64,000 nt of DNA, taken from positions 1,856,001-1,920,000 of the forward strand of contig CAXXGO010000006.1 of the NCBI GenBank assembly GCA_963666835.2, read 5' to 3'. The DNA is from Phycisphaerae bacterium (GTDB lineage Bacteria; Planctomycetota; Phycisphaerae; UBA1845). Under the pieces are notes generated by a model. That model was not told where the DNA came from, did no database searches, and saw only the letters and a program-made list of their open reading frames with translations. Below, one piece after another: positions 1-64,000 of the stretch (positions are counted from its first letter, which is position 1; the number at the start of each line of letters is the position of its first letter). Made by a program: the position numbers and the translations under genes.

Positions 1-462
1 AGATTCGACGCCGCGCTGGATCGGTGGACCGAGAAGGTCAAGTCTGAGTGTCAGGGGATTAGCCCGACAATCCACGGAGCGGTTGGTGCCGGTGTTATTG
101 CCTTGGCAGTCGTGCTGATAGCTGTACCGGGTCCGATTACGGCTCTTACGCTCGTATCTGCAAAAGGGGCGATTGGCGCGGGTCTGGCGCACCTGGCAGC
201 TAGTACGGGAGCGGGGGCGGTACTGGGTCGGCATATCGGTCGCCTTAGCGCCGTCATTCAGGAGAAGCTGCTGGGCAGCGCGGAGTTCGAGGCTGTGCAG
301 GCCTCGGCCGCAGCCTTTCGTGGTCTGCTCGAAGACGCCGGCCGGGAGCTGGTGGCGGCTGCCGCTGACGAAGCGGCGGCATATGTCATGCCGTCCGGCG
401 ATCGACTAACGGCGGCTCTGGAGGTTCTGCGTAACGGGTCGGAGGATGAGGTCGATGACTGA
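1..462 (+). CDS. Partial (5'-truncated) membrane-associated protein, C-terminal part; possibly the first of a tandem GTPase pair
   Basis: Frame is open from base 1 (RFDAALDRWTEKVKSECQGISPTIHGAVGAGVIALAVVLIAVPGP...) to TGA at 460-462, has a hydrophobic segment, and its stop overlaps the start of the next gene. Confidence 0.7.
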   Translation, partial: RFDAALDRWTEKVKSECQGISPTIHGAVGAGVIALAVVLIAVPGPITALTLVSAKGAIGAGLAHLAASTGAGAVLGRHIGRLSAVIQEKLLGSAEFEAVQASAAAFRGLLEDAGRELVAAAADEAAAYVMPSGDRLTAALEVLRNGSEDEVDD

Positions 463-2335
463 ACGCACCGCATCTTCATCGTTGACTCACGAGATGCAGG
501 CCATCAACCGCGAGCTGGCTGACCTGGTCGGGGTCGAGCCGGTGGACCTTGCCCTTGGGTCGGAGGCTGCTCTGGTTGATGATCTCGTAATCTGCGGGAT
601 CCTCGGGGGGAAGGACGTAGGCAAGTCGACATTGATCAACGCTCTCGCCCGCGAACCGGTATCGGTCGACGCGCGCGAGGTGGGTCGTGGTACCGAGCGG
701 CCGATGGTGTTTGTACACGGGGACGTGCGGACGATTGTGGGTGATCGCCTCTCCGCACTCGGGCGACATGTTCCGTTTGATGTCGCGTTGCACCGGGCGG
801 ATCCGATCCGCAACGTTGTGTTGGTAGATCTTCCGGATTTCGACAGTGAGTTTCGCGAACACCTCCAGGTTGTGCGGGTTGTGGCTCCGCTGCTCGATCG
901 GGTGCTCTGGGTGCAGACTCCCCGTAAGATCGGTGACCGTGTACTGGCGGAGATGTTCCACGACGTAATCAAGGATGCCGGCAATGTTCTTTGCGTTCTC
1001 AACAAGGTGGACGAGCTGCTGGCCGACGGTGATCTGCCGCGGGAGACTGAAGGGCAGACCCTCGGCAGTGCGGACGCGGCGGATCTGTTCTGGCGGTGGC
1101 AGAGCGACTGGGTAGCCCGGGTAGTTGAGGGCATCGGTTTCCCGCGCGGTGACGAGCATCGCTTCTTAGTGGCCGCGGCATTCTCGGATTCCGCCGCGTT
1201 CACCGCCCACGTTGGGCGGCGCTGGGGTGATGCCGATTGGTCACGATACGAATCCGACCATGACATAGTGACGCGGATCGCCGGACGGGCCCTCGATGAC
1301 CTTGATCGATTGCGGGCGGCGGTACTGGGTCCGGTGTCTGCGGATCAGGCACGCTGCTTAAAAGAGGCGAATCGTCGGCGCGAGCGGCAAGCCAACACCG
1401 AGCGCATCCGGCGGCACTACGACGTTGACGGCAATGCCGAGCTTCTGTCTCTGGCGTGCGATGCCGCATATCATCAACAGGTTCTTGCGGAAACCGTCGG
1501 AGCGAATTTCGCCGCGGCCGTCGCAGCCCGCCTGGCCGGGTACGTGCGGCCCGATACGGCCTTGGCTGACGAGCTGCTCGAACACCGGTTAGACCGTTGG
1601 CCCTTGCTGCGCCTGGCTTACTGGCCCTTCGGCTGGTTGTCGCGTGCTCTTGGCCGTCGGTTTAGTGCCTCGCACACGGTGCTGCCGGAGAGCACCGAAG
1701 ACCCGTTCGAAGTTGAGGGTCGCAGTTTGCTCGATCGGGCGGAGTTGGTCCGAAGTCGAGTGCTGGCCGATCACGCGGTGGTTGCGTCGCGCCTCCGTAT
1801 TGACGCGGCGCTGCCGACCGCGGCCAAGCTCTCGAAGAATGCCTCCTCTGCCGCGGCGGGCCTTATCCCGCGGTTTGAGAGAGGTCTGCTGGAGGGCATT
1901 TACGGTCGCGATTGCCGGCCTGGGTTCATCGGCAAGGCCGCGCTGTGGTTCGTCCTGCTGTGGTTCCCTTTTCTGCAGCCCGTGCTGGAGGGGGCGTTGG
2001 CGATGTACGTCGAAAGCGGGGCGTGGCATTGGGCACACGGGGCGTACCGCGTTGTCTCGGCGTTCAGTGCCGCTCATCTGCTGATGGGCTTCGCGGTGGT
2101 GGCGGCGGTGTACGTGGCGGTCCTTGCGGGAATGTACGCGCGCGGATTGCGCGCCGTGCGGTCTGCCCTAACGGGGCCCGGTGACGGAGCGCCGGGCACG
2201 CTTCTGGCTGACTCCGTTGACGAGGTTCTGGTTGTTGAAATCCTCGTTCCGTTGATCAGACCGTTCCAGGATAGTCTAGATCGTCTGTCAGCCCTTCAGG
2301 ACAGACTTGATCGCCAGAGTTCAGATCCAGCTTGA
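455..2335 (+). CDS. P-loop GTPase (Era/YeeP/dynamin-like) with C-terminal transmembrane helices
   Basis: G1 GGKDVGKST, G2 GT, G3-like DLPD, G4 NKVD; helical middle region; two hydrophobic segments near the C-terminus; ATG at 455 (alternative 446). Confidence 0.85.
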   Translation: MTERTASSSLTHEMQAINRELADLVGVEPVDLALGSEAALVDDLVICGILGGKDVGKSTLINALAREPVSVDAREVGRGTERPMVFVHGDVRTIVGDRLSALGRHVPFDVALHRADPIRNVVLVDLPDFDSEFREHLQVVRVVAPLLDRVLWVQTPRKIGDRVLAEMFHDVIKDAGNVLCVLNKVDELLADGDLPRETEGQTLGSADAADLFWRWQSDWVARVVEGIGFPRGDEHRFLVAAAFSDSAAFTAHVGRRWGDADWSRYESDHDIVTRIAGRALDDLDRLRAAVLGPVSADQARCLKEANRRRERQANTERIRRHYDVDGNAELLSLACDAAYHQQVLAETVGANFAAAVAARLAGYVRPDTALADELLEHRLDRWPLLRLAYWPFGWLSRALGRRFSASHTVLPESTEDPFEVEGRSLLDRAELVRSRVLADHAVVASRLRIDAALPTAAKLSKNASSAAAGLIPRFERGLLEGIYGRDCRPGFIGKAALWFVLLWFPFLQPVLEGALAMYVESGAWHWAHGAYRVVSAFSAAHLLMGFAVVAAVYVAVLAGMYARGLRAVRSALTGPGDGAPGTLLADSVDEVLVVEILVPLIRPFQDSLDRLSALQDRLDRQSSDPA

Positions 2336-2402
2336 TGAACCTGCGGTGAGGGGACGCCGGTGCCGTTGCAGCTCACGGGCCGGTCTCGTAAACTCACTCC
2401 CC

Positions 2403-3914
2403 ATGGAAACGACAGCAAGAACGACAATCGACCGGCTCGGGGAGCATGTGGGGAAGGTCGTCACCCTCAGCGGTTGGGTCTATAAGACGCGAGCCAGCGG
2501 GAAGATCGCCTTCATTATCGTCCGAGACGGCACCGGTTTGTGCCAGTGTGTTTTGGAGAAGAACGAGCAGACCGCGTCGTTCTTTGACGAGGGCCGCAGG
2601 CTTCCGCAGGAGTCATCCCTGCACATAACGGGCACTATCTCGGCCGAGGAGCGGGCGGTCGGGGGGCACGAATTGAGGGTCACGGGTCTGCAGGTAGTGG
2701 ACCCGGCCGGGGATTATCCGATTACGCCTAAGCCGCACGGGGTCGAGTTTCTCATGGGGCATCGGCACCTGTGGTTTCGATCCCAAAGACAGTGGAACAT
2801 CCTGCGCATCCGCGCGACGATCGTCGATCAGATCCGCCGGTTCTACAACGACAACGGCTTTGTCTTGATCGACACGCCGATCTTCGCTCCGGCCGCGGGA
2901 GAGGGCGCTCAGACTTTGTTCAAGGTCGACTATTTCGGCGACCCGGTCTATCTGGCCCAAACTGGGCAGCTCTACGTCGAAGCGGCTTGCATGGCCCACG
3001 GCAAGGTTTACTGCTTTGGGCCCACTTTTCGGGCGGAGCGGAGCAAGACCCGCCGGCATTTGACCGAGTTCTGGATGGTCGAGCCGGAAATCGCCTACGC
3101 CAGTCTTGATGACGTGATCGGGGTGGCTGAGGATTTCGTGTTTTCGATCGTTCGGCGGGTGCTCGCCGACCACCGCGACGCTCTTATCGAGTTGGGGCGC
3201 GATGTTGACGAGTTGGAGGCGGTCCAGAAGCCCTTCCATCGGGTTACCTATACCGAGGCGGTGGATCTGTTGCGCGGTCCTAAGGCCAAGGAGCTTCTCG
3301 AACGGGACTTGGCGGAGAAAACCGCTCGGGTGGCCGAGTTGGACGGGAAGATCGATGAACTGGAGGCGGTGGCCAAGGGCGGCGGCAAGCAGTGGCAGAA
3401 GGACAAGGCGGCGGCCGAGGTTATCGAAACCCGCGAGCAACGGGCCGAGTGCCAGGAGCAGATTCGTAACATTCCGCACCACCTGGAGCTGGCCGCGAGT
3501 TTCGAATGGGGCAGCGACCTGGGTGGATCGGACGAGACGATTATCTCGCGCTTGCATGATCGACCGGTGTTCGTCACCCACTACCCCAAGGATGTCAAAG
3601 CGTTCTACATGCGCGAGGATCGTAACGATCCCCGGGTGTTTGAGTGTTTCGATCTGCTGGCTCCGCAAGGTTTCGGTGAGATCATCGGCGGGTCGGCGCG
3701 CGAAGAGGACTACGATCGGCTGCTGGCCCGGATCAAGCACGAGAACCTCCCGCAAGCGGACTACGAGTGGTATCTTGACTTGCGGCGCTACGGCAGCGTT
3801 CCGCACGGCGGCTTCGGTTTGGGGGTCGAGCGGACCGTGGCGTGGGTGTGCAATCTGAAGCACATTCGAGAGACCATTCCCTTCCCACGCATGATGGGGA
3901 AGTTCTACCCGTAG
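2403..3914 (+). CDS. asnS: Asparagine--tRNA ligase
   Basis: OB-fold N-terminus (GWV..R..GKIAFIIVRDGTG), YLAQTGQLY, GPTFRAERSKTRRHLTEFWMVEPE, GEIIGGSARE, HGGFGLGVER, IRETIPFPR. Confidence 0.93.
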   Translation: METTARTTIDRLGEHVGKVVTLSGWVYKTRASGKIAFIIVRDGTGLCQCVLEKNEQTASFFDEGRRLPQESSLHITGTISAEERAVGGHELRVTGLQVVDPAGDYPITPKPHGVEFLMGHRHLWFRSQRQWNILRIRATIVDQIRRFYNDNGFVLIDTPIFAPAAGEGAQTLFKVDYFGDPVYLAQTGQLYVEAACMAHGKVYCFGPTFRAERSKTRRHLTEFWMVEPEIAYASLDDVIGVAEDFVFSIVRRVLADHRDALIELGRDVDELEAVQKPFHRVTYTEAVDLLRGPKAKELLERDLAEKTARVAELDGKIDELEAVAKGGGKQWQKDKAAAEVIETREQRAECQEQIRNIPHHLELAASFEWGSDLGGSDETIISRLHDRPVFVTHYPKDVKAFYMREDRNDPRVFECFDLLAPQGFGEIIGGSAREEDYDRLLARIKHENLPQADYEWYLDLRRYGSVPHGGFGLGVERTVAWVCNLKHIRETIPFPRMMGKFYP

Positions 3915-4077
3915 GTCGCCATCCGGGGGGGGCGAGGATAACGGCGCCGCAATCGTCGCTGACATTGTCGGGCGCCGTCTGATTCGGCGGGTTGAACCGG
4001 TAATATATCAATGGTTCGGGGGCGGCGTTTGCTGACGCCACCCCCGGTTTCTCACTCAGATATCGCAATCGAGACTA

Positions 4078-7000
4078 CTACGGGCAGGGGGACTCGCATT
4101 GTACGCCCCAGTAGTCCTGACCTTGGAAGGACAGGACCGCCCATTGGATATCAGTCATGTTGATGACCCCGTCGAGCGTACACCCGGCTTGATCCGTAGC
4201 TTCCATAGTGGCGTGACTGGTATCGCCCTGGAAAGCCAGGGTGAGGATCTGGATGTCGGCGATGTTGACGATCAGATTGTGATCGATGTCGGCCCACAGC
4301 CAGGTAGTCACGGAACGCGCCGGTGACAGGATCGGTGCACCGGGCGCACCGTAATCACCTTGCACGCTGTACCGGGTACCGGGACCGATCTCGGCGCCAC
4401 TAACCAGGATGGTATTCCATCCGGCGGGACCGTCCGGCATGAGGAACACCGGAGAATCGTCCAGCGTGCCATCCTCTTGCACGTACTGCGACAGGCACGC
4501 CACGGCGGGATCCCTTGAATCTCCGGTCACCAGCAGGGCGACGGGATCCGGACCGACCTGAGGTTGGACGCTCAAGTACCGCGCCCCATGGACGTTTACG
4601 GTCAGAGTGGCGCACGGGGGGAAGCTCGGCGGATCGCCGGATGTCCACCGGTTCTTAAGTTCACCCCAATCCTTGCAGTCCACGTCGCTATCGCCATCGA
4701 AGTTGACGCACCGGCATCCCTCCCCGACTCCGCCGCCGGGTCCGGAGAAGCAACTCCAGAGCACGGCGAGATCGTCCTCATCGGTGTCGCCGTCCGCGTC
4801 ACAGTCGCCCAGCGCAACACATTCGCCGGCTTCCGACAGATCACTCTCCATGAAGTCCGCGGATAACCCATCGCCGGTTGAAATGCCGACGATGCCGTCC
4901 TCGGCGGCAATCGCCAGACGGGTAAGCTGAATGAGCCCGTCAAAGAACATCTCGATCTGGAACGTGTTCTGGTTACTGGTGTTGTACTCGGGGACGTTTT
5001 GCCAGGTGACCACGACGCGATCGGCGAGCTGTTGCCATCGCACTGACCCTCCCTCTCCGGGGTCCAGATCGTCGAACAGGCCGGCGATTCGGGGTTTGCT
5101 GAAGTGGTTGGTTAGCGATTCGAGGTGCTCGTCGTCGCCGCTGCCGAAGGTAACGTATCCGTTAGTGCCGACGTAGAATGTGTCGTAGTCCGTACCGTAG
5201 AATGGCAGCGTTACGCCTCCGGTCAGGGCAATTGTGCTATAGTTGTCGTCGTCGTTGCTGGAATCCCAGGTCACGGTCGTTCCGCCCGAAGGATCAGTCG
5301 GCAGTGAGGTGACGTCGGTCTCGATACAGGACTGATAATGATCGAACGACCCGTTGGGCGCGAAGCTGAGGGTCACGTACTCGATGTCATTATCACTGTC
5401 GAATTCCTCGGTGAAGAAGTCGGGGATGTCCGGTGTTGTGAAGTTGTAACAAGCACCGCCATTGTCGTCGGATGCGCTGTTGCCCGCCACATCGACCACA
5501 TCGATAGAGAAGAAGTACGTCCGGTTGTCCTCCAGCCCCGTGAGCAGATACTCGTGGTAGGACTTGTGACCATAACCAACCTTCGTTTCGGTCAGCGCGG
5601 AACAAGTTGTGCCATAATGCAGGGTGGACGAGGTGTCCTCGTTTGTTTGGAACGTGACCTTGGCACTGCGCGGCTCAAGATCCGTTGTCTGTACGAAGTA
5701 GACGTTCGGAGGGTCGCAATCCACCACGCCGGTCGCTTCGTTGACCACATCGAAGTTGCCGAAGCCATCGTCAGCGTCGACGTAAGTAACCGTGATGGTG
5801 TCGCCGTTGGTGATCTGCAGAGTACCGACCGCATCGGTCTCGCTCATCACAATACTGCCGCGAAACGCCGCAGTCTCCGCGGAGGTCTCGGTCAAGGTGA
5901 CCACCTCGCCGGCCGGCTCGGTTTCCGAGACGATAGTCACTTCGATGGTCTCGATTACACCGTTGTCGGTGTTCAGATCGCAGTCCACCACCTGGATGTC
6001 GGCTACGCTCTCGCACGCGTACTTCTTGCTGTCCATCGAAACCACGCCTACCGTCGAGCAATTCACCAGCATGGGGGAAGCGGCCACCGAGAATACTTGT
6101 GGTCCCTCGGGTACGTTGAAGCCGTGAACTTCGACTTGCCAGGCACCGGTCTGCGGCGCCTCGACGAACACTTGCTCGATATTATTCACGTGGTCGGCCG
6201 CCGTACGCACCGCGGCGTTACTGGGGTTGGCCGGATCGAGCGTCCATGGATAGTGCCGCCCGCCGGACGGGTCGAATACCACCAAGTCCAGGTCGTTGAC
6301 CAGAGCCGGGTTGACGTTTGCCGTGCCCGGGTAGTCATCCCAGGCCAACGTGATCTTCAGTTGCTCGCCCGCCGTGACTACGACCAGCATCGAATACACT
6401 TCGCCCTGGCTGATCTCGTCCTCAAGGAAGTTGCCGGTACGCATGAAGTCTACCGCGGCCTTGGCTCGTACCGATCCGTAACCGGCGCGATAGTCGGGCC
6501 CTACCGTATCGAGATCCTCGCAAGTGTGGGTCAACAACGCCTTGAGCGTGGACCCGCGGAAGTCCGGCTCGCCAGGGAACTGGGTTCGGAAGTCCTGTAG
6601 CAGTAAAGCGCTGATACCGGCCACGGTCGGGGCGGCCATGGACGTTCCGGATTTGCCGGTGTAGGCCGTATCGCTCGAACTCGAACAGGAGGTCACGTCG
6701 TAGTCACCGTCACTCTGGCTACCGGGGCCGGCCAGGTCCGGCTTGATCCGCCCGTCATCAGTCGGACCCCAGCTTGTGAAATCGGTCTGGGAGTCGTCGT
6801 TGGAGTTAAGGGCCCCGACGGTAATGTGGTTCTTGGCACACGCGGGGGGGGGCGGTCGAATGGTAGCCGTTATCATGCTCCCCGGGGCAACCGGTGCAGC
6901 TTCGCTCGTTGCCGTTGGCCCAGACTATTCGGAACGGATCACCCAGGCTCCCGCCGACGATGGCGTCGATAAGAGCCGCGGTTACGCCGTAGTCTCCGGT

Positions 7001-8098
7001 GATCGAACAGGGGAAGCCGTTCCAGCAGGTGTTCGTGCCGATCGAGTTGTTGGATATGTCGGCCCCGTACGTGTTGATGGCTTCATCGTAGTCATCTTCC
7101 ATGTCGCCGGGGTTACTGTAGAGGAATATGCCCGATCCGTCATAGTCGAAACCGTAGGATTCGATCGTCACGCCCGGGGCCATTCCCCGGTATTGGCCGG
7201 AGCTGGCCGCCCCGCTGCCGCCTACGGTGCAGGCTACGTGAGTTGAATGGTCGCTCGTTCCGGACGAGTCGCGGACGGTCAAGCGACCACCGAAGTCAAC
7301 GTGGGTTTGCCGGGCGTCACCGCCGTCGTAGACCAGCACCGTAACGCCGGATCCGTCCAGTCCGTACGGCGGCTCGTTGACAATGTCGACTCCGGTCCGG
7401 TCCCGGTTGCTGTCGTTGACCTCGCTCATTCGTGGCAGGGCCGGCTCGATCCACATCACGCCGTCTTCGTCGGCCAGGGTCGGGATTTTCTCCAGCGGGA
7501 GCTCGATGACCAGTCCGTTGATACTCTCTAAGTGCGAGCGGATCACCGCTCCGTGCTTAACGGCCAAGCCGGCTCCGCGGGAGGCGAGAGGGACGTCGCG
7601 ATGAAAGAGAACATACGTGCCGACGATTGTCGGCTCGTCCTTGCCTTCGGGCTCGGCGGCGGAAACCACGGCCCAGGTCGGTACCTCTCGGTCGGCCAGG
7701 ATCGGGTGCAATTTCCACGTTTGCTCGATCGTCCGGGCGTCGACCAGAGACTCTGCCCGTGCGAGGACTGCGGAATCTACGCCATCTGAGCCGACGGCAG
7801 CGAAGTAGGCGTTATTACCCAGGTAATCGAGCAAGCGTACGCCGGCATCCGCCAGCTCCACCCGCAGCGCGTCGTCAACCGGGGCACTGAACTGGACAAC
7901 CACGTGGTTGCCCTCCGCGCCCGACGTTTTCCGGCTGAGGACGTCGGCGATCTCCGCCGAGGTTCTGGTTGGCGCCTCCATTGCTCCGGTCCGCCAGTCG
8001 ATACGATTGGCCGCCTGAGCGACACTGCCGATCACCAACGTGACCGTCATTGCCAAGGCACAAGTAATCTGCAGGTGAGTAGTACGATTCTTTAGCAT
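4078..8098 (-). pseudogene. Secreted S8 (subtilisin-like) peptidase with P-domain/FN3-like/nidogen-like and dockerin-like modules, split by a +1 frameshift in a G9 tract (may be intact in vivo)
   Basis: N-terminal ORF has a signal peptide, catalytic D (VLVYDGG), H (DHSTHVACT) and oxyanion N (WANGNE). C-terminal ORF has AKNHITVGA, IKPDLAGPG, SGTSMAAP and GDCDADGD dockerin-like motifs. Removing one C from the 9-C run at 6844-6852 restores HSTAPPACAKN. Confidence 0.88.
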
Positions 8099-8505
8099 GA
8101 CAAACCTTCCCGAAAAACCAAGGCATGACCAGAGGTTTGGACTGTTTCGCAAGAGCCACGTTTGACTCTGCCGCCGGAGGAGTGCCACGAGGTCAGGCAC
8201 TGCGCCGGATCCCGTGATCCCAGCTATGGCCCGCAAGCTACACAACTGCCGAAACCGTGCGGTTCTGCTTGCGCGGTCCACGGTACGGCTGCGGCTTGCC
8301 TTCCAGCTCCCTCCTCCCACTGATCCTCCACAAGGAACCCACTTACCTTAAGTTTACCGGGCGACGTGGTCGTTTACAACGAAGAAACCACTGGACACTC
8401 GGCAGCGGCGCTGTAAGTTCTTAGTGAGCGGCCCGGCTCCACTCGACGATGCCCGGGAATAATACGCCCCCGGCCGTTTGTCTTTTTTTGTAAGGCGATT
8501 CAATA

Positions 8506-8886
8506 ATGGGGAAGATTAGGGCAGGTTCCGCCCGTGGGCCTCGGAAACGCCGGTCTCCTGCGCGGTCGCATGGGACCGATAGTACGCGTTTACTCCGCGG
8601 ATCGGCTGGCGCGGGTCACTGGGGACGGGTTGGTGCTCTCGCGATGGCGTTTGGCCTGGTGGTTATGGGTCTTTTAGTTTCCGGCTGTCGCACGGCGAGA
8701 CCTGCGACATCCACGTCCCCCAGCGTAGCCAACGGGGCATCACCCGCCGACGGCGCGCTTGCCAACGAAGCTGCGAGCATGGCGGTCCACGACCAGAAAC
8801 GGGCCGGCGACGCCTATCTCCGGGAAACTCCCGAGCCATCGGTGCGGCCGGAAGACCGGCCGATTCGTCCGGTTCGTCGACCCTGA
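8506..8886 (+). CDS. Small putative lipoprotein
   Basis: Hydrophobic stretch ending LLVSG-C, then a low-complexity tail; start uncertain. Confidence 0.5.
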   Translation: MGKIRAGSARGPRKRRSPARSHGTDSTRLLRGSAGAGHWGRVGALAMAFGLVVMGLLVSGCRTARPATSTSPSVANGASPADGALANEAASMAVHDQKRAGDAYLRETPEPSVRPEDRPIRPVRRP

Positions 8887-8985
8887 GGGTCGATTGTCGG
8901 GTGGGGGGATAGCAGAAGCGCCCGACCGGAGCCCCGGCGGCATGTCGATTAGTGATGCTCCGCTGTGCGTGGGGGGCGATCCCAT

Positions 8986-10890
8986 CTAAATTCGGCGAGT
9001 TCTTCGCCGCAGAAGCCCAAGCCCGAGCCCGATGGCCAGGAGCGTCACCATCCCGATACCTCCGCAACCGATCTGTTCGATGAACCGCGTAAGGGCTTCC
9101 ACCTCGATGATGCCATCGAGCTTGGGATCCGAGGCTTCTACGTCTTCGATGATGGTGATACGATCATCAAAGGGCCGGGCGGTTGTATCGCTGGAACTCA
9201 CCGTTGCCTCAAGCGCCGTGTAACTGCCCCGCGAGCCCGAGCGAAGCCCCACGGCTGCAATCTGGGTTTCGGCCGTATTGCCGGTACTTGCCGGCTCGGT
9301 ATTGGCTGGAGCGGTTGAGGACAGGTTGGGTACGCCGACGAAGCCGTCTCCGTCGATGTCGAAACCCGGCATCCGCCAGGCATAGAGGATTGCCCAGATC
9401 CGCTTGTCCGGAATAAATTCCGTAGTACTCGGCGGTCGGAGCACGTCCTGCCAGCCCAGCCCAATACCGCGGCCGGCGTAGTGACGGTAATCGACACTGT
9501 TGAACCTGTTCTGGAGGTACTCCAGGGTTTGCTGAACGAACAGGTTCGTCTCTTCGTCGTTCGGGTCCAGGCGGAAGAACTGGCTCGGCGGCTGAGTGGC
9601 TTCATCGCTGGGGTCGATGATAATCGACCAGTTGCGTACGTCGGTGGTCCGCCACAGACCGTTACCGTCCCAATCGGCCCCGAGAAGGTCTTCGATTACG
9701 GATTCAGGGGCGACATCCTCACCGAGCAAGTCCGAGCGAAACAGGCGGAGCAAGTCGCTGACGTTCTCCGGGTTGTCGATGCCTTCATAGTCGAGGACTC
9801 CCGGTCCGTCACTGCTTACCAGGTCATTACCCATGTCCATGCCGTTGCCCAGGCCGTCCAGGTCGATGTCGGGGTTGTCCTCGGCTCCGAAACGGATGAT
9901 GAAATCGCTGGTATTGCCGAACGAGCGCGGGTTTATCAAAGGTTCGAGGTCTTCGCTGTCGGAGCTGCTATCTCCGTCGGTATCGGGATTCGTCGGATCG
10001 GTGAAGATGAAGCCGTCGAAATCGTGAAGCATCGTGAACTCGTTGGGAACGTAAGCTCCGTCATCTTCGCGGGTGTTATCTAGGGGGTACTCTCCGGGGC
10101 TGGGCAGTCCGTCGCTGTTCGTGTCCTGCCACTCATCCCGGTCCAAGAGGCCGTTGCCGTCCTCGTCGATAAACGCCAAACCGAAGACCTCTATGTAGTC
10201 GCTAAGCCCGTCGCCGTCGGAGTCCCACATGAATGCGTTGGTGGCGACCGCCCGGCGGGTGAAGATCGGAGTAGGCGGCGTGCCCGGGATGATTGCCGAC
10301 GGAGCCGGGAAGAACACGACCCGATCGTTCGTGTCGTCTTCGGCGATACCGCCCAGCTCCCAGTTGTCCGGCAGACCATCGCCATCGGTATCCGGCGAGT
10401 TGTCCGGCAACCCGTCCCCGTCGATGTCGAGCCGGCTCAGAATGCTGGCAACCGCCAGGTTGTCCGTGGAATTGTCTTGACTGTCCGCCAGCCGGTCGGC
10501 GGTGATCTCGACGAACACCTCCGCCGTTGCCACGGATTCCGAACCGTCGACCACGCCGACCTCGAATTCCGCGGTTCCCACCGCGTCGCTGGGCGCCGTG
10601 TAGCGGAAGGTAACTGACAAGTCTTCGGCACTAGACAAAATGACCGTTCGTTGTTCGAAGAAGCCGCCGGACACTCCGTTGATGTCGGTTATGGTGACGG
10701 TGTATGGCTCCACTCCGCCGCTTACTTCGACGGTGATGTCGATCGACTCGGCGACCGTGACGGCAAGGCCGTCCTCGCCACTCAATCGAACGGCCAGTTC
10801 GTCGTTTCCATTGGACTGGCTGTGGACGGCTGACTGAGTCAGCAATAACAACCCGATGGAAACGACCGCTATGGTGGTGCGAAGGCTCAT
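8986..10890 (-). CDS. Secreted acidic protein with DxDGDG(L)xD Ca-binding (thrombospondin type-3-like) repeats and a C-terminal membrane anchor/sorting signal
   Basis: GGAGG RBS, signal peptide, Ig-like N-domain, repeated DIDGDGLPD/DTDGDGLPD/DSDGDGLSD, C-terminus GCGG-hydrophobic-RRRTRR. Confidence 0.8.
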   Translation of the reverse strand: MSLRTTIAVVSIGLLLLTQSAVHSQSNGNDELAVRLSGEDGLAVTVAESIDITVEVSGGVEPYTVTITDINGVSGGFFEQRTVILSSAEDLSVTFRYTAPSDAVGTAEFEVGVVDGSESVATAEVFVEITADRLADSQDNSTDNLAVASILSRLDIDGDGLPDNSPDTDGDGLPDNWELGGIAEDDTNDRVVFFPAPSAIIPGTPPTPIFTRRAVATNAFMWDSDGDGLSDYIEVFGLAFIDEDGNGLLDRDEWQDTNSDGLPSPGEYPLDNTREDDGAYVPNEFTMLHDFDGFIFTDPTNPDTDGDSSSDSEDLEPLINPRSFGNTSDFIIRFGAEDNPDIDLDGLGNGMDMGNDLVSSDGPGVLDYEGIDNPENVSDLLRLFRSDLLGEDVAPESVIEDLLGADWDGNGLWRTTDVRNWSIIIDPSDEATQPPSQFFRLDPNDEETNLFVQQTLEYLQNRFNSVDYRHYAGRGIGLGWQDVLRPPSTTEFIPDKRIWAILYAWRMPGFDIDGDGFVGVPNLSSTAPANTEPASTGNTAETQIAAVGLRSGSRGSYTALEATVSSSDTTARPFDDRITIIEDVEASDPKLDGIIEVEALTRFIEQIGCGGIGMVTLLAIGLGLGLLRRRTRRI

Positions 10891-11165
10891 TGATAGGTTT
10901 CCTCCCGCGTTAGCAAGCCCGATTTCTAAAGGACTCGACCGACCGGTCATTACAAGTGTAGTCGATAGGCGATCTTATAACGTCATTGCCGGGTATTAGT
11001 CAACCGCCGGGCGGTTGCCTCACCAGGTTTACGGGGCCGGGACTGGCTATGCCGGTGCGGTGGTCTATCAAACACCGGCGGCGGCAACCGCAGTTACCGC
11101 CGCCGGGCCAAGGAGCTTCGGGGGATTGTCGCTCCCATGTTCAAGCAATGTCCGCCCTCCGGCGG

Positions 11166-14100
11166 CTAATCATCAATACAGATGCCGCTGTCGCAGTGGC
11201 ACGCCGGAGTGCCGGCGCAGGTCAGGCACCCTGTTCCGTCTACGAGCGGGGACCAGTCCTCCTGATCGAGACCACTGTTGCACTCCTCGCAGTCATTGGC
11301 CGGGTTTAAGTCGCCGTCGGTGTAGCATACTACGCCGATCGAGCACATTCCGGCATCGATGGAGTGGTCGCACTCGTCGTTCACCTCGTCGCAGGTGTCC
11401 GTTGTGCAATCCAGAGTGTCGGCACAATCTCTCGTGGTGCCGCCGCCGCATATCCCGGCCGTGCACTCCTGGTTTACCATACAGAACTCGGTGTCGCACG
11501 GCGTCGTGTCCGCGGCATGGTTGTCAAGGCACAGACCGAACCCGTCGCAACTGTCGGGATCCGTGCAGTCATCGTCGGTCGGATCACCGCAGGGCGTGCC
11601 GGCCGCCAAGTCCGGGTGAGTGCAGACCGCCGCCGCACACAGATCGTCCGTACAGTCGTTGCCTTCGTCCGGGCAGGCGGTGCCGTCGGGCTCGTTGTTT
11701 GCCAGGCATACTCCGGCGCCGTCGCAGGTATCGGGGTTATCACAATCGGAGTCGGTCGGGTCACCGCAGGACGTGCCGGCCGCCAAGTCCGGGTGAGTGC
11801 AGACCGCCGCCGCACACAGATCGTCCGTACAGTCGTTGCCTTCGTCCGGGCAGGCGGTGCCGTCGGGCTCGTTGTTTGCCAGGCATACTCCGGCGCCGTC
11901 GCAGGTATCGGGGTCATCACAATCGGAGTCGGTCGGGTCACCGCAGGACGTGCCGGCCGCCAAGTCCGGGTGAGTGCAGACCGCCGCCGCACACAGATCG
12001 TCCGTACAGTCGTTGCCTTCGTCCGGGCAGGCGGTGCCGTCGGGCTCGTTGTTTGCCAGGCATACTCCGGCCCCGTCGCAGGTATCGGGGTCATCACAAT
12101 CGGAGTCGGTCGGGTCACCGCAGGACGTGCCGGCCGCCAAGTCCGGGTGAGTGCAGACCGCCGCCGCACACAGATCGTCCGTACAGTCGTTGCCTTCGTC
12201 CGGGCAGGCGGTGCCGTCGGGCTCGTTGTTTGCCAGGCATACTCCGGCGCCGTCGCAGGTATCGGGGTCATCACAATCGGAGTCCGTCGGGTCACCGCAG
12301 GACGTGCCGGCCGCCAAGTCCGGATGCGTGCAGACCGCCGCCGCACATAGATCGTCCGTGCAGTCGTTGCCTTCGTCCGGGCAGGCGGTGCCGTCGGGCT
12401 CGTTGTTTGCCAGGCATACTCCGGCCCCGTCGCAGGTATCGGGGTTATCACAATCGGAGTCCGTCGGGTCACCGCAAGCCGTTCCGGAAGCCTCGTAATT
12501 GGACGCGCAGATGCCTGCCCCGTTGCAGGTGTCGGGGTTGTCGCAATCCGAATCGACGATGCTACCGCAGAGGGTCCCTGAGGCCTCGTGGTTATCCAGG
12601 CAGACCCCGTGTCCGTTGCACGTGTCCGGGTTTGTGCAAACGGTATTGTCCTGATCGCCGCACAACGTGCCGACCACAGAATGCGGATGCACACAATTAC
12701 CGGCTAGGCACACGTCATCCGTGCAGTCGTTGGTATCCGGTGTGCAGGCGGTTCCGTTTGCCTCGTGGTTGCCCAGGCACACCCCGGCGCCGTCGCAGGT
12801 ATCAGCAGCCGTGCAATCCGTGATGCTGGAGTCGCCGCAGAGATCACCGAAAGACGCGAAGTTGTCCATACATACACCCGCTCCGTTACACGTGTCCGCC
12901 GGGTTGCACGTGGTGTCGGTCGGATCCCCGCACGCAGTTCCGGGCGGATGATTCGGGTGGGTGCATACCGCGTTTGAGCAGACGTCGTTGGTGCAGTCGT
13001 TTCCGTCGTCGCTACAAGGGGCACCGTTCGCAACGGGGTTATTCTGGCACACACCGAGACTGTTGCAGGTGTTGGCCGCATCGCACTCTCCGCTCGACTG
13101 ATCGCCGCACGGAGTGCCCGCCGGCATGTACGGATGATCGCAGGAACCTGCGGCGCACACGTCATCCGTGCAATCGTTACCGTCGCCCGAGCAGGGAGTG
13201 TCGTCGGCTGCGTGGTTATCCAGGCATACACCTGCGCCGTTACAGGTATCCGGATTGGTGCATACAGTGTTGGTCTGATCACCGCAGGATGTTCCGATCG
13301 GGGAATTCGGATGATTGCATACGCCGGCGGCGCACACATCGTTCGTACAATCGTTCGTATCGGCGGTGCAGATCGTACCATCTGCCTCGTGGTTATCCAG
13401 GCACGATCCGGCTCCATCGCAGGTGTCAGGATCCGTGCAATCGTCATCTGTCAGGTCACCGCACGGAGTGCCACTCGTTTCGTGGTTCGCCAAGCAAACC
13501 CCGACGCCGTCGCACGTATCCGGATCCGTACACTCGTCGTCGATACCGGAGCCGCATGGTGTGTTGGCGGGTAGGTTCTGATGGTCGCATACCCCTGCAA
13601 GGCACAGATCATCCGTGCAGTCATTACTATCGTCCGGGCAACTTGTACCGTCCGGCGCATGGTTGGGCACGCAGACCCCGCCGTCGCACGTGTCAGGATC
13701 CGTGCAGGCGTCATCAAGTGGACTACCGCATGACGTACCGGCTGCTGCGTGGTTATCCAGGCATACCCCCGCGCCGTTACACGTATCCGGATTGGTACAC
13801 ACGGTGTTGGTCTGATCGCCGCAGGATGTTCCGATCGGGGAGTTCGGATGAACACACGTGCCGGCATCGCACACATCTACCGTGCATTCGTTCCCATCAT
13901 CGGTGCAACCCGTACCGTCCGCCTCGTGGTTATCCAGGCATGTTCCGGCTCCGTCACAGGTGTCGGGATCCGTGCAATCTCCATTATCCGAGTTACCGCA
14001 CGAGAAGCCGGCAGCTTCGTGATTAGCCAGGCAGACCCCGGCGCCATCGCACTTGTCGGGATTCGTACAGTCGTCATCCACGGTGCTGCCGCACGGATCA

Positions 14101-16151
14101 CCTGCGGGCAGATAGTCGTTATTGCACACTCCAAACGTGCAGGTGTCAGGACCGGTGCAATCGTTGCCGTCTTGGCAGGTGGCTGGGTCGGTAGTCCGGA
14201 TCTCGTACTCGACTTCCGCTCGACTGCCTCCGCTTTCTTCGACGATCACCTTGATCTTACGCGGAAGAGCTTGGGTTTCCGACGGTGTATACCGGCGCTG
14301 GTTCGTGGGCAGCCCTATCTGGTCCAGCTTGTCGTCCGAAGGGCCTACCCCCACAAATGCGAACGTGTAAGTGTTGATCCCCGAACCGCCAACGGTGGTA
14401 GCGGTCAGAATCGCCTGTTCCGGGGCGATTCCATCGCTGAGGCACAGCATGGGATGGTCGGCTGAGACCGCCAAGCTCACGGTACCTCCTCCGCTTCCAC
14501 CGTGCGAGGACGAGATGTTAATGCTCAACGAGCTGGAGCCCTCCGCACCGGTAGCGTCCGTGACCCGCACTACAATAGCATCCGATCCCGCTCCCGCGGG
14601 CGCGGAGTAATTGCGCAGAACCTGAACGTCTTCGAGTCCGTCCTCGTCGAGGTTACCCACACCACAGTCGCACTTGGTGAAGCCCTCGAGGAACTCGTCG
14701 TCGGCGTCCGGGGTGCAATCGGACTCGCGCGTCGCGAGACGACCCAGCCCGGTGCCATCGCGGAAGCCGTAGCACACCGTGTACGGCGGGGTCCCTCCGG
14801 AGATGTTGGCAGATAACTCTGTTATAGTATTCGGCTGAATCGCCGGACTGGCGCTGGACAGCTCAACGTCCAGCCGTTTCGGGGCGGCGACCGTCAAGGA
14901 TACGACTGAAGTCGCCACGTCTCCAACGCTATCCTGGACGCGAACCGTGATGCTGTCGGTGCCGGTGTCGTCGGCCGGGGCGGTGTAGGTCCGTTCCGGA
15001 GCGTCGTCGCCGGCCTCCTGGCAAGAGCAGTTGTCGTAGCCGGTCATCGGTTCGCAGGCGGAGTTTCTGCTCAATGCCGCCGTCGCGAGAGTCCCGCCTT
15101 CTACCAGGGTGTCGGCATCTCCCTTTTTGAAACAAACTGTATACGGCGGGGTGCCGCCGGCTACTTCCGCAGCGATGGTTGTGGTCCGTCTGGGAGCGAC
15201 CGTCAGATCCGAACTGAACGCCGACAGCCGAAGCTCGTCCTCCGAGCGCACGACAATCGGGATCGAGGTCGAATCGCGGTTTCCGGCCGCGTCCAGAACG
15301 GTCACTCTTATAGTGACGTTGCCGGTTTCGACCGGAGCGTGATAGGTCGAACGTGCTACGGTAACCCCGTCCTCCTCTGTCAACGGTTCGGCCGTGAATG
15401 ATGTTCCCTGAACACCCTCTACCGCCCAGAACACGCAATAAGGACTGCCGTTGCCCTCCGGGGCGACCACATCCAGACCGGCAAAGCTGGCCGGGGCCGC
15501 ACACTCCGTCGAGCTCTCCGCCGAAAACGGGCTTCCACCGGAGATCGCGGCCTCCAGGGTGATCTCCTCACCGGGGACAATCGTGCTCTTTGCCTCTGCG
15601 GTCGAGCCGGTAAGGGTCAAGGGTGCCTCGGGGCGGACGATCGTCAGAGTTATCGTCGACTCGCCACCTTCTGTCCTAGCCTCTGGGTCAGTAGCCTGTA
15701 CAGTCACGTTGACCTTGGTGCCGTCGACCCCAGGGTCGGTCAAGACCTCGTCGATGGTCAGAACGCTCGTTTGGGTCGGCTCGGTATCATCCGGAAAAGT
15801 GATGTCCAACTGGGCTTGCGGAACCTCGGGCGCGCCTGGTTTGGCCGCGAACCCCGTTTCGTCATTGTGATCCCAGTCCGCAGTTGCCACGGACCAAGTG
15901 AAGATGGCGTCTCTGGTGGTGGCGGCGCTGATACTGACCTTGCCAGTCTTGGCGTCGCCTCGGACCAGTACGGTTCGATCGGACGAGAGAAACACCGTTA
16001 TCGGGGGCAAAGGTCGCGGCCCGGGCTCTTCCCAGTCGTCAGCCGGTTCGTCCGGCACCACTAGTTGAGTTTCATAACACCCCGGCTGCAGCAGCAGCAA
16101 TCCCGACGCGAGCAGGATCCCGACCAGCAGGGTCGACTTGATAGAACTCAT
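11166..16151 (-). CDS. Giant (1661 aa) lipoprotein with Ig/PKD-like domains (GGTPPYT motifs) and a ~1000-aa Cys-rich repeat region (CxDGNxCTxDxC, Dictyostelium CTDC-like)
   Basis: GGAGG RBS before ATG 16151; lipobox-like LLLQPG-C; repeated GGTPPYTVC; dozens of C..D.N.CT.D.C..G.C units. Confidence 0.85.
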   Translation of the reverse strand: MSSIKSTLLVGILLASGLLLLQPGCYETQLVVPDEPADDWEEPGPRPLPPITVFLSSDRTVLVRGDAKTGKVSISAATTRDAIFTWSVATADWDHNDETGFAAKPGAPEVPQAQLDITFPDDTEPTQTSVLTIDEVLTDPGVDGTKVNVTVQATDPEARTEGGESTITLTIVRPEAPLTLTGSTAEAKSTIVPGEEITLEAAISGGSPFSAESSTECAAPASFAGLDVVAPEGNGSPYCVFWAVEGVQGTSFTAEPLTEEDGVTVARSTYHAPVETGNVTIRVTVLDAAGNRDSTSIPIVVRSEDELRLSAFSSDLTVAPRRTTTIAAEVAGGTPPYTVCFKKGDADTLVEGGTLATAALSRNSACEPMTGYDNCSCQEAGDDAPERTYTAPADDTGTDSITVRVQDSVGDVATSVVSLTVAAPKRLDVELSSASPAIQPNTITELSANISGGTPPYTVCYGFRDGTGLGRLATRESDCTPDADDEFLEGFTKCDCGVGNLDEDGLEDVQVLRNYSAPAGAGSDAIVVRVTDATGAEGSSSLSINISSSHGGSGGGTVSLAVSADHPMLCLSDGIAPEQAILTATTVGGSGINTYTFAFVGVGPSDDKLDQIGLPTNQRRYTPSETQALPRKIKVIVEESGGSRAEVEYEIRTTDPATCQDGNDCTGPDTCTFGVCNNDYLPAGDPCGSTVDDDCTNPDKCDGAGVCLANHEAAGFSCGNSDNGDCTDPDTCDGAGTCLDNHEADGTGCTDDGNECTVDVCDAGTCVHPNSPIGTSCGDQTNTVCTNPDTCNGAGVCLDNHAAAGTSCGSPLDDACTDPDTCDGGVCVPNHAPDGTSCPDDSNDCTDDLCLAGVCDHQNLPANTPCGSGIDDECTDPDTCDGVGVCLANHETSGTPCGDLTDDDCTDPDTCDGAGSCLDNHEADGTICTADTNDCTNDVCAAGVCNHPNSPIGTSCGDQTNTVCTNPDTCNGAGVCLDNHAADDTPCSGDGNDCTDDVCAAGSCDHPYMPAGTPCGDQSSGECDAANTCNSLGVCQNNPVANGAPCSDDGNDCTNDVCSNAVCTHPNHPPGTACGDPTDTTCNPADTCNGAGVCMDNFASFGDLCGDSSITDCTAADTCDGAGVCLGNHEANGTACTPDTNDCTDDVCLAGNCVHPHSVVGTLCGDQDNTVCTNPDTCNGHGVCLDNHEASGTLCGSIVDSDCDNPDTCNGAGICASNYEASGTACGDPTDSDCDNPDTCDGAGVCLANNEPDGTACPDEGNDCTDDLCAAAVCTHPDLAAGTSCGDPTDSDCDDPDTCDGAGVCLANNEPDGTACPDEGNDCTDDLCAAAVCTHPDLAAGTSCGDPTDSDCDDPDTCDGAGVCLANNEPDGTACPDEGNDCTDDLCAAAVCTHPDLAAGTSCGDPTDSDCDDPDTCDGAGVCLANNEPDGTACPDEGNDCTDDLCAAAVCTHPDLAAGTSCGDPTDSDCDNPDTCDGAGVCLANNEPDGTACPDEGNDCTDDLCAAAVCTHPDLAAGTPCGDPTDDDCTDPDSCDGFGLCLDNHAADTTPCDTEFCMVNQECTAGICGGGTTRDCADTLDCTTDTCDEVNDECDHSIDAGMCSIGVVCYTDGDLNPANDCEECNSGLDQEDWSPLVDGTGCLTCAGTPACHCDSGICIDD
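11585..12478 (-). repeat. Five near-identical in-frame 177-bp (59-aa) tandem repeats within the Cys-rich lipoprotein
   Basis: agatcgtccgtacagtcgtt recurs at 11641, 11818, 11995 and 12172, with a variant at 12349; unit CGDPTDSDCD[DN]PDTCDGAGVCLANNEPDGTACPDEGNDCTDDLCAAAVCTHPDLAAGTS. Confidence 0.95.
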
Positions 16152-16267
16152 CTCGGCAAACCTCCCCTTCACTACCGCGAAGCGCAGTTTCGATTACTTA
16201 CGTATCAGCCGGCATCCTTGCTAGTACGGATGTTCGCCGCGATGTCCTACCGACGGCGAATGCGAGG

Positions 16268-17302
16268 CTATTGCCCCGCTAGACGAATGAGCAGCTCGGC
16301 GTTTGGATTAATCATGAGCCCGCCGGTCCCGGGATTCCCTATAATAATCGAGCGTCGGAATCTCTGTCCGGCAATAACCGAACCGGGAACGGTCGATTCG
16401 AGCAGCCCCTGGGCCGGGCTGACCACCGCCCGCAACGAAGTCACGGGAGCGCCCAGCGTGCTGGTCACGGCCAGCAACTGCTGTGGCTGGTCAAAGGTCT
16501 GTGGAGCATTGAAATCCGCCCCGACCAATTCTATCGCGGCCCGGCCTTCGCCCGCCCGCACGGGGGTAAAGTCCCCGCTTTCCGCCCGCTCTACCCATCG
16601 GGTGCTCTGGGTCAGACCAAAGGCATAGACGCTTCGCTGCATAAGAGCCGACAACTCAGCCACCGCGTCGTCGTCACCAGGGGCAACCGTTGCCGGGGCG
16701 GCAGTTGAAATACTCTGTCCCGCAGCAAGTTGCACCCGACCCGCCACGGCGTCCGGGCGCGTGTTCGACAAATCGCCGGGAACAAAAGACGCGGTCCCTC
16801 GTTCAACCGTAAACGTTACCACGCCTTCTTGGGCGACGATGTGGACGATCCCCTCCGTGATGGCGACGCTGCCGACCGCTCCGCCGTTTTTGCCAACCAC
16901 GGCCAGAGACTCTGCCTCCCGGTTCTTCCGGGCGGCGGTAACTCGGCCACGCACGACTTTCAGGACGCAACTGTTGGGGGCCAACCACTCCGGAGCAGGG
17001 TCAAACCGGATCTCGGACGACGTTTGAAGGTGCACCGATGCTCCGGAATCGGGAAGGACGACGACGGCCGTACCGTCCTTTGCGGTGGCTAGAGCCTGGC
17101 CGACGCTGAGGCCATTCTCTTCTGGATGGAAAGACGTGGGACTGACTCGCGACGGCTCACCCGCACCGACGCGCAGGGCTCCGCCGCCGGTAACGACGGT
17201 GGCAAACGCGACCGGATCCGCAGATTGGGCCCGAGTGAGTGCTCCTCCCACGCTGATTATAACGGAAACGAGAACCAGATTGCCAAACCCTCGAACGATC
17301 AT
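16268..17302 (-). CDS. Exported FecR-like domain protein
   Basis: Signal peptide; pattern T-AKDGTAVVVLPDSGASVHLQTSSEIRF...LKVVRGRV...TFTVERGTA...LAAGQ matches FecR beta-domains. Confidence 0.65.
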   Translation of the reverse strand: MIVRGFGNLVLVSVIISVGGALTRAQSADPVAFATVVTGGGALRVGAGEPSRVSPTSFHPEENGLSVGQALATAKDGTAVVVLPDSGASVHLQTSSEIRFDPAPEWLAPNSCVLKVVRGRVTAARKNREAESLAVVGKNGGAVGSVAITEGIVHIVAQEGVVTFTVERGTASFVPGDLSNTRPDAVAGRVQLAAGQSISTAAPATVAPGDDDAVAELSALMQRSVYAFGLTQSTRWVERAESGDFTPVRAGEGRAAIELVGADFNAPQTFDQPQQLLAVTSTLGAPVTSLRAVVSPAQGLLESTVPGSVIAGQRFRRSIIIGNPGTGGLMINPNAELLIRLAGQ

Positions 17303-17323
17303 CAATCACCTCGATCGCGCGAA

Positions 17324-19663
17324 CTAGTTGAACTCGAAACCCACGGTAATGCCGTAAACCATCCGATCATACTCGAATATGGTCTGACCCATCTGGTCGA
17401 CCACGTTACTGTCGTCGTCCGTCCATCTGGCGTGGAGCCGGATCGACATTACCGACCTGTCAAACTGCGGGGTGTACCGATTGGCCAGTTCCCCCTCCCG
17501 CAAGACGAAAGTTCGTGACAGGACGAGCCCGTACTCTTGAACAAAATCACGCCGGGGCCGCCGGTGGAAGTCGATCAGACTTCCATGAGAATACTCGCCC
17601 CATTCAAATGACGCGGTCGCGTCCAGCTCCAACCCCCACGGCAAGGGTACTTCCACACCTGCTCCGAACTCGTAGGCAGTGCGGTCGAACTCGTCTCCCT
17701 TGGTGGCGTCCCACGAATACCGTAGCCCCACCCAGGGCGTCAGGTACCGTTTCGGGTAATCCGCATCCTCCTGACGCAACCCTTCGTCGCCGGAGTACCC
17801 CCACGGCTCGAGCCCGTGCCGGTGATAGAACTCCGCCAAGTCGACGCTCTTGTGCCGATGGGTCAATCCGAAAGCCGGATAGCAACCATCCCGATTGTAG
17901 CGTTCATCGTACAGGTCTTCTCGATAATCTCTGATGTCATAAGAGAAATAAAGGTCCGTTTCCGCGTGGCGGTCCGCCCAGAACACCCTTACGCTGGGGC
18001 GGATAACCTGCGACTCCAAGAAACCGGATCGTCCGAGAAGCGTGTAGTCGTAATCGTACTGCAACGACAGGTAGATGGGTCCGAAATCTCCCGTCTTGCG
18101 GCGGGCTTCGTACTGTAATGCCACCGCTCCACCGTAGGTTTGCAGGTCATACTCGTCCACGTCGGCATGCCACAATTGCGACATCCGCCCCTGGAGACCG
18201 AACGTGAGACGTTCGGTGAGGTCCTTGGTGTAGTCCACGGCTGTTGTCTGGTAGAAACCGAAGTCCTTTCGACGCGAGATGTCGCGCGGCATGTCCGTGC
18301 GCTCTCCGAGCAACACTACATTCGTATCGCGGTGAAATCCGCTGATTAATGACAAGCGCACGTCATTCATCGGCGGCACCACGGCCGTGGTCTGCCGACG
18401 CAGACCCGCAATCTCCTTACGCTGCCGGGCAACCAGATACGGAATGACCTCGCAGCTATGCGAACCCGGATTGCTCTGTTCGTCCGCCGCGGGCCGCACG
18501 TCCAGGCGGGCGGCCATCTGCAGATACTTCTCCGCCTCATCCAATAACTGCGAACGTTTTGCAGGGACCGCCTCCGCCGAGGCTTGGAACGGGTAGATCA
18601 GCCCGAGGTACAGAGCCGCGTAACTGCGCCACGTGCGCTCCGTCGCGGGATCATCTACCAGCTCCGTCATGAGGGCCTGTGCCTCAGCCAGTTGCCGGCG
18701 CCCCGTCGAACTCACCGCGGCCCCTTCGCTCGGTGCCCGTACGGGTACCGCTTGACGGAACAAAATGACGCCCCGGAAGAACTTGGCCCGCGTTGCCTGA
18801 TCGCCGGCCAGTCCCTCATCGAGCATCGTCTTGAGGATCCCGGTGGCGCGGGCCAGACTTCGAGACGCTTGGCTTCGGAGGGCCTTCACCGGTCCGGGGG
18901 CCTCTTCGCGATCGTAGTCTCCTGCGACGATATCCCGGGCATTGGTCTCGTCGATTCGGGCGATCTTGGCGTTGGCCACTACCTCAAGTAGGCGAAGCAC
19001 GGCATCGGGATGTTCCAAGATGCCTACCAGGTGCTGCAAGTCCGCCGCCATCTTGCGATAGTGGTCTTGCTCCTGTGCAGCGGCTTCATGGGCCTGCTCC
19101 AACGCACTTATGCGCAACTCGATCAGTTCTTCGATTGAGAGCTCGGCGCGGCGCTTGAGGGCATACTCTTGCCTCTTCAGACCGTTCAACATGGCCTGGG
19201 CTACGATAGTCTCCGCGGCGGCGTCCGCTCCGGTTGACGACTCCCGGAGTTCCCGGAGCTTCAGCCGGAGCTGTTCGATTTCCTCGCCGGCCGACTTCTC
19301 TTCCCCCTCGGCGGACCGAGTCTCGATAGCCTGGGCGCAGGCCAGCGCGGAACTCTCGGCACTTTGCTTCGCGCGCAGTTCAATCAACCCCAGTTCGCCA
19401 TAAGTCAATGCTCGGAACAGGCGGGCGGTTTTGTGGTCGGGCTCTCTGTCAATGACCGAAGTGAACAGCTTCTCAGCCTGCGTAAGTCGCGCGGCATCGC
19501 CCGGACCCATTGCCTCCAGGTCGCCTTGGCCGTCCAGGAAGCAATAGATCCCCTCGTTCAGGTCTACGAGCACATCGGCCGACGGACCTTCCTGGGCCGA
19601 GGACGTTGCAGTGAGACTCCAGACCACCAGCAAGACAGGCACAGCCAGGCAGCTTCGATCCAT
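17324..19663 (-). CDS. TPR-repeat plus C-terminal outer-membrane beta-barrel protein (Slam/DUF560-like)
   Basis: Signal peptide; TPR-like helices (ARLFRALTYGELG, AKFFRGVILF, AALYLGLIY); barrel begins LSLISGFHRDTNV; Tyr-rich alternating strands; ends YGITVGFEFN (beta-signal-like). Confidence 0.7.
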   Translation of the reverse strand: MDRSCLAVPVLLVVWSLTATSSAQEGPSADVLVDLNEGIYCFLDGQGDLEAMGPGDAARLTQAEKLFTSVIDREPDHKTARLFRALTYGELGLIELRAKQSAESSALACAQAIETRSAEGEEKSAGEEIEQLRLKLRELRESSTGADAAAETIVAQAMLNGLKRQEYALKRRAELSIEELIELRISALEQAHEAAAQEQDHYRKMAADLQHLVGILEHPDAVLRLLEVVANAKIARIDETNARDIVAGDYDREEAPGPVKALRSQASRSLARATGILKTMLDEGLAGDQATRAKFFRGVILFRQAVPVRAPSEGAAVSSTGRRQLAEAQALMTELVDDPATERTWRSYAALYLGLIYPFQASAEAVPAKRSQLLDEAEKYLQMAARLDVRPAADEQSNPGSHSCEVIPYLVARQRKEIAGLRRQTTAVVPPMNDVRLSLISGFHRDTNVVLLGERTDMPRDISRRKDFGFYQTTAVDYTKDLTERLTFGLQGRMSQLWHADVDEYDLQTYGGAVALQYEARRKTGDFGPIYLSLQYDYDYTLLGRSGFLESQVIRPSVRVFWADRHAETDLYFSYDIRDYREDLYDERYNRDGCYPAFGLTHRHKSVDLAEFYHRHGLEPWGYSGDEGLRQEDADYPKRYLTPWVGLRYSWDATKGDEFDRTAYEFGAGVEVPLPWGLELDATASFEWGEYSHGSLIDFHRRPRRDFVQEYGLVLSRTFVLREGELANRYTPQFDRSVMSIRLHARWTDDDSNVVDQMGQTIFEYDRMVYGITVGFEFN

Positions 19664-19780
19664 CGTTAGGTAACCCTCGCGCTAACTTCACCGGAGGGGT
19701 CTCCGGCTTCGTTGCGACCTCCAAACGTGAGCAGTCTGCAATACCCGAACCCACGAGCCCGCATGTCAAGCGGCGCGACT

Positions 19781-19990
19781 CTAGCTGCCTTCTTCGACGC
19801 CGGGCTCCTGGTCCGCCGCGATGATGGCGCTTTCCAGCATACTGGCCAGGGTGGTCACCGTGGTCCGAATGATAGTCGAGGTGGCGAAGTCCTTGAACTG
19901 CAAGGTCGTGATGCCGCAGGGCCCGCTGAGCAAGCAGCCGCTGGCCAGCAAGATCCCAAGACAACCGCGACGCCATCGGGCGTTCCTCAT
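19781..19990 (-). CDS. Small (69 aa) exported/lipoprotein-like protein
   Basis: MRNARWRRGCLGILLASGCLLSGPCG...: basic N-terminus, hydrophobic core, Cys, amphipathic helix; purine-rich sequence upstream. Confidence 0.6.
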   Translation of the reverse strand: MRNARWRRGCLGILLASGCLLSGPCGITTLQFKDFATSTIIRTTVTTLASMLESAIIAADQEPGVEEGS

Positions 19991-20043
19991 ATCGCTTCCC
20001 TTTCCCTGCCAACGCCATGACACGACCGGCGCGGCACTTTCAA

Positions 20044-20205
20044 CTACACGGATGCCGCCAGATTCTGCAGCAGAAAAATGGCCAGATCTGAACCCGACGA
20101 AAGAACCGCGCGAAGCCCAATGTCCGGATCAATGATGCACCCCTGAAAAGTGCAAGCACTCAGGATACATCCCCACTGGAGTATTCGATAGTAACGTGTC
20201 CTCAT
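20044..20205 (-). CDS. Small (53 aa) exported/lipoprotein-like protein
   Basis: MRTRYYRILQWGCILSACTFQGCIIDPD...: same architecture as the neighbouring small ORF and co-oriented with it. Confidence 0.55.
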   Translation of the reverse strand: MRTRYYRILQWGCILSACTFQGCIIDPDIGLRAVLSSGSDLAIFLLQNLAASV

Positions 20206-20516
20206 TTCACGTGCTGCCCAAGCAAACCAGAGTCGATATCTGTGTCCGCAGGTCAAATCAGACCGATGAGCTTACGGCTACGCCTGTGTGAAAACGCGCT
20301 ATGCCCAAGCCGGCTCGTTGCCGGACGACCTGCACGAAAACTCATTGAAGCAACGTCCACGGATATTGTCAAGCTCTATCTTACGAGGTTCGGCGAGGCC
20401 AAGCGGCATCCGTGTGCGAGCCGGTTACGGCCCAAGCTCGCGTGGCGCCGACATCCTGTCTGCATCTTCGGACATCTCGGTGGTCTATCGCCCGTCGAGC
20501 GGACGGGAATCCGGCG

Positions 20517-21770
20517 TCACGTGTCCACGCCGGTCGCCGCTTCGTCCTCCTCGGGTACGTCCTCGCCGGTGTATACGTCTCCCACGTCCGTCTTATCCAC
20601 GTCGCGCCGCAGAAGGAAGTAGATCACCGTGCTGCCGGAGAAGTAGAACGAGCATCCAAACGCCAACAACAGTCCGAACATCACCAGTACGTACGCCGAA
20701 ATGAAAGACGCCGAGAAGTACTCGTACCAGACCAGCCGGCTCCAATCTGGCCAGAACTGCAGGCCGCCCGAACCGGTGAACGGCCAGAGCAAGTCAAGCT
20801 TGGCCAGCGGAGCTTCCTCCGTTCCGCGGCTCCACCAACCGAAAGGTGAAGTGCCGAAGGCTACGACTCGGTGCGTAATATTCAGCGAGAAGATCAAAAA
20901 GAACTTGGCGAAGTACCAGCAGATGTGGCCATAGACGACTGCGATGAACCCGTACAGGATCGTCTTCCACGGTCTGGTGAAGGCGTAACTCAGTGACCGG
21001 GAGAAGGCATCAAAGGCGTCCTGCCCTTCCGTAACCACAGCCGGCCAGAATAGGTGTCCGCCCACCGCTAAGCCGAGGAACAGAAGCGTAATCACCAAGC
21101 CACCGATCAAACAGAGCCCGAACGCAATCCCTCCGATCAGGTCGCCAAGCACCGGTATGCGCAAGAACACCCCCGAAGCTACGAGTAGCAGGCCGATCAG
21201 GACCACAAACACAAGCGGCAGTAGGGGGGCGAGCAACGTGCCTCCCAGAAGGTGGGTTCCCGCAAAACGCAAGGCCTCGCGGGCGGAGACCTTCTCGTTG
21301 CGTGCAAACTGGAGAGCAGCGATTCGGCATATTGCTCCGCCGCCCCACGCCCAAATCACGAGGGAGCCCAGACAGAATAAGGCAAAGTACACGGGGTGGG
21401 AGTGCGCCAGCCAGATAGTGCTCGGCATTGCATGCGCGACACACCAACCAGATGGGTTCATGGAATCCGAGTCCGCTGTCTGCTGTATCGACCACCAGGC
21501 GGAAAACACCCCCTGACCACTGACGGGACCATCATAATGGCGGCCAAGCTGATCCACGACGGCCGCGGTCGGCATGGCCGAATCTTCCACCCCGCCGCCG
21601 AGGGTCGATACGAAATTCAGACAGATGCCCAGTGCGAACGTCGCAATCAATGCCGCCAAGGCGATCCCGAGCTTGGCGGGGTGCAGGGCGATTCCCAGAA
21701 TCCGCGCAAGATGGGGCAAGCCGGTCTCCTCAAGCCATCCGATGCCGGTTGGGGGTTGCTGGTCGTGCAT
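20517..21770 (-). CDS. Multi-pass membrane protein of unknown function
   Basis: About 6 hydrophobic segments; motifs GAICRIAALQFAR, DAFDAFSRSLSY, IYFLLRRDVD. Confidence 0.75.
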   Translation of the reverse strand: MHDQQPPTGIGWLEETGLPHLARILGIALHPAKLGIALAALIATFALGICLNFVSTLGGGVEDSAMPTAAVVDQLGRHYDGPVSGQGVFSAWWSIQQTADSDSMNPSGWCVAHAMPSTIWLAHSHPVYFALFCLGSLVIWAWGGGAICRIAALQFARNEKVSAREALRFAGTHLLGGTLLAPLLPLVFVVLIGLLLVASGVFLRIPVLGDLIGGIAFGLCLIGGLVITLLFLGLAVGGHLFWPAVVTEGQDAFDAFSRSLSYAFTRPWKTILYGFIAVVYGHICWYFAKFFLIFSLNITHRVVAFGTSPFGWWSRGTEEAPLAKLDLLWPFTGSGGLQFWPDWSRLVWYEYFSASFISAYVLVMFGLLLAFGCSFYFSGSTVIYFLLRRDVDKTDVGDVYTGEDVPEEDEAATGVDT

Positions 21771-21999
21771 CGTGGGATCCTCCTCGTAACTTGCCGCTGT
21801 TTCCCGATCGTCGTGTTTTGCTTGCCAAGCCGTGCCGTGGTGGTCGGGAGCGAATGCTCGACTTGCACGGCCATCCTGTGACGAGTGACCGTAAGACTCG
21901 ATCCGCAAAGAACGGCACACCCGCCGATAGTTATGATTATAGTAACCGCTCGCCGATCGGCAACGCTACAACTACTCGGCGGAGGTTGCGCGCCGGTCT

Positions 22000-22824
22000 T
22001 CAATGTTCGCCGGTTGCCGTACCGGTCATCAGTTCGGCAATGAAATCGGCGACGGAGTTGATCAAAGCCTCGCGCGGCAACCTGTTGTTTATCCCGTCCG
22101 CTACCCGGCGAACAATTGCGCTGCCGACGACCGCGCCGTCGGCGTACTCGCAGACGGCTCGAACGTGTTGTGCGTTGCTTATCCCAAAACCAACGCATAC
22201 CGGCAGATCGGATAGCGAGCGTAGCTCCCCAACCACTTCCGGCAATGCCGATGAGATTGCCGTTCGTTCGCCCGTCGTCCCCGCTACCGCAATCTGGTAA
22301 ATGAACCCCGTCGATTGACGTGCGACGGCGGCGCGGCGCGCCGCTGACGCGGTGGGGGATACCAAACCAATGTAGCCCAGGCTCGCCGCGGCTGCGGCGG
22401 CCGAGGTGGGGGCGGACTCCTCGAGAGGGACGTCGGGGAGAATGACTCCATCGAAGCTCGAACCGGCGGCCTGATCCATGAACATCTGCAGGCCCGTGCG
22501 GTGTACGACCGAGTAGGACACCATCGCCACAATGGCGCAATTGACTTCGGGCCGTACTCGGCCGACGAGTCCGAACACATCCGCTACCGTTTGGCCGCGA
22601 GCTAGTACGTGAGTGAAGGAACTTTGAATCACCGGTCCGTCGGCGATCGAATCGGAATACGGAATGCCGATCTCTATCACCGCGGAACCAAGAGCATCGG
22701 CCCGGCGGATAAGTTCCGCGGTCGCCTCCAGATCCGGGAACCCGGCCGTGAGGTAGGGGAGCAGGGCCCCGCGCCCGGATCTTCTGGCGTCACCGAGTAT
22801 CTTCTCGATTCGAGCTGTCGTCAC
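22000..22824 (-). CDS. trpA: Tryptophan synthase alpha subunit
   Basis: PYLTAGFPD, IEIGIPYSDSIADGPVIQ, GVILPDVP, GTTG, VGFGIS, DGAVVGSAIV. Confidence 0.97.
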   Translation of the reverse strand: MTTARIEKILGDARRSGRGALLPYLTAGFPDLEATAELIRRADALGSAVIEIGIPYSDSIADGPVIQSSFTHVLARGQTVADVFGLVGRVRPEVNCAIVAMVSYSVVHRTGLQMFMDQAAGSSFDGVILPDVPLEESAPTSAAAAAASLGYIGLVSPTASAARRAAVARQSTGFIYQIAVAGTTGERTAISSALPEVVGELRSLSDLPVCVGFGISNAQHVRAVCEYADGAVVGSAIVRRVADGINNRLPREALINSVADFIAELMTGTATGEH

Positions 22825-23311
22825 CGTTGTAGCCCCATCATATTGGCGTCGAGTTCAGTACTTTGCCGGAATCGCCTGCAACTCCGCAAGCCCTATGTCG
22901 CGTTCACCGCCAGTTCGAGTTGCGACGATTGTGTCGGAAATCGTGGCTGCGCGAAAATAGTGTGGGCCGACTTTTTTCGGAGCCTTGATCATTCGTCCGC
23001 AGATAGAAGGGGGTTAGACGATGAACCAAGGACGCGGTGAGCCTGTGTAAGTCTCGTGTGGCCAGCATGTTACAGCGGGCACGGGGCGTCCACGACACGC
23101 TCTCGGGTCCTCTTCGCCGGTCTCAATAATGTCGCCGGGGATTGGGACGCGGCAGGTGATGCAACCACCAACGATAGCATAGGTTACGGCAGGCCGGGCA
23201 CGCGGGGGCGGTCGGTTGCGGATGAAGCGAGACGGAGCAAAGCGAGTTTACGGTTTTTCAGGGCGGCATTCGATCGAGGATCACGACCCGCGAGATTATC
23301 GCGTTTTTTTC

Positions 23312-23340
23312 TTGGGCGGCTACCAGGACGGGAGTATAAT
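23312..23340 (+). promoter_or_regulatory. Sigma70-type promoter
   Basis: TTGGGC (23312-17), 17-bp spacer, TATAAT (23335-40); predicted +1 at ~23347 coincides with the start of a long hairpin. Confidence 0.75.
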
Positions 23341-23346
23341 TCAATA

Positions 23347-23549
23347 GTCTGATTCGGTGCGGCTGCCGTGCTCGACGGGGAGCCCACATTGGCTGAACCG
23401 ATAACAGAACCGGTGGAGGCTTTGCTCGGAACCAAACGACGTACCGACCCCTTTGAGGTTGGCGGTCTGGGATTCGGCGAGCCACCCACGTTTAACATAG
23501 GGTTCTGTCATTGGCTCCCATCGGCACAGCGGCGGTTGCCCGGACGGAC
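23347..23549 (+). ncRNA. ssrS: 6S RNA (probable)
   Basis: ~200-nt rod. 5' GTCTG/TTCGG/GCGGCTGCCG/GTGC/GGGAGCC pairs with 3' GGCTCCC/GCAC/CGGCGGTTGC/CCGGA/CGGAC. TGGCTGAACC pairs with GGTTCTGTCA. A-rich central bubble (GATAACAGAACC / GTTTAACATA) and an apical stem. Directly downstream of a TATAAT promoter. Confidence 0.75.
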
Positions 23550-23704
23550 CTTGTAAACCGCGGGCTTGCGGCTTGATCGCAAGCCCCTTTTTTGCGCGCT
23601 GCGCAAAGGGGGCAGTGCCGCGGGCGCGACGCCGGAGACCGCCTCTTCTGATCCCCGTTTATGCCTTCCGTGCAATCGAAGTTTCCGGTGGTATACTCTC
23701 AGCC

Positions 23705-24928
23705 ATGAACGCGATGGTGCTTTTCGAGGACGTCGGGTATGCCAACCTCCAGCCGTTGCTCGGTTGGCGTTCGCTATTTGAGCTGCGGATCGGACGGAAG
23801 ATCGTCCTCGATAGAATGGCCCAGATTCTGGGCTTGCCCGTTGTCGGAGTCTGGACGCGCCCGCGGATGGCGGGAGTGGCGGCCCAGCGTTGCGGTGCGC
23901 CGGCCAACGGGCGGTTGCCCGAGAACACTCTTCTCGTCAATGGTCGCTGGTTGCCGAGCGGACCGGTTGATTTCCCTGCGGCGCCGTGCGCCGGAGTCGT
24001 CGGGGATGACGTTGCCTTTGTCATTTGTGATCGCAAGCTGGCGGAGAGGCTGGCACCGGAAGAGATGCTCAACCGGGAACGACTGCGCGGGGCTCTGTAC
24101 GGGGTGCCGCGAGTTGCCGCCACCGGTCGGCTTATCGGATATCCGTGGGATGTTATAGCCAACCTCCGTGATTCCTTGAAAGAGGACTGGTGCGAGCCCG
24201 ACGCCTGCATCGAGACCGAACTGGACCCGCGAGTTGATCTGGAGCACGTCGACCGGATCCACATCGGGCAGAATTCGCAGATTCATCCGACCGCAGTAAT
24301 CGACGCGTCCACCGGCCCGGTGTTCATCAGTCACAATGTGCATGTCGGGCCTTACTGCGTGATTGAGGGACCGGCCTACATCGGGCCCGGGTCGCGAATC
24401 AACCCGCATGCCTGGCTGCACGACGGCGTCGCCACCGGAGCCTGCTGCAAGATCGGCGGCGAAATAGACGGCTGTATTTTCCATGGCTACACGAACAAGC
24501 AGCACAACGGCTTTCTCGGGCATGCATACGTCGGCAGTTGGGTCAACATCGGGGCCGGGGCGAACAACTCCGATCTCAAGAACACTTACAGCAGCGTGCG
24601 GGTGACCCTGGAGAACGGCGAAGTCGATACCGAGCAGATGTTCTTTGGAGCCGTCATCGGTGATCATGCTAAGCTCTGTATCAACGCTTCGTTGCCTACC
24701 GGAGCGGTGGTCGGAGTTGCTGCGGTGGTGGCCACGACCCGGTTCACTCCCAAATCCGTGCCCGCGTTCGCGTGGCTGACGGACGAGCAACTGTCACCGG
24801 GCAAGCCCGACCTTCTCCTTGATGTGGCGACCCGGATGATGGTGCGGCGCAATGTGGACATGACCGACGCCGAAGTGGAGCTATTCCTCGAACTCGGCGA
24901 ACGCCAGTCAAACGGCGACGTCTGTTGA
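23705..24928 (+). CDS. GlmU-like putative sugar-nucleotidyltransferase/acetyltransferase (N-terminal NTP-transferase-like domain plus left-handed beta-helix)
   Basis: LFED..NLQPL..RSLFELRIG, LLVNGRW, hexapeptide repeats, NKQHNGFLGHAYVGSWVNIGAGANNSDLKNTY. Confidence 0.85.
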   Translation: MNAMVLFEDVGYANLQPLLGWRSLFELRIGRKIVLDRMAQILGLPVVGVWTRPRMAGVAAQRCGAPANGRLPENTLLVNGRWLPSGPVDFPAAPCAGVVGDDVAFVICDRKLAERLAPEEMLNRERLRGALYGVPRVAATGRLIGYPWDVIANLRDSLKEDWCEPDACIETELDPRVDLEHVDRIHIGQNSQIHPTAVIDASTGPVFISHNVHVGPYCVIEGPAYIGPGSRINPHAWLHDGVATGACCKIGGEIDGCIFHGYTNKQHNGFLGHAYVGSWVNIGAGANNSDLKNTYSSVRVTLENGEVDTEQMFFGAVIGDHAKLCINASLPTGAVVGVAAVVATTRFTPKSVPAFAWLTDEQLSPGKPDLLLDVATRMMVRRNVDMTDAEVELFLELGERQSNGDVC

Positions 24929-25091
24929 GAAAGGGCGACCGGCTCCGGACCTATTACCGCTGACGTTATCAAGAGACGTCCTCGACGAGGTGTGTGCATC
25001 GCACGGCCGTGCCGTGATCTCATTTCCGCGCAGGATCGCTCCGCTGCGAGAGAGTGAACTGCGGGCAATACGCCGGCGTTGCGTCCTCCAG

Positions 25092-25160
25092 CCCAGGGTT
25101 GCCGCGCGGCGGCTACCCTGGGATCACGGTCGGATGAGAGATCAACCCCAACCGGGGTTG
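25092..25160. repeat. REP-like palindromes (CCCAGGGT...ACCCTGGG and AACCCC...GGGGTT)
   Basis: Inverted repeats between convergent genes; the same motif pair occurs in the 312-bp unit at 49.6 kb. Confidence 0.6.
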
Positions 25161-25444
25161 CGTCACTGTGACTGGTCTTTGGCACCCCGTGGGCGCGACC
25201 CAGGTTGGGGTCGATTCAGAGGATTCGCCTGTACCCAGGGTGATCGCCACACGGTCGCGGTGGACATATGTCACTATCTTCGGCGTAAGGTCGAGAACCA
25301 GACGCCGACGTTCCCCGGCCGTCGCCGACGCTGAATCGCGGACAGGTGCCAAACCGCGGCCGCACGCAACCCGACGATCCCTCCAAAGTGCGGCAGTGCC
25401 GTTGCTGCTGCGGTTGTCCAACGACCGCTGGCGATTCCCTTCGC

Positions 25445-25741
25445 TTACGACTTCTCGCGAACGCTGCGGAGTTTGTCCTCGATGGTCTGCGCGCGGTCGG
25501 TGCGGGTCCCGAGCTTGATCGTCGTGGAAATGCGCGGCGCCCCCATGGCGTGTACGGTCTCATGGCAGCGCTTTACCGCGGCCATGACCGTATCCCAATC
25601 CCCTTCGATGTTCGTTCCGTACCCGTGCAGGTGCGGCGTCAGCCCCGCCTCAGTCAACACCTTCTCGCAGGCGACGACGTACTTAGAGACCGACACGCCG
25701 ACCCCGACGGGCACCACACAGAGATCCATAATCACATTCAT
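25445..25741 (-). CDS. MTH1187/YkoF-family thiamine-binding protein
   Basis: DLCVVPVG.G.SVSKYV, LHGYGTNIEGDWD, GAPRISTTIKLGTRTD, 98 aa. Confidence 0.9.
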   Translation of the reverse strand: MNVIMDLCVVPVGVGVSVSKYVVACEKVLTEAGLTPHLHGYGTNIEGDWDTVMAAVKRCHETVHAMGAPRISTTIKLGTRTDRAQTIEDKLRSVREKS

Positions 25742-26051
25742 CTTCGAGCCTCCTTGAGCAACCTGCCTATTCTAAGGCGGTTCAAGGCGCGGGGCCACCA
25801 GGGGTAGGAGATTGGAGCCGTCTTAGAGCGAACCCGGGACGCGTGTTTGCGTCGCGCCGATTCTGGATGTGGACCGGAGGCCGGGGCAACGGAGAGCTTC
25901 GAGCAGGTTGATTGCGCCAGACCGAGGGCGAGAAGATACCCGGTGTTTTGGGGATGCTCGCCTTCACCGTATTATCCTACTACGATTCGAGTATGGGGGA
26001 CAAGAACGCCCGGAACACGCGTCAGCTACGCAAAGAGACGGAGACGTTCAG

Positions 26052-26531
26052 ATGAAACGAAAGACCATCATCCTGGTTTCGATTGTCTTGGCGGTTCTTC
26101 TGCTTTGGTACGTGTTTGTCCCGGAGGTTGGTTGGGATGGCAGCGTTATGAGCCGGATCGTAATAACGGTTGTCGATGGGCAGACGCGAACGCCGATCGC
26201 GAACGCTGCCGTCGAACTGCGCCGTCCTCGCAGGGAGAAAACTCGGGCGGGCTTCAGCCCGGACTTCTATGACAAGCTCGTGGCGAAAGCCGGCACGGAC
26301 GAGTCCGGTACGGCGACGGTATCAGCGGCTTTTGGTGCCGGCGGAACCACCGGAATTCTCGGTCGATCCGGACGAGTGGTGTACTTCGATACTTGGTTGC
26401 AGGTGTTTGCCGACGGATACGAGACCACGCGCTCACCTCTCAGTCGATACACTGGGAGCACGCGGTCTGTCGGGCGCAGTCAAGACATCGAAATCGTCAT
26501 TGAGCTTGCCGCGGTACGGCATGACCCGTAG
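26052..26531 (+). CDS. Hypothetical membrane-anchored protein with a carboxypeptidase-regulatory-like (transthyretin-like) beta domain
   Basis: N-terminal TM; ITVVDGQTRTPIANAAV, TDESGTATV, LQVFADGYET. Confidence 0.6.
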   Translation: MKRKTIILVSIVLAVLLLWYVFVPEVGWDGSVMSRIVITVVDGQTRTPIANAAVELRRPRREKTRAGFSPDFYDKLVAKAGTDESGTATVSAAFGAGGTTGILGRSGRVVYFDTWLQVFADGYETTRSPLSRYTGSTRSVGRSQDIEIVIELAAVRHDP

Positions 26532-26679
26532 CGGATGCCGAGGTGTTTCCGAACAAAGAGCGTGGAAATACGAGACCGTTCCCCAGGAGCCGAGGATCTA
26601 CTGTGTTCAATGGTACCAACCTCATCAGGCGGTCACGCGGTAATCCGTTCCGAAGGGCCGCGGGATGGCGGTTCTCGAA

Positions 26680-26952
26680 GCAGCCTGGAAGTCCACGCTA
26701 CGAGGTGTCGGAAGCTTGCGTTCCGGAAAGACGGACGGTTCAATCGCCACGCCCCGCGAGCAATGGCCCCGAAGGGGCCGGGGCATGTAGCCACGGGTGG
26801 AGCGAAGCGTAACCCGTAGGGACGATTGACTCTCTCGACATGCCGCCCCGAAGGGCCGGAGGACCGCAGCTCGCGATGCAGGCTGGAAGCCTACGCTACG
26901 GACCGGCCCGAAGGATGGCAGCTCTCCAAGCAGACTGGAGGCCTGCGTTACG
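26680..26952 (-). repeat. Cluster of three GTAG-type REP-like copies (consensus CGTAGCG(C/T)AGGCTTCCAGCCTGC on the minus strand) plus CCCGAAGGG hairpins
   Basis: Copies at 26680, 26878 and 26930; a copy in the opposite orientation lies at 52763-52785. Confidence 0.7.
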
Positions 26953-27041
26953 GGCCACGCGGCGGAAGGGCATGGTCGAGGCGCAAGATGCGCGTTGGGT
27001 TGCAGTAACGACGAAAGGTTGCTGCGGCGTTCGATGGACTG

Positions 27042-27761
27042 TTACGGCGGGGTGTCGAAGTCGGCCAGCTTGAGATCCTCGGCGGGATCGTCCGTGCGGA
27101 CGTAGAAATCGTTGATGCGTTGGCGGTGGAACTTGCGGTAACCGCGGGCGGTGAGGTACGGTTCGATCTCATTCCCGGTGGGACGGTCGTTCTCGACAAC
27201 CAGAACTCGCGGACGGAACCGGTCCAGATCAAGCCCCTCGAGGACCTCCAACTCGCAGCCCTCGGTATCAATCGAAACCAGATCGATGGACCAACCGGCG
27301 TTGGGAACCCACGGACCGCGACCCGGCGGGGGGTTCTTCCGCTCGTGGCGGAGAACGTCGTTGAGCGTAACGACCGGCACCTCGATTTCCACGAGCGTCG
27401 CGCCCTCACGCCGGCAGCGGTCGACGTGTTCCTGGTCGGCCTTCAGGAACGACAGAACGGGACGGTTCTGGGCCACGGTGAACTTGGCCGTGCGCGGGCT
27501 GCCCGGCTTGCTGACCGCGGCGTTGATCACTCTGCTGCGGACCCGGGCGGTCGCGGCCTTCTCGCACAGCTCGCGGATCGGCTCGATTAGGATCCCGTGC
27601 CATCCCATCTGCTCTAGAAAGTACGTATTGCTGATCGTAACGCCGTCGAAGGCCCCGACATCGATGAAGTAGCCGCTCGGTCTTTGACGAAAAACCTCCC
27701 ACAAGACCCGGTCTTCACCGAATTGGGCCTTGTATAGATGATCGATCGAAATGGTTGTCAT
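27042..27761 (-). CDS. FkbM-family SAM-dependent methyltransferase
   Basis: AQFGED, FIDVGAFDGVTISNT, GILIEP, IDLVSIDTEGCE; ATGA overlap with the upstream gene. Confidence 0.92.
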   Translation of the reverse strand: MTTISIDHLYKAQFGEDRVLWEVFRQRPSGYFIDVGAFDGVTISNTYFLEQMGWHGILIEPIRELCEKAATARVRSRVINAAVSKPGSPRTAKFTVAQNRPVLSFLKADQEHVDRCRREGATLVEIEVPVVTLNDVLRHERKNPPPGRGPWVPNAGWSIDLVSIDTEGCELEVLEGLDLDRFRPRVLVVENDRPTGNEIEPYLTARGYRKFHRQRINDFYVRTDDPAEDLKLADFDTPP

Positions 27762-30700
27762 AAGGGAGGCACCTCCGCGCATTCCGGCGGCACTACCGCC
27801 GCGCAGAGTCGGTCCGCCCCCCCCACGGCACTCGCCGACTCCGCCGCGGGAGGCACCACTTCCGATAACGGTGCCGTAACCGGGGCACTTGCCCCCGGGG
27901 TCGTCGGGAGGACCCCGCCGCGTTGCAGCTCCTTTACCAGCGAGGTAAGCCGGTGGCTGTACAGGTGCTCCGCCAGAGTCCGCCGTTGACCGGCCAGGGC
28001 AATCTGCCTGCGGTCATCCGGATGGGTCAGGTAATACGAGGTCTTCTCCAACAGCTCCTGTTCATTATGGAAGACCTCGCACTCCTTGCCGATCTCGAAG
28101 AACTCTCCGAGTTCGGCTGTCGGGTAGGTCAACATGAACCCGCCGTGGGCCGTGATCTCAAAATGACGGAGAATCAGCCCGCTTTCGAGATTACCCTTGA
28201 TCATGTTCAAGCAGACCGGAACCTGCCGCATGCGTTTGTGGAGCAGTTTGAGATCCCAGATTCGCGGAGTGTGCTTCAACCCGCACAGATTCTCCCAGTG
28301 ATCGCCGATCAGCTCGAAGTTCTCCCCCAACTTGCGCTTGAGGAACCGGGCGAACCGGTCCCGCTGTTTGACCGCAAGATACGCGTTGTATACGAACTTG
28401 TCGCCGTAGTATCCGGCGGCTTTCCGCGCCCGGACCTCCCGAGAGTCCTGGGGAGTCGGCGGATCAGCGAATCCGTATAGATCAAAGTAGATGCTGTGAA
28501 ACGGCACGTCTGGCAGATCCGCCCGCACGGCCGCGGCCGTCAGGCCCGGCAGCAACTGCCCCGAGCCGATCGTCTGGTTGGACTTGAACCACGACGAACC
28601 CGGATGGCCCATGAACGCCAGAACCGGACCGGACTCGTCAACGACGGCCGGGCTAGTGTCGTATTCGCCGTCACCGGCCGCCATGGGCACTCTGATTACG
28701 TTGGGAACGCCCAGTCGAATCAGTTCGTCGGCGTGGGCACGCTCCATGACTCCCTTAATCCAGGTCGGGCTTTCCAACAGGTGCCAATGATCCGCCCACT
28801 CCACCTGAGCCATTGTGGAGGTGATCGGATCCAGGTAGCACGCGACATAGGGGATCCCCAACGCGGCCGTCGTCAATTGCATCTGCCCGGCGTTTTTGCC
28901 CGACGGAACCAGGGTAAGGGCACTGGTGTTGAAATCGACAACAAGCTCGATGTCGTGTTCTTCCAGAAACGGTCGGTAGATTGCTCCGTCACGCAAACGC
29001 GCGTCCAAAGAGCGGTTGAAGTCCGGGTTCGGCACCTCGGGAAGCAGGTAGGTATCGAAGCCGGCGACGCGTGCGGCCCGCTCGAGTTGCGCCGTAGTAG
29101 CCACCCGGAGCCGCCGCCGGACGGATCCACTTCCTCCCGGACACTCGGCAGACTCTACTCGAAGAACCGGCGGTTTTGCCGGACTTTGAGGCGGCGGGCA
29201 AGTGATGCTCGGAGTCGGCTTGGCAGGGCTTGTGACGACAATACGGTCAGTCTCGTCTCCCTGTTTCACCCGACCGGCAGACGTTGCTTCCCGAGTGGAA
29301 GTGAAGCAGTCAAGCCGGGCATGCTTGAACATCCGCTGGAGACGATCCTCCCAAGTATGGTCGCGCCGCAGGCGCGCAAGGGCGGCGGTACCAAGAGCCC
29401 GTCGTCTCGCGTCATCGGCGAGCAGCTCGGCGATAATCGCACGAGCCTGCCCCGGAGTGTCAAATAGTCCGATTTCCTTGTGCGGTTCGAACAGGTCCGC
29501 TAGACCCCGGCGGTTGATGTGGACCTGAGCAACCCCCGACGCCGCAATCTGAAACGGCTTATGACTGGCGCCTTCTTCCTCGCCGCCCTGCGAGATGTTG
29601 ATGGCGATCTTACCGCGGGCGTACACGGCGGCTTGATCGCGATAGTCCACCCATCCGCCCCCGGGTATGCCCCGCGAGGACCAGTCCGACCCGAACACCG
29701 CCAGGCGGAAATACCGGGCGAGATACGACAAGATGAAGGTGCGTTGCCAGGAAAGGAATGACCAGAGGATCTCGGTCGCGGCGAAGTAGGTGTGATGGTT
29801 GGCCAGCAGCCAGCGGGATGCTTCGGCGTGGTCGTTCTCCAGTTGCTCAAACAGGTCGAAACCCGGGGTGTTCGGAGAACTCTGCCGATGTTGCGTCCAT
29901 TCGTTGCCCAAGGCAGTCAAAGGACCAACAAGTGAATCCGGAGCGTCCTTCCGCCAGAGTTCGTCCAGCCTCGTCCGGACTGACTCAGCCACGATGGCGC
30001 TGATCGCGTTTTGGTCGGGCTCGTTTTGTTCGAGGAACGGCTCCAAGGCGGGGATGGGGGCCGGGGGCGACCCGACGACTGCCACCACGTCGTACTCCGG
30101 GTTCACCGGTCCGACGGGATTCATAAACTCGGGATCTTCAGCCACCGGCACCCCGAAACAGCTCCGCCAGCCCAGCAGACGCTTGAGCTCTCGAGCGTGG
30201 ACGTCACTCTTGAGGAAGTGGTGCTTCGCCCCGCCGCGCAACATCGGCTGAAAGTCGTCTCGCAGTGATTGTCTCTCGAGGAACCACTGAGGGATGGTCC
30301 GTCCACCACAGCAAGTGGGGGATTCCCATTCTGTCGAACAGGGTCGATATCTCGCCGCTCGGCAGTGTTACGCAAGGCCATTCCGTTGTGCCATTGGTCC
30401 CCAATCCGATGACGGCCTGCACGTTTTCGCGGCGTAAGCCCGCTTCCATCCGGGCCGTGATTACGTCGAGGCTCTCCGTCGGCACCTGACGCATCTCCAG
30501 CATCTGGAACACCGCCGTGCGAATGCCCATCCTCCGGGCAGCCTGCATCATCTGGGCAATGTAGAAGCAACTGACCCGTCCGGGACACTGCAGGAACAAC
30601 AAGGTCGGGGGTAACGTCGCGCTTCCACCGGGGTGGGATTACCGGCGGAGCTGCGTCCGTCGTTTTCTCACTCAGATCAACCGAGTGGGCCGCCTGACGT
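27758..30700 (-). pseudogene. Two-domain CgeB/Glyco_trans_1_2-like glycosyltransferase, frameshifted near 30292 and near 30635 (start uncertain)
   Basis: Two copies of the C-terminal motif (KIAINI...KPFQIAASG...L..HTWEDRL; VCLNM..NLESGLILRHFEITAHGGF...EHLYSHRL). Deleting one C at ~30292 joins WWTDHP to QWFLERQSLRDDFQPML. Confidence 0.75.
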
Positions 30701-30754
30701 CGGGAAGTCAATGCCGCGTTGCGGATTCTGTTCGTCCATCCTTTTTCGTATCAC

Positions 30755-32616
30755 CTATGCCTTAATGTAAAGGGCATCGCCCCAATTGTGCGGTTGGTCC
30801 GAGGGGTAGACGGCGTGCCGCCGATAGCCGCACTCCGTCATGAAGCGATCGATCTCATCGAATAAGGGACAGTCCTTGTAGATCGGTACGAACGAGACCT
30901 CGAGATAGACGAGCTTCGTGGTCTCAAGCAGCTTGCGGGCGCCGTACAGGGCCTTCAGCTCCGCGCCTTGTACATCCAGCTTCAACAACCCGACTTTGCG
31001 CGGGTCCACCCCGGCCTGCTCGCACCAACGGTCCAGCGTGCAAACCTCCACCTCCTCCTTGCCAACGATTCTGGTCCACTTGGCACAAGGATTACCATCT
31101 TCGTAACCCAAAAGAGAATTGGCTTCCGGAGAAGGTCGTCAGGTTTATCCACGACTTCCCATCATGATCGGCCACCGCCTTTTTGACCGGAGTAGCATTG
31201 ATCGCGGCGCACTTGGCCCGAAGCTGCTCGAACACCGCGCTGACCGGCTCGAAGCTGTAGATCTTGGCATTCGGGTACGTGTTGCGGAGCATACCCGCCA
31301 TCTGGCCGACGTTTGCCCCGCAGTCCAGAACGACCTCGGGTTCAGGGTTCAGCAGCTTGAAGTCATATGTCGCGGCGGCAGAAGAGAACTCGACCGGGGC
31401 GGGCCTTGACATTGGCCAGGCTGTTGAGAAGGGCCCCCAGGCGATGGCTGAACAGGTGCTCGGACAAGGTCCGCCTCTGCCCGGCAAGCGCAATCGCCGC
31501 CCGCGTCGTCGGGACGACCCAGGTAATACCGGATCTTCTCTAGCAGGTCCTGCTCGTTACGAAACGTGATGCACTCCTTACCAACCTCAAAACACTTGTC
31601 GAGTTCCGGCTGCTGATAGCAGAGCATGAAACCCCCGGCCGCGGTGATCTCAAAATGCCGCATGTTCAGCCCGGTCTCGCCGTTGCCGTTTACGAGGTTC
31701 AGATTGATCGCCGCCTCGCGGAAGTGGGCGAAGTACTCTTCCACCGTCGGCAGGGGACCTGCGGCCGGCAATCCGTAGGCCCGGTCCCAGCCGGTGCCGG
31801 CCAGGTGGAACTGGTCGCCCAACTTCCGTTTCAGGAAGATGACGAACCGGTCACGTTGCGGATGCACTGCGTGGCATTGAAGAAGAGTTTTGCGTTGAAA
31901 TACGCGGCGGCCTTGTTTGCGCGGATGTTAAGGTCGTCGCCCGGGGTGGGCGGCTCGCCCAGCCCAAACACCTCGTGGTAGGCATCGAAGAACGTCGCCT
32001 GCGGCAGGTCCGCTCGAATAGACTGGGCCAACGTACCCGCCAGGAGCGTGCTGGTCGGGACTGTTGTATTGGATGCGAAATAGCTCGTATTCTGTCCGCC
32101 CACAAAAGAGACCACCGGGCGGCAGCGGGCGGTGTCCATTGGGTCGGTGCAGTATGGGCGATTCGGTGCCGCCATCGGCAGGTGCATGACACTGGGCACA
32201 CCGAACCGTTGCAGCTCCATCGCCTGGGCGCGGTCCCAAACCGCCTTAACCCACGTGGCGCTCTGCAAGCTCTGCCACACCTCGGGCCAGCCCATCCCCT
32301 GTAGGGCCGTGACAACCGGGTCTATGAAGTGCGAGCAGAGCGGTTTGCCGAGTTCTTCGTGGACCGGGCTCAGGGTGCCCGGCTTCGACGTACTCTGAGC
32401 GAAACCGAGGCCCGCTCCACCGTTATCCAGAAGAAGATCTACCGGTTCCGCCCGCGACCTTCCCAGCACGGCCACCCCGTTGGCGATTCGCGCACCCAGA
32501 TCCGCCGCGTGCACGTTTCCACTGGGGTGTTGTGCGACAGGCAGGTCAACAGTCTCGTGGCCCAGCGCGTGGCAAGCGGGCTTCCACCAACTGTGGGCAA
32601 AAACGCCAATCCGCAT
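30755..32616 (-). pseudogene. CgeB-like glycosyltransferase fused to an FkbM methyltransferase, split by ~4 frameshifts
   Basis: Consecutive fragments 31831-32616, 31349-31867, 31092-31493 and 30755-31111 read as one protein (NLVNGNGETGLNMRHFEITAAGGF; AIALAGQRRTLSEHLFSHRL; VLDCGANVGQ, FEP, LLKLDVQGAE) after single-base corrections at ~31855, ~31505, ~31405 and ~31132. Confidence 0.8.
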
Positions 32617-32972
32617 ACGCTACCTCCGAGCGTAGAATGCCCCAGCCGGCGGCTCCGCCGCCGCATGCACCAGGTCCATCAACGCAGATCCAATCTAGTT
32701 ATCGGTCATTCGGGGCGATGGTGTTGAGGGCGGATGCAGGGGCAGCACGTCGCCGGCTCAGGCGTACGAGACAATCACGACAAGTTCCGTACTGATTGAA
32801 TAGGAATGTTGAGTGGTGTTAAGATGCGGCCCGCGGGCGCGTGTTCGGGCGCCCGTTTCTGTGCCGGATCGCGGGAGAAAGAGGGTAGCACCGAGTTCGG
32901 AACCCCAAACCCGGCGGCTTAGGTAGGAGCGGACCTCGTTGAGCGGATTCTCAAACGGAGAGGGATAGTAAG

Positions 32973-35900
32973 ATGGGACGACTTCGGGTTGGATTCGCGG
33001 CGGCGCTTCTGACAGCAGGGATATCATCCGGTGGAGCCTCCGTTGCGGCAATGGTCGGCAACGCCTTCACCTACCAGGGGCAACTCAAGCTGGACGGGGC
33101 GCCAGTAGATGGTTCGGCCGATTTGGTATTCGTGCTGACGAACGCTGGAACCGACGGCAGCTCGATCGGCCCCGTCCTGCAGTTCTCCGGCTATGCTATC
33201 AAAGATGGCCTCTTCTCGGTGAACTTGGATTTCGGGTCCGGCGCGTTCGACGGAACCATGCGCTGGCTGGAGATTCGGGTCCGGTTCCCGGCCTGGGACG
33301 GAAGCGGGACGGAGCCTTCGTTCGTTACGCTCGAGCCGCGTCAGCGGGTGAACCCGGCCCCGTACGCGCTGGCGTTACCGGGAATGCTCATCGAGCAGAA
33401 CGAGACCAGCCCGAATGTGGTCGGAGGGTGGACGGGCAATTTCGCCAGCACTGGCGTGGTGGGTGCTACCGTTAGCGGCGGCGGCGATCCGACAGATGAT
33501 ATCGAGTATCCCGATTTCAACGCGGTAACCGACCACTTCGGTACGGTCGGAGGCGGATCTGCAAACGTGGCGGGCGATTTCACGGATCCCGTAACCAGTG
33601 CCAAGCATGCGACCGTCGGAGGTGGATTCGCCAACCGGGCAACGGGGGGATTCGCAACGATCCCCGGCGGCATGGGGAACTGGGCTTCCGCAGAGGCCGC
33701 TACTGTGGTGGGCGGAACACAGAACGCCGCGCACGGCGTTTGCAGTCTCGCCGCCGGCACCTTCGCCGTGGCCAATCACGACAACAGCTTCGTCTGGTCC
33801 GACGGAGCCGGCGCCCCATTCAATTCGACGGCGGACCGGCAGTTCCTGATCTCTGCTTCCGGCGGAGTCGGCATCGGTACGAACGCTCCGCAGGATCGGC
33901 TTCATCTGCGCGGCGGTATGGTCGTCGAGGCGATCAACTACGGCAACAACAGTTGCCTGCGCTTCAAGAAGTTTGAGCACTCCATCCTGGACAGTCCGGC
34001 CGTGTTCGCGTTTTCGCATCGTACCGACGGGACCGAACTGTGGATGTACGGTGACGGCGACGAGGGCTACCACAACTTCCAGAGCTGGGACTACGCGGAC
34101 AACGTCGTCAAGTTCCCGGCCAGCGGAAGCACCCTGCTTATCGACATGGCGCAGAACCGTGTCGGCATTGGAACTGACAGCCCAAGTGAACAACTCAGCG
34201 TGGCAGGGGCGATCGAGTCGACATCCGGCGGTTTCAAGTTCCCAGACGGTTCCGTGCAGACAACTGCCGCAACCGGCAGCGGAAGCTCCGTTTGGAGCAC
34301 TAGCGGAGACAACGCCTATTACACCACGGGCAACGTCGGAATCGGCTACAACGATCCGAACCGCAAGCTCTATATTCTGGAAGACGCGGAGGACATCGCT
34401 CTTTCGCTGAAGCTCGATAATCCGCATCCGGCGTTCGGCCAATCCGGCGTAGGCATCCTCTTTTCGGTCGGCGGCTCAGGAGGCGGGCCCATCAGTGACA
34501 CGAGAGGGAAAGGAGCCCTGGCATACGAGTACGCCGCCACCTGGAACCGAGGGAACTTCCACTTCCTGCAGAACAACGGGGCAGATCAGACGAATCCGAC
34601 CCTCGCCGATTCCGTAATGACGATCACCCACGACGGGACGGTCGGCATCGGCACCGTGACGCCGGGCGGTGTGCTGGCCCTGGGCGACTACAGCGGCGGA
34701 ACCGGGACCAGCCTTGTGCAGGAGTACACTAAGCAACTGGTGCTAGCCGGCGAGTTCAATGAAGGACCCAATACGGGCCAATCCGTCAAGTTGCTCATCT
34801 CAGAGTACGACAACGACGACGGCGACACCGACATCTACCCGATCTACGTCGAAGATGAGAACAACTCCCAACATTTCTACCTTCGACATCAAGGGGGAAG
34901 CAGCGGAGGTACGAAGACGGCCTACTTCGGTGGCAACGTGGGTATTGGTACAACTGACCTGACCTCGAGCCTGACCGTCCAAGGCACGATCGAATCGAAG
35001 ACCGGGGGGATCAAGTTCCCTGACGGCACGGTCCAGAATACGGCCGCCGTCGGAGGAACTACCAGTTGGAATCTGACAGGCAACTCCGGAACGACTCCTG
35101 CCACCCACTTTGTCGGAACGACGGACAACGCGTCGCTCTCCTTTCGAGTCAACAACGTGCGGGGTTTCTTGATCGCGCCGCGGACGTATGGCCCGAACCT
35201 GATCGGCGGGTACTCAGCCAATAGCGTCGGGGTCGGTGTCTCGGGCGCGACAATCGGCGGCGGCGGAGGGAGACGGAACAGCGCTCCCCTGTACTACGGT
35301 AACACCGTCGAGGATGATTTCGGGACGATTGCCGGCGGATGGCACAACCAGGCCGGGAACGGAACCGGGACCGTAAGCGACGCCGAGGGCGCTACGGTCG
35401 GCGGCGGTTTCGAGAACACGGCCTCCGGATTCGCCTCTACCGTAGGCGGCGGAGAGGGCAACAACGCGACGGACAATTACGCGACGATCCCGGGCGGCAT
35501 GTACAACGAAGCCGGCGGCAGATACAGCTTCGCGGCAGGGTATCGCGCCAAGGCCAACCACGACGGTACATTCGTCTGGGCCGACTCCGGCACGACCGAC
35601 TTCGCGTCCGCGGCGGAGAATCAGTTCCTGATAATGGCTTCCGGCGGTACCGCCGTTGGCGATAACAGCGCACACGGCTATGACCTGTTCGTGAACGGCT
35701 CAGCAGCCAAGCCCGGCGGCGGATCGTGGTCGAACTACTCCGATGCGCGAGTGAAGAAGAACGTCGAGTCACTCGACGGAGCGCTCGAGCAGCTTCTGCG
35801 ACTTCGCGGTGTCACCTTTGAGTACAAGGAACCGTACGCCAAGTTCGGCACGTCCGGCCGGCAGATCGGCCTGATCGCCCAGGAAGTGGAGAAAGTGTTC

Positions 35901-36107
35901 CCCGACTGGGTTGACGAGGCCCCCAACGGTGACAAATGGGTGACGGTCCGCGGGCTGGAGGCCTTGGTGGTTGAAGCCCTCCGGGACTTACGCACAGAAC
36001 GAGCGGTCGAGATTGAACGGCTCCAAGAGACGATTGCGCAACAACAAACTCTGATAGATAGCCTGCTCCGTCGCATGGAGGCCCTGGAGCAGAACGATCG
36101 ACCTTAG
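32973..36107 (+). CDS. Secreted fibre/adhesin-like protein with Gly-rich beta-repeats and a C-terminal peptidase-S74 intramolecular chaperone domain
   Basis: Signal peptide, FTYQGQL, repeated TVGGG..N.A, GNVGIGT and GG.KFPDG.VQ.TAA; SDARVKKNV...LRGVTFEY...GLIAQEVEKVFPDWV plus a coiled-coil end. Confidence 0.88.
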   Translation: MGRLRVGFAAALLTAGISSGGASVAAMVGNAFTYQGQLKLDGAPVDGSADLVFVLTNAGTDGSSIGPVLQFSGYAIKDGLFSVNLDFGSGAFDGTMRWLEIRVRFPAWDGSGTEPSFVTLEPRQRVNPAPYALALPGMLIEQNETSPNVVGGWTGNFASTGVVGATVSGGGDPTDDIEYPDFNAVTDHFGTVGGGSANVAGDFTDPVTSAKHATVGGGFANRATGGFATIPGGMGNWASAEAATVVGGTQNAAHGVCSLAAGTFAVANHDNSFVWSDGAGAPFNSTADRQFLISASGGVGIGTNAPQDRLHLRGGMVVEAINYGNNSCLRFKKFEHSILDSPAVFAFSHRTDGTELWMYGDGDEGYHNFQSWDYADNVVKFPASGSTLLIDMAQNRVGIGTDSPSEQLSVAGAIESTSGGFKFPDGSVQTTAATGSGSSVWSTSGDNAYYTTGNVGIGYNDPNRKLYILEDAEDIALSLKLDNPHPAFGQSGVGILFSVGGSGGGPISDTRGKGALAYEYAATWNRGNFHFLQNNGADQTNPTLADSVMTITHDGTVGIGTVTPGGVLALGDYSGGTGTSLVQEYTKQLVLAGEFNEGPNTGQSVKLLISEYDNDDGDTDIYPIYVEDENNSQHFYLRHQGGSSGGTKTAYFGGNVGIGTTDLTSSLTVQGTIESKTGGIKFPDGTVQNTAAVGGTTSWNLTGNSGTTPATHFVGTTDNASLSFRVNNVRGFLIAPRTYGPNLIGGYSANSVGVGVSGATIGGGGGRRNSAPLYYGNTVEDDFGTIAGGWHNQAGNGTGTVSDAEGATVGGGFENTASGFASTVGGGEGNNATDNYATIPGGMYNEAGGRYSFAAGYRAKANHDGTFVWADSGTTDFASAAENQFLIMASGGTAVGDNSAHGYDLFVNGSAAKPGGGSWSNYSDARVKKNVESLDGALEQLLRLRGVTFEYKEPYAKFGTSGRQIGLIAQEVEKVFPDWVDEAPNGDKWVTVRGLEALVVEALRDLRTERAVEIERLQETIAQQQTLIDSLLRRMEALEQNDRP

Positions 36108-36124
36108 TGTGGGATAGCGGGCCG

Positions 36125-37360
36125 TCAGCGCGCGTCGATAACCTCGAGCCAGATACGTTCGATTCGGGCGAACACGGCGTCCCATGTAAACGGCCTCAAG
36201 ACGTCCGGCATGGTCTTGGCGGGGTCGCCCAGCGGGGGCATGCGCAAAACAGCTTCGATTCGATCTTCAAGCGCGGTAACGAACGCTGGCAGGTCCTCCG
36301 GTACGGGAACGTCGGGACCAATGAGCCGCGGTAGCGATACCCGATCGAGCACCCGGTCAAGATTCGAACCGAAACTGTGGCGGAGCCCGGGTAGGTCCGT
36401 GCAAACCAACCGACATCCGCAAGCCAGCGCCTCAATCAGCACCAACGGCAGCCCCTCATAGAATGATGGCAGAACGAAGACGCTGCAACTCCGCATGAGT
36501 TCAGCCAGCGCCTTTTGGCCAAGCTGACCATGCATCACCACCCGCGGAGCCATAGCGGCCATCCGTGCCCGCAAGTCCTCGGCCTCGCGCCCCGCTCCGT
36601 CGCCGGCCACATGTAACACCAAACCCGGCTCCCGCGCGCCCAGCCGTTCAACCGCGTCGAGAAGCCAGGGCAAGCCCTTGGCATTGCTGTACTTCCCGGC
36701 GTACGCAATGGACATCCGGTTTCGGTTACGCACCCCTCGAGCGTGGAAGATCTCCTTCCGGTACCCGGTTCCAACGGTATGAACGCGACCGGGGGCCACC
36801 TTCAGCTTCGCGGTGAGATGATCGGCGTGGCCCTGATGAAGCACGCAGAAACGATCGTTGCGGGCACACCCGTACCTAACCTCGTCGGCTAAGTGGGGGC
36901 ACAGTGCCATCTGCCGCAGCCCGGTGGCGTGACAGTGGTTGACCACGGGAACGTCCGGGGCAACATCCTTGACCAGCGCGCTGAGCAGCCAGATGTGCCG
37001 CGTGTGGATGACATCCGGCTTGAAATCGGTTACTGCCTCGGACACGTGCCGCCGCCACGCTCCGCGATAATCCGCCAGTTGCCGCTCATCGAGGCCGGCA
37101 AACCGGCTGCTGGGATAGGGCATAACATCGCTCATGCCCGGCAGGGGGAAACCCAGTTCGCCATCGCCGAACCTCAGCGGGCGAACCAGCGATTCATCCA
37201 GGCCGCCGGTCGGGGGATTCGGATCGTCGTGTGGGGTACCGATAACGACCTGCTGCTCCCAGCCGGCGGCGTCGGCCAGCCGAACGGTCGCATCAAGTGA
37301 GACCCCGCTCCCCGTGAACGACGGTCGTTGCGACAACAGATGTAGAACCCGATTACCCAT
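36125..37360 (-). CDS. GT4-family glycosyltransferase
   Basis: TGSGV, PDVIH, YAGKYSNAKG, FVLPSFYEGLPLVLIEALACG. Confidence 0.92.
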   Translation of the reverse strand: MGNRVLHLLSQRPSFTGSGVSLDATVRLADAAGWEQQVVIGTPHDDPNPPTGGLDESLVRPLRFGDGELGFPLPGMSDVMPYPSSRFAGLDERQLADYRGAWRRHVSEAVTDFKPDVIHTRHIWLLSALVKDVAPDVPVVNHCHATGLRQMALCPHLADEVRYGCARNDRFCVLHQGHADHLTAKLKVAPGRVHTVGTGYRKEIFHARGVRNRNRMSIAYAGKYSNAKGLPWLLDAVERLGAREPGLVLHVAGDGAGREAEDLRARMAAMAPRVVMHGQLGQKALAELMRSCSVFVLPSFYEGLPLVLIEALACGCRLVCTDLPGLRHSFGSNLDRVLDRVSLPRLIGPDVPVPEDLPAFVTALEDRIEAVLRMPPLGDPAKTMPDVLRPFTWDAVFARIERIWLEVIDAR

Positions 37361-37583
37361 ACACGCTCCGTGATCTAATCTCCCTCGGCGAATCGCGCCG
37401 CCGACTAAGAGCCTACCGGGAAGAGGCGGCTGGTCAAACGCTGGTACACGGTTGTTGCGGAACGCCGCTCAGGACCCGGTAGCTGGCATATTCTCGGAAG
37501 CACCCGTGGTCGCGAGACAGGATTCTCGGTCCGGCGTGCCGACTTGGCGGCACGTTGGGCAGGCGCTTCGGAGCCGGTAATGA

Positions 37584-37614
37584 GAAACGCCACCCCGGTA
37601 GGGAGTGGCGTTTC
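37584..37614 (-). terminator. Hairpin, probable intrinsic terminator
   Basis: GAAACGCCAC-CCC-GGTA-GGG-A-GTGGCGTTTC about 25 bp downstream of the stop of 37640..39886; only a short U tract. Confidence 0.5.
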
Positions 37615-37639
37615 AATGAGTCACCTGCTGCTTGCGGGG

Positions 37640-39886
37640 CTACTTCTTATCCTGTTTCAAAGCCTCCTCGAACCGGGCAAGGGCGACCTTCATCTCCTTC
37701 ACCCCGGCGCCCCCCGAAAGTCCAATCGCTTTGTTCTCCAGCTCTATCGCCTCTTCAACGTGCCCCGTCTCGAAATTGGCCAGAGCCAGCGTGTCAACGA
37801 ACATCCAGTTCTTCTGATCCGTCAGTTTGTTCGCCCGCTTGGCCATCTTGAGGGCGAGCTTTCCGTATTGGCCGCCGTACTTGTCCTCCGTCAGCAACGC
37901 CCAAGCGAAGTTGTTCAAGAAATTCGGATTGTCTCCGGCGACCTCGAGCAATTCAGCTCCGCAGATCTTCGCCGCCTCGTGGTCCTTCTTGCCGACCGCC
38001 AGAACGCGGAACTTCTTCCGTATAAGGTCGGTGCAACCCGGGTCCTCCGCCAGCATTTCATCGATAGCCGCCACGGCCGCGTCCCAGTCGTGACGTTGGA
38101 TCGTCGACTCCAGGTGGTTTTTGGCGACGCGAGCCCGCTCTTCCTTCATAAGCTGCATAGCTATCAACTCGCCGACATCGGGAACGCCGGCGACCGCGGC
38201 CGACAGGCGGTACAGCCCGCTCGAATGCTCCACGACGGCCGAGACAACCGTATCCGCCATCACCTGGGCGACCGGGTTGAGTTCGGCGAATTCCGCCGCC
38301 GGCATGAACTGCTTGGCGATCTGGATTGCCCGTGCGGGATGAACGAACACAGCCTTCGTCGAATCCGGACTGAGCCGCGCCAGGCTATCCGCGAACGCCG
38401 GATCCTGCAGGATGGAACGCCCCGTCCGCTGCGCCCGTATGGCACGAGCGATAGCCGACCGGCTGGAGGCGATCAACACCTCATGGTCCATCGTGGCAAA
38501 GAACAGCGCAACGTGATCGGGGTATTGATAGCTACGGACCGCCACTCCTTCGATTTCCTGAGAAGCGCCCTCCACGGCACCGATCCCGCTGGCCAGCGAG
38601 GCTATGCCCAGCACCTGAGTCCACAACGCCTCGGACTTCGACGGATCGTTTACGGTGATCGCGGCCGCGATATCGGGAATCGGCACCCCGGAGGTAACCT
38701 CATCCTCCGGAGGCAGAGCGAAGACCGCGAAGCCGATGATGTTGGCGAAGATCTCCCGACCGAAGTCCAGGGCCGTCACAATCTGGGCGGAATCGCCCGG
38801 AGCCGCCGGGACGTGCCGGGAAGCGGAGTTCAACGCTCCGACCAGGAACCCGGCAGCGCCTTCGGGAATGCACTTCAGCGAGTTGCGGTCAATCGGAGGG
38901 GTCCTCAGGAGATTGAACACCAGGTTGCGATGGCCATCCTCAAGCCGGAGCTGGAGATCCAGAAACGGCCCATCCTCTCCGATGCCGACTCGACCAACGA
39001 AAGACTTAAGGCTGTCCAGGTCCAGCACGGCCTGCGCCATCGCCAGATCGCGGTTCTGCGTCGCTGCCCCGGCCATCATGGCATTGACCATCGGCATGAT
39101 CGGCTTGGCATGGGCGCAGACGTACAGCAGCGTGTCGTTGCGACCTTCCAGGGATTCGGCCAACTCCGGATGGGTAGCGAGCGAATCCCCAACATCGCCC
39201 TTCAACCGGCGAACCACATCCTCGATGGACGCCCGCTGCTGACTGACCACGACGAGCCGCGAGGTCAGTGTCACCAACGCTTCACCTTCAATATCGTACG
39301 TCTCAAAACCGCCGATCGGATCAACGACCGTACCTCCGACCGGCAGCCCGGTTCTCAAGATATCGCGAATCAGCTCGAGATCGCCCGGGTGGAAGACCAG
39401 CACGCCCGCCGGAGCCTGTGAGAGAGGATCGAATCCGGTAATCGCCAGCGCCGCCCCTCTGATCCCGAGCGCGACTTTGGCCAGCTCCGGACTTATGGCC
39501 AACTGCTTGGGGCCTGCCGGCTCGCCGTCGGACAGCAGGCCGAGCTGTCCGAGTAGTGCCGTAACTTGGTCACCGGGATGGTTCAGCTCTGCATAAAGCA
39601 GCGTGGTGCGGGGCATCAGCGCGGCGAAATCCGCGCAGGCCAGCTCTTCGCGACACATGGTCAAGTGCGTCTGAGCATAGGACCGGAGTTCATCGTCCAC
39701 CCGGCCGTCGGCCACGACCTGTTCGAAGAGCTTGGCAGCCCCTTCCCAATCGCCGTTGGCCTGTTCGAGGTAATAGCCCCGGTAGAACTTCTCCTGGGAC
39801 GTTTCGCCGGCCGTCGCTCCGGCGGCGCCGAGCAGGACGATCAACAATCCGGAAAGGACTTTTCCAGTTGACGATATGATCTGCAT
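37640..39886 (-). CDS. Exported protein with N- and C-terminal TPR-like helices and central DUF3352-like repeats
   Basis: Signal peptide; LNNFAWALLT...DTLALANFETG TPR; ADFAALMP..TLLYAE and SILQDPAF-type repeats. Confidence 0.7.
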   Translation of the reverse strand: MQIISSTGKVLSGLLIVLLGAAGATAGETSQEKFYRGYYLEQANGDWEGAAKLFEQVVADGRVDDELRSYAQTHLTMCREELACADFAALMPRTTLLYAELNHPGDQVTALLGQLGLLSDGEPAGPKQLAISPELAKVALGIRGAALAITGFDPLSQAPAGVLVFHPGDLELIRDILRTGLPVGGTVVDPIGGFETYDIEGEALVTLTSRLVVVSQQRASIEDVVRRLKGDVGDSLATHPELAESLEGRNDTLLYVCAHAKPIMPMVNAMMAGAATQNRDLAMAQAVLDLDSLKSFVGRVGIGEDGPFLDLQLRLEDGHRNLVFNLLRTPPIDRNSLKCIPEGAAGFLVGALNSASRHVPAAPGDSAQIVTALDFGREIFANIIGFAVFALPPEDEVTSGVPIPDIAAAITVNDPSKSEALWTQVLGIASLASGIGAVEGASQEIEGVAVRSYQYPDHVALFFATMDHEVLIASSRSAIARAIRAQRTGRSILQDPAFADSLARLSPDSTKAVFVHPARAIQIAKQFMPAAEFAELNPVAQVMADTVVSAVVEHSSGLYRLSAAVAGVPDVGELIAMQLMKEERARVAKNHLESTIQRHDWDAAVAAIDEMLAEDPGCTDLIRKKFRVLAVGKKDHEAAKICGAELLEVAGDNPNFLNNFAWALLTEDKYGGQYGKLALKMAKRANKLTDQKNWMFVDTLALANFETGHVEEAIELENKAIGLSGGAGVKEMKVALARFEEALKQDKK

Positions 39887-40248
39887 CTTCAGGCTCCCGA
39901 TATCGGTTCCAAAAACGACTACTGATCAGTTCGCTCGCCCACACCGAGCAAACCTGATCCACCATTTTTCCGCAGGCAGACTTCTCATGCCTGCCACCCG
40001 GGCATTCGTCGGGTTGCCGCGGATATTCGCACCCCCGGTCGGCGATTTCCGTATCAACTTGTCTTGGCTGGCCGACGCCGAGAATCGAGGGGTCGCCGGA
40101 TGATGCGGGTTGAATCGCCCGCACCACGCTTATCCCACTGCTCAAGTCCCCTCGGCAACCGGCCGACAATCGCCTCTGTTGACCTGTTTTCAGTGCTGCG
40201 GGGGAGGTTCCACGCGCAACTTACTCGGCCGCCACGGGGGAATCCCGG

Positions 40249-40584
40249 ATGATCGCTGTCGCCCCGGTCCACAGCACCCCGCTCAGCGCCTTCGGAGTGT
40301 GGGGGATAGTCATACCTCTGCTGCTCGGTGCCCTGGGAGTGATCGTGGTTTATCGGTCCTTCGGCCGCCGCCGCACGCCGGCTCGATACCCCGGAGGCTT
40401 GCGAGCCGGACGCCTGTCGCAAGGTGCCTGTGGGGTATTCCTGATCGCCCTCAGCTTAGCCATCCTTGGTGACTACGTGCCGGCCGTTAAGCACGCGTTC
40501 GCCCCGGCCGCCAAGCCCGTGTTGCTCGGGCTGTTCGGACTGATCGTGATCTGCGCCTTTCGCGACACTCGCGCCGCTCGGTAA
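40249..40584 (+). CDS. Small three-TM membrane protein
   Basis: Three hydrophobic segments in 111 aa; start uncertain. Confidence 0.55.
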   Translation: MIAVAPVHSTPLSAFGVWGIVIPLLLGALGVIVVYRSFGRRRTPARYPGGLRAGRLSQGACGVFLIALSLAILGDYVPAVKHAFAPAAKPVLLGLFGLIVICAFRDTRAAR

Positions 40585-40658
40585 CTTCACCCTCGGCATC
40601 GAACCTGTGTTGTTCCACCTCATGCCCCAACAGCGGCGGTGCCTCAGATGAGGGGTAA

Positions 40659-40729
40659 GGAATCGACACTCAAGTAGGGCATGGTCGAGGCACGAGACCT
40701 GCCACCAGGGCGCGCGCCACGCGGGTGCC
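40659..40729 (+). repeat. 71-bp direct repeat, left copy (contains REP GTAGGGCATGGTCGAGGCACGAGACCTGCC)
   Basis: 64/71 identical to 43255-43325 by manual alignment. Confidence 0.85.
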
Positions 40730-40974
40730 TCGTCCTTCGCCCTGGGTTGTATCACCGTGAACAAGAAGCCTCGTATACAGGTGCACTTGCGGTACGCGCT
40801 TATTGCCCGCGGGCGAAGGGTGGGGAATCGACTGCGGAATGCGAGCTCCCTCGGATCTTCGTCGGTCCCCCACCCACCCCGGCGGTGAGTCGGGGCGGCT
40901 GTTCCAACTTGGCAAACGCCGGGGCGCCCATGCAAGAGTATGTAGAACAACGAGGGGGCACACCTGACGGAGTC

Positions 40975-41018
40975 TTACAATTAAATTTCTTGCAATTTAT
41001 TTAACATCCAGATACGCT
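40975..41018 (+). promoter_or_regulatory. Sigma70 promoter with an overlapping AT-rich direct repeat (candidate operator); probable leaderless transcript
   Basis: TTGCAA (40990-95), 17 bp, TACGCT (41013-18), ATG 7 nt later with no SD; TTACAATTAAATTT / TTGCAATTTATTT repeat. Confidence 0.6.
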
Positions 41019-41025
41019 CGGTGGC

Positions 41026-41637
41026 ATGAAGTCGTCACCCAAACGTGTTATGCGTCTCGATAGCCCGCAACAGCAGGAAGCCCTGACCTCGCCGGTGCGT
41101 ATCGAGATCATCGAGCGCCTGCAAGGCGACGGGCCGTCCTCGATTGCTGACATTGCCCGTAAAATGGATCGCTCGGCCGCATCGTTGTATCACCACATCC
41201 GTAAGTTGTTTGCCGCGGGCGTCGTTATCGAGAAAGGGCGACGGCGGGCGGGAAGGCGCTGGGAGACAATCTACGAACTGGCGGCCCCGCGCATTCACAT
41301 GGACCTTGACCAGTCGTCTGAGCGCAATATCCGCTGCTACCGACGGTCGGCCGGCGCCTTACTCCGCCTGACCGATCGCAACTTCGCGGATGCCGTTCAG
41401 TTCGGTCGGCCCGTGACAACGGGTCGCTACCGGAACCTCCATGCCGGCGTGAAGAAAGCTCGCTTGACGAAAGGCGGATTGACGCGGGTCAATCGGCTCC
41501 TCGATGAGATCCACAGAATAATGTGTGAGGAAGACGCCCGCGGAGCGGGGCAGCTATGCGCGCTGACCACGGTACTTCTGCCACTACTCGACAATGACCA
41601 GCGAAAGAAGGAATCGAAATGCACGAGCAGACCATAA
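41026..41637 (+). CDS. ArsR-like winged-helix transcriptional regulator
   Basis: ALTSPVRIEIIERL...SIADIARKMDRSAASLYHHIRKL..AGVV. Confidence 0.88.
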   Translation: MKSSPKRVMRLDSPQQQEALTSPVRIEIIERLQGDGPSSIADIARKMDRSAASLYHHIRKLFAAGVVIEKGRRRAGRRWETIYELAAPRIHMDLDQSSERNIRCYRRSAGALLRLTDRNFADAVQFGRPVTTGRYRNLHAGVKKARLTKGGLTRVNRLLDEIHRIMCEEDARGAGQLCALTTVLLPLLDNDQRKKESKCTSRP

Positions 41638-43217
41638 GAACGAGTATATTCCGCATCATCGGCCGGCGCACTCTTCGGCGGATAGTCGCCGGACTAGCCG
41701 CAGCGATGGTTGCCGCCGCTGCCCGGGGCGACGTGTCGGAAGCGGAACTCGAAGCGGTTCTGGACCACGTCCGCGGTGCAACCGGATTCGCCCGCCTCGC
41801 GCAGCTAGACGACGGCCTTCTGCTCACGGGGGAGAAACGGCTCTACGGAACCGAAGGCACGTATCGAATGTTGTTCGGACCCGACGGCAGATTCGTAGCG
41901 GAGACCAAAGCACGCCTATCCTCGACTTTCGGCTTCGATGGTCAGGAGGCGTGGTCGGTGGATTGGAGCGGCCTGCCGAGTTCGCTCCAATTGGAGGACT
42001 CGGAAATGGCGTTGGCCCCGGCGTGGGTGTTCACGGGGCAATGGCTTGCCGACCCCGGGCCGTTTGCCATGAAGGTGAACACCGAGAAGACCGACGAGCG
42101 CAGTGTAGCACTCGACATGCGTCTTAGCGACGGAGCGCTTACGTGGCAACTGACCATCGATCGCCGGACCTGGCTACCGGCGAGCCTGTCGGTCGCCTCG
42201 AATGAGGGATCTGATACGTGGAAGTACACGGACTACCGCGATTTCAAAGGCGTCCGGGTTCCCTGCCGAGTAGACCGCGCAGGTGACTCCGGCGAAGCCG
42301 ACACCGTGAGGATCACCGATATTGCGACGCCTGCATCCTCTACCCGCGATCCATACGCGCGACCAACCAAACGACCGCACAACGTCCGTTTTAACGAAAG
42401 TGTCCCCGCCGAACTCGAGGTGAAAGTGACTCCTACAGGGCACATGCTGGTGCATCCGCGTGTTTCCGGTCGGGATGTCGGCTGGTTCATCTTCGATACT
42501 GGGGCAGGTGCTATGGTGATAACGCCAACGGTGGCCGACGCGATCGATATGCCCGCGTTCGGCGAAGTGACCGCCAGTGGCGTTGGCGGCCCGGTACAAA
42601 CCCGCTTCCGGCAAGGCGAGTCCTTTACCCTCGGGCGGGTGACCATCGACCGACCGGTCTACATAGAGCTCGACCTGTCCTTTCTGACGCCCCATTTCGG
42701 CGTCGAGGTTGCGGGGATTTGCGGATACGACCTCCTGGCCCGCGTCGTGGCGGAATTCGACCCGTTCGAGCGGAAGATCGCCCTGCTGGATCCGAAGTCA
42801 TACGTGCTGGCGCAGGCTGACTGGCAGGAGCTGTTCATGAACGAACGGCGCCCTCACGTCCGCGCCCGCTTCGAGGGTGAACGCGAGGGGGTGTTTCTGC
42901 TGGATACGGGTACGGCCAACACAGTCGTTTTCCGCGCTGCCGCGGTGAAACGTCTCGGCCTGCTCGAGAGTCGCCAGACAACGCCGAGCACCCGGGGAGG
43001 AGCCGGAGGCGTGAAAAGCGTGCGTTCCGGGACGATCGAGTGGTTTGAGCTGGCGGGGTATCGTTTTGAGCAGCCGGTTGTAGCATTCGGCTTGCCCGAT
43101 CAAGGAGCCACGTCCGGCTGTCGATCGCTCGGAACGATCGGCTTGGAGTTCCTGGCGCCGTTTGTCGTAGTGCTCAATTACCCCGACAAGAAGATCGGTT
43201 TCGTGAAGCGGTTATAG
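41619..43217 (+). CDS. Secreted double-domain retropepsin-like aspartyl protease
   Basis: Signal peptide; two catalytic motifs FIFDTGA and FLLDTGT, with GICGYDLL and GTIGLEFL; overlaps the regulator's 3' end. Confidence 0.85.
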   Translation: MHEQTIRTSIFRIIGRRTLRRIVAGLAAAMVAAAARGDVSEAELEAVLDHVRGATGFARLAQLDDGLLLTGEKRLYGTEGTYRMLFGPDGRFVAETKARLSSTFGFDGQEAWSVDWSGLPSSLQLEDSEMALAPAWVFTGQWLADPGPFAMKVNTEKTDERSVALDMRLSDGALTWQLTIDRRTWLPASLSVASNEGSDTWKYTDYRDFKGVRVPCRVDRAGDSGEADTVRITDIATPASSTRDPYARPTKRPHNVRFNESVPAELEVKVTPTGHMLVHPRVSGRDVGWFIFDTGAGAMVITPTVADAIDMPAFGEVTASGVGGPVQTRFRQGESFTLGRVTIDRPVYIELDLSFLTPHFGVEVAGICGYDLLARVVAEFDPFERKIALLDPKSYVLAQADWQELFMNERRPHVRARFEGEREGVFLLDTGTANTVVFRAAAVKRLGLLESRQTTPSTRGGAGGVKSVRSGTIEWFELAGYRFEQPVVAFGLPDQGATSGCRSLGTIGLEFLAPFVVVLNYPDKKIGFVKRL

Positions 43218-43254
43218 CAGGTTGCCTTCGCTCGTTTGACCGCCGGGTTGGGGG

Positions 43255-43357
43255 GGAATCGACACTCAAGTAGGGCGTGGTCGAGGCACCAGCCCTGTCA
43301 CCAGGGCGTACGCCACACGGGTGCCGCGGCAGGTCTCGTGCCTCGACCGTGCCCTAC
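43255..43357. repeat. 71-bp direct repeat, right copy, continuing into an inverted REP (REPIN-like doublet)
   Basis: GTAGGGCGTGGTCGAGGCAC... followed by GGCAGGTCTCGTGCCTCGACCGTGCCCTAC. Confidence 0.85.
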
Positions 43358-43378
43358 GGTCTATGATCGCTAGAACGT

Positions 43379-44971
43379 CTACGGTTGTTCGGTGGGCTTG
43401 GGCCGAGGTTCCAGGGTCGGTTCGGTGGGGGCGTTGGGGCTCGGTTCGGTCAGAGTGCCGATCAGAACGTCCGTGGGAGTGAGCCCCGGTACCAACTCGG
43501 GCACGGGCCGGGCGGGCTCGGCCAGCGGTAGCTCGCGAGTCAGGGCGAAGCGATAGAACTTGACCGCGTGTTCCTGAGCCAGCGTACCGGCCGTGCAGCC
43601 GGCGGCGGCTAAGATGAGGTCGGTCAGACTCGTAATCCGCACGGGGATATACGCCTGGACTACTTCAAGGACGGTCGCGATCACGACTCCGATGCTCGCG
43701 AGCGTAGCGGTGCGCTCAAACGTCGTCTTTCCGTGGAGCCGACTCCAGCAGGTGGCCAGCAGACCGGCGAAAAGGGCGTAGACGGCGAACTTCTCCATGA
43801 CGTCGTCTATCATCAAGTCGAATCTGGTGACGAAATACCCGAAGAAAGGCAGGAATGCCTGGGCTTGAATCGCGCCGGTCAGGCCGCCGGTGTCGGCGGC
43901 GAATGTCAAAGGAATGACACCCGTATAGCAGATGTACCCGAAAGTGAGAGCGCAGCCGACCGGCACAACGCGGTGCCATCGATCGGTTCCGGCGCCGCGG
44001 GCGCGGATGCTGCGGGGACTATCGTACGACGCGCGGGCGACCAAGCCGACAATCATGCCCAGCCAGCGGAACAGAATGTCGGTCACGTCGGCGGCGCGGG
44101 TAACGAGCGGAATCTGGATTACGCTAAGGACGATGGCCAGGCCCCCGCACAACCAGAGGGTCATGGCGAGGGTCCCGCTCCGGTTGAAGCGATAGTATCC
44201 ACGCAAAACCGGCTGCATTAACCAGACCAGAATGGCGAATGAAGCCGCCTCGGCTACCCAACGCGACCACTGCTTCAAGTTACGCCAACGAAAAAGGGCA
44301 TAAGCGTGGTTGTTGCCGACCTTGTGGGCGGTATCGGCGGCCGCCTCTAAGGCGGAGATATTACCGAACGGGACCACCGTCGTGGCCTTGACCGACTGTT
44401 TCAGCAGCCCGGCGTCGAACGAGAACGAAAAGGGCACGGCGGCCGCGAAGACGAGTAACCCGCAGAAGGTCTTGAGCAAGGCTACATGAGGACGCTCGTG
44501 GAACTCGCAAAGCGCCGCCCCGACCAGACGCGGAACGATAAACTGGGCCAGGGATGACAGGAGAATACCCAGCCCCGCCCCGAGGATGTTGCTGAACAGA
44601 TCGATAAGAGACGACACCCGCGACGGCGAGTACATCTGAAGCCACTCGATGCCGATGCTGAGCGCGGCGGAGGCGGCGAGGGTCAAAAGCGCCGCGCGGC
44701 CGCGGCGACGCATAGCGCGGTAGAGGCTCCAGTAGAGGAAGATCCCGATCGGCATATACATGAAGATATTGCTGAGGATATCGGGAAACGTATAGCGAGA
44801 AGTGGCGGTTCCGAAGAACTCCTGCTGAGGCGCCCCCGGGCGGATCTGGAAGAAGTCGAACGGAACCAGGCCCGTCTGGAGCACGAAAAGCACGGCGCAA
44901 CCGAGGAGCAGTTCGACGTAATGACGCAAGAGGAACTTGCCGGCGGGATGACGTAGCAGCGGCACGCTCAT
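43379..44971 (-). CDS. VanZ-family multi-pass membrane protein (repeated VanZ-like domains)
   Basis: DILSNIFMYMPIG, SIGIEWLQMYSPSRVSSLIDLFSNILGA, LEVVQAYIPVRITSLTDL. Confidence 0.85.
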   Translation of the reverse strand: MSVPLLRHPAGKFLLRHYVELLLGCAVLFVLQTGLVPFDFFQIRPGAPQQEFFGTATSRYTFPDILSNIFMYMPIGIFLYWSLYRAMRRRGRAALLTLAASAALSIGIEWLQMYSPSRVSSLIDLFSNILGAGLGILLSSLAQFIVPRLVGAALCEFHERPHVALLKTFCGLLVFAAAVPFSFSFDAGLLKQSVKATTVVPFGNISALEAAADTAHKVGNNHAYALFRWRNLKQWSRWVAEAASFAILVWLMQPVLRGYYRFNRSGTLAMTLWLCGGLAIVLSVIQIPLVTRAADVTDILFRWLGMIVGLVARASYDSPRSIRARGAGTDRWHRVVPVGCALTFGYICYTGVIPLTFAADTGGLTGAIQAQAFLPFFGYFVTRFDLMIDDVMEKFAVYALFAGLLATCWSRLHGKTTFERTATLASIGVVIATVLEVVQAYIPVRITSLTDLILAAAGCTAGTLAQEHAVKFYRFALTRELPLAEPARPVPELVPGLTPTDVLIGTLTEPSPNAPTEPTLEPRPKPTEQP

Positions 44972-45030
44972 CGATCACCGTTCAACAGCAACCAGGTTCT
45001 ACGCTCTCGGGCGTTGGGAGCGTGAGGGGA

Positions 45031-45807
45031 CTACCAGCCGGACCGGTGTTTCCGGGGCGGCCACTCGACCGGGCGGATCGGTCCCAAGGGAGTCCAGCCG
45101 TCCGGGGACTCCACACCGGCCGGTTCATCGCGGGCGATCAGCTCGCGAACGCACTGGTAAACGTGGCTTTCGAATTCCGCGCGAACCAGCGCCCGCGAGT
45201 CACTTTTCCAGAGATCAACCGGTTCACCCTTGCCGTCATCCTCGGGAGGAGGAATCGAGACCGCGTGGGCGTGTACGACGGCCAGGGGCTTACCCGCCTG
45301 CACATCGAGCAGGGCGCCGAACATCTCAGTTTCGTCTTCGGCCAGTTCGTTAACGGCGTAGATGAACCCGAGGCGGGCGTGCAAAGCGTCGAGGGCCGCG
45401 ATAACCAGCGGGGGGTCGGCTTCGGCCCCGCCGAGGTCGCGTTGGTCTACGGGAAATACCTCGCTAATCGCCATTTGATCGTCGAAGGCCGAGTTCCACC
45501 GGAGAAACTCGTTGCGGGGGTCGCGCAGGATCTGGCGGAACCGATTCGTGACTCCGTCGGTAGTGTCGTTCTCCTGCCGAATGGCCACCCGGGTGACACC
45601 GACGGATGCCGGGAACAACCCCTGCGTCGGGCTCGGATCGAGGATCCGATATCCGCTGTACGTGGGGGCTACGGCCGGGGGCAGCAGATCCGCCCAGTGG
45701 ACCTGCGGCGGCTGGACCCAAACCTCGACCTCCGGCTCTTTCGATGAACAGCCGGTCACGGACGCGACTGTTAAGACGCCGAGGACTGATACTCGAGCGC
45801 ACTTCAT
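45031..45807 (-). CDS. Hypothetical lipoprotein
   Basis: MKCARVSVLGVLTVASVTG-C lipobox; globular remainder. Confidence 0.65.
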   Translation of the reverse strand: MKCARVSVLGVLTVASVTGCSSKEPEVEVWVQPPQVHWADLLPPAVAPTYSGYRILDPSPTQGLFPASVGVTRVAIRQENDTTDGVTNRFRQILRDPRNEFLRWNSAFDDQMAISEVFPVDQRDLGGAEADPPLVIAALDALHARLGFIYAVNELAEDETEMFGALLDVQAGKPLAVVHAHAVSIPPPEDDGKGEPVDLWKSDSRALVRAEFESHVYQCVRELIARDEPAGVESPDGWTPLGPIRPVEWPPRKHRSGW

Positions 45808-46105
45808 TGCGATGTCTATTGATGATCTCATTATCAGTGGCATCCGCGCGGGCAGGATCGCCGCGACGATCCAAAGCCCCGTCATGATTCCACACACTCC
45901 ACGGAATTGGATATCGGGTCTTGCACCGGCCTACTGGTCCAAAAAAAGCGCCGACTCAATGTGTTTGATGCGGACCGCCGGGCCTGTGATAAGTTATCGG
46001 TCGTTGGTCGGCGGGAATTCACTCGACCGGCCGGATCCGTCCCAATAACTCACTTCGCGCGCGGCGGTTACCGATGGAGGAAACGGACCTTAGGAGAGGT
46101 TTGTC

Positions 46106-47599
46106 ATGAGTGCGGATAGCGTGGCAACCGCCGGCAGAAGGACGGTCGCGGCCGGTACGTTAGAGAAGCTGAGCGAGGCGAGCCGGACTGTGGGTGGTCC
46201 GGCCCTGAGATCCTCGTGGGAGCGCGTGGTTCACGTCATCGGACAGGCGTTGCTCAGCCTCCCCGCCTCGACCTGGCTTCTTCTTGATATCTCGATCCTG
46301 GCGACCGGAATCTACCTCGGTTACAGGCTGTTTCCCCCGCCGCAGATGCTGGCGACTCCGCACATCGTCCTTTGGCAAGCGGCCGCGGTGTTTGCATTCG
46401 TTGTTACGATGGCGAGCCTGGTTTTCGGGCTCTACGATCGCGACACCTTGATGAGCAGGTCGCGGATCCTCACGCGGATGTTGCTGACTTCGGGGACCGC
46501 GACGGTAGCAGCTTACGCGATCATCTATGTCATCATGTACGCCACGATCAGTCGGCGCGTGGCGGGCGTGGCGATCGGTGTGTTTCTGTTCAGTGGTGTC
46601 GGTATCCGCCTGTGTGCCTGCTGGGCGATCCACAAGGTTCATCGCGGCCTGCTGGTAGTCGGTGGGTCCGCCTTGTTCGAGTCGTTTGAGCGAGCTCAGG
46701 AGATCAACCTGCTTCCCGAATACCGCTTGGTTGGATATGTGACCCCCGACAGAAGATCCGACGAAACCGGCGGGGCGGCGTATCTCGGTACGCTCGGCGA
46801 CCAGCTTCCGCGGCTTGGGCAACTTCGGGTCACGGACATCGTGGTCGGGGCGGAAGCGGCGGGTGATCCGTGGGTAATGGACTGGGTGGTGCCCTGCCTG
46901 CAGCGCGGCTGCCGGGTTACGAATGAGGCGATATTCTACGAGAAGGCCACCGGGCAGATTCTCGTGGACGAAATCACTCCGTTGTGGTTCCTGTTCGCCG
47001 ACCTGAAAGCCCACTGCGACGAACACGCGACCCTAAAACGCGTATTCGATCTGATCGCCGCGCTGGTCGGGATCTGCCTGTCGACGCCGTTGTTACCGTT
47101 GATTGCTCTGGCGATCAAACTAGACAGCCGGGGCAAGGTCTTCTACTCGCATCAGCGCGTGGGGCAGAACGGCAAGGCGTTCAAGCTATATAAGTTCCGC
47201 ACGATGCATCCGAATGCGGAAAACGGCAAGAGCGTGTGGTCAGTGCCGAACGACCCAAGAGTGACACGGGTCGGGCGGTTTCTACGCCGGTGCCGGCTGG
47301 ATGAGTTGCCGCAATTCTACAACGTGTTGATTGGGAACATGTCTATCATAGGTCCGCGTCCCGAGCGGCCGGACATCGTTCGCAAGCTATCCAAAGAGCT
47401 TCCGTATTATGCCGAGCGTCATCTGGTCAAGCCGGGTATAACCGGATGGGCTCAAATTAGTTTCCGGTACGGTTCCTCGATCGAGGACGCCAAACGGAAA
47501 CTGCAGTTCGACCTGTACTACCTCAAACACATGTGCTTCGAGCTCGATCTGGTGATCCTGTTCAGAACGGTCGGGACCTTCCTACGCGGAGCGTGCTGA
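46106..47599 (+). CDS. Polyprenyl-phosphate glycosylphosphotransferase (initiating sugar transferase, WcaJ/exosortase-associated type)
   Basis: Four N-terminal TMs; KRVFDL, FKLYKFRTM, DPRVTRVGRFLR..RLDELPQ, GPRPERP, KPGITGWAQ, DLYY. Confidence 0.93.
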   Translation: MSADSVATAGRRTVAAGTLEKLSEASRTVGGPALRSSWERVVHVIGQALLSLPASTWLLLDISILATGIYLGYRLFPPPQMLATPHIVLWQAAAVFAFVVTMASLVFGLYDRDTLMSRSRILTRMLLTSGTATVAAYAIIYVIMYATISRRVAGVAIGVFLFSGVGIRLCACWAIHKVHRGLLVVGGSALFESFERAQEINLLPEYRLVGYVTPDRRSDETGGAAYLGTLGDQLPRLGQLRVTDIVVGAEAAGDPWVMDWVVPCLQRGCRVTNEAIFYEKATGQILVDEITPLWFLFADLKAHCDEHATLKRVFDLIAALVGICLSTPLLPLIALAIKLDSRGKVFYSHQRVGQNGKAFKLYKFRTMHPNAENGKSVWSVPNDPRVTRVGRFLRRCRLDELPQFYNVLIGNMSIIGPRPERPDIVRKLSKELPYYAERHLVKPGITGWAQISFRYGSSIEDAKRKLQFDLYYLKHMCFELDLVILFRTVGTFLRGAC

Positions 47600-47687
47600 T
47601 CCGCCCTCCACGGAACCGAGCCCCAACGCCCCTCCCGTCCCGAAGGGCCGGCGGACGGTTACCGGCATCGCGTGAGGACGGCAGCGA

Positions 47688-47739
47688 CCCGTAGGGCATG
47701 GTCGAGGTACGAGACCTGCCTCGACCGTGCCCTACGGGT
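47688..47739. repeat. Fused inverted REP pair forming a hairpin
   Basis: ACCCGTAGGGCATGGTCGAGG-TACGAGACCTG-CCTCGACCGTGCCCTACGGGT. Confidence 0.8.
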
Positions 47740-47782
47740 TTGCGAGCCCGGTCGCCGTGCGATACGTTCTCAATGGAATTCC

Positions 47783-47811
47783 TTGACTTCTTGCCTTCGT
47801 TCCAATAACAT
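47783..47811 (+). promoter_or_regulatory. Sigma70-type promoter
   Basis: TTGACT (47783-88), 17 bp, TAACAT (47806-11); ~260 nt upstream of the FGE-fold gene. Confidence 0.55.
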
Positions 47812-48077
47812 GAGTCATGTGGAATACGGGGTACCACTCATGCTCGGAATCCGTCCTGCTGAACACCGGAGAGACGACGCGCGCAGGCCGTGCCGGTCAT
47901 CGAAGGTCCTCCCCCCTACCAAGGGGAACCGGGGGGTGTATTCCGACGGAGAAGAGCCTCTCGGGAACCCTTCTCGGCGCGCCGGGATCTTCGGCATTGG
48001 CGAAGGAGGGGAGGACGTGACGCGACTACCCCTTAGGAAACGGCATTGAATCCAGAGTAGAGCAAGGAGCGAGTCCC

Positions 48078-49196
48078 ATGCGTAACAGTCCGATCATGTC
48101 GGTTATGTTGGTGTTGTTGTGTGCCGGCACCGGTTTCGCTCAGCTCAATTTTTCGCGGTTCCCGGAGTGCATGGGTGGTCCGGGCGGAGACCTGGGGCCG
48201 GGCTGCGCCCTGTTCCAAATGGACGGCGACGCAGATGTCGATCTCGCCGACTTTGCCCGGTTCCAATTGGTTTATGACGCTCCCCCGGTCGGCATGGCGC
48301 TAATCCCGGCCGGGGAGTTCGAAATGGGTGCCATCTTTGAAGAAGCAAGACCCGAGGAGCTGCCGGTCCACTCGGTGTATGTGAGCGCCTTCTACATGGA
48401 CCGGTGTAAGGTGACCAACCGGCAATACGCCGACGCCCTGAACTGGGCCAATGATCAAGGCGACCTCATTACTGTCATCGGTCACAGAGTGTTCAGGGCC
48501 AACAGCGGGACCGACTACCCTTACTGTTCCGCGCTATCCGGCGCCGACCACTTCCAGATCACATGGGACGGAGACGCGTTCGGCGTAGTTCCCGGTAGAG
48601 AGGATCACCCCATGGTAAAAGCAACTTGGTACGGTGCCGTGGCGTACGCGAATTGGCGCAGCGGGATGGAGGGCAAGCCCCTGGCTTACGATCTATCGAC
48701 GTGGGAATGCAGTTTCGGCAGTGGCTACCGATTACCGACCGAGGCGGAATGGGAGAAGGCTGCCCGAGGCGGCGAAGAAGAGCAGCGTTTTCCATGGGGC
48801 GACCTGATCAATCACACTCACGCCAACTATGTGGCGTGCGGGGATTGGTACCCCTACGACGACAGCGGCCTAGGTTCGCCCACTTTTCATCCTGAGTTCG
48901 ATATGGTGGCATTTGCCTACACCAATCCGGTGGATTACTTTCCGGCGAACGGCTACGGCCTGCGCGACATGGCCGGGAATGCCTATGATTGGTGCAATGA
49001 CTGGTACAACGCCTCATATTACGAGGCTTCCCCTTACGTTAACCCGCACGGCCCAGCAAATGGACAGGATCGAGTTCTTCGCGGCGGTAGCTGGAACAAT
49101 TTTGCGCCGGCGTGCCGGTCGGCCTGCCGCTACGCCACTTTGCCTGTTTATCTGAATGAGCGGTTCGGATTCCGCTTGGTGTTGGACTCACATTAG
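48078..49196 (+). CDS. Secreted FGE-sulfatase (SUMF1/EgtB/PvdO, CLec-fold) domain protein with an N-terminal dockerin-like motif
   Basis: Signal peptide, DGDADVDLADFARFQ, IPAGEFEMG, RLPTEAEWEKAARGG, NGYGLRDMAGN, RVLRGGSW, GFRLV; AAGGAG RBS. Confidence 0.92.
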   Translation: MRNSPIMSVMLVLLCAGTGFAQLNFSRFPECMGGPGGDLGPGCALFQMDGDADVDLADFARFQLVYDAPPVGMALIPAGEFEMGAIFEEARPEELPVHSVYVSAFYMDRCKVTNRQYADALNWANDQGDLITVIGHRVFRANSGTDYPYCSALSGADHFQITWDGDAFGVVPGREDHPMVKATWYGAVAYANWRSGMEGKPLAYDLSTWECSFGSGYRLPTEAEWEKAARGGEEEQRFPWGDLINHTHANYVACGDWYPYDDSGLGSPTFHPEFDMVAFAYTNPVDYFPANGYGLRDMAGNAYDWCNDWYNASYYEASPYVNPHGPANGQDRVLRGGSWNNFAPACRSACRYATLPVYLNERFGFRLVLDSH

Positions 49197-49289
49197 CTCT
49201 TGACCATTTGTTCCTCGGTTGCCGTGGAGCCCCGGGCGCATGCCGCGACCTTGGTCTCTTACGCCCTCTCTCGTTTCTTGCCGGGTGCC

Positions 49290-49530
49290 GGGTGCCATGG
49301 TCCACGCTTGCGTGGCCATGAAGACCTCTGCGCAACGTGCGCAGAGCCGTAGGGCATGGTCGAGGAACGAGACCTGCCGCGATCGCTTCGCAACGCGCGC
49401 CTTGGTGGGCGGGTGCCATGGTCCACGCTTGCGTGGCCATGCAGACCTCTGCGCGACGTGCGCAGAGCCGTAGGGCATGGTCGAGGTACGAGACCTGCCG
49501 CGATCACTGCGCGACGCGCCTTGGTGGCAG
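49290..49530. repeat. Two tandem 121-bp units, each with the palindrome CATGGTCCACGCTTGCGTGGCCATG plus a GTAGGGCATGGTCGAGG REP
   Basis: GGGTGCCATGG at 49290 and 49411. Confidence 0.88.
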
Positions 49531-51243
49531 GTCTCGTGCCTCGACCGTGCCCTACAAGATCGAACGCACGCCGAAGGCGTCCAACAGCAAAGCCCAGGGT
49601 AAACGAAGCGGCGTAGCCGCGAAGTGCCACCCTGGGTCACGGGGCTCCCTCCTGTCCCAACCCCGAAGCGGGTTGAACAACAGCGTTCGGCCGGCGTAGC
49701 AAACTGGTCCGCGGAGCGGACCCTACCGGACCTGACACACACGCGGCACTCGCATGGACAAGGGAAGATCATCGGCTTCCCCACCTCTAAAGAGATGGGC
49801 CACCCGGCCGTGATCGGTGCATGCCGCGCGCCTTGGTGGCAGGTCTCGTGCCTCGACCGTGCCCTACAAGATCGGACGCACGCCGAAGGCGTCCAACAGC
49901 AAAGCCCAGGGTAAACGAAGCGGCGTAGCCGCGAAGTGCCACCCTGGGTCACGGGGCTCCCTCCTGTCCCAACCCCGAAGCGGGTTGAACAACAGCGTTC
50001 GGCCGGCGTAGCAAACTGGTCCGCGGAGCGGACCCTACCGGATCTGACACACACGCGGCACTCGCATGGACAAGGGAAGATCATCGGCTTCCCCACCTCT
50101 AAAGAGATGGGCCACCCGGCCGTGATCGCTGCATGCCGCGTGCCTTGGTGGCAGGTCTCGTTCCTCGACCGTGCCCTACAAGATCGGACGCACGCCGAAG
50201 GCGTCCAACAGCAAAGCCCAGGGTAAACGAAGCGGCGTAGCCGCGAAGTGCCACCCTGGGTCACGGGGCTCCCTCCTGTCCCAACCCCGAAGCGGGTTGA
50301 ACAACAGCGTTCGGCCGGCGTAGCAAACTGGTCCGCGGAGCGGATCCTACCGGATTTGACACACACGCGGCACTCGCATGGACAAGGGAAGATCATCGGC
50401 TTTCCCACCTCTAAAGAGATGGGCCACCCGGCCGTGATCGGTGCATGCCGCGCGCCTTGGTGGCAGGTCTCGTGCCTCGACCGTGCCCTACAAGATCGGA
50501 CGCACGCCGAAGGCGTCCAACAGCAAAGCCCAGGGTAAACGAAGCGGCGTAGCCGTGAAGTGCCACCCTGGGTCACGGGGCTCCCTCCTGTCCCAACCCC
50601 GAAGCGGGTTGAACAACAGCGTTCGGCCGGCGTAGCAAACTGGTCCGCGGAGCGGACCCTACCGGACCTGACACACACGCGGCACTCGCATGGACAAGGG
50701 AAGATCATCGGCTTCCCCACCTCTAAAGAGATGGGCCACCCGGCCGTGATCGCTGCATGCCGCGTGCCTTGGTGGCAGGTCTCGTTCCTCGACCGTGCCC
50801 TACAAGATCGGACGCACGCCGAAGGCGTCCAACAGCAAAGCCCAGGGTAAACGAAGCGGCGTAGCCGCGAAGTGCCACCCTGGGTCACGGGGCTCCCTCC
50901 TGTCCCAACCCCGAAGCGGGTTGAACAACAGCGTTCGGCCGGCGTAGCAAACTGGTCCGCGGAGCGGACCATACCGGACCTGACACACACGCGGCACTCG
51001 CATGGACAAGGGAAGATCATCGGCTTTCCCACCTCTAAAGAGATGGGCCACCCGGCCGTGATTGCTGCATGCCGCGCGCCTTGGTGGCAGGTCTCGTTCC
51101 TCGACCGTGCCCTACAAGATCGAACGCACGCCGAAGGCGTCCAACAGCAAAGCCCAGGGTAAACGAAGCGGCGTAGCCGCGAAGCAGACTGGTCCGCGGA
51201 GCGGACCATACCGGCTCTAAAGAGGTGGGGCACCCGGCCCGTG
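49518..51243. repeat. Tandem array of 5 full 312-bp units plus one internally deleted unit; BIME-like mosaic of REP-type palindromes
   Basis: GCCTTGGTGGCAGGTCTCG at 49518, 49830, 50142, 50454, 50766 and 51078; units differ at only a few positions; lies between convergent genes. Confidence 0.97.
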
Positions 51244-51247
51244 CATC

Positions 51248-51715
51248 TCACTCGCGAAGCGGTAGACCCTCGGCGTCGCGCATCGCCCCGACGAGGCAGA
51301 GGACGCCTTCGATGAAGCCCCAGACGCCCGCGATTCCGAACGTCATGAAGGTCAAGAAGATCTGGAGGATGCCGATCCCCGGAAAACCGAGGTAGAAGCG
51401 GTGCACTCCGAATGACCCGAGCAGAATCCCCAAGACACCTGCCACCCAGCGATTCCGCCACGAGTAGGACCCGTCGAGATCCGGCGGAAACCTGTGCCGC
51501 GTTGGGCTCGGCGGGCTAGCGGGAGGCGCGACCGGGCGAGGCGCGGTCTCGTCAGCTGCTTCTAGAGTCTGCCAGGGCGTAATTGCGTGATCGCAGTGCG
51601 GACAGGCCACCGGTGCTCGCAGGTGTTCCGAGGCGACGCGCATCGGCTTGCCGCATTGAGGGCAGTACATCGTCACGGCCTGTTGGTCGAGAATGTCGAG
51701 TTGCGTCCCGTTCAT
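51248..51715 (-). CDS. TM2 (NINE) domain protein with an N-terminal zinc ribbon
   Basis: CPQC...CPHC; RNRWVAGVLGILLGSFGVHRFYLG...GVWGFIEG...DAEGLPL. Confidence 0.9.
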   Translation of the reverse strand: MNGTQLDILDQQAVTMYCPQCGKPMRVASEHLRAPVACPHCDHAITPWQTLEAADETAPRPVAPPASPPSPTRHRFPPDLDGSYSWRNRWVAGVLGILLGSFGVHRFYLGFPGIGILQIFLTFMTFGIAGVWGFIEGVLCLVGAMRDAEGLPLRE

Positions 51716-51894
51716 ACTTGTTCTTCCGGCGATTGATGCCATCATAGCCTTTGGAGCGGGACGAAGCCATTGTCGGTTCCGGCGACGCCCAAGCGGAGGC
51801 ATCTCGCTGGGGGATTATTCGGCGTGGGGCTTGGATTATTTGATCAGCCCCTAAACGCCGTCGGACGAAGGCCTTATCGGAGTGACCGGGCAGA

Positions 51895-52767
51895 ATGGGC
51901 CTCTTTGACCAACACGTTCATTCCCGGCACTCCTTCGACTCGCGGGCGGATCCGAGCGCGTGCGTGGAGGCCGCGCTCGCCCGAGGACTGGCCGGCATTA
52001 CCTTCACGGAGCATCTCGACACGCACCCGGATGAATGGCGTGATTGCGTGTACGACGACGAGGCGTACTCGGCCACTATCCGGGACTTACGCACGCGATT
52101 CGGGGACCGGATCTTCATCGGGAAGGGCATAGAGGTCTGCTATCAGCCTGAACGGATGGGGTTCATTCAGGATTTCCTCGCAGCACACCGCTTCGACGTC
52201 GTTCTGCTTAGCGTTCACTACTTCGGACCGCCTCCGGCGCGACCGGTACACGTCCGGGAACACTGGCAGAACCTGGATCCGGAAACCGGCACGCGGCTAT
52301 ACCTGGAGCACGTGTTGGAGGCGGCGACATTCTGTGCGAAGCTGCACGGGCGAGCCGGACGGGTCTTCGATGTCCTCGGCCATCTCGATATGGTGAAGCG
52401 TTACACCCAGCGGTTTCTCGGGTTGAACATGGTATCGCTGTTTCCGGATCTGACTGACGAGATACTCCGGGCGTGCCTGGCGGCGGATCTCGTTCCGGAG
52501 GTCAATACGTCCTCGCTTCGGCAGGGTCTGGAAGAAACGATGCCTGGGGACAATGTGGTGCGGCGATACGCGGAACTTGGCGGGCGAGCGATGTCGCTGG
52601 GTTCCGACGCTCATCCGGCCGAGTCCGTGGGGGCGGGCTTTCCCCGTGCGGTGGCTGCATTGCGGGCGGCCGGGATCGCGCACATTGCTGTTTATCAGGA
52701 ACGCCGCAAAACCGAGGTGCCGATCGACGGCACTCAGCCCTCCCCGCGCAGCGTGCGGGGGACGTAG
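51895..52767 (+). CDS. PHP-domain histidinol-phosphatase HisJ-family protein
   Basis: DQHVHSRHSFDS, FTEH, GIEV, LSVH, LGHLD, EVNTS, LGSDAH. Confidence 0.88.
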   Translation: MGLFDQHVHSRHSFDSRADPSACVEAALARGLAGITFTEHLDTHPDEWRDCVYDDEAYSATIRDLRTRFGDRIFIGKGIEVCYQPERMGFIQDFLAAHRFDVVLLSVHYFGPPPARPVHVREHWQNLDPETGTRLYLEHVLEAATFCAKLHGRAGRVFDVLGHLDMVKRYTQRFLGLNMVSLFPDLTDEILRACLAADLVPEVNTSSLRQGLEETMPGDNVVRRYAELGGRAMSLGSDAHPAESVGAGFPRAVAALRAAGIAHIAVYQERRKTEVPIDGTQPSPRSVRGT

Positions 52768-52917
52768 CGCAGGCTTCCAGCCTGCCCCCGGATGGTCCTG
52801 TTCCAGCGGCAGTCCGGCAGGTCGGGCTCAGCCCGACGCCAGACTCTCGACTTGGTTTTAGTCCGGTAGGTCGGGCTCAGCCCGACGCGAGACTGTCGGG
52901 CCGAGCCCAATGGTACT
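52763..52917. repeat. REP-like cluster: CGTAGCGCAGGCTTCCAGCCTGC and G(T/C)AGGTCGGGCTCAGCCCGAC x2
   Basis: Short GTAG-headed palindromes; a related copy in the opposite orientation at ~53510-53536. Confidence 0.7.
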
Positions 52918-52999
52918 AACCTTGGCAGAAGAGACGAGAGAGTTCTCTCTGATGTGCGGACTGCTTCCCGTCCGAGTACGCCAACGGCGTTGCGCCCTC

Positions 53000-53305
53000 C
53001 AGCCCGAAGGGCTCAGATGAAGTAGCCGGGGGCAAAGCCGCGCAGCGGCCGCCGCCCCCGGACCCGATCCCCACAACCTCCCTTACCCCGGTAGGGGTCA
53101 AATGCCTTGGGCGGATGCGTTTCGCGAGTCCGTCATGTCTTTCGACGCATTCTCAAAGAAGCCGGGCAGCCGAAACGGACGCGCGGTTCATCGCCGCCGT
53201 CTCTTGCACCCTTTCAGGGTGCTTGGGATTGTTGGGACCTCATCCGGGGGCGGCGGCCGCTGCGCGGCCTTGCCCCCGGCTATTGTCTTGTAGGCTTTCA
53301 GCCTG
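53000..53305. repeat. Large inverted repeat (REPIN/MITE-like)
   Basis: 53023-53062 and 53243-53282 are reverse complements with 1 mismatch in 40; flanking (T/C)GAA-type hairpins mirror each other. Confidence 0.8.
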
Positions 53306-53542
53306 AACACCGAGCCGGCTTGACGCCTTTCGCTGAAAAGGAAGCCGCGCCTTGCGGCCTTTCAGACTGGGGATTGGGCCACCGCGGAGTCGGACGGATA
53401 CGCTTCGCTCGCCCAGCAAAGATGTGTAGAACAACGAGGCGCTCCACCCGTGGCTACTTGCCCAAAGTCCCTTCGGGACGGTTGCCCGCATGGTGGCCTG
53501 ACAAAGGTCAGTACCATTGGGCAGAGCCCGACCTACTTGGCT

Positions 53543-54460
53543 TCAGGAGACCGGTGGGGGCAAGTTGGGATCGAGGCCCGTTCGCGATGATCTCTCGATT
53601 TCGGTGATCATCGCTCCGCGCCGCCACACGCGAACCGTACCGGTGGACTCGGAAAGCGAGATGGCCAGGCACTTGGTGGTGGCGGTGATCGCGGCCGCGG
53701 CCGCATGCCGGGTGCCGAACTCCTGGGGAAGACACTCGCCGGCCAACGCCGGTCGGAGAGTCGTACCGCCGGAGAGGATCACGCCGTTGCCTTTTATAAT
53801 GAACGCTCCGTCGAGCTTGGCGATTTCCTTGACCGTATCGCGCATGGACTCGTCCATGATATTGCGTTCACGCTCGGTGTAGCCTTTGAAGGGGTTGATT
53901 CGTCCCTCCTGGCAGTACTTCAGCACTTCTCGGTGACTTCCGACGACGAAGATCGTCCCTACGGGCTTACCCTCGCGGCCCTCGTGGGCCAGCTCGAGGG
54001 CGAGCGTGAGGACTCGCTCGAACACGGCCGGGCGGATGTGTTCGGTAAGTTCGGGCTGTCCCACGGACTGGAAGATTTCGTATTCGTCGCCGACCTTCAT
54101 CGTTACGAGCGTATCGACGCTGTGGCCGATCACGCCGGAGAGGAACACCAATACGTCTCCGCTCTTAATGATCTGCTTCGAGAACGCGAGCATCGTGGCC
54201 ATCTTGATCTGCCCCATCCGGGTGAGGTTGAAGGCGGGCACGACCATGGCTTCTATCGAGTGGTCCGCGGCACGCTGCTCCTCTTGAACATCGCGACAGA
54301 CCAGGACCAGCTTGGTCTTGGCGGGCATAGTCTTCTTGACGGCTTCCAGATCATCCAAGGCGCCGATGTACGCGAAGAGAGTCTCGGCCGCGGTTGCCTT
54401 GGCCACGTCGGCGGCGGCTTTGATGATCGGTCCGGCAATGTCGATTTCGCCCTTGGCCAC
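53543..54460 (-). CDS. Diadenylate cyclase, DisA_N domain (DacZ-like architecture)
   Basis: ELAHEGREGKPVGTIFVVG, NPFKGY, KEIAKLDGAFII, GTRHAAAAAIT, SESTG; GGAGG RBS before GTG 54460. Confidence 0.88.
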   Translation of the reverse strand: MAKGEIDIAGPIIKAAADVAKATAAETLFAYIGALDDLEAVKKTMPAKTKLVLVCRDVQEEQRAADHSIEAMVVPAFNLTRMGQIKMATMLAFSKQIIKSGDVLVFLSGVIGHSVDTLVTMKVGDEYEIFQSVGQPELTEHIRPAVFERVLTLALELAHEGREGKPVGTIFVVGSHREVLKYCQEGRINPFKGYTERERNIMDESMRDTVKEIAKLDGAFIIKGNGVILSGGTTLRPALAGECLPQEFGTRHAAAAAITATTKCLAISLSESTGTVRVWRRGAMITEIERSSRTGLDPNLPPPVS

Positions 54461-54631
54461 GCTGGGCCCTCCTGCGAATGGCAAAGCAGCTTACTAAGAA
54501 AGCGGATCGGTCGGAAGCCCGGAAGCCGGCCGGAGCCCTCCAACCCGTGTACGTCGAGCGAATGGCGGCGGTTCGGATCGGGATATACGAGTTCGCCATC
54601 CCTCGGCCGACGCACTATACTGATCGGCGAT

Positions 54632-56419
54632 ATGACTCACCGACTCCTGCGATGTGTGATCTGTCTGTCCGTCGTTGCCACAGTGGTCCCGGCAGCGCCG
54701 GCCCTGGCGGAGCCTGCGTCACCACCGACGTTGACTGCCGGGCATCGGGTGTTTCTTTCCAGGATAGCCCGGCGCACCCTCCGTGATGTCGCATTGGGAC
54801 GGGTCAAGTACGAGCCGGAGTACATCCCGGCGGCTCTGGAGTCGTTGACTCTCGAGGCCGTCGTGCGGGTCCGCCAGGGGGGGCTGTTGATCGTTGAAAG
54901 CAACGGAGGCCCCGCCCCGGTGGCCGAAGCGGTTCGCGATGCGGCTTTCGCGGCCGCAACGATCTGGGCGACCGCGGAGCCGATTGACGTTGAGCTCTTG
55001 CCGTCGCTTATAATTGAGATTGAGGTCGTGGGGCCGCCCGAGCCGATCGACTTGGACGTTGACTGGACCAAGCCGCGGGCGGTCGATCCGTTCATCGAGC
55101 CCGGGGTCCACGGGGTGGTGCTGAGCGGTCCGCGGATTCACCGCCGTTTCTGCCCCACGGAAGTCTTCACCAATGACATGGTCATGGCGGATGCGCTGGA
55201 GCTTTTGGCGCGGAACGTCCTGTCCAACCCGTCTCAAGTTCGCCAGACGCAGTTGCAGCGCTTTAGGACGCTGCACTGGTACCAGGCTTCTTCGCGGGCG
55301 GAGCCGGTTGCGCTGCATCGCGGTCTTACAATCGTACCCCCGTCGGCCGTTTCAGAGAGGGAGCTTGATGAGTGCATCGATCGGCTTGCTACCTACATGT
55401 GTTACCGGCAGCAGGCCTCCGGGCTCTTCGCATACCTGTACGAACCTGCCTGGGATCGGTATTCCGAAGACAACAACATCGTGCGCCAGGTAGGGGCGAC
55501 GGCCGCAATGGCTTTCCATGCCCAATGGTCCGGCAAGGCGGCTTCGCACGGCGCCGCGGACTTGGGGATTCGCTATCATCTGGCGGGGCTTACGGACTTC
55601 GCCGGCGTTGAAAACGGGGCCTTCGTGGCGACGGCCGATGGGCAGAACAAGCTCGGGGTGACGGCGTTGCTGACGATCGCCATGGCCCAGCACCCTGACG
55701 CGAAGCAGTATGCGGATGTCCGGGAGAGGCTTGTCAACGGGATGCTGGCCCTGCAGCAGCCCTCCGGCGTGTTCGTTACTGCGTTTCCCCCGGCGGATAA
55801 GGTCACCGCCCAAGACTACTTCCCCGGTGAGGCCCTCCTGGCGATGGCGCAGCACTACAGCCACATGCCGAACGCGAGGATCCTGGACGCGTTCGACCGG
55901 GCCATCTCATTCTATCGCGAATACTTTCGGAACCGTCCGTCCCCGGCGTTCGTTCCCTGGCAGGTGCAGGCCTACACCTTGATGGCCTGCCACGGTAAAC
56001 GCCGGGACTATGTGGATTACGTCTTCGAGTTGACCGATTGGCTGGCGGATAAGCAGTTGGATTCCGCGGATTGCCCCTGGCCGGAGTTGCGGGGCGGGAT
56101 CGCGGCTTACCAGCCGGGCCGAGCGGGCGTGGCCACCGCGGCGTACCTTGAAGGCTTCGCCGATGCCTTGGCTCTGGCACGAGAGGTGGGCGACGTCGCC
56201 CGGGCGCAGCGCTACGAGCGGGTCATGCGGGGGGCGGTTCGTTTTGTCATGCAGTTGCAGGTTCGCCCGGAGGAAGCCTACTTCATTCGCAGCCCGCGTG
56301 ACGCCGTGGGGGCTATTCGAACCACGCCGTCGCTGAATCTGTTGCGCATTGACCACTGTCAGCACGCTCTGGTCGGGCTGATCAAGGCCCGGCAAACGCT
56401 CTTCGGCGATGATGACTGA
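54632..56419 (+). CDS. Exported protein with an AMMECR1-like N-terminal region and an alpha/alpha-toroid C-terminal domain
   Basis: Signal peptide; IEIEV...IEPGVHGV; QQASGLFAYLY..., YFPGEALLA, WQVQA, RIDHCQH. Confidence 0.7.
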   Translation: MTHRLLRCVICLSVVATVVPAAPALAEPASPPTLTAGHRVFLSRIARRTLRDVALGRVKYEPEYIPAALESLTLEAVVRVRQGGLLIVESNGGPAPVAEAVRDAAFAAATIWATAEPIDVELLPSLIIEIEVVGPPEPIDLDVDWTKPRAVDPFIEPGVHGVVLSGPRIHRRFCPTEVFTNDMVMADALELLARNVLSNPSQVRQTQLQRFRTLHWYQASSRAEPVALHRGLTIVPPSAVSERELDECIDRLATYMCYRQQASGLFAYLYEPAWDRYSEDNNIVRQVGATAAMAFHAQWSGKAASHGAADLGIRYHLAGLTDFAGVENGAFVATADGQNKLGVTALLTIAMAQHPDAKQYADVRERLVNGMLALQQPSGVFVTAFPPADKVTAQDYFPGEALLAMAQHYSHMPNARILDAFDRAISFYREYFRNRPSPAFVPWQVQAYTLMACHGKRRDYVDYVFELTDWLADKQLDSADCPWPELRGGIAAYQPGRAGVATAAYLEGFADALALAREVGDVARAQRYERVMRGAVRFVMQLQVRPEEAYFIRSPRDAVGAIRTTPSLNLLRIDHCQHALVGLIKARQTLFGDDD

Positions 56420-58430
56420 CCTCGCCCCAAACCACCGCGGACGCGCCTTACTCCCACTGGCAGTGGTCTTTGCCGTTGTGGCCCTGGCCGGGGTGGCGGT
56501 TGTCTCGCGCTATGCCCTGCTGAGCGTCAGCCTGGAGCTGCTGGCGGCTCTGGTCGTGGTGGTGCCGGCACTGATGTTCGGGGTGGTGCTCTGCGGGGTC
56601 TTTAGACTCGGCCGGATGCCGCAGCGTTGGCATTTCCTGCTTTCTGCGGCGTTGGGGCTCGGGGCGATGTCTCTGTTGGTGCTCTTTGCGGGGTTGGCCG
56701 GTCTGCTGGCTCGTCCGTTGTGGGTCGGGCTGATCGGCGCGCTCTTTGTTCTAGGTCTCGACCGAATGCGCCGCGATCTGCGTTCGCAGAAGGTAGAATC
56801 GCAAACCTTATCCGCCGATACGCAGTGGGCCGCCGGGGGCACGCGTTATCTGTGGCTGATTGCCGCTCCGTTTCTCAGCCTGGCGCTGCTGGCGGCCACG
56901 AACGCCCCGGGCTTCATCTGGCAGGAGGAGGGGTTCGGCTACGATGTTCTCGAATACCATCTTCAGCTCCCGAAGGAGTATCGCCAGGCGGGTCGGATCG
57001 CCTACCAGCCGCACAATGTCTATGCCAACTTCCCGGCCAACGTGGAGATGCTCTACCTGCTCGGCATGGTTCTCCAGGATGATGACGTCGAGACCGGAGT
57101 AAGCGCCAACCTGATTCACCTGATCTTCGGCGCGTTGACGGTCGTTGCGGCGTGGGTTGCGGGTCGAGAGTGGTCTCCGCGTGCGGGAGCGCTGGCCGGG
57201 CTGGCGGCGGCTTCGGTGGGATGGCTGGGCTATCTGTCCGGGCTGGCTTACGTCGAGAACGGGATGCTGTTTTTCGGGATGGCCGCCGCGGCGGCGCTGC
57301 TGCGCGCGGCGCGACTTTCAGAGGACTACCGCAGAAGATGGCTGATCCTGGCGGGCGTGCTGGCGGGTTTCGCATGCGGCTGCAAGTACACGGCCGTGCC
57401 GATGATTGCATTGCCGCTTGGGGTGGGCGTGTTGTTCATGCCGGCACGATCTTGGCGTGCCCGGATTGTCGATGGTGTGGCGTACGCAGCGGCGGCGGCA
57501 GTGACGATGTCGCCTTGGCTGGTCAAGAACCAGCTCATGACCGGCAGCCCGGTTTTTCCGCTGGCCAACGGGGTATTCGAGGCGAGTCCGCCGGGGTGGG
57601 GCGAACCCCAAGCCGCGATGTGGAAGCGCGGCCATCAACCGGCGCCGGAGGAACGGTCGATCACCGGTCGGCTGGCGGCGTTGTGGCGGCATGTTCCGGG
57701 CGACCATTATCAGCGGTTCGGGCCGGCGATACTCACTCTCGCCATAGGGGGGCTTTTCTGCCGGAAGCGCGATCGAGTAGATCTGATCCTCGTGATGATC
57801 TTGACGCTGCAACTGGCGGTCTGGCTACTGGCCACGCACCTTTACGCCCGCTTCGCGGTGGTTCTGTTGATTCCGCTGGCGCTACTGGCCGGTCGCGCGG
57901 CCGGGGCGGCTGTGGGGCGGTTGCGGATGGGCATAATCGTCGGAGTACTAGTGGTCGGCAGCGCGTGGAACTTCGTGTTCGCGGCCGACCTTCATCGTCG
58001 CGAATCGCCGGGCGGAGCTCCGGCGGCGTTGTTCTATGAGGGAAAGGTACCGGGCTACGAGCATCTTGGCTTCGTAAACGGTCTTTCAGAGGACACGCGG
58101 ATTCTGCTGGTCGGCGATGCTCGCGCGTTCTACTATCGTCGCAGCGTGGATTACTGCGTGGTGTTCAACAGGTCTCCGTTCGTCGAAGCGGTCCGATCCG
58201 CCGCGGACGAAGCCGGCGTTGTCGCCTGGCTGCGCGAGCAGGGGTACACGCATGTGGTAGTGGACTGGAGCGAGATCGCCCGCCTGACGGCCACCTACGG
58301 ATTCGCCCCGGAAGTCAACGATGACCTATTCCGCCGTCTGGAGGCGGAGGGGCTCAAACCGGTAAGCGAATTCGCCCACCCGGACACCGGGAGGCGTCTC
58401 GTATCAGTGTTTGAGACGCCTGTGGAATAA
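56409..58430 (+). CDS. GT-C-type (PMT/ArnT-like) multi-pass membrane glycosyltransferase
   Basis: More than 10 TMs; YDVLEYHL..PK, NFPANVEMLY, AYVE, GFACGCKYT, PWLVKN...G.PVFP. Confidence 0.75.
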   Translation: MMTDLAPNHRGRALLPLAVVFAVVALAGVAVVSRYALLSVSLELLAALVVVVPALMFGVVLCGVFRLGRMPQRWHFLLSAALGLGAMSLLVLFAGLAGLLARPLWVGLIGALFVLGLDRMRRDLRSQKVESQTLSADTQWAAGGTRYLWLIAAPFLSLALLAATNAPGFIWQEEGFGYDVLEYHLQLPKEYRQAGRIAYQPHNVYANFPANVEMLYLLGMVLQDDDVETGVSANLIHLIFGALTVVAAWVAGREWSPRAGALAGLAAASVGWLGYLSGLAYVENGMLFFGMAAAAALLRAARLSEDYRRRWLILAGVLAGFACGCKYTAVPMIALPLGVGVLFMPARSWRARIVDGVAYAAAAAVTMSPWLVKNQLMTGSPVFPLANGVFEASPPGWGEPQAAMWKRGHQPAPEERSITGRLAALWRHVPGDHYQRFGPAILTLAIGGLFCRKRDRVDLILVMILTLQLAVWLLATHLYARFAVVLLIPLALLAGRAAGAAVGRLRMGIIVGVLVVGSAWNFVFAADLHRRESPGGAPAALFYEGKVPGYEHLGFVNGLSEDTRILLVGDARAFYYRRSVDYCVVFNRSPFVEAVRSAADEAGVVAWLREQGYTHVVVDWSEIARLTATYGFAPEVNDDLFRRLEAEGLKPVSEFAHPDTGRRLVSVFETPVE

Positions 58431-58477
58431 CGTGCGGAAGGGGCGGCTTGCGTGTCGGTGCAACATTGTGGGCTCGT

Positions 58478-59101
58478 TTACTCGGCGTGAGCCTCCTTGA
58501 CGAACTTGCGGAGTGATCGGCTTCGCTTCTGGACTACGGTACACTCCGCCCTGATGTTCCGGGCGAGATCGCCGGTCATCTTCCCTTCGGCGTATTTCCT
58601 GTTGGCAACGAACAACTTGGAGAGATCGTTCTTTCCGTCGGAGCCGTCGACGTTTGCGGGAGCATTCGTTCCGCATGAGTCCAATATGTACTTATGTTCA
58701 GAAAGCCCGCGCGGGTCCGCCAGAAGCCAGTTCTCGAACATGCGATCTGGGCAGATGACGGAGATCGCGCAGGGTGAGTGGACCCCCTCCTTCGCCAGTC
58801 TTCGGACAAGAGCGTCATATATTCTTCGCGCCAGGCTTGGGGCGCATTCCTCCCGATTCTCGCGATCGAGGATGACGAGCAGTCTTCGGATCTTCTTGCT
58901 CAATTGAGCCCGCACGCAACCGATCATCCTGTTCACGACGGCCTCAGGCGTCATTTCGCTGCCCTGCCCCTGGAATACCGCAGGCGTTGTCCTTCGTTCG
59001 CCAAGGCGTTCGAGGAGTTCTGGTACGGCGTGATACTCGCTCTGGCCCTCAACGACCAAGCCCAATGGCGCACGCCTATTCGATGTCATCTGCCTCGCCA
59101 T
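58478..59101 (-). CDS. DUF4276-like TOPRIM-fold protein
   Basis: GLVVEGQSE, LLVILDRE, MFENWLLAD, C-terminal SRSLRKF; overlaps the ATPase stop. Confidence 0.8.
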   Translation of the reverse strand: MARQMTSNRRAPLGLVVEGQSEYHAVPELLERLGERRTTPAVFQGQGSEMTPEAVVNRMIGCVRAQLSKKIRRLLVILDRENREECAPSLARRIYDALVRRLAKEGVHSPCAISVICPDRMFENWLLADPRGLSEHKYILDSCGTNAPANVDGSDGKNDLSKLFVANRKYAEGKMTGDLARNIRAECTVVQKRSRSLRKFVKEAHAE

Positions 59102-60350
59102 TATTCGAGAGGTCCCACAATGAGGGGCCGGCCGGAACTGCGCTCATCTGTCCGGAGTTCCAGTAACTTCCCAAGTCCATGATGCCATCGCGGATGATCT
59201 GCGTTACATCCCGATCCACGCGCGTTGCAGGCACGATCCTTGTTTCACCGTCATTCCGGTCAGCGAGGAAGAGCTCCGAAGGGTTCAGATGTGATACCAG
59301 TACTGGGGAGTGAGTAGTAAGGATGATCTGCTTCTTCTTTGATTGTGTGCGGCATGTATCGATAAAGTCTTTCATGACCCACGGGTGAAGACCGTTTTCC
59401 GGTTCCTCGATGGCGACAGTCCTGAGACGAGAATCCAACAGTGCTACGAACATCGCGAGAGTTCGCAGAGTGCCATCCGAGAGGTCATTTGCGTACCATT
59501 GCCTACCCACGCCCTCTTCGCGAACGAACAACCCGAGTTGCTTGGTTTCCACGTAGTCTGTTTTGATCTCTGCAAGAGTGGCTACCGCTCCCTGCAGATG
59601 CGACAGCAACTCCTCGTGAGTATCTGCATCCTCTCTTTGGAGGTGTTGCAGCACTGCAGGGAGGTTCGTTCCGGTCCGTCCCAGCTCCTTTCGACCGGAC
59701 GGATCACCCGGCTCCCGCACGCTCGCGGGTGAGATTTGGTACACGCCCACACACGAGAGAATCTTCCTGAAGACCGCCAGCGGGGGGAAGATACTGAGGT
59801 AACTGCCCATGGCTAGTTGGTCATCGGGGATCTCGCGTCTAGAGGACTCGTCGATGAACTTGAGTGTCGAAGATACTATCGGATGGCCGTTTTTCGGTTG
59901 TTCGTTGAACCCCTTCTTCCGATCGAAAGACAAGCGATGGTGCTTGCTGTCGTGCGTGTAATCGAGGTCGCACGCTTCGTCGACAATCTTGTACGGGGCT
60001 GCAATCGTCTGTTTCGAAGCCCTGAACGAGAAACGGTATTCAAGCGTGAGATCGTGAAATGGAAGCCCCTCATCCGGGTTGAAGGGCAACCGCTCAATCG
60101 AACAGCTGACTGCGAATTCAATCGCCCCTTTGGCGCGGCGAGCTCTTCTGAAGGCGATGTTCTCATAACCCCCTTTGCTGGCGACGGCTTCCACGAGACC
60201 ATCGCGGAAACACCGCCCAAGGAAATCGAGGCTATCAACGAAGTTGGTTTTCCCTGCCGCGTTGGCTCCCACTACCACCATGAAGTCGTTGGGCTTCAGC
60301 TCTACGTCCTTCAACGACTTGTAGTTCTTCACGCCTAAGTGTGACAGCAT
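59076..60350 (-). CDS. ABC-type AAA_15/AAA_21 ATPase
   Basis: VKNYKSL, Walker A GANAAGKT, signature LSDG, Walker B IEEPENGLHP, TTHSP. Confidence 0.92.
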   Translation of the reverse strand: MLSHLGVKNYKSLKDVELKPNDFMVVVGANAAGKTNFVDSLDFLGRCFRDGLVEAVASKGGYENIAFRRARRAKGAIEFAVSCSIERLPFNPDEGLPFHDLTLEYRFSFRASKQTIAAPYKIVDEACDLDYTHDSKHHRLSFDRKKGFNEQPKNGHPIVSSTLKFIDESSRREIPDDQLAMGSYLSIFPPLAVFRKILSCVGVYQISPASVREPGDPSGRKELGRTGTNLPAVLQHLQREDADTHEELLSHLQGAVATLAEIKTDYVETKQLGLFVREEGVGRQWYANDLSDGTLRTLAMFVALLDSRLRTVAIEEPENGLHPWVMKDFIDTCRTQSKKKQIILTTHSPVLVSHLNPSELFLADRNDGETRIVPATRVDRDVTQIIRDGIMDLGSYWNSGQMSAVPAGPSLWDLSNNGEADDIE

Positions 60351-60390
60351 TATGCGCCTCGATCCTCGTTTTGTGCGGCATGCCTGCCGA

Positions 60391-61431
60391 CTAATCCACA
60401 CCCTGTTCAGCCAGCCAGCGTTCCGCGTCGATTGCCGCTTTGCAGCCCATTCCGGCGGCGGAGATTGCCTGCCGGTAGACGCTGTCCACCACGTCGCCGG
60501 CACCGAACACGCCTTCGACACTTGTGGTCGACCGGTAGGGATCGGCCAGCTTGATGTAACGCTTCTCGTCGAGTTCGAGCTGGCCTTCCAGGAACTTCGT
60601 GGCCGGTGTGTGGCCGATGGCCATGAACATGCCGCCCACCTCCAGCGTGGATTCCTCGTTGCTGACGGTGTCTTTCAGTCTAATCCCGGTGATCTTGTCC
60701 TCGCCGAGCACATCGACCGGGAACTTGTTCCAGAGAATCTCGATCTTCGGATTGTCCGCCGCCCGCTGCGCCATGATTTTCGACGCCCGAAGCTGGTCGC
60801 GGCGATGGATCAGGCACACCTTCGAAGCAAACTTGGTGAGATACATGGCCTCCTCGACTGCTGAGTCGCCCCCGCCCACGACGGCAAGAACCTGATCACG
60901 AAAGACCGGCAACGCCCCATCACACACCGCACAGGCGCTGACCCCGCCGCCACTCCGCGCCAGCCGCTGCTCGTTTTCGAGCCCGAGCCAGTTGGCCGTG
61001 GCCCCGGTGGCGACGATCAGAGCGTGGGCACGATACTCCGTGTCGTCCTCTCCGATTACCAGGAAAGGCCGTTGCGAAAGATCGACGCGCCGGCAATCGT
61101 GGTATGAATACGAGTGCCCGTCGTCCGGATTGGATACGTCGGGGTTGAGCCCCGCGTCCGTGACGATTCGGGTCCCGAACCGGACGGCCTGCTGCTCCAA
61201 CTGGGCCATCAACGCCGGCCCGGTGATCCCGTCTGGGAATCCGGGGAAGTTCTCGACCTCGGTGGTCATCATGAGCTGCCCGCCCGGCAGAACGGTGGAC
61301 GGCACCGTCTTGGGACGCCCGGCAAACACCAGCGGGCGGAGATTAGCCCGGGCGGCGTAGATGGCCGCGGTCCACCCGGCCGGTCCTGATCCGATGATGA
61401 TGACTTTCTCAATCTGACCGTTCGATGGCAT
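60391..61431 (-). CDS. trxB: Thioredoxin-disulfide reductase
   Basis: [56 protein letters not shown]. Confidence 0.96.
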
Positions 61432-61687
61432 GACGATTCGCGCTCCTGGATCACCCGTAGTTGCGGCATTCCGAGGCCGGCGGCCACCCGATGTGGTTGC
61501 CGTCCTCGGACCGGTGAGTTCATGATAGCCTTCAATGCAGGGTTCTCCAAGCGGGGAGCGTGATCGGGTTTGACCGTGTCAGAGGCGGCTTCTATCCTCA
61601 GGGCTTGGCGGGTGGTAGGAATGGTGTGACGCGGCTCTTCGTGGGCGGCCGGTTGGTGCTCGCAGGGGAGAACAAGGGGGCGAGGAT

Positions 61688-62659
61688 ATGTCTCAATTGC
61701 GCAGATTGTCGCGGACTGCACGGATAGCGTGTCTGGTTGCGTTCGGCTTGTTCGTTGGCTGTTCTTCGACCCAGCGTGCCAGCGCGCCCGTGGAGTTCAC
61801 CGCGCAGCCTTGGACGGAAGACGGATTCACGGGCAGGTGGATTACGACTCCGCACTTCGAGATAGCCAGCACCCTGCGCGACGTGGAGTTCGAAGCTGCG
61901 TTGCCCGGCTTCCTCGAGGCGGCTTATGCGGGTTATCAGAAATCGCTGCCCGTGGCGGATGGTCGGGCGGCTAAGCTGACCACGTATGTTTTCGGAAGCC
62001 GGCCGGAGTGGGAGCAATTCGTTCGGCGTCGGTTCCCGGATCGGCATGCGCTCTACTCGCGCATTCGATCGGGCGGGTTTACCGAACGCGCGGTCTCGGT
62101 TTCTTTTTACACCGGGCGTCCCACCACGCTAGCTACGCTGGCGCACGAGGGCTGGCATCAATATGTGTCTTCGAATGTCGAGACTCCGATTCCGGCGTGG
62201 CTCAATGAGGGGTTGGCTTGTTACCACGAAGCGGTGGACTACGTCGGCCGCGTGCCGCGTTTCACCCCGCGGCACAACACGTTCCGCATCAACAACCTGC
62301 GAACGGCGATTCAGCGCGACGAGTTACTGTCCGTTCCGGAGCTTGTGGACACCGACGCCGGTCAGATCATCGGCGAAGATGACAGCATCAAGACCCAGAC
62401 ATATTACGCCCAAGCCTGGGCGTTGATTACATATTTGCGACACGGGGTTGACGGTAAACATGCCGCGGCGTTCGATAAGCTGCTCAGCGATTTGGCGTCG
62501 GGCGAGTACGCCGTGCGCGTAAGTGCCGCGAAGCTATCAGCGGGAGCGTCGGCGGCCATCAGTGACGCGGAGGCCGCATTTGAAGCCTACTTCGGATGCC
62601 CGTCTCGGGATATTGCGGATTCATACTACGATCACCTCATTCGGGTGGCGGACTATTAG
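61688..62659 (+). CDS. Lipoprotein with a DUF1570/zincin-like HExxH motif
   Basis: LFVG-C lipobox; LAHEGWHQY, PAWLNEGLACY, YYAQAWAL. Confidence 0.8.
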   Translation: MSQLRRLSRTARIACLVAFGLFVGCSSTQRASAPVEFTAQPWTEDGFTGRWITTPHFEIASTLRDVEFEAALPGFLEAAYAGYQKSLPVADGRAAKLTTYVFGSRPEWEQFVRRRFPDRHALYSRIRSGGFTERAVSVSFYTGRPTTLATLAHEGWHQYVSSNVETPIPAWLNEGLACYHEAVDYVGRVPRFTPRHNTFRINNLRTAIQRDELLSVPELVDTDAGQIIGEDDSIKTQTYYAQAWALITYLRHGVDGKHAAAFDKLLSDLASGEYAVRVSAAKLSAGASAAISDAEAAFEAYFGCPSRDIADSYYDHLIRVADY

Positions 62660-62680
62660 TGCCGGGTAGCGCGGGCGGGG

Positions 62681-64000
<1,320 letters not shown>

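Follow-up and report, generated by a model that had tools for sequence, protein, structure and literature searches.

A conserved Phycisphaerae operon with a Slam-like barrel, a FecR-fold protein and two micro-lipoproteins, a likely accessory of type VI secretion

RESULTS

Genes of the operon

The DNA analysed (the window) is a stretch of 64,000 nucleotides from Phycisphaerae bacterium GCA_963666835.2, contig CAXXGO010000006.1, positions 1,856,001 to 1,920,000 of the forward strand. Six open reading frames follow one another on its minus strand, and both their positions and the five short gaps between them (53, 117, 21, 116 and 275 bp with the starts used here) agreed with the first-pass annotation of this DNA. 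In operon order the genes are as follows:

20044..20205, minus strand: micro-lipoprotein 1, 53 aa, of which 31 aa (starting with Cys23) are predicted to remain after processing and to form a single amphipathic helix
19781..19990, minus strand: micro-lipoprotein 2, 69 aa, of which 45 aa (starting with Cys25) are predicted to remain after processing and to form a single amphipathic helix
17324..19663, minus strand: TPR/helical domain and predicted 14-strand outer-membrane barrel of Slam-like architecture, 779 aa
16268..17302, minus strand: exported FecR-fold protein, 344 aa; beta domain at about 30-210, conserved C-terminal tail
11166..16151, minus strand: large protein of 1661 aa, predicted to be a lipoprotein; its N-terminal Ig/PKD-like repeats are conserved, its C-terminal region is exchangeable (Cys-rich repeats in this genome)
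8986..10890, minus strand: TSP3-type Ca-binding-repeat protein, 634 aa; Cys-CTERM-like end made up of a Cys, a hydrophobic segment and a cluster of Arg

If started at the first ATG (10950), the TSP3-type protein would be 654 aa long. The export signals reported earlier for the operon proteins were found again as basic-hydrophobic leaders, which were assigned by eye. In the aligned micro-proteins the leader is followed by an invariant Cys (18/18 sequences of micro-lipoprotein 1 and 19/19 of micro-lipoprotein 2). Searches with Pfam and NCBIfam left the barrel protein, the FecR-like protein and the micro-proteins of the window unnamed, with nothing for DUF560, FecR or TPR, and gave only weak Ig and TSP3 matches to the window proteins. 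The labels barrel, FecR-like and micro-protein are therefore based on structure models and on relatives. A search of a plasmid collection gave no match.

The barrel protein

The AlphaFold2 model of the 779-aa protein, built with 102 homologs, had a mean pLDDT of 94.6, with values above 90 in nearly all blocks. It consisted of helices at residues 29-423 followed by 14 strands at residues 433-778. The TPR-plus-barrel layout that had been read from the sequence was thus borne out, the C-terminal half folding as a barrel in the model. For the front half, both the model and the family profile matched TPR structures, and relatives matched TPR families. The structure closest to the barrel model was CymA (Z 23.3, rmsd 3.9, 291 residues aligned); OmpG gave Z 19.2 and rmsd 3.0 over 236 aligned residues, and both are 14-strand channels. 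No Slam entry was among the listed fold matches, which excludes nothing, and sequence searches of the barrel and FecR profiles against solved structures gave nothing informative. Named homologs carry the labels 'hypothetical' or TPR protein.

The proposed likeness to Slam/DUF560 proteins held for the architecture and for the Atlas neighbours, but not in HMM searches. The language-model neighbours of residues 425-779 were one unnamed cluster and the SlipAM/DUF560 Atlas clusters, at 0.95-0.96, the latter being the nearest named clusters to the barrel. PF04575 did not match the barrel protein of the window at E 0.1 or any of 29 relatives at E 0.05, and a precomputed match existed in 1 of 98 other relatives; the genome-level search with PF04575 also gave no match in any control. 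As modelled, the 779-aa protein is built like a Slam, a statement on architecture that does not imply ancestry as a Slam. Many of the conserved strand residues are polar, which suggests that the barrel lumen may hold a conserved ligand. Covariation analysis (MI-APC, 73 paired rows) was uninformative, as the positive control failed: 4 of the 60 top intra-barrel pairs lay on adjacent strands, against a background of 3.4%.

The FecR-fold protein

A confident beta domain was predicted for the 344-aa protein. Foldseek matched it to PupR and BDI_1681 (E 2e-5 to 1e-4), and PF04773 was weakly present in 5 of 16 relatives, so that the FecR domain assigned earlier was confirmed as a predicted fold. Although the C-terminal tail was modelled with low confidence, its identity within the near clade was 0.47 as compared with 0.30 for the domain. 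The 16 aligned FecR-like proteins begin with a short leader and nothing more; an anti-sigma domain on the cytoplasmic side of a membrane anchor is missing. Neither an ECF sigma factor nor a TonB-dependent transducer was found among the flanking ORFs scanned in the window.

Distribution and gene order

At a cut-off of E 1e-40, an ortholog of the barrel was present in 96 of 279 genomes from one order of Phycisphaerae. The synteny set comprised 93 of the 95 other loci, G631 and G760 being left out as fragments. HMM searches found both micro-genes in 73 of the 82 loci whose upstream DNA was long enough; the FecR-like gene was found in 70/82 and the TSP3/Cys-CTERM domain in 41/53. When ten loci with HMM misses were inspected by eye, the missed genes were visible in G602, G627, G582, G522 and G591 and not visible in G678, G765 and G592. 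The expected conservation of gene order in related genomes was thus found across one order, in which barrel identity between clades falls to about 25-30%. The occurrence of the barrel in 96/279 genomes, together with the kept gene order, shows that the operon is not a chance arrangement.

A scan of GTDB returned 48 loci, all titled Phycisphaerae, Planctomycetota or a related label except for one listed just as 'uncultured bacterium'. In a sample of the class, orthologs of the barrel were confined to the order, and weaker paralogs occurred in 4 of 215 outside genomes. Behind each of these paralogs lies the gene of a 680-900-aa protein; for one of these proteins a weak FecR match was obtained. 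The source genome also has a barrel paralog, without micro-genes, on its contig C1.

These outside paralogs, which again precede a putatively FecR-headed protein, bear on the possibility that the barrel is a receptor only. It would sense a small ligand or peptide and signal through the FecR-fold protein without any export, and the output need not be the cell's type VI secretion system (T6SS). The surface proteins would then travel by another route. The nearest solved folds are indeed plugged or open 14-strand channels, NsrA of Sinorhizobium meliloti has been described as a signal-perceiving barrel (PMC7529298), and clusters of FecR-domain and TPR proteins with CHASE2 adenylate cyclases but no sigma factor have been described in Campylobacterota (PMC9239204). 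According to these descriptions, such systems share with the present operon the FecR-domain and TPR/barrel proteins and a membrane signalling protein, and seem to share the lack of an ECF sigma factor; here, however, the partner is a pseudokinase with a T6SS and not a cyclase. No cyclase or sigma factor was seen beside the operon, and the TSP3/Cys-CTERM surface domain and the tight T6SS profile also count against a receptor-only function, which appears decidedly unlikely.

The micro-lipoproteins

After the invariant Cys, the micro-proteins consist of a predicted amphipathic helix of 31-47 residues. They are conserved like the barrel: the mean identity within the near clade was 62% for micro-lipoprotein 1, 57% for micro-lipoprotein 2 and 59% for the barrel. 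Apart from the source genome, a profile of micro-lipoprotein 2 gave 3 weak matches in 301 genomes of the phylum. Similar micro-lipoproteins are encoded elsewhere in the source genome, away from any match of the barrel search. Genes of this kind, as exemplified by two conserved micro-lipoproteins, can be missed by gene callers.

The position of the micro-genes at the start of the operon recalls pilus operons. The micro-lipoproteins could themselves be the exported product, lipidated helices that pass through the barrel and polymerise to give a fibre or coat; the FecR-fold protein would then serve as adaptor, and the adhesin at the tip would be the large protein. Their conservation, amphipathic character and presence in most loci would fit this, but they match no Pfam or NCBIfam family, paralogous barrels lack micro-genes, and the similar micro-lipoproteins elsewhere in the genome lie apart from the barrel matches; such a fibre is considered improbable.

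The surface proteins

The 1661-aa lipoprotein contains 149 Cys residues, 137 of them after residue 655, and its last 1000 residues are Cys-rich repeats that include 59-aa tandem units. Across the loci the N-terminal Ig-like repeats of the large protein were kept, while the C-terminal part was exchanged and could consist of DUF4215, PKD, Calx-beta, SprB-like or Ig repeats, as expected for a variable adhesin. In one clade the large protein is a Cys-CTERM protein and not a lipoprotein. The four-gene core had no large surface protein behind it in G602, G687 and G582, and in G501 none was recognised by the profiles used. The Pfam family of the TbpB-type C-terminal barrel was found in 0 of 20 large downstream proteins by sequence scan. 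The earlier view of the giant lipoprotein as the defining cargo, with the FecR protein and the micro-proteins as accessories, was not sustained by these results: the large protein is of different types, is missing in some loci and shows no TbpB-type cargo barrel by sequence, and the constant core consists of micro-lipoproteins 1 and 2, the barrel and the FecR-like protein.

The Slams of Proteobacteria have been described as TPR proteins whose DUF560 barrel is predicted to have 14 strands (PMC5449769, PMC8406197), and they adjoin their lipoprotein cargo (PMC5449769), of which a C-terminal TbpB-type 8-stranded barrel is a common feature (PMC5449769; 10.1101/2024.09.26.615229). Marine cluster-3 type XI secretion systems (T11SS) are noted in the cited passages as being mostly without this cargo barrel. 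The N-terminal TPR domain, the predicted 14-strand barrel, the SlipAM Atlas neighbours and, in the near clade, a large predicted lipoprotein gene next to the core are shared with the Slam/DUF560 T11SS. The operon could therefore be a stand-alone type XI-like exporter that flips the giant lipoprotein to the surface, with no signalling and an incidental T6SS link. The core nevertheless persists where the large protein is missing, the TbpB-type barrel family is not found, and the co-occurrence and linkage with T6SS described below would be left unexplained, all of which makes an exporter alone unlikely. The operon differs from the T11SS also by its constant micro-lipoprotein pair, its FecR-fold partner, its occurrence in Phycisphaerae and its T6SS link.

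The TSP3 protein (634 aa) showed 55-58% identity to near relatives. Its C-terminus of Cys, hydrophobic segment and Arg cluster was kept in 7/7 near and 6/6 far homologs, and 3 proteins of the source genome have a Cys-CTERM-like tail; no CTERM model of NCBIfam gave a match. In a distant clade one protein of 1600-2600 aa joins Ig repeats, a TSP3 region and the same type of tail, its TSP3 region being weakly similar to the 634-aa protein (4/6 at E <1e-6). The Atlas search with the TSP3 protein gave a best value of 0.85, which is a lead only. In myxobacteria, cell-cell recognition by TraA/TraB and MYXO-CTERM proteins makes use of a barrel, of Cys-rich and TSP3 repeats and of a sorting signal with a Cys at the C-terminus. 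The only matches to CglD and MtsC were weak, at the level of repeats and far under the cut-off. The present tail resembles MYXO-CTERM-type signals in having a Cys motif, a hydrophobic segment and an Arg cluster at the C-terminus of a TSP3 protein, but the domain arrangement is another one and the barrel is of a different type.

A pseudokinase beside the operon

In 40 of 62 loci, micro-lipoprotein 1 is adjoined by the gene of a 1500-2600-aa protein with a kinase-like head (27 co-oriented, 13 divergent); in the other 22, and likewise in the window, it is not adjacent. The DFG motif was kept in 33 of 38 copies. The catalytic Asp is lost, HRD being replaced by HGG, HGA, HAG or HGS in all 37 readable heads (1 of 38 was unread). 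Four of the 38 proteins contain a second kinase domain of the HRD type, and one hydrophobic segment was found in 31 of 36 long copies. An FGE-sulfatase domain, the domain family of TagR, lies at the end of one copy (L039) and is absent from the other copies scanned. The earlier suggestion that the FecR protein plays no signalling role is weakened by this linked transmembrane pseudokinase. The pseudokinase head occurs in 98 of the 279 genomes. Two copies are present in the source genome, one of them beside a T6SS cluster, and this led to the test for co-occurrence with the sheath gene tssC.

Co-occurrence and linkage with T6SS

TssC was present in 100 of the same 279 genomes. In raw counts over these related genomes, barrel and TssC occurred together in 86, the barrel only in 10, TssC only in 14 and neither in 169. 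For the pseudokinase head and TssC the corresponding numbers were 94, 4, 6 and 175. Barrel, head and TssC were found in the same genomes within the genera g297 (5/7), g454 (2/5) and g37 (3/4). In family f5, all four carriers of the barrel lack TssC and have the core without the pseudokinase, with a different gene following. Within the order, each of the 16 genomes of the class sample that had TssC also carried a barrel ortholog; outside the order TssC was found in 21 of 215 genomes, none of which had a barrel match. T6SS can thus do without the barrel, and the link between the two is specific to this order.

Barrel and tssC could be placed in 82 of the 86 both-positive genomes, using the best TssC rows listed. 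Barrel and tssC were on one contig in 26 and on different contigs in 56. Of the same-contig cases 19 lay within 30 kb, 18 of them at 19-23 kb, and in the other 7 genomes both blocks were kept although 57 kb-2.6 Mb apart. The source genome is one of these 7, with the operon 244 kb from tssC; its T6SS link is thus outside the 64-kb window. The arrangement in G017 and G564 runs from the T6SS cluster through the pseudokinase, which lies directly between the two blocks, to micro-lipoprotein 1, micro-lipoprotein 2 and the barrel.

The genomes are related, and joint gain or loss of operon and T6SS as one island would give part of this pattern. Pure hitch-hiking on a shared genomic island, with no functional link, would agree with the short distances in most same-contig cases and with the TssC-free cores of family f5. 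It is nevertheless very improbable, given the 7 genomes in which both blocks are kept far apart, the pseudokinase adjacency that survives inversion in 13 loci, and barrels that are still linked at about 25-30% identity across clades.

The T6SS cluster encodes TssK, DotU, an IcmF-N protein (1590 aa), TagF, TssA, TssB, TssC, Hcp, TssE, TssF, TssG, ClpV, VgrG and PAAR; the TssJ position is taken by a lipoprotein without annotation. No Fha/FHA protein, phosphatase or TagS/TagT was found among the 32 T6SS-cluster proteins scanned. As IcmF_C was found in only 1 of 279 genomes, a replacement of the T6SS membrane complex by the operon, as in Bacteroidota, was also considered. It was rejected because the cluster has DotU, IcmF-related_N and the lipoprotein at the TssJ position; with its own TssL/TssM, the T6SS does not need the operon to stand in for the membrane complex. 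The operon would be a T6SS accessory and is not a replacement membrane complex.

DISCUSSION

The system is real and conserved, and it is undescribed as far as the literature was searched. In agreement with the first-pass annotation, no published account of a system of this composition was found in the literature searched, mostly open-access papers without their supplements. The supplements on T11SS co-occurrence could list FecR neighbours. In a 2026 review of T6SS accessory factors (PMC13584744), 'barrel', 'FecR', 'adhesin' and the stem 'Planctomyc' do not occur.

Among the known T6SS accessories, two offer parallels. In TagQRST-PpkA, T6SS assembly is described as being placed at contact sites by a lipoprotein of the outer membrane, a protein of the periplasm and a kinase in the membrane (PMC13584744). 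The system of the Pseudomonas H1-T6SS, TagQRST-PpkA(TagE)-Fha, has in common with the present one that a kinase-like protein with a single membrane pass is encoded together with a T6SS that has TagF, and one pseudokinase copy found here ends in an FGE-sulfatase domain; its outer-membrane lipoprotein and periplasmic protein parallel predicted parts of the operon. TagQRST has, however, no barrel or adhesin, and the kinase head found here is without the catalytic Asp. TasL of the Vibrio fischeri T6SS2 is described as a large lipoprotein by which the cell attaches to some of its targets (PMC9040878). By this description it is likened to the present large predicted lipoprotein, which is associated with a T6SS and is proposed to attach cells selectively; a dedicated barrel, a FecR-fold protein and micro-lipoproteins are not reported in the TasL accounts cited.

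The system is likely to be a T6SS target-recognition accessory built from Slam-like and FecR-like parts. This reading is based on the co-occurrence, the frequent physical linkage with T6SS and pseudokinase, the presence of TagF and the swapped adhesin-like C-termini. The 10 barrel-only and 14 TssC-only genomes, family f5, the distance of 244 kb in the source genome and the lack of Fha among the proteins scanned count against it, as do the loci without an adjacent pseudokinase and the cores without a large surface protein. In its specific form, as a target-attachment and sensing module comparable to TasL plus TagQRST-PpkA but made of unrelated parts, it is given a probability of about 0.55. The barrel and FecR folds, the lipidation and the surface location are predicted, and we infer that the operon proteins bind each other.

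In such a module, the variable adhesin and the Ca-binding anchored protein would lie on the cell surface, where adhesin-like proteins would grip a neighbouring cell. The Slam-like barrel and the two lipidated micro-helices would be placed in the outer membrane, where the barrel may also export the large lipoprotein, and the FecR-fold protein would be docked in the barrel by its tail. Barrel, micro-lipoproteins and FecR partner would pass the contact across the envelope to the transmembrane pseudokinase, a direction of signalling that is presumed. The pseudokinase would act as an inner-membrane relay or scaffold, placing or licensing T6SS assembly. A more far-reaching version is offered only tentatively: an undescribed receptor chain common to the order, in which swappable adhesins pick the target, a Slam-type barrel is capped by the two micro-helices and plugged by the FecR tail, and the giant pseudokinase leads to T6SS assembly without phosphorylation.

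T6SS targeting and firing at contact sites are known for few systems. If the target-recognition reading is true, a barrel-based recognition module with a variable adhesin would be added to the known T6SS accessories, Slam-type architecture would be extended beyond Proteobacteria and to a new use, and many sigma-less FecR-domain proteins would gain a testable role. The operon would then point to contact-dependent competition or predation in the uncultured planctomycetes, a barely known group.

Other features of the window

The gene for the large lipoprotein contains near-identical tandem units of 177 bp (59 aa) at window positions 11584-12417, and these units are a likely site of length variation. 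The subtilase gene at window 4078-8320 (minus strand) is broken into two frames near 6844. As the contig of a related strain (run X3) is one base shorter at this point, the frame break could be peculiar to one strain or could stem from faulty assembly.

Related loci

Elsewhere in the genome of the window (G000) the following loci were found on contigs C1, C3 and C6:

C1:1249698-1256754, paralogous locus encoding a TPR-barrel, a FecR-headed protein of 738 aa whose tail is basic, and a 661-aa lipoprotein
C3:488093-488251, micro-lipoprotein-like ORF
C1:1126132-1126738, micro-lipoprotein-like ORF
C1:1782522-1782728, micro-lipoprotein-like ORF
C6:61900-62118, micro-lipoprotein-like ORF
C6:2100734-2134500, complete T6SS cluster

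The micro-genes were absent from the paralogous locus, the counterpart of which adjoins the second pseudokinase of genome G036. The four micro-lipoprotein-like ORFs each combine a similar leader with a single short helix.

Family f5 lacks TssC, and its core has behind it genes for a small lipoprotein and for a protein of about 700 aa (L035:8051-10144; L036:8367-10472). The latter had no Pfam match; its motifs recall a CHAT domain and have similar counterparts at the C-termini of some pseudokinases. In the TssC-positive genome G021, a 228-aa open frame adjoining a pseudokinase gene (C169:27748-28338) matched the barrel N-terminus only and is possibly a truncated operon.

T6SS components

A second sheath gene, encoding fused TssB and TssC domains in a single protein of about 605 aa (L241:2602-4428; L245:2355-4166), occurred in many genomes of the order. 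TssM of the complete cluster has the IcmF-N domain but gave no IcmF_C match, the lipoprotein at the TssJ position had no match in Pfam, and IcmF_C was detected in only 1 of 279 genomes of the order. This divergent membrane complex merits separate study.
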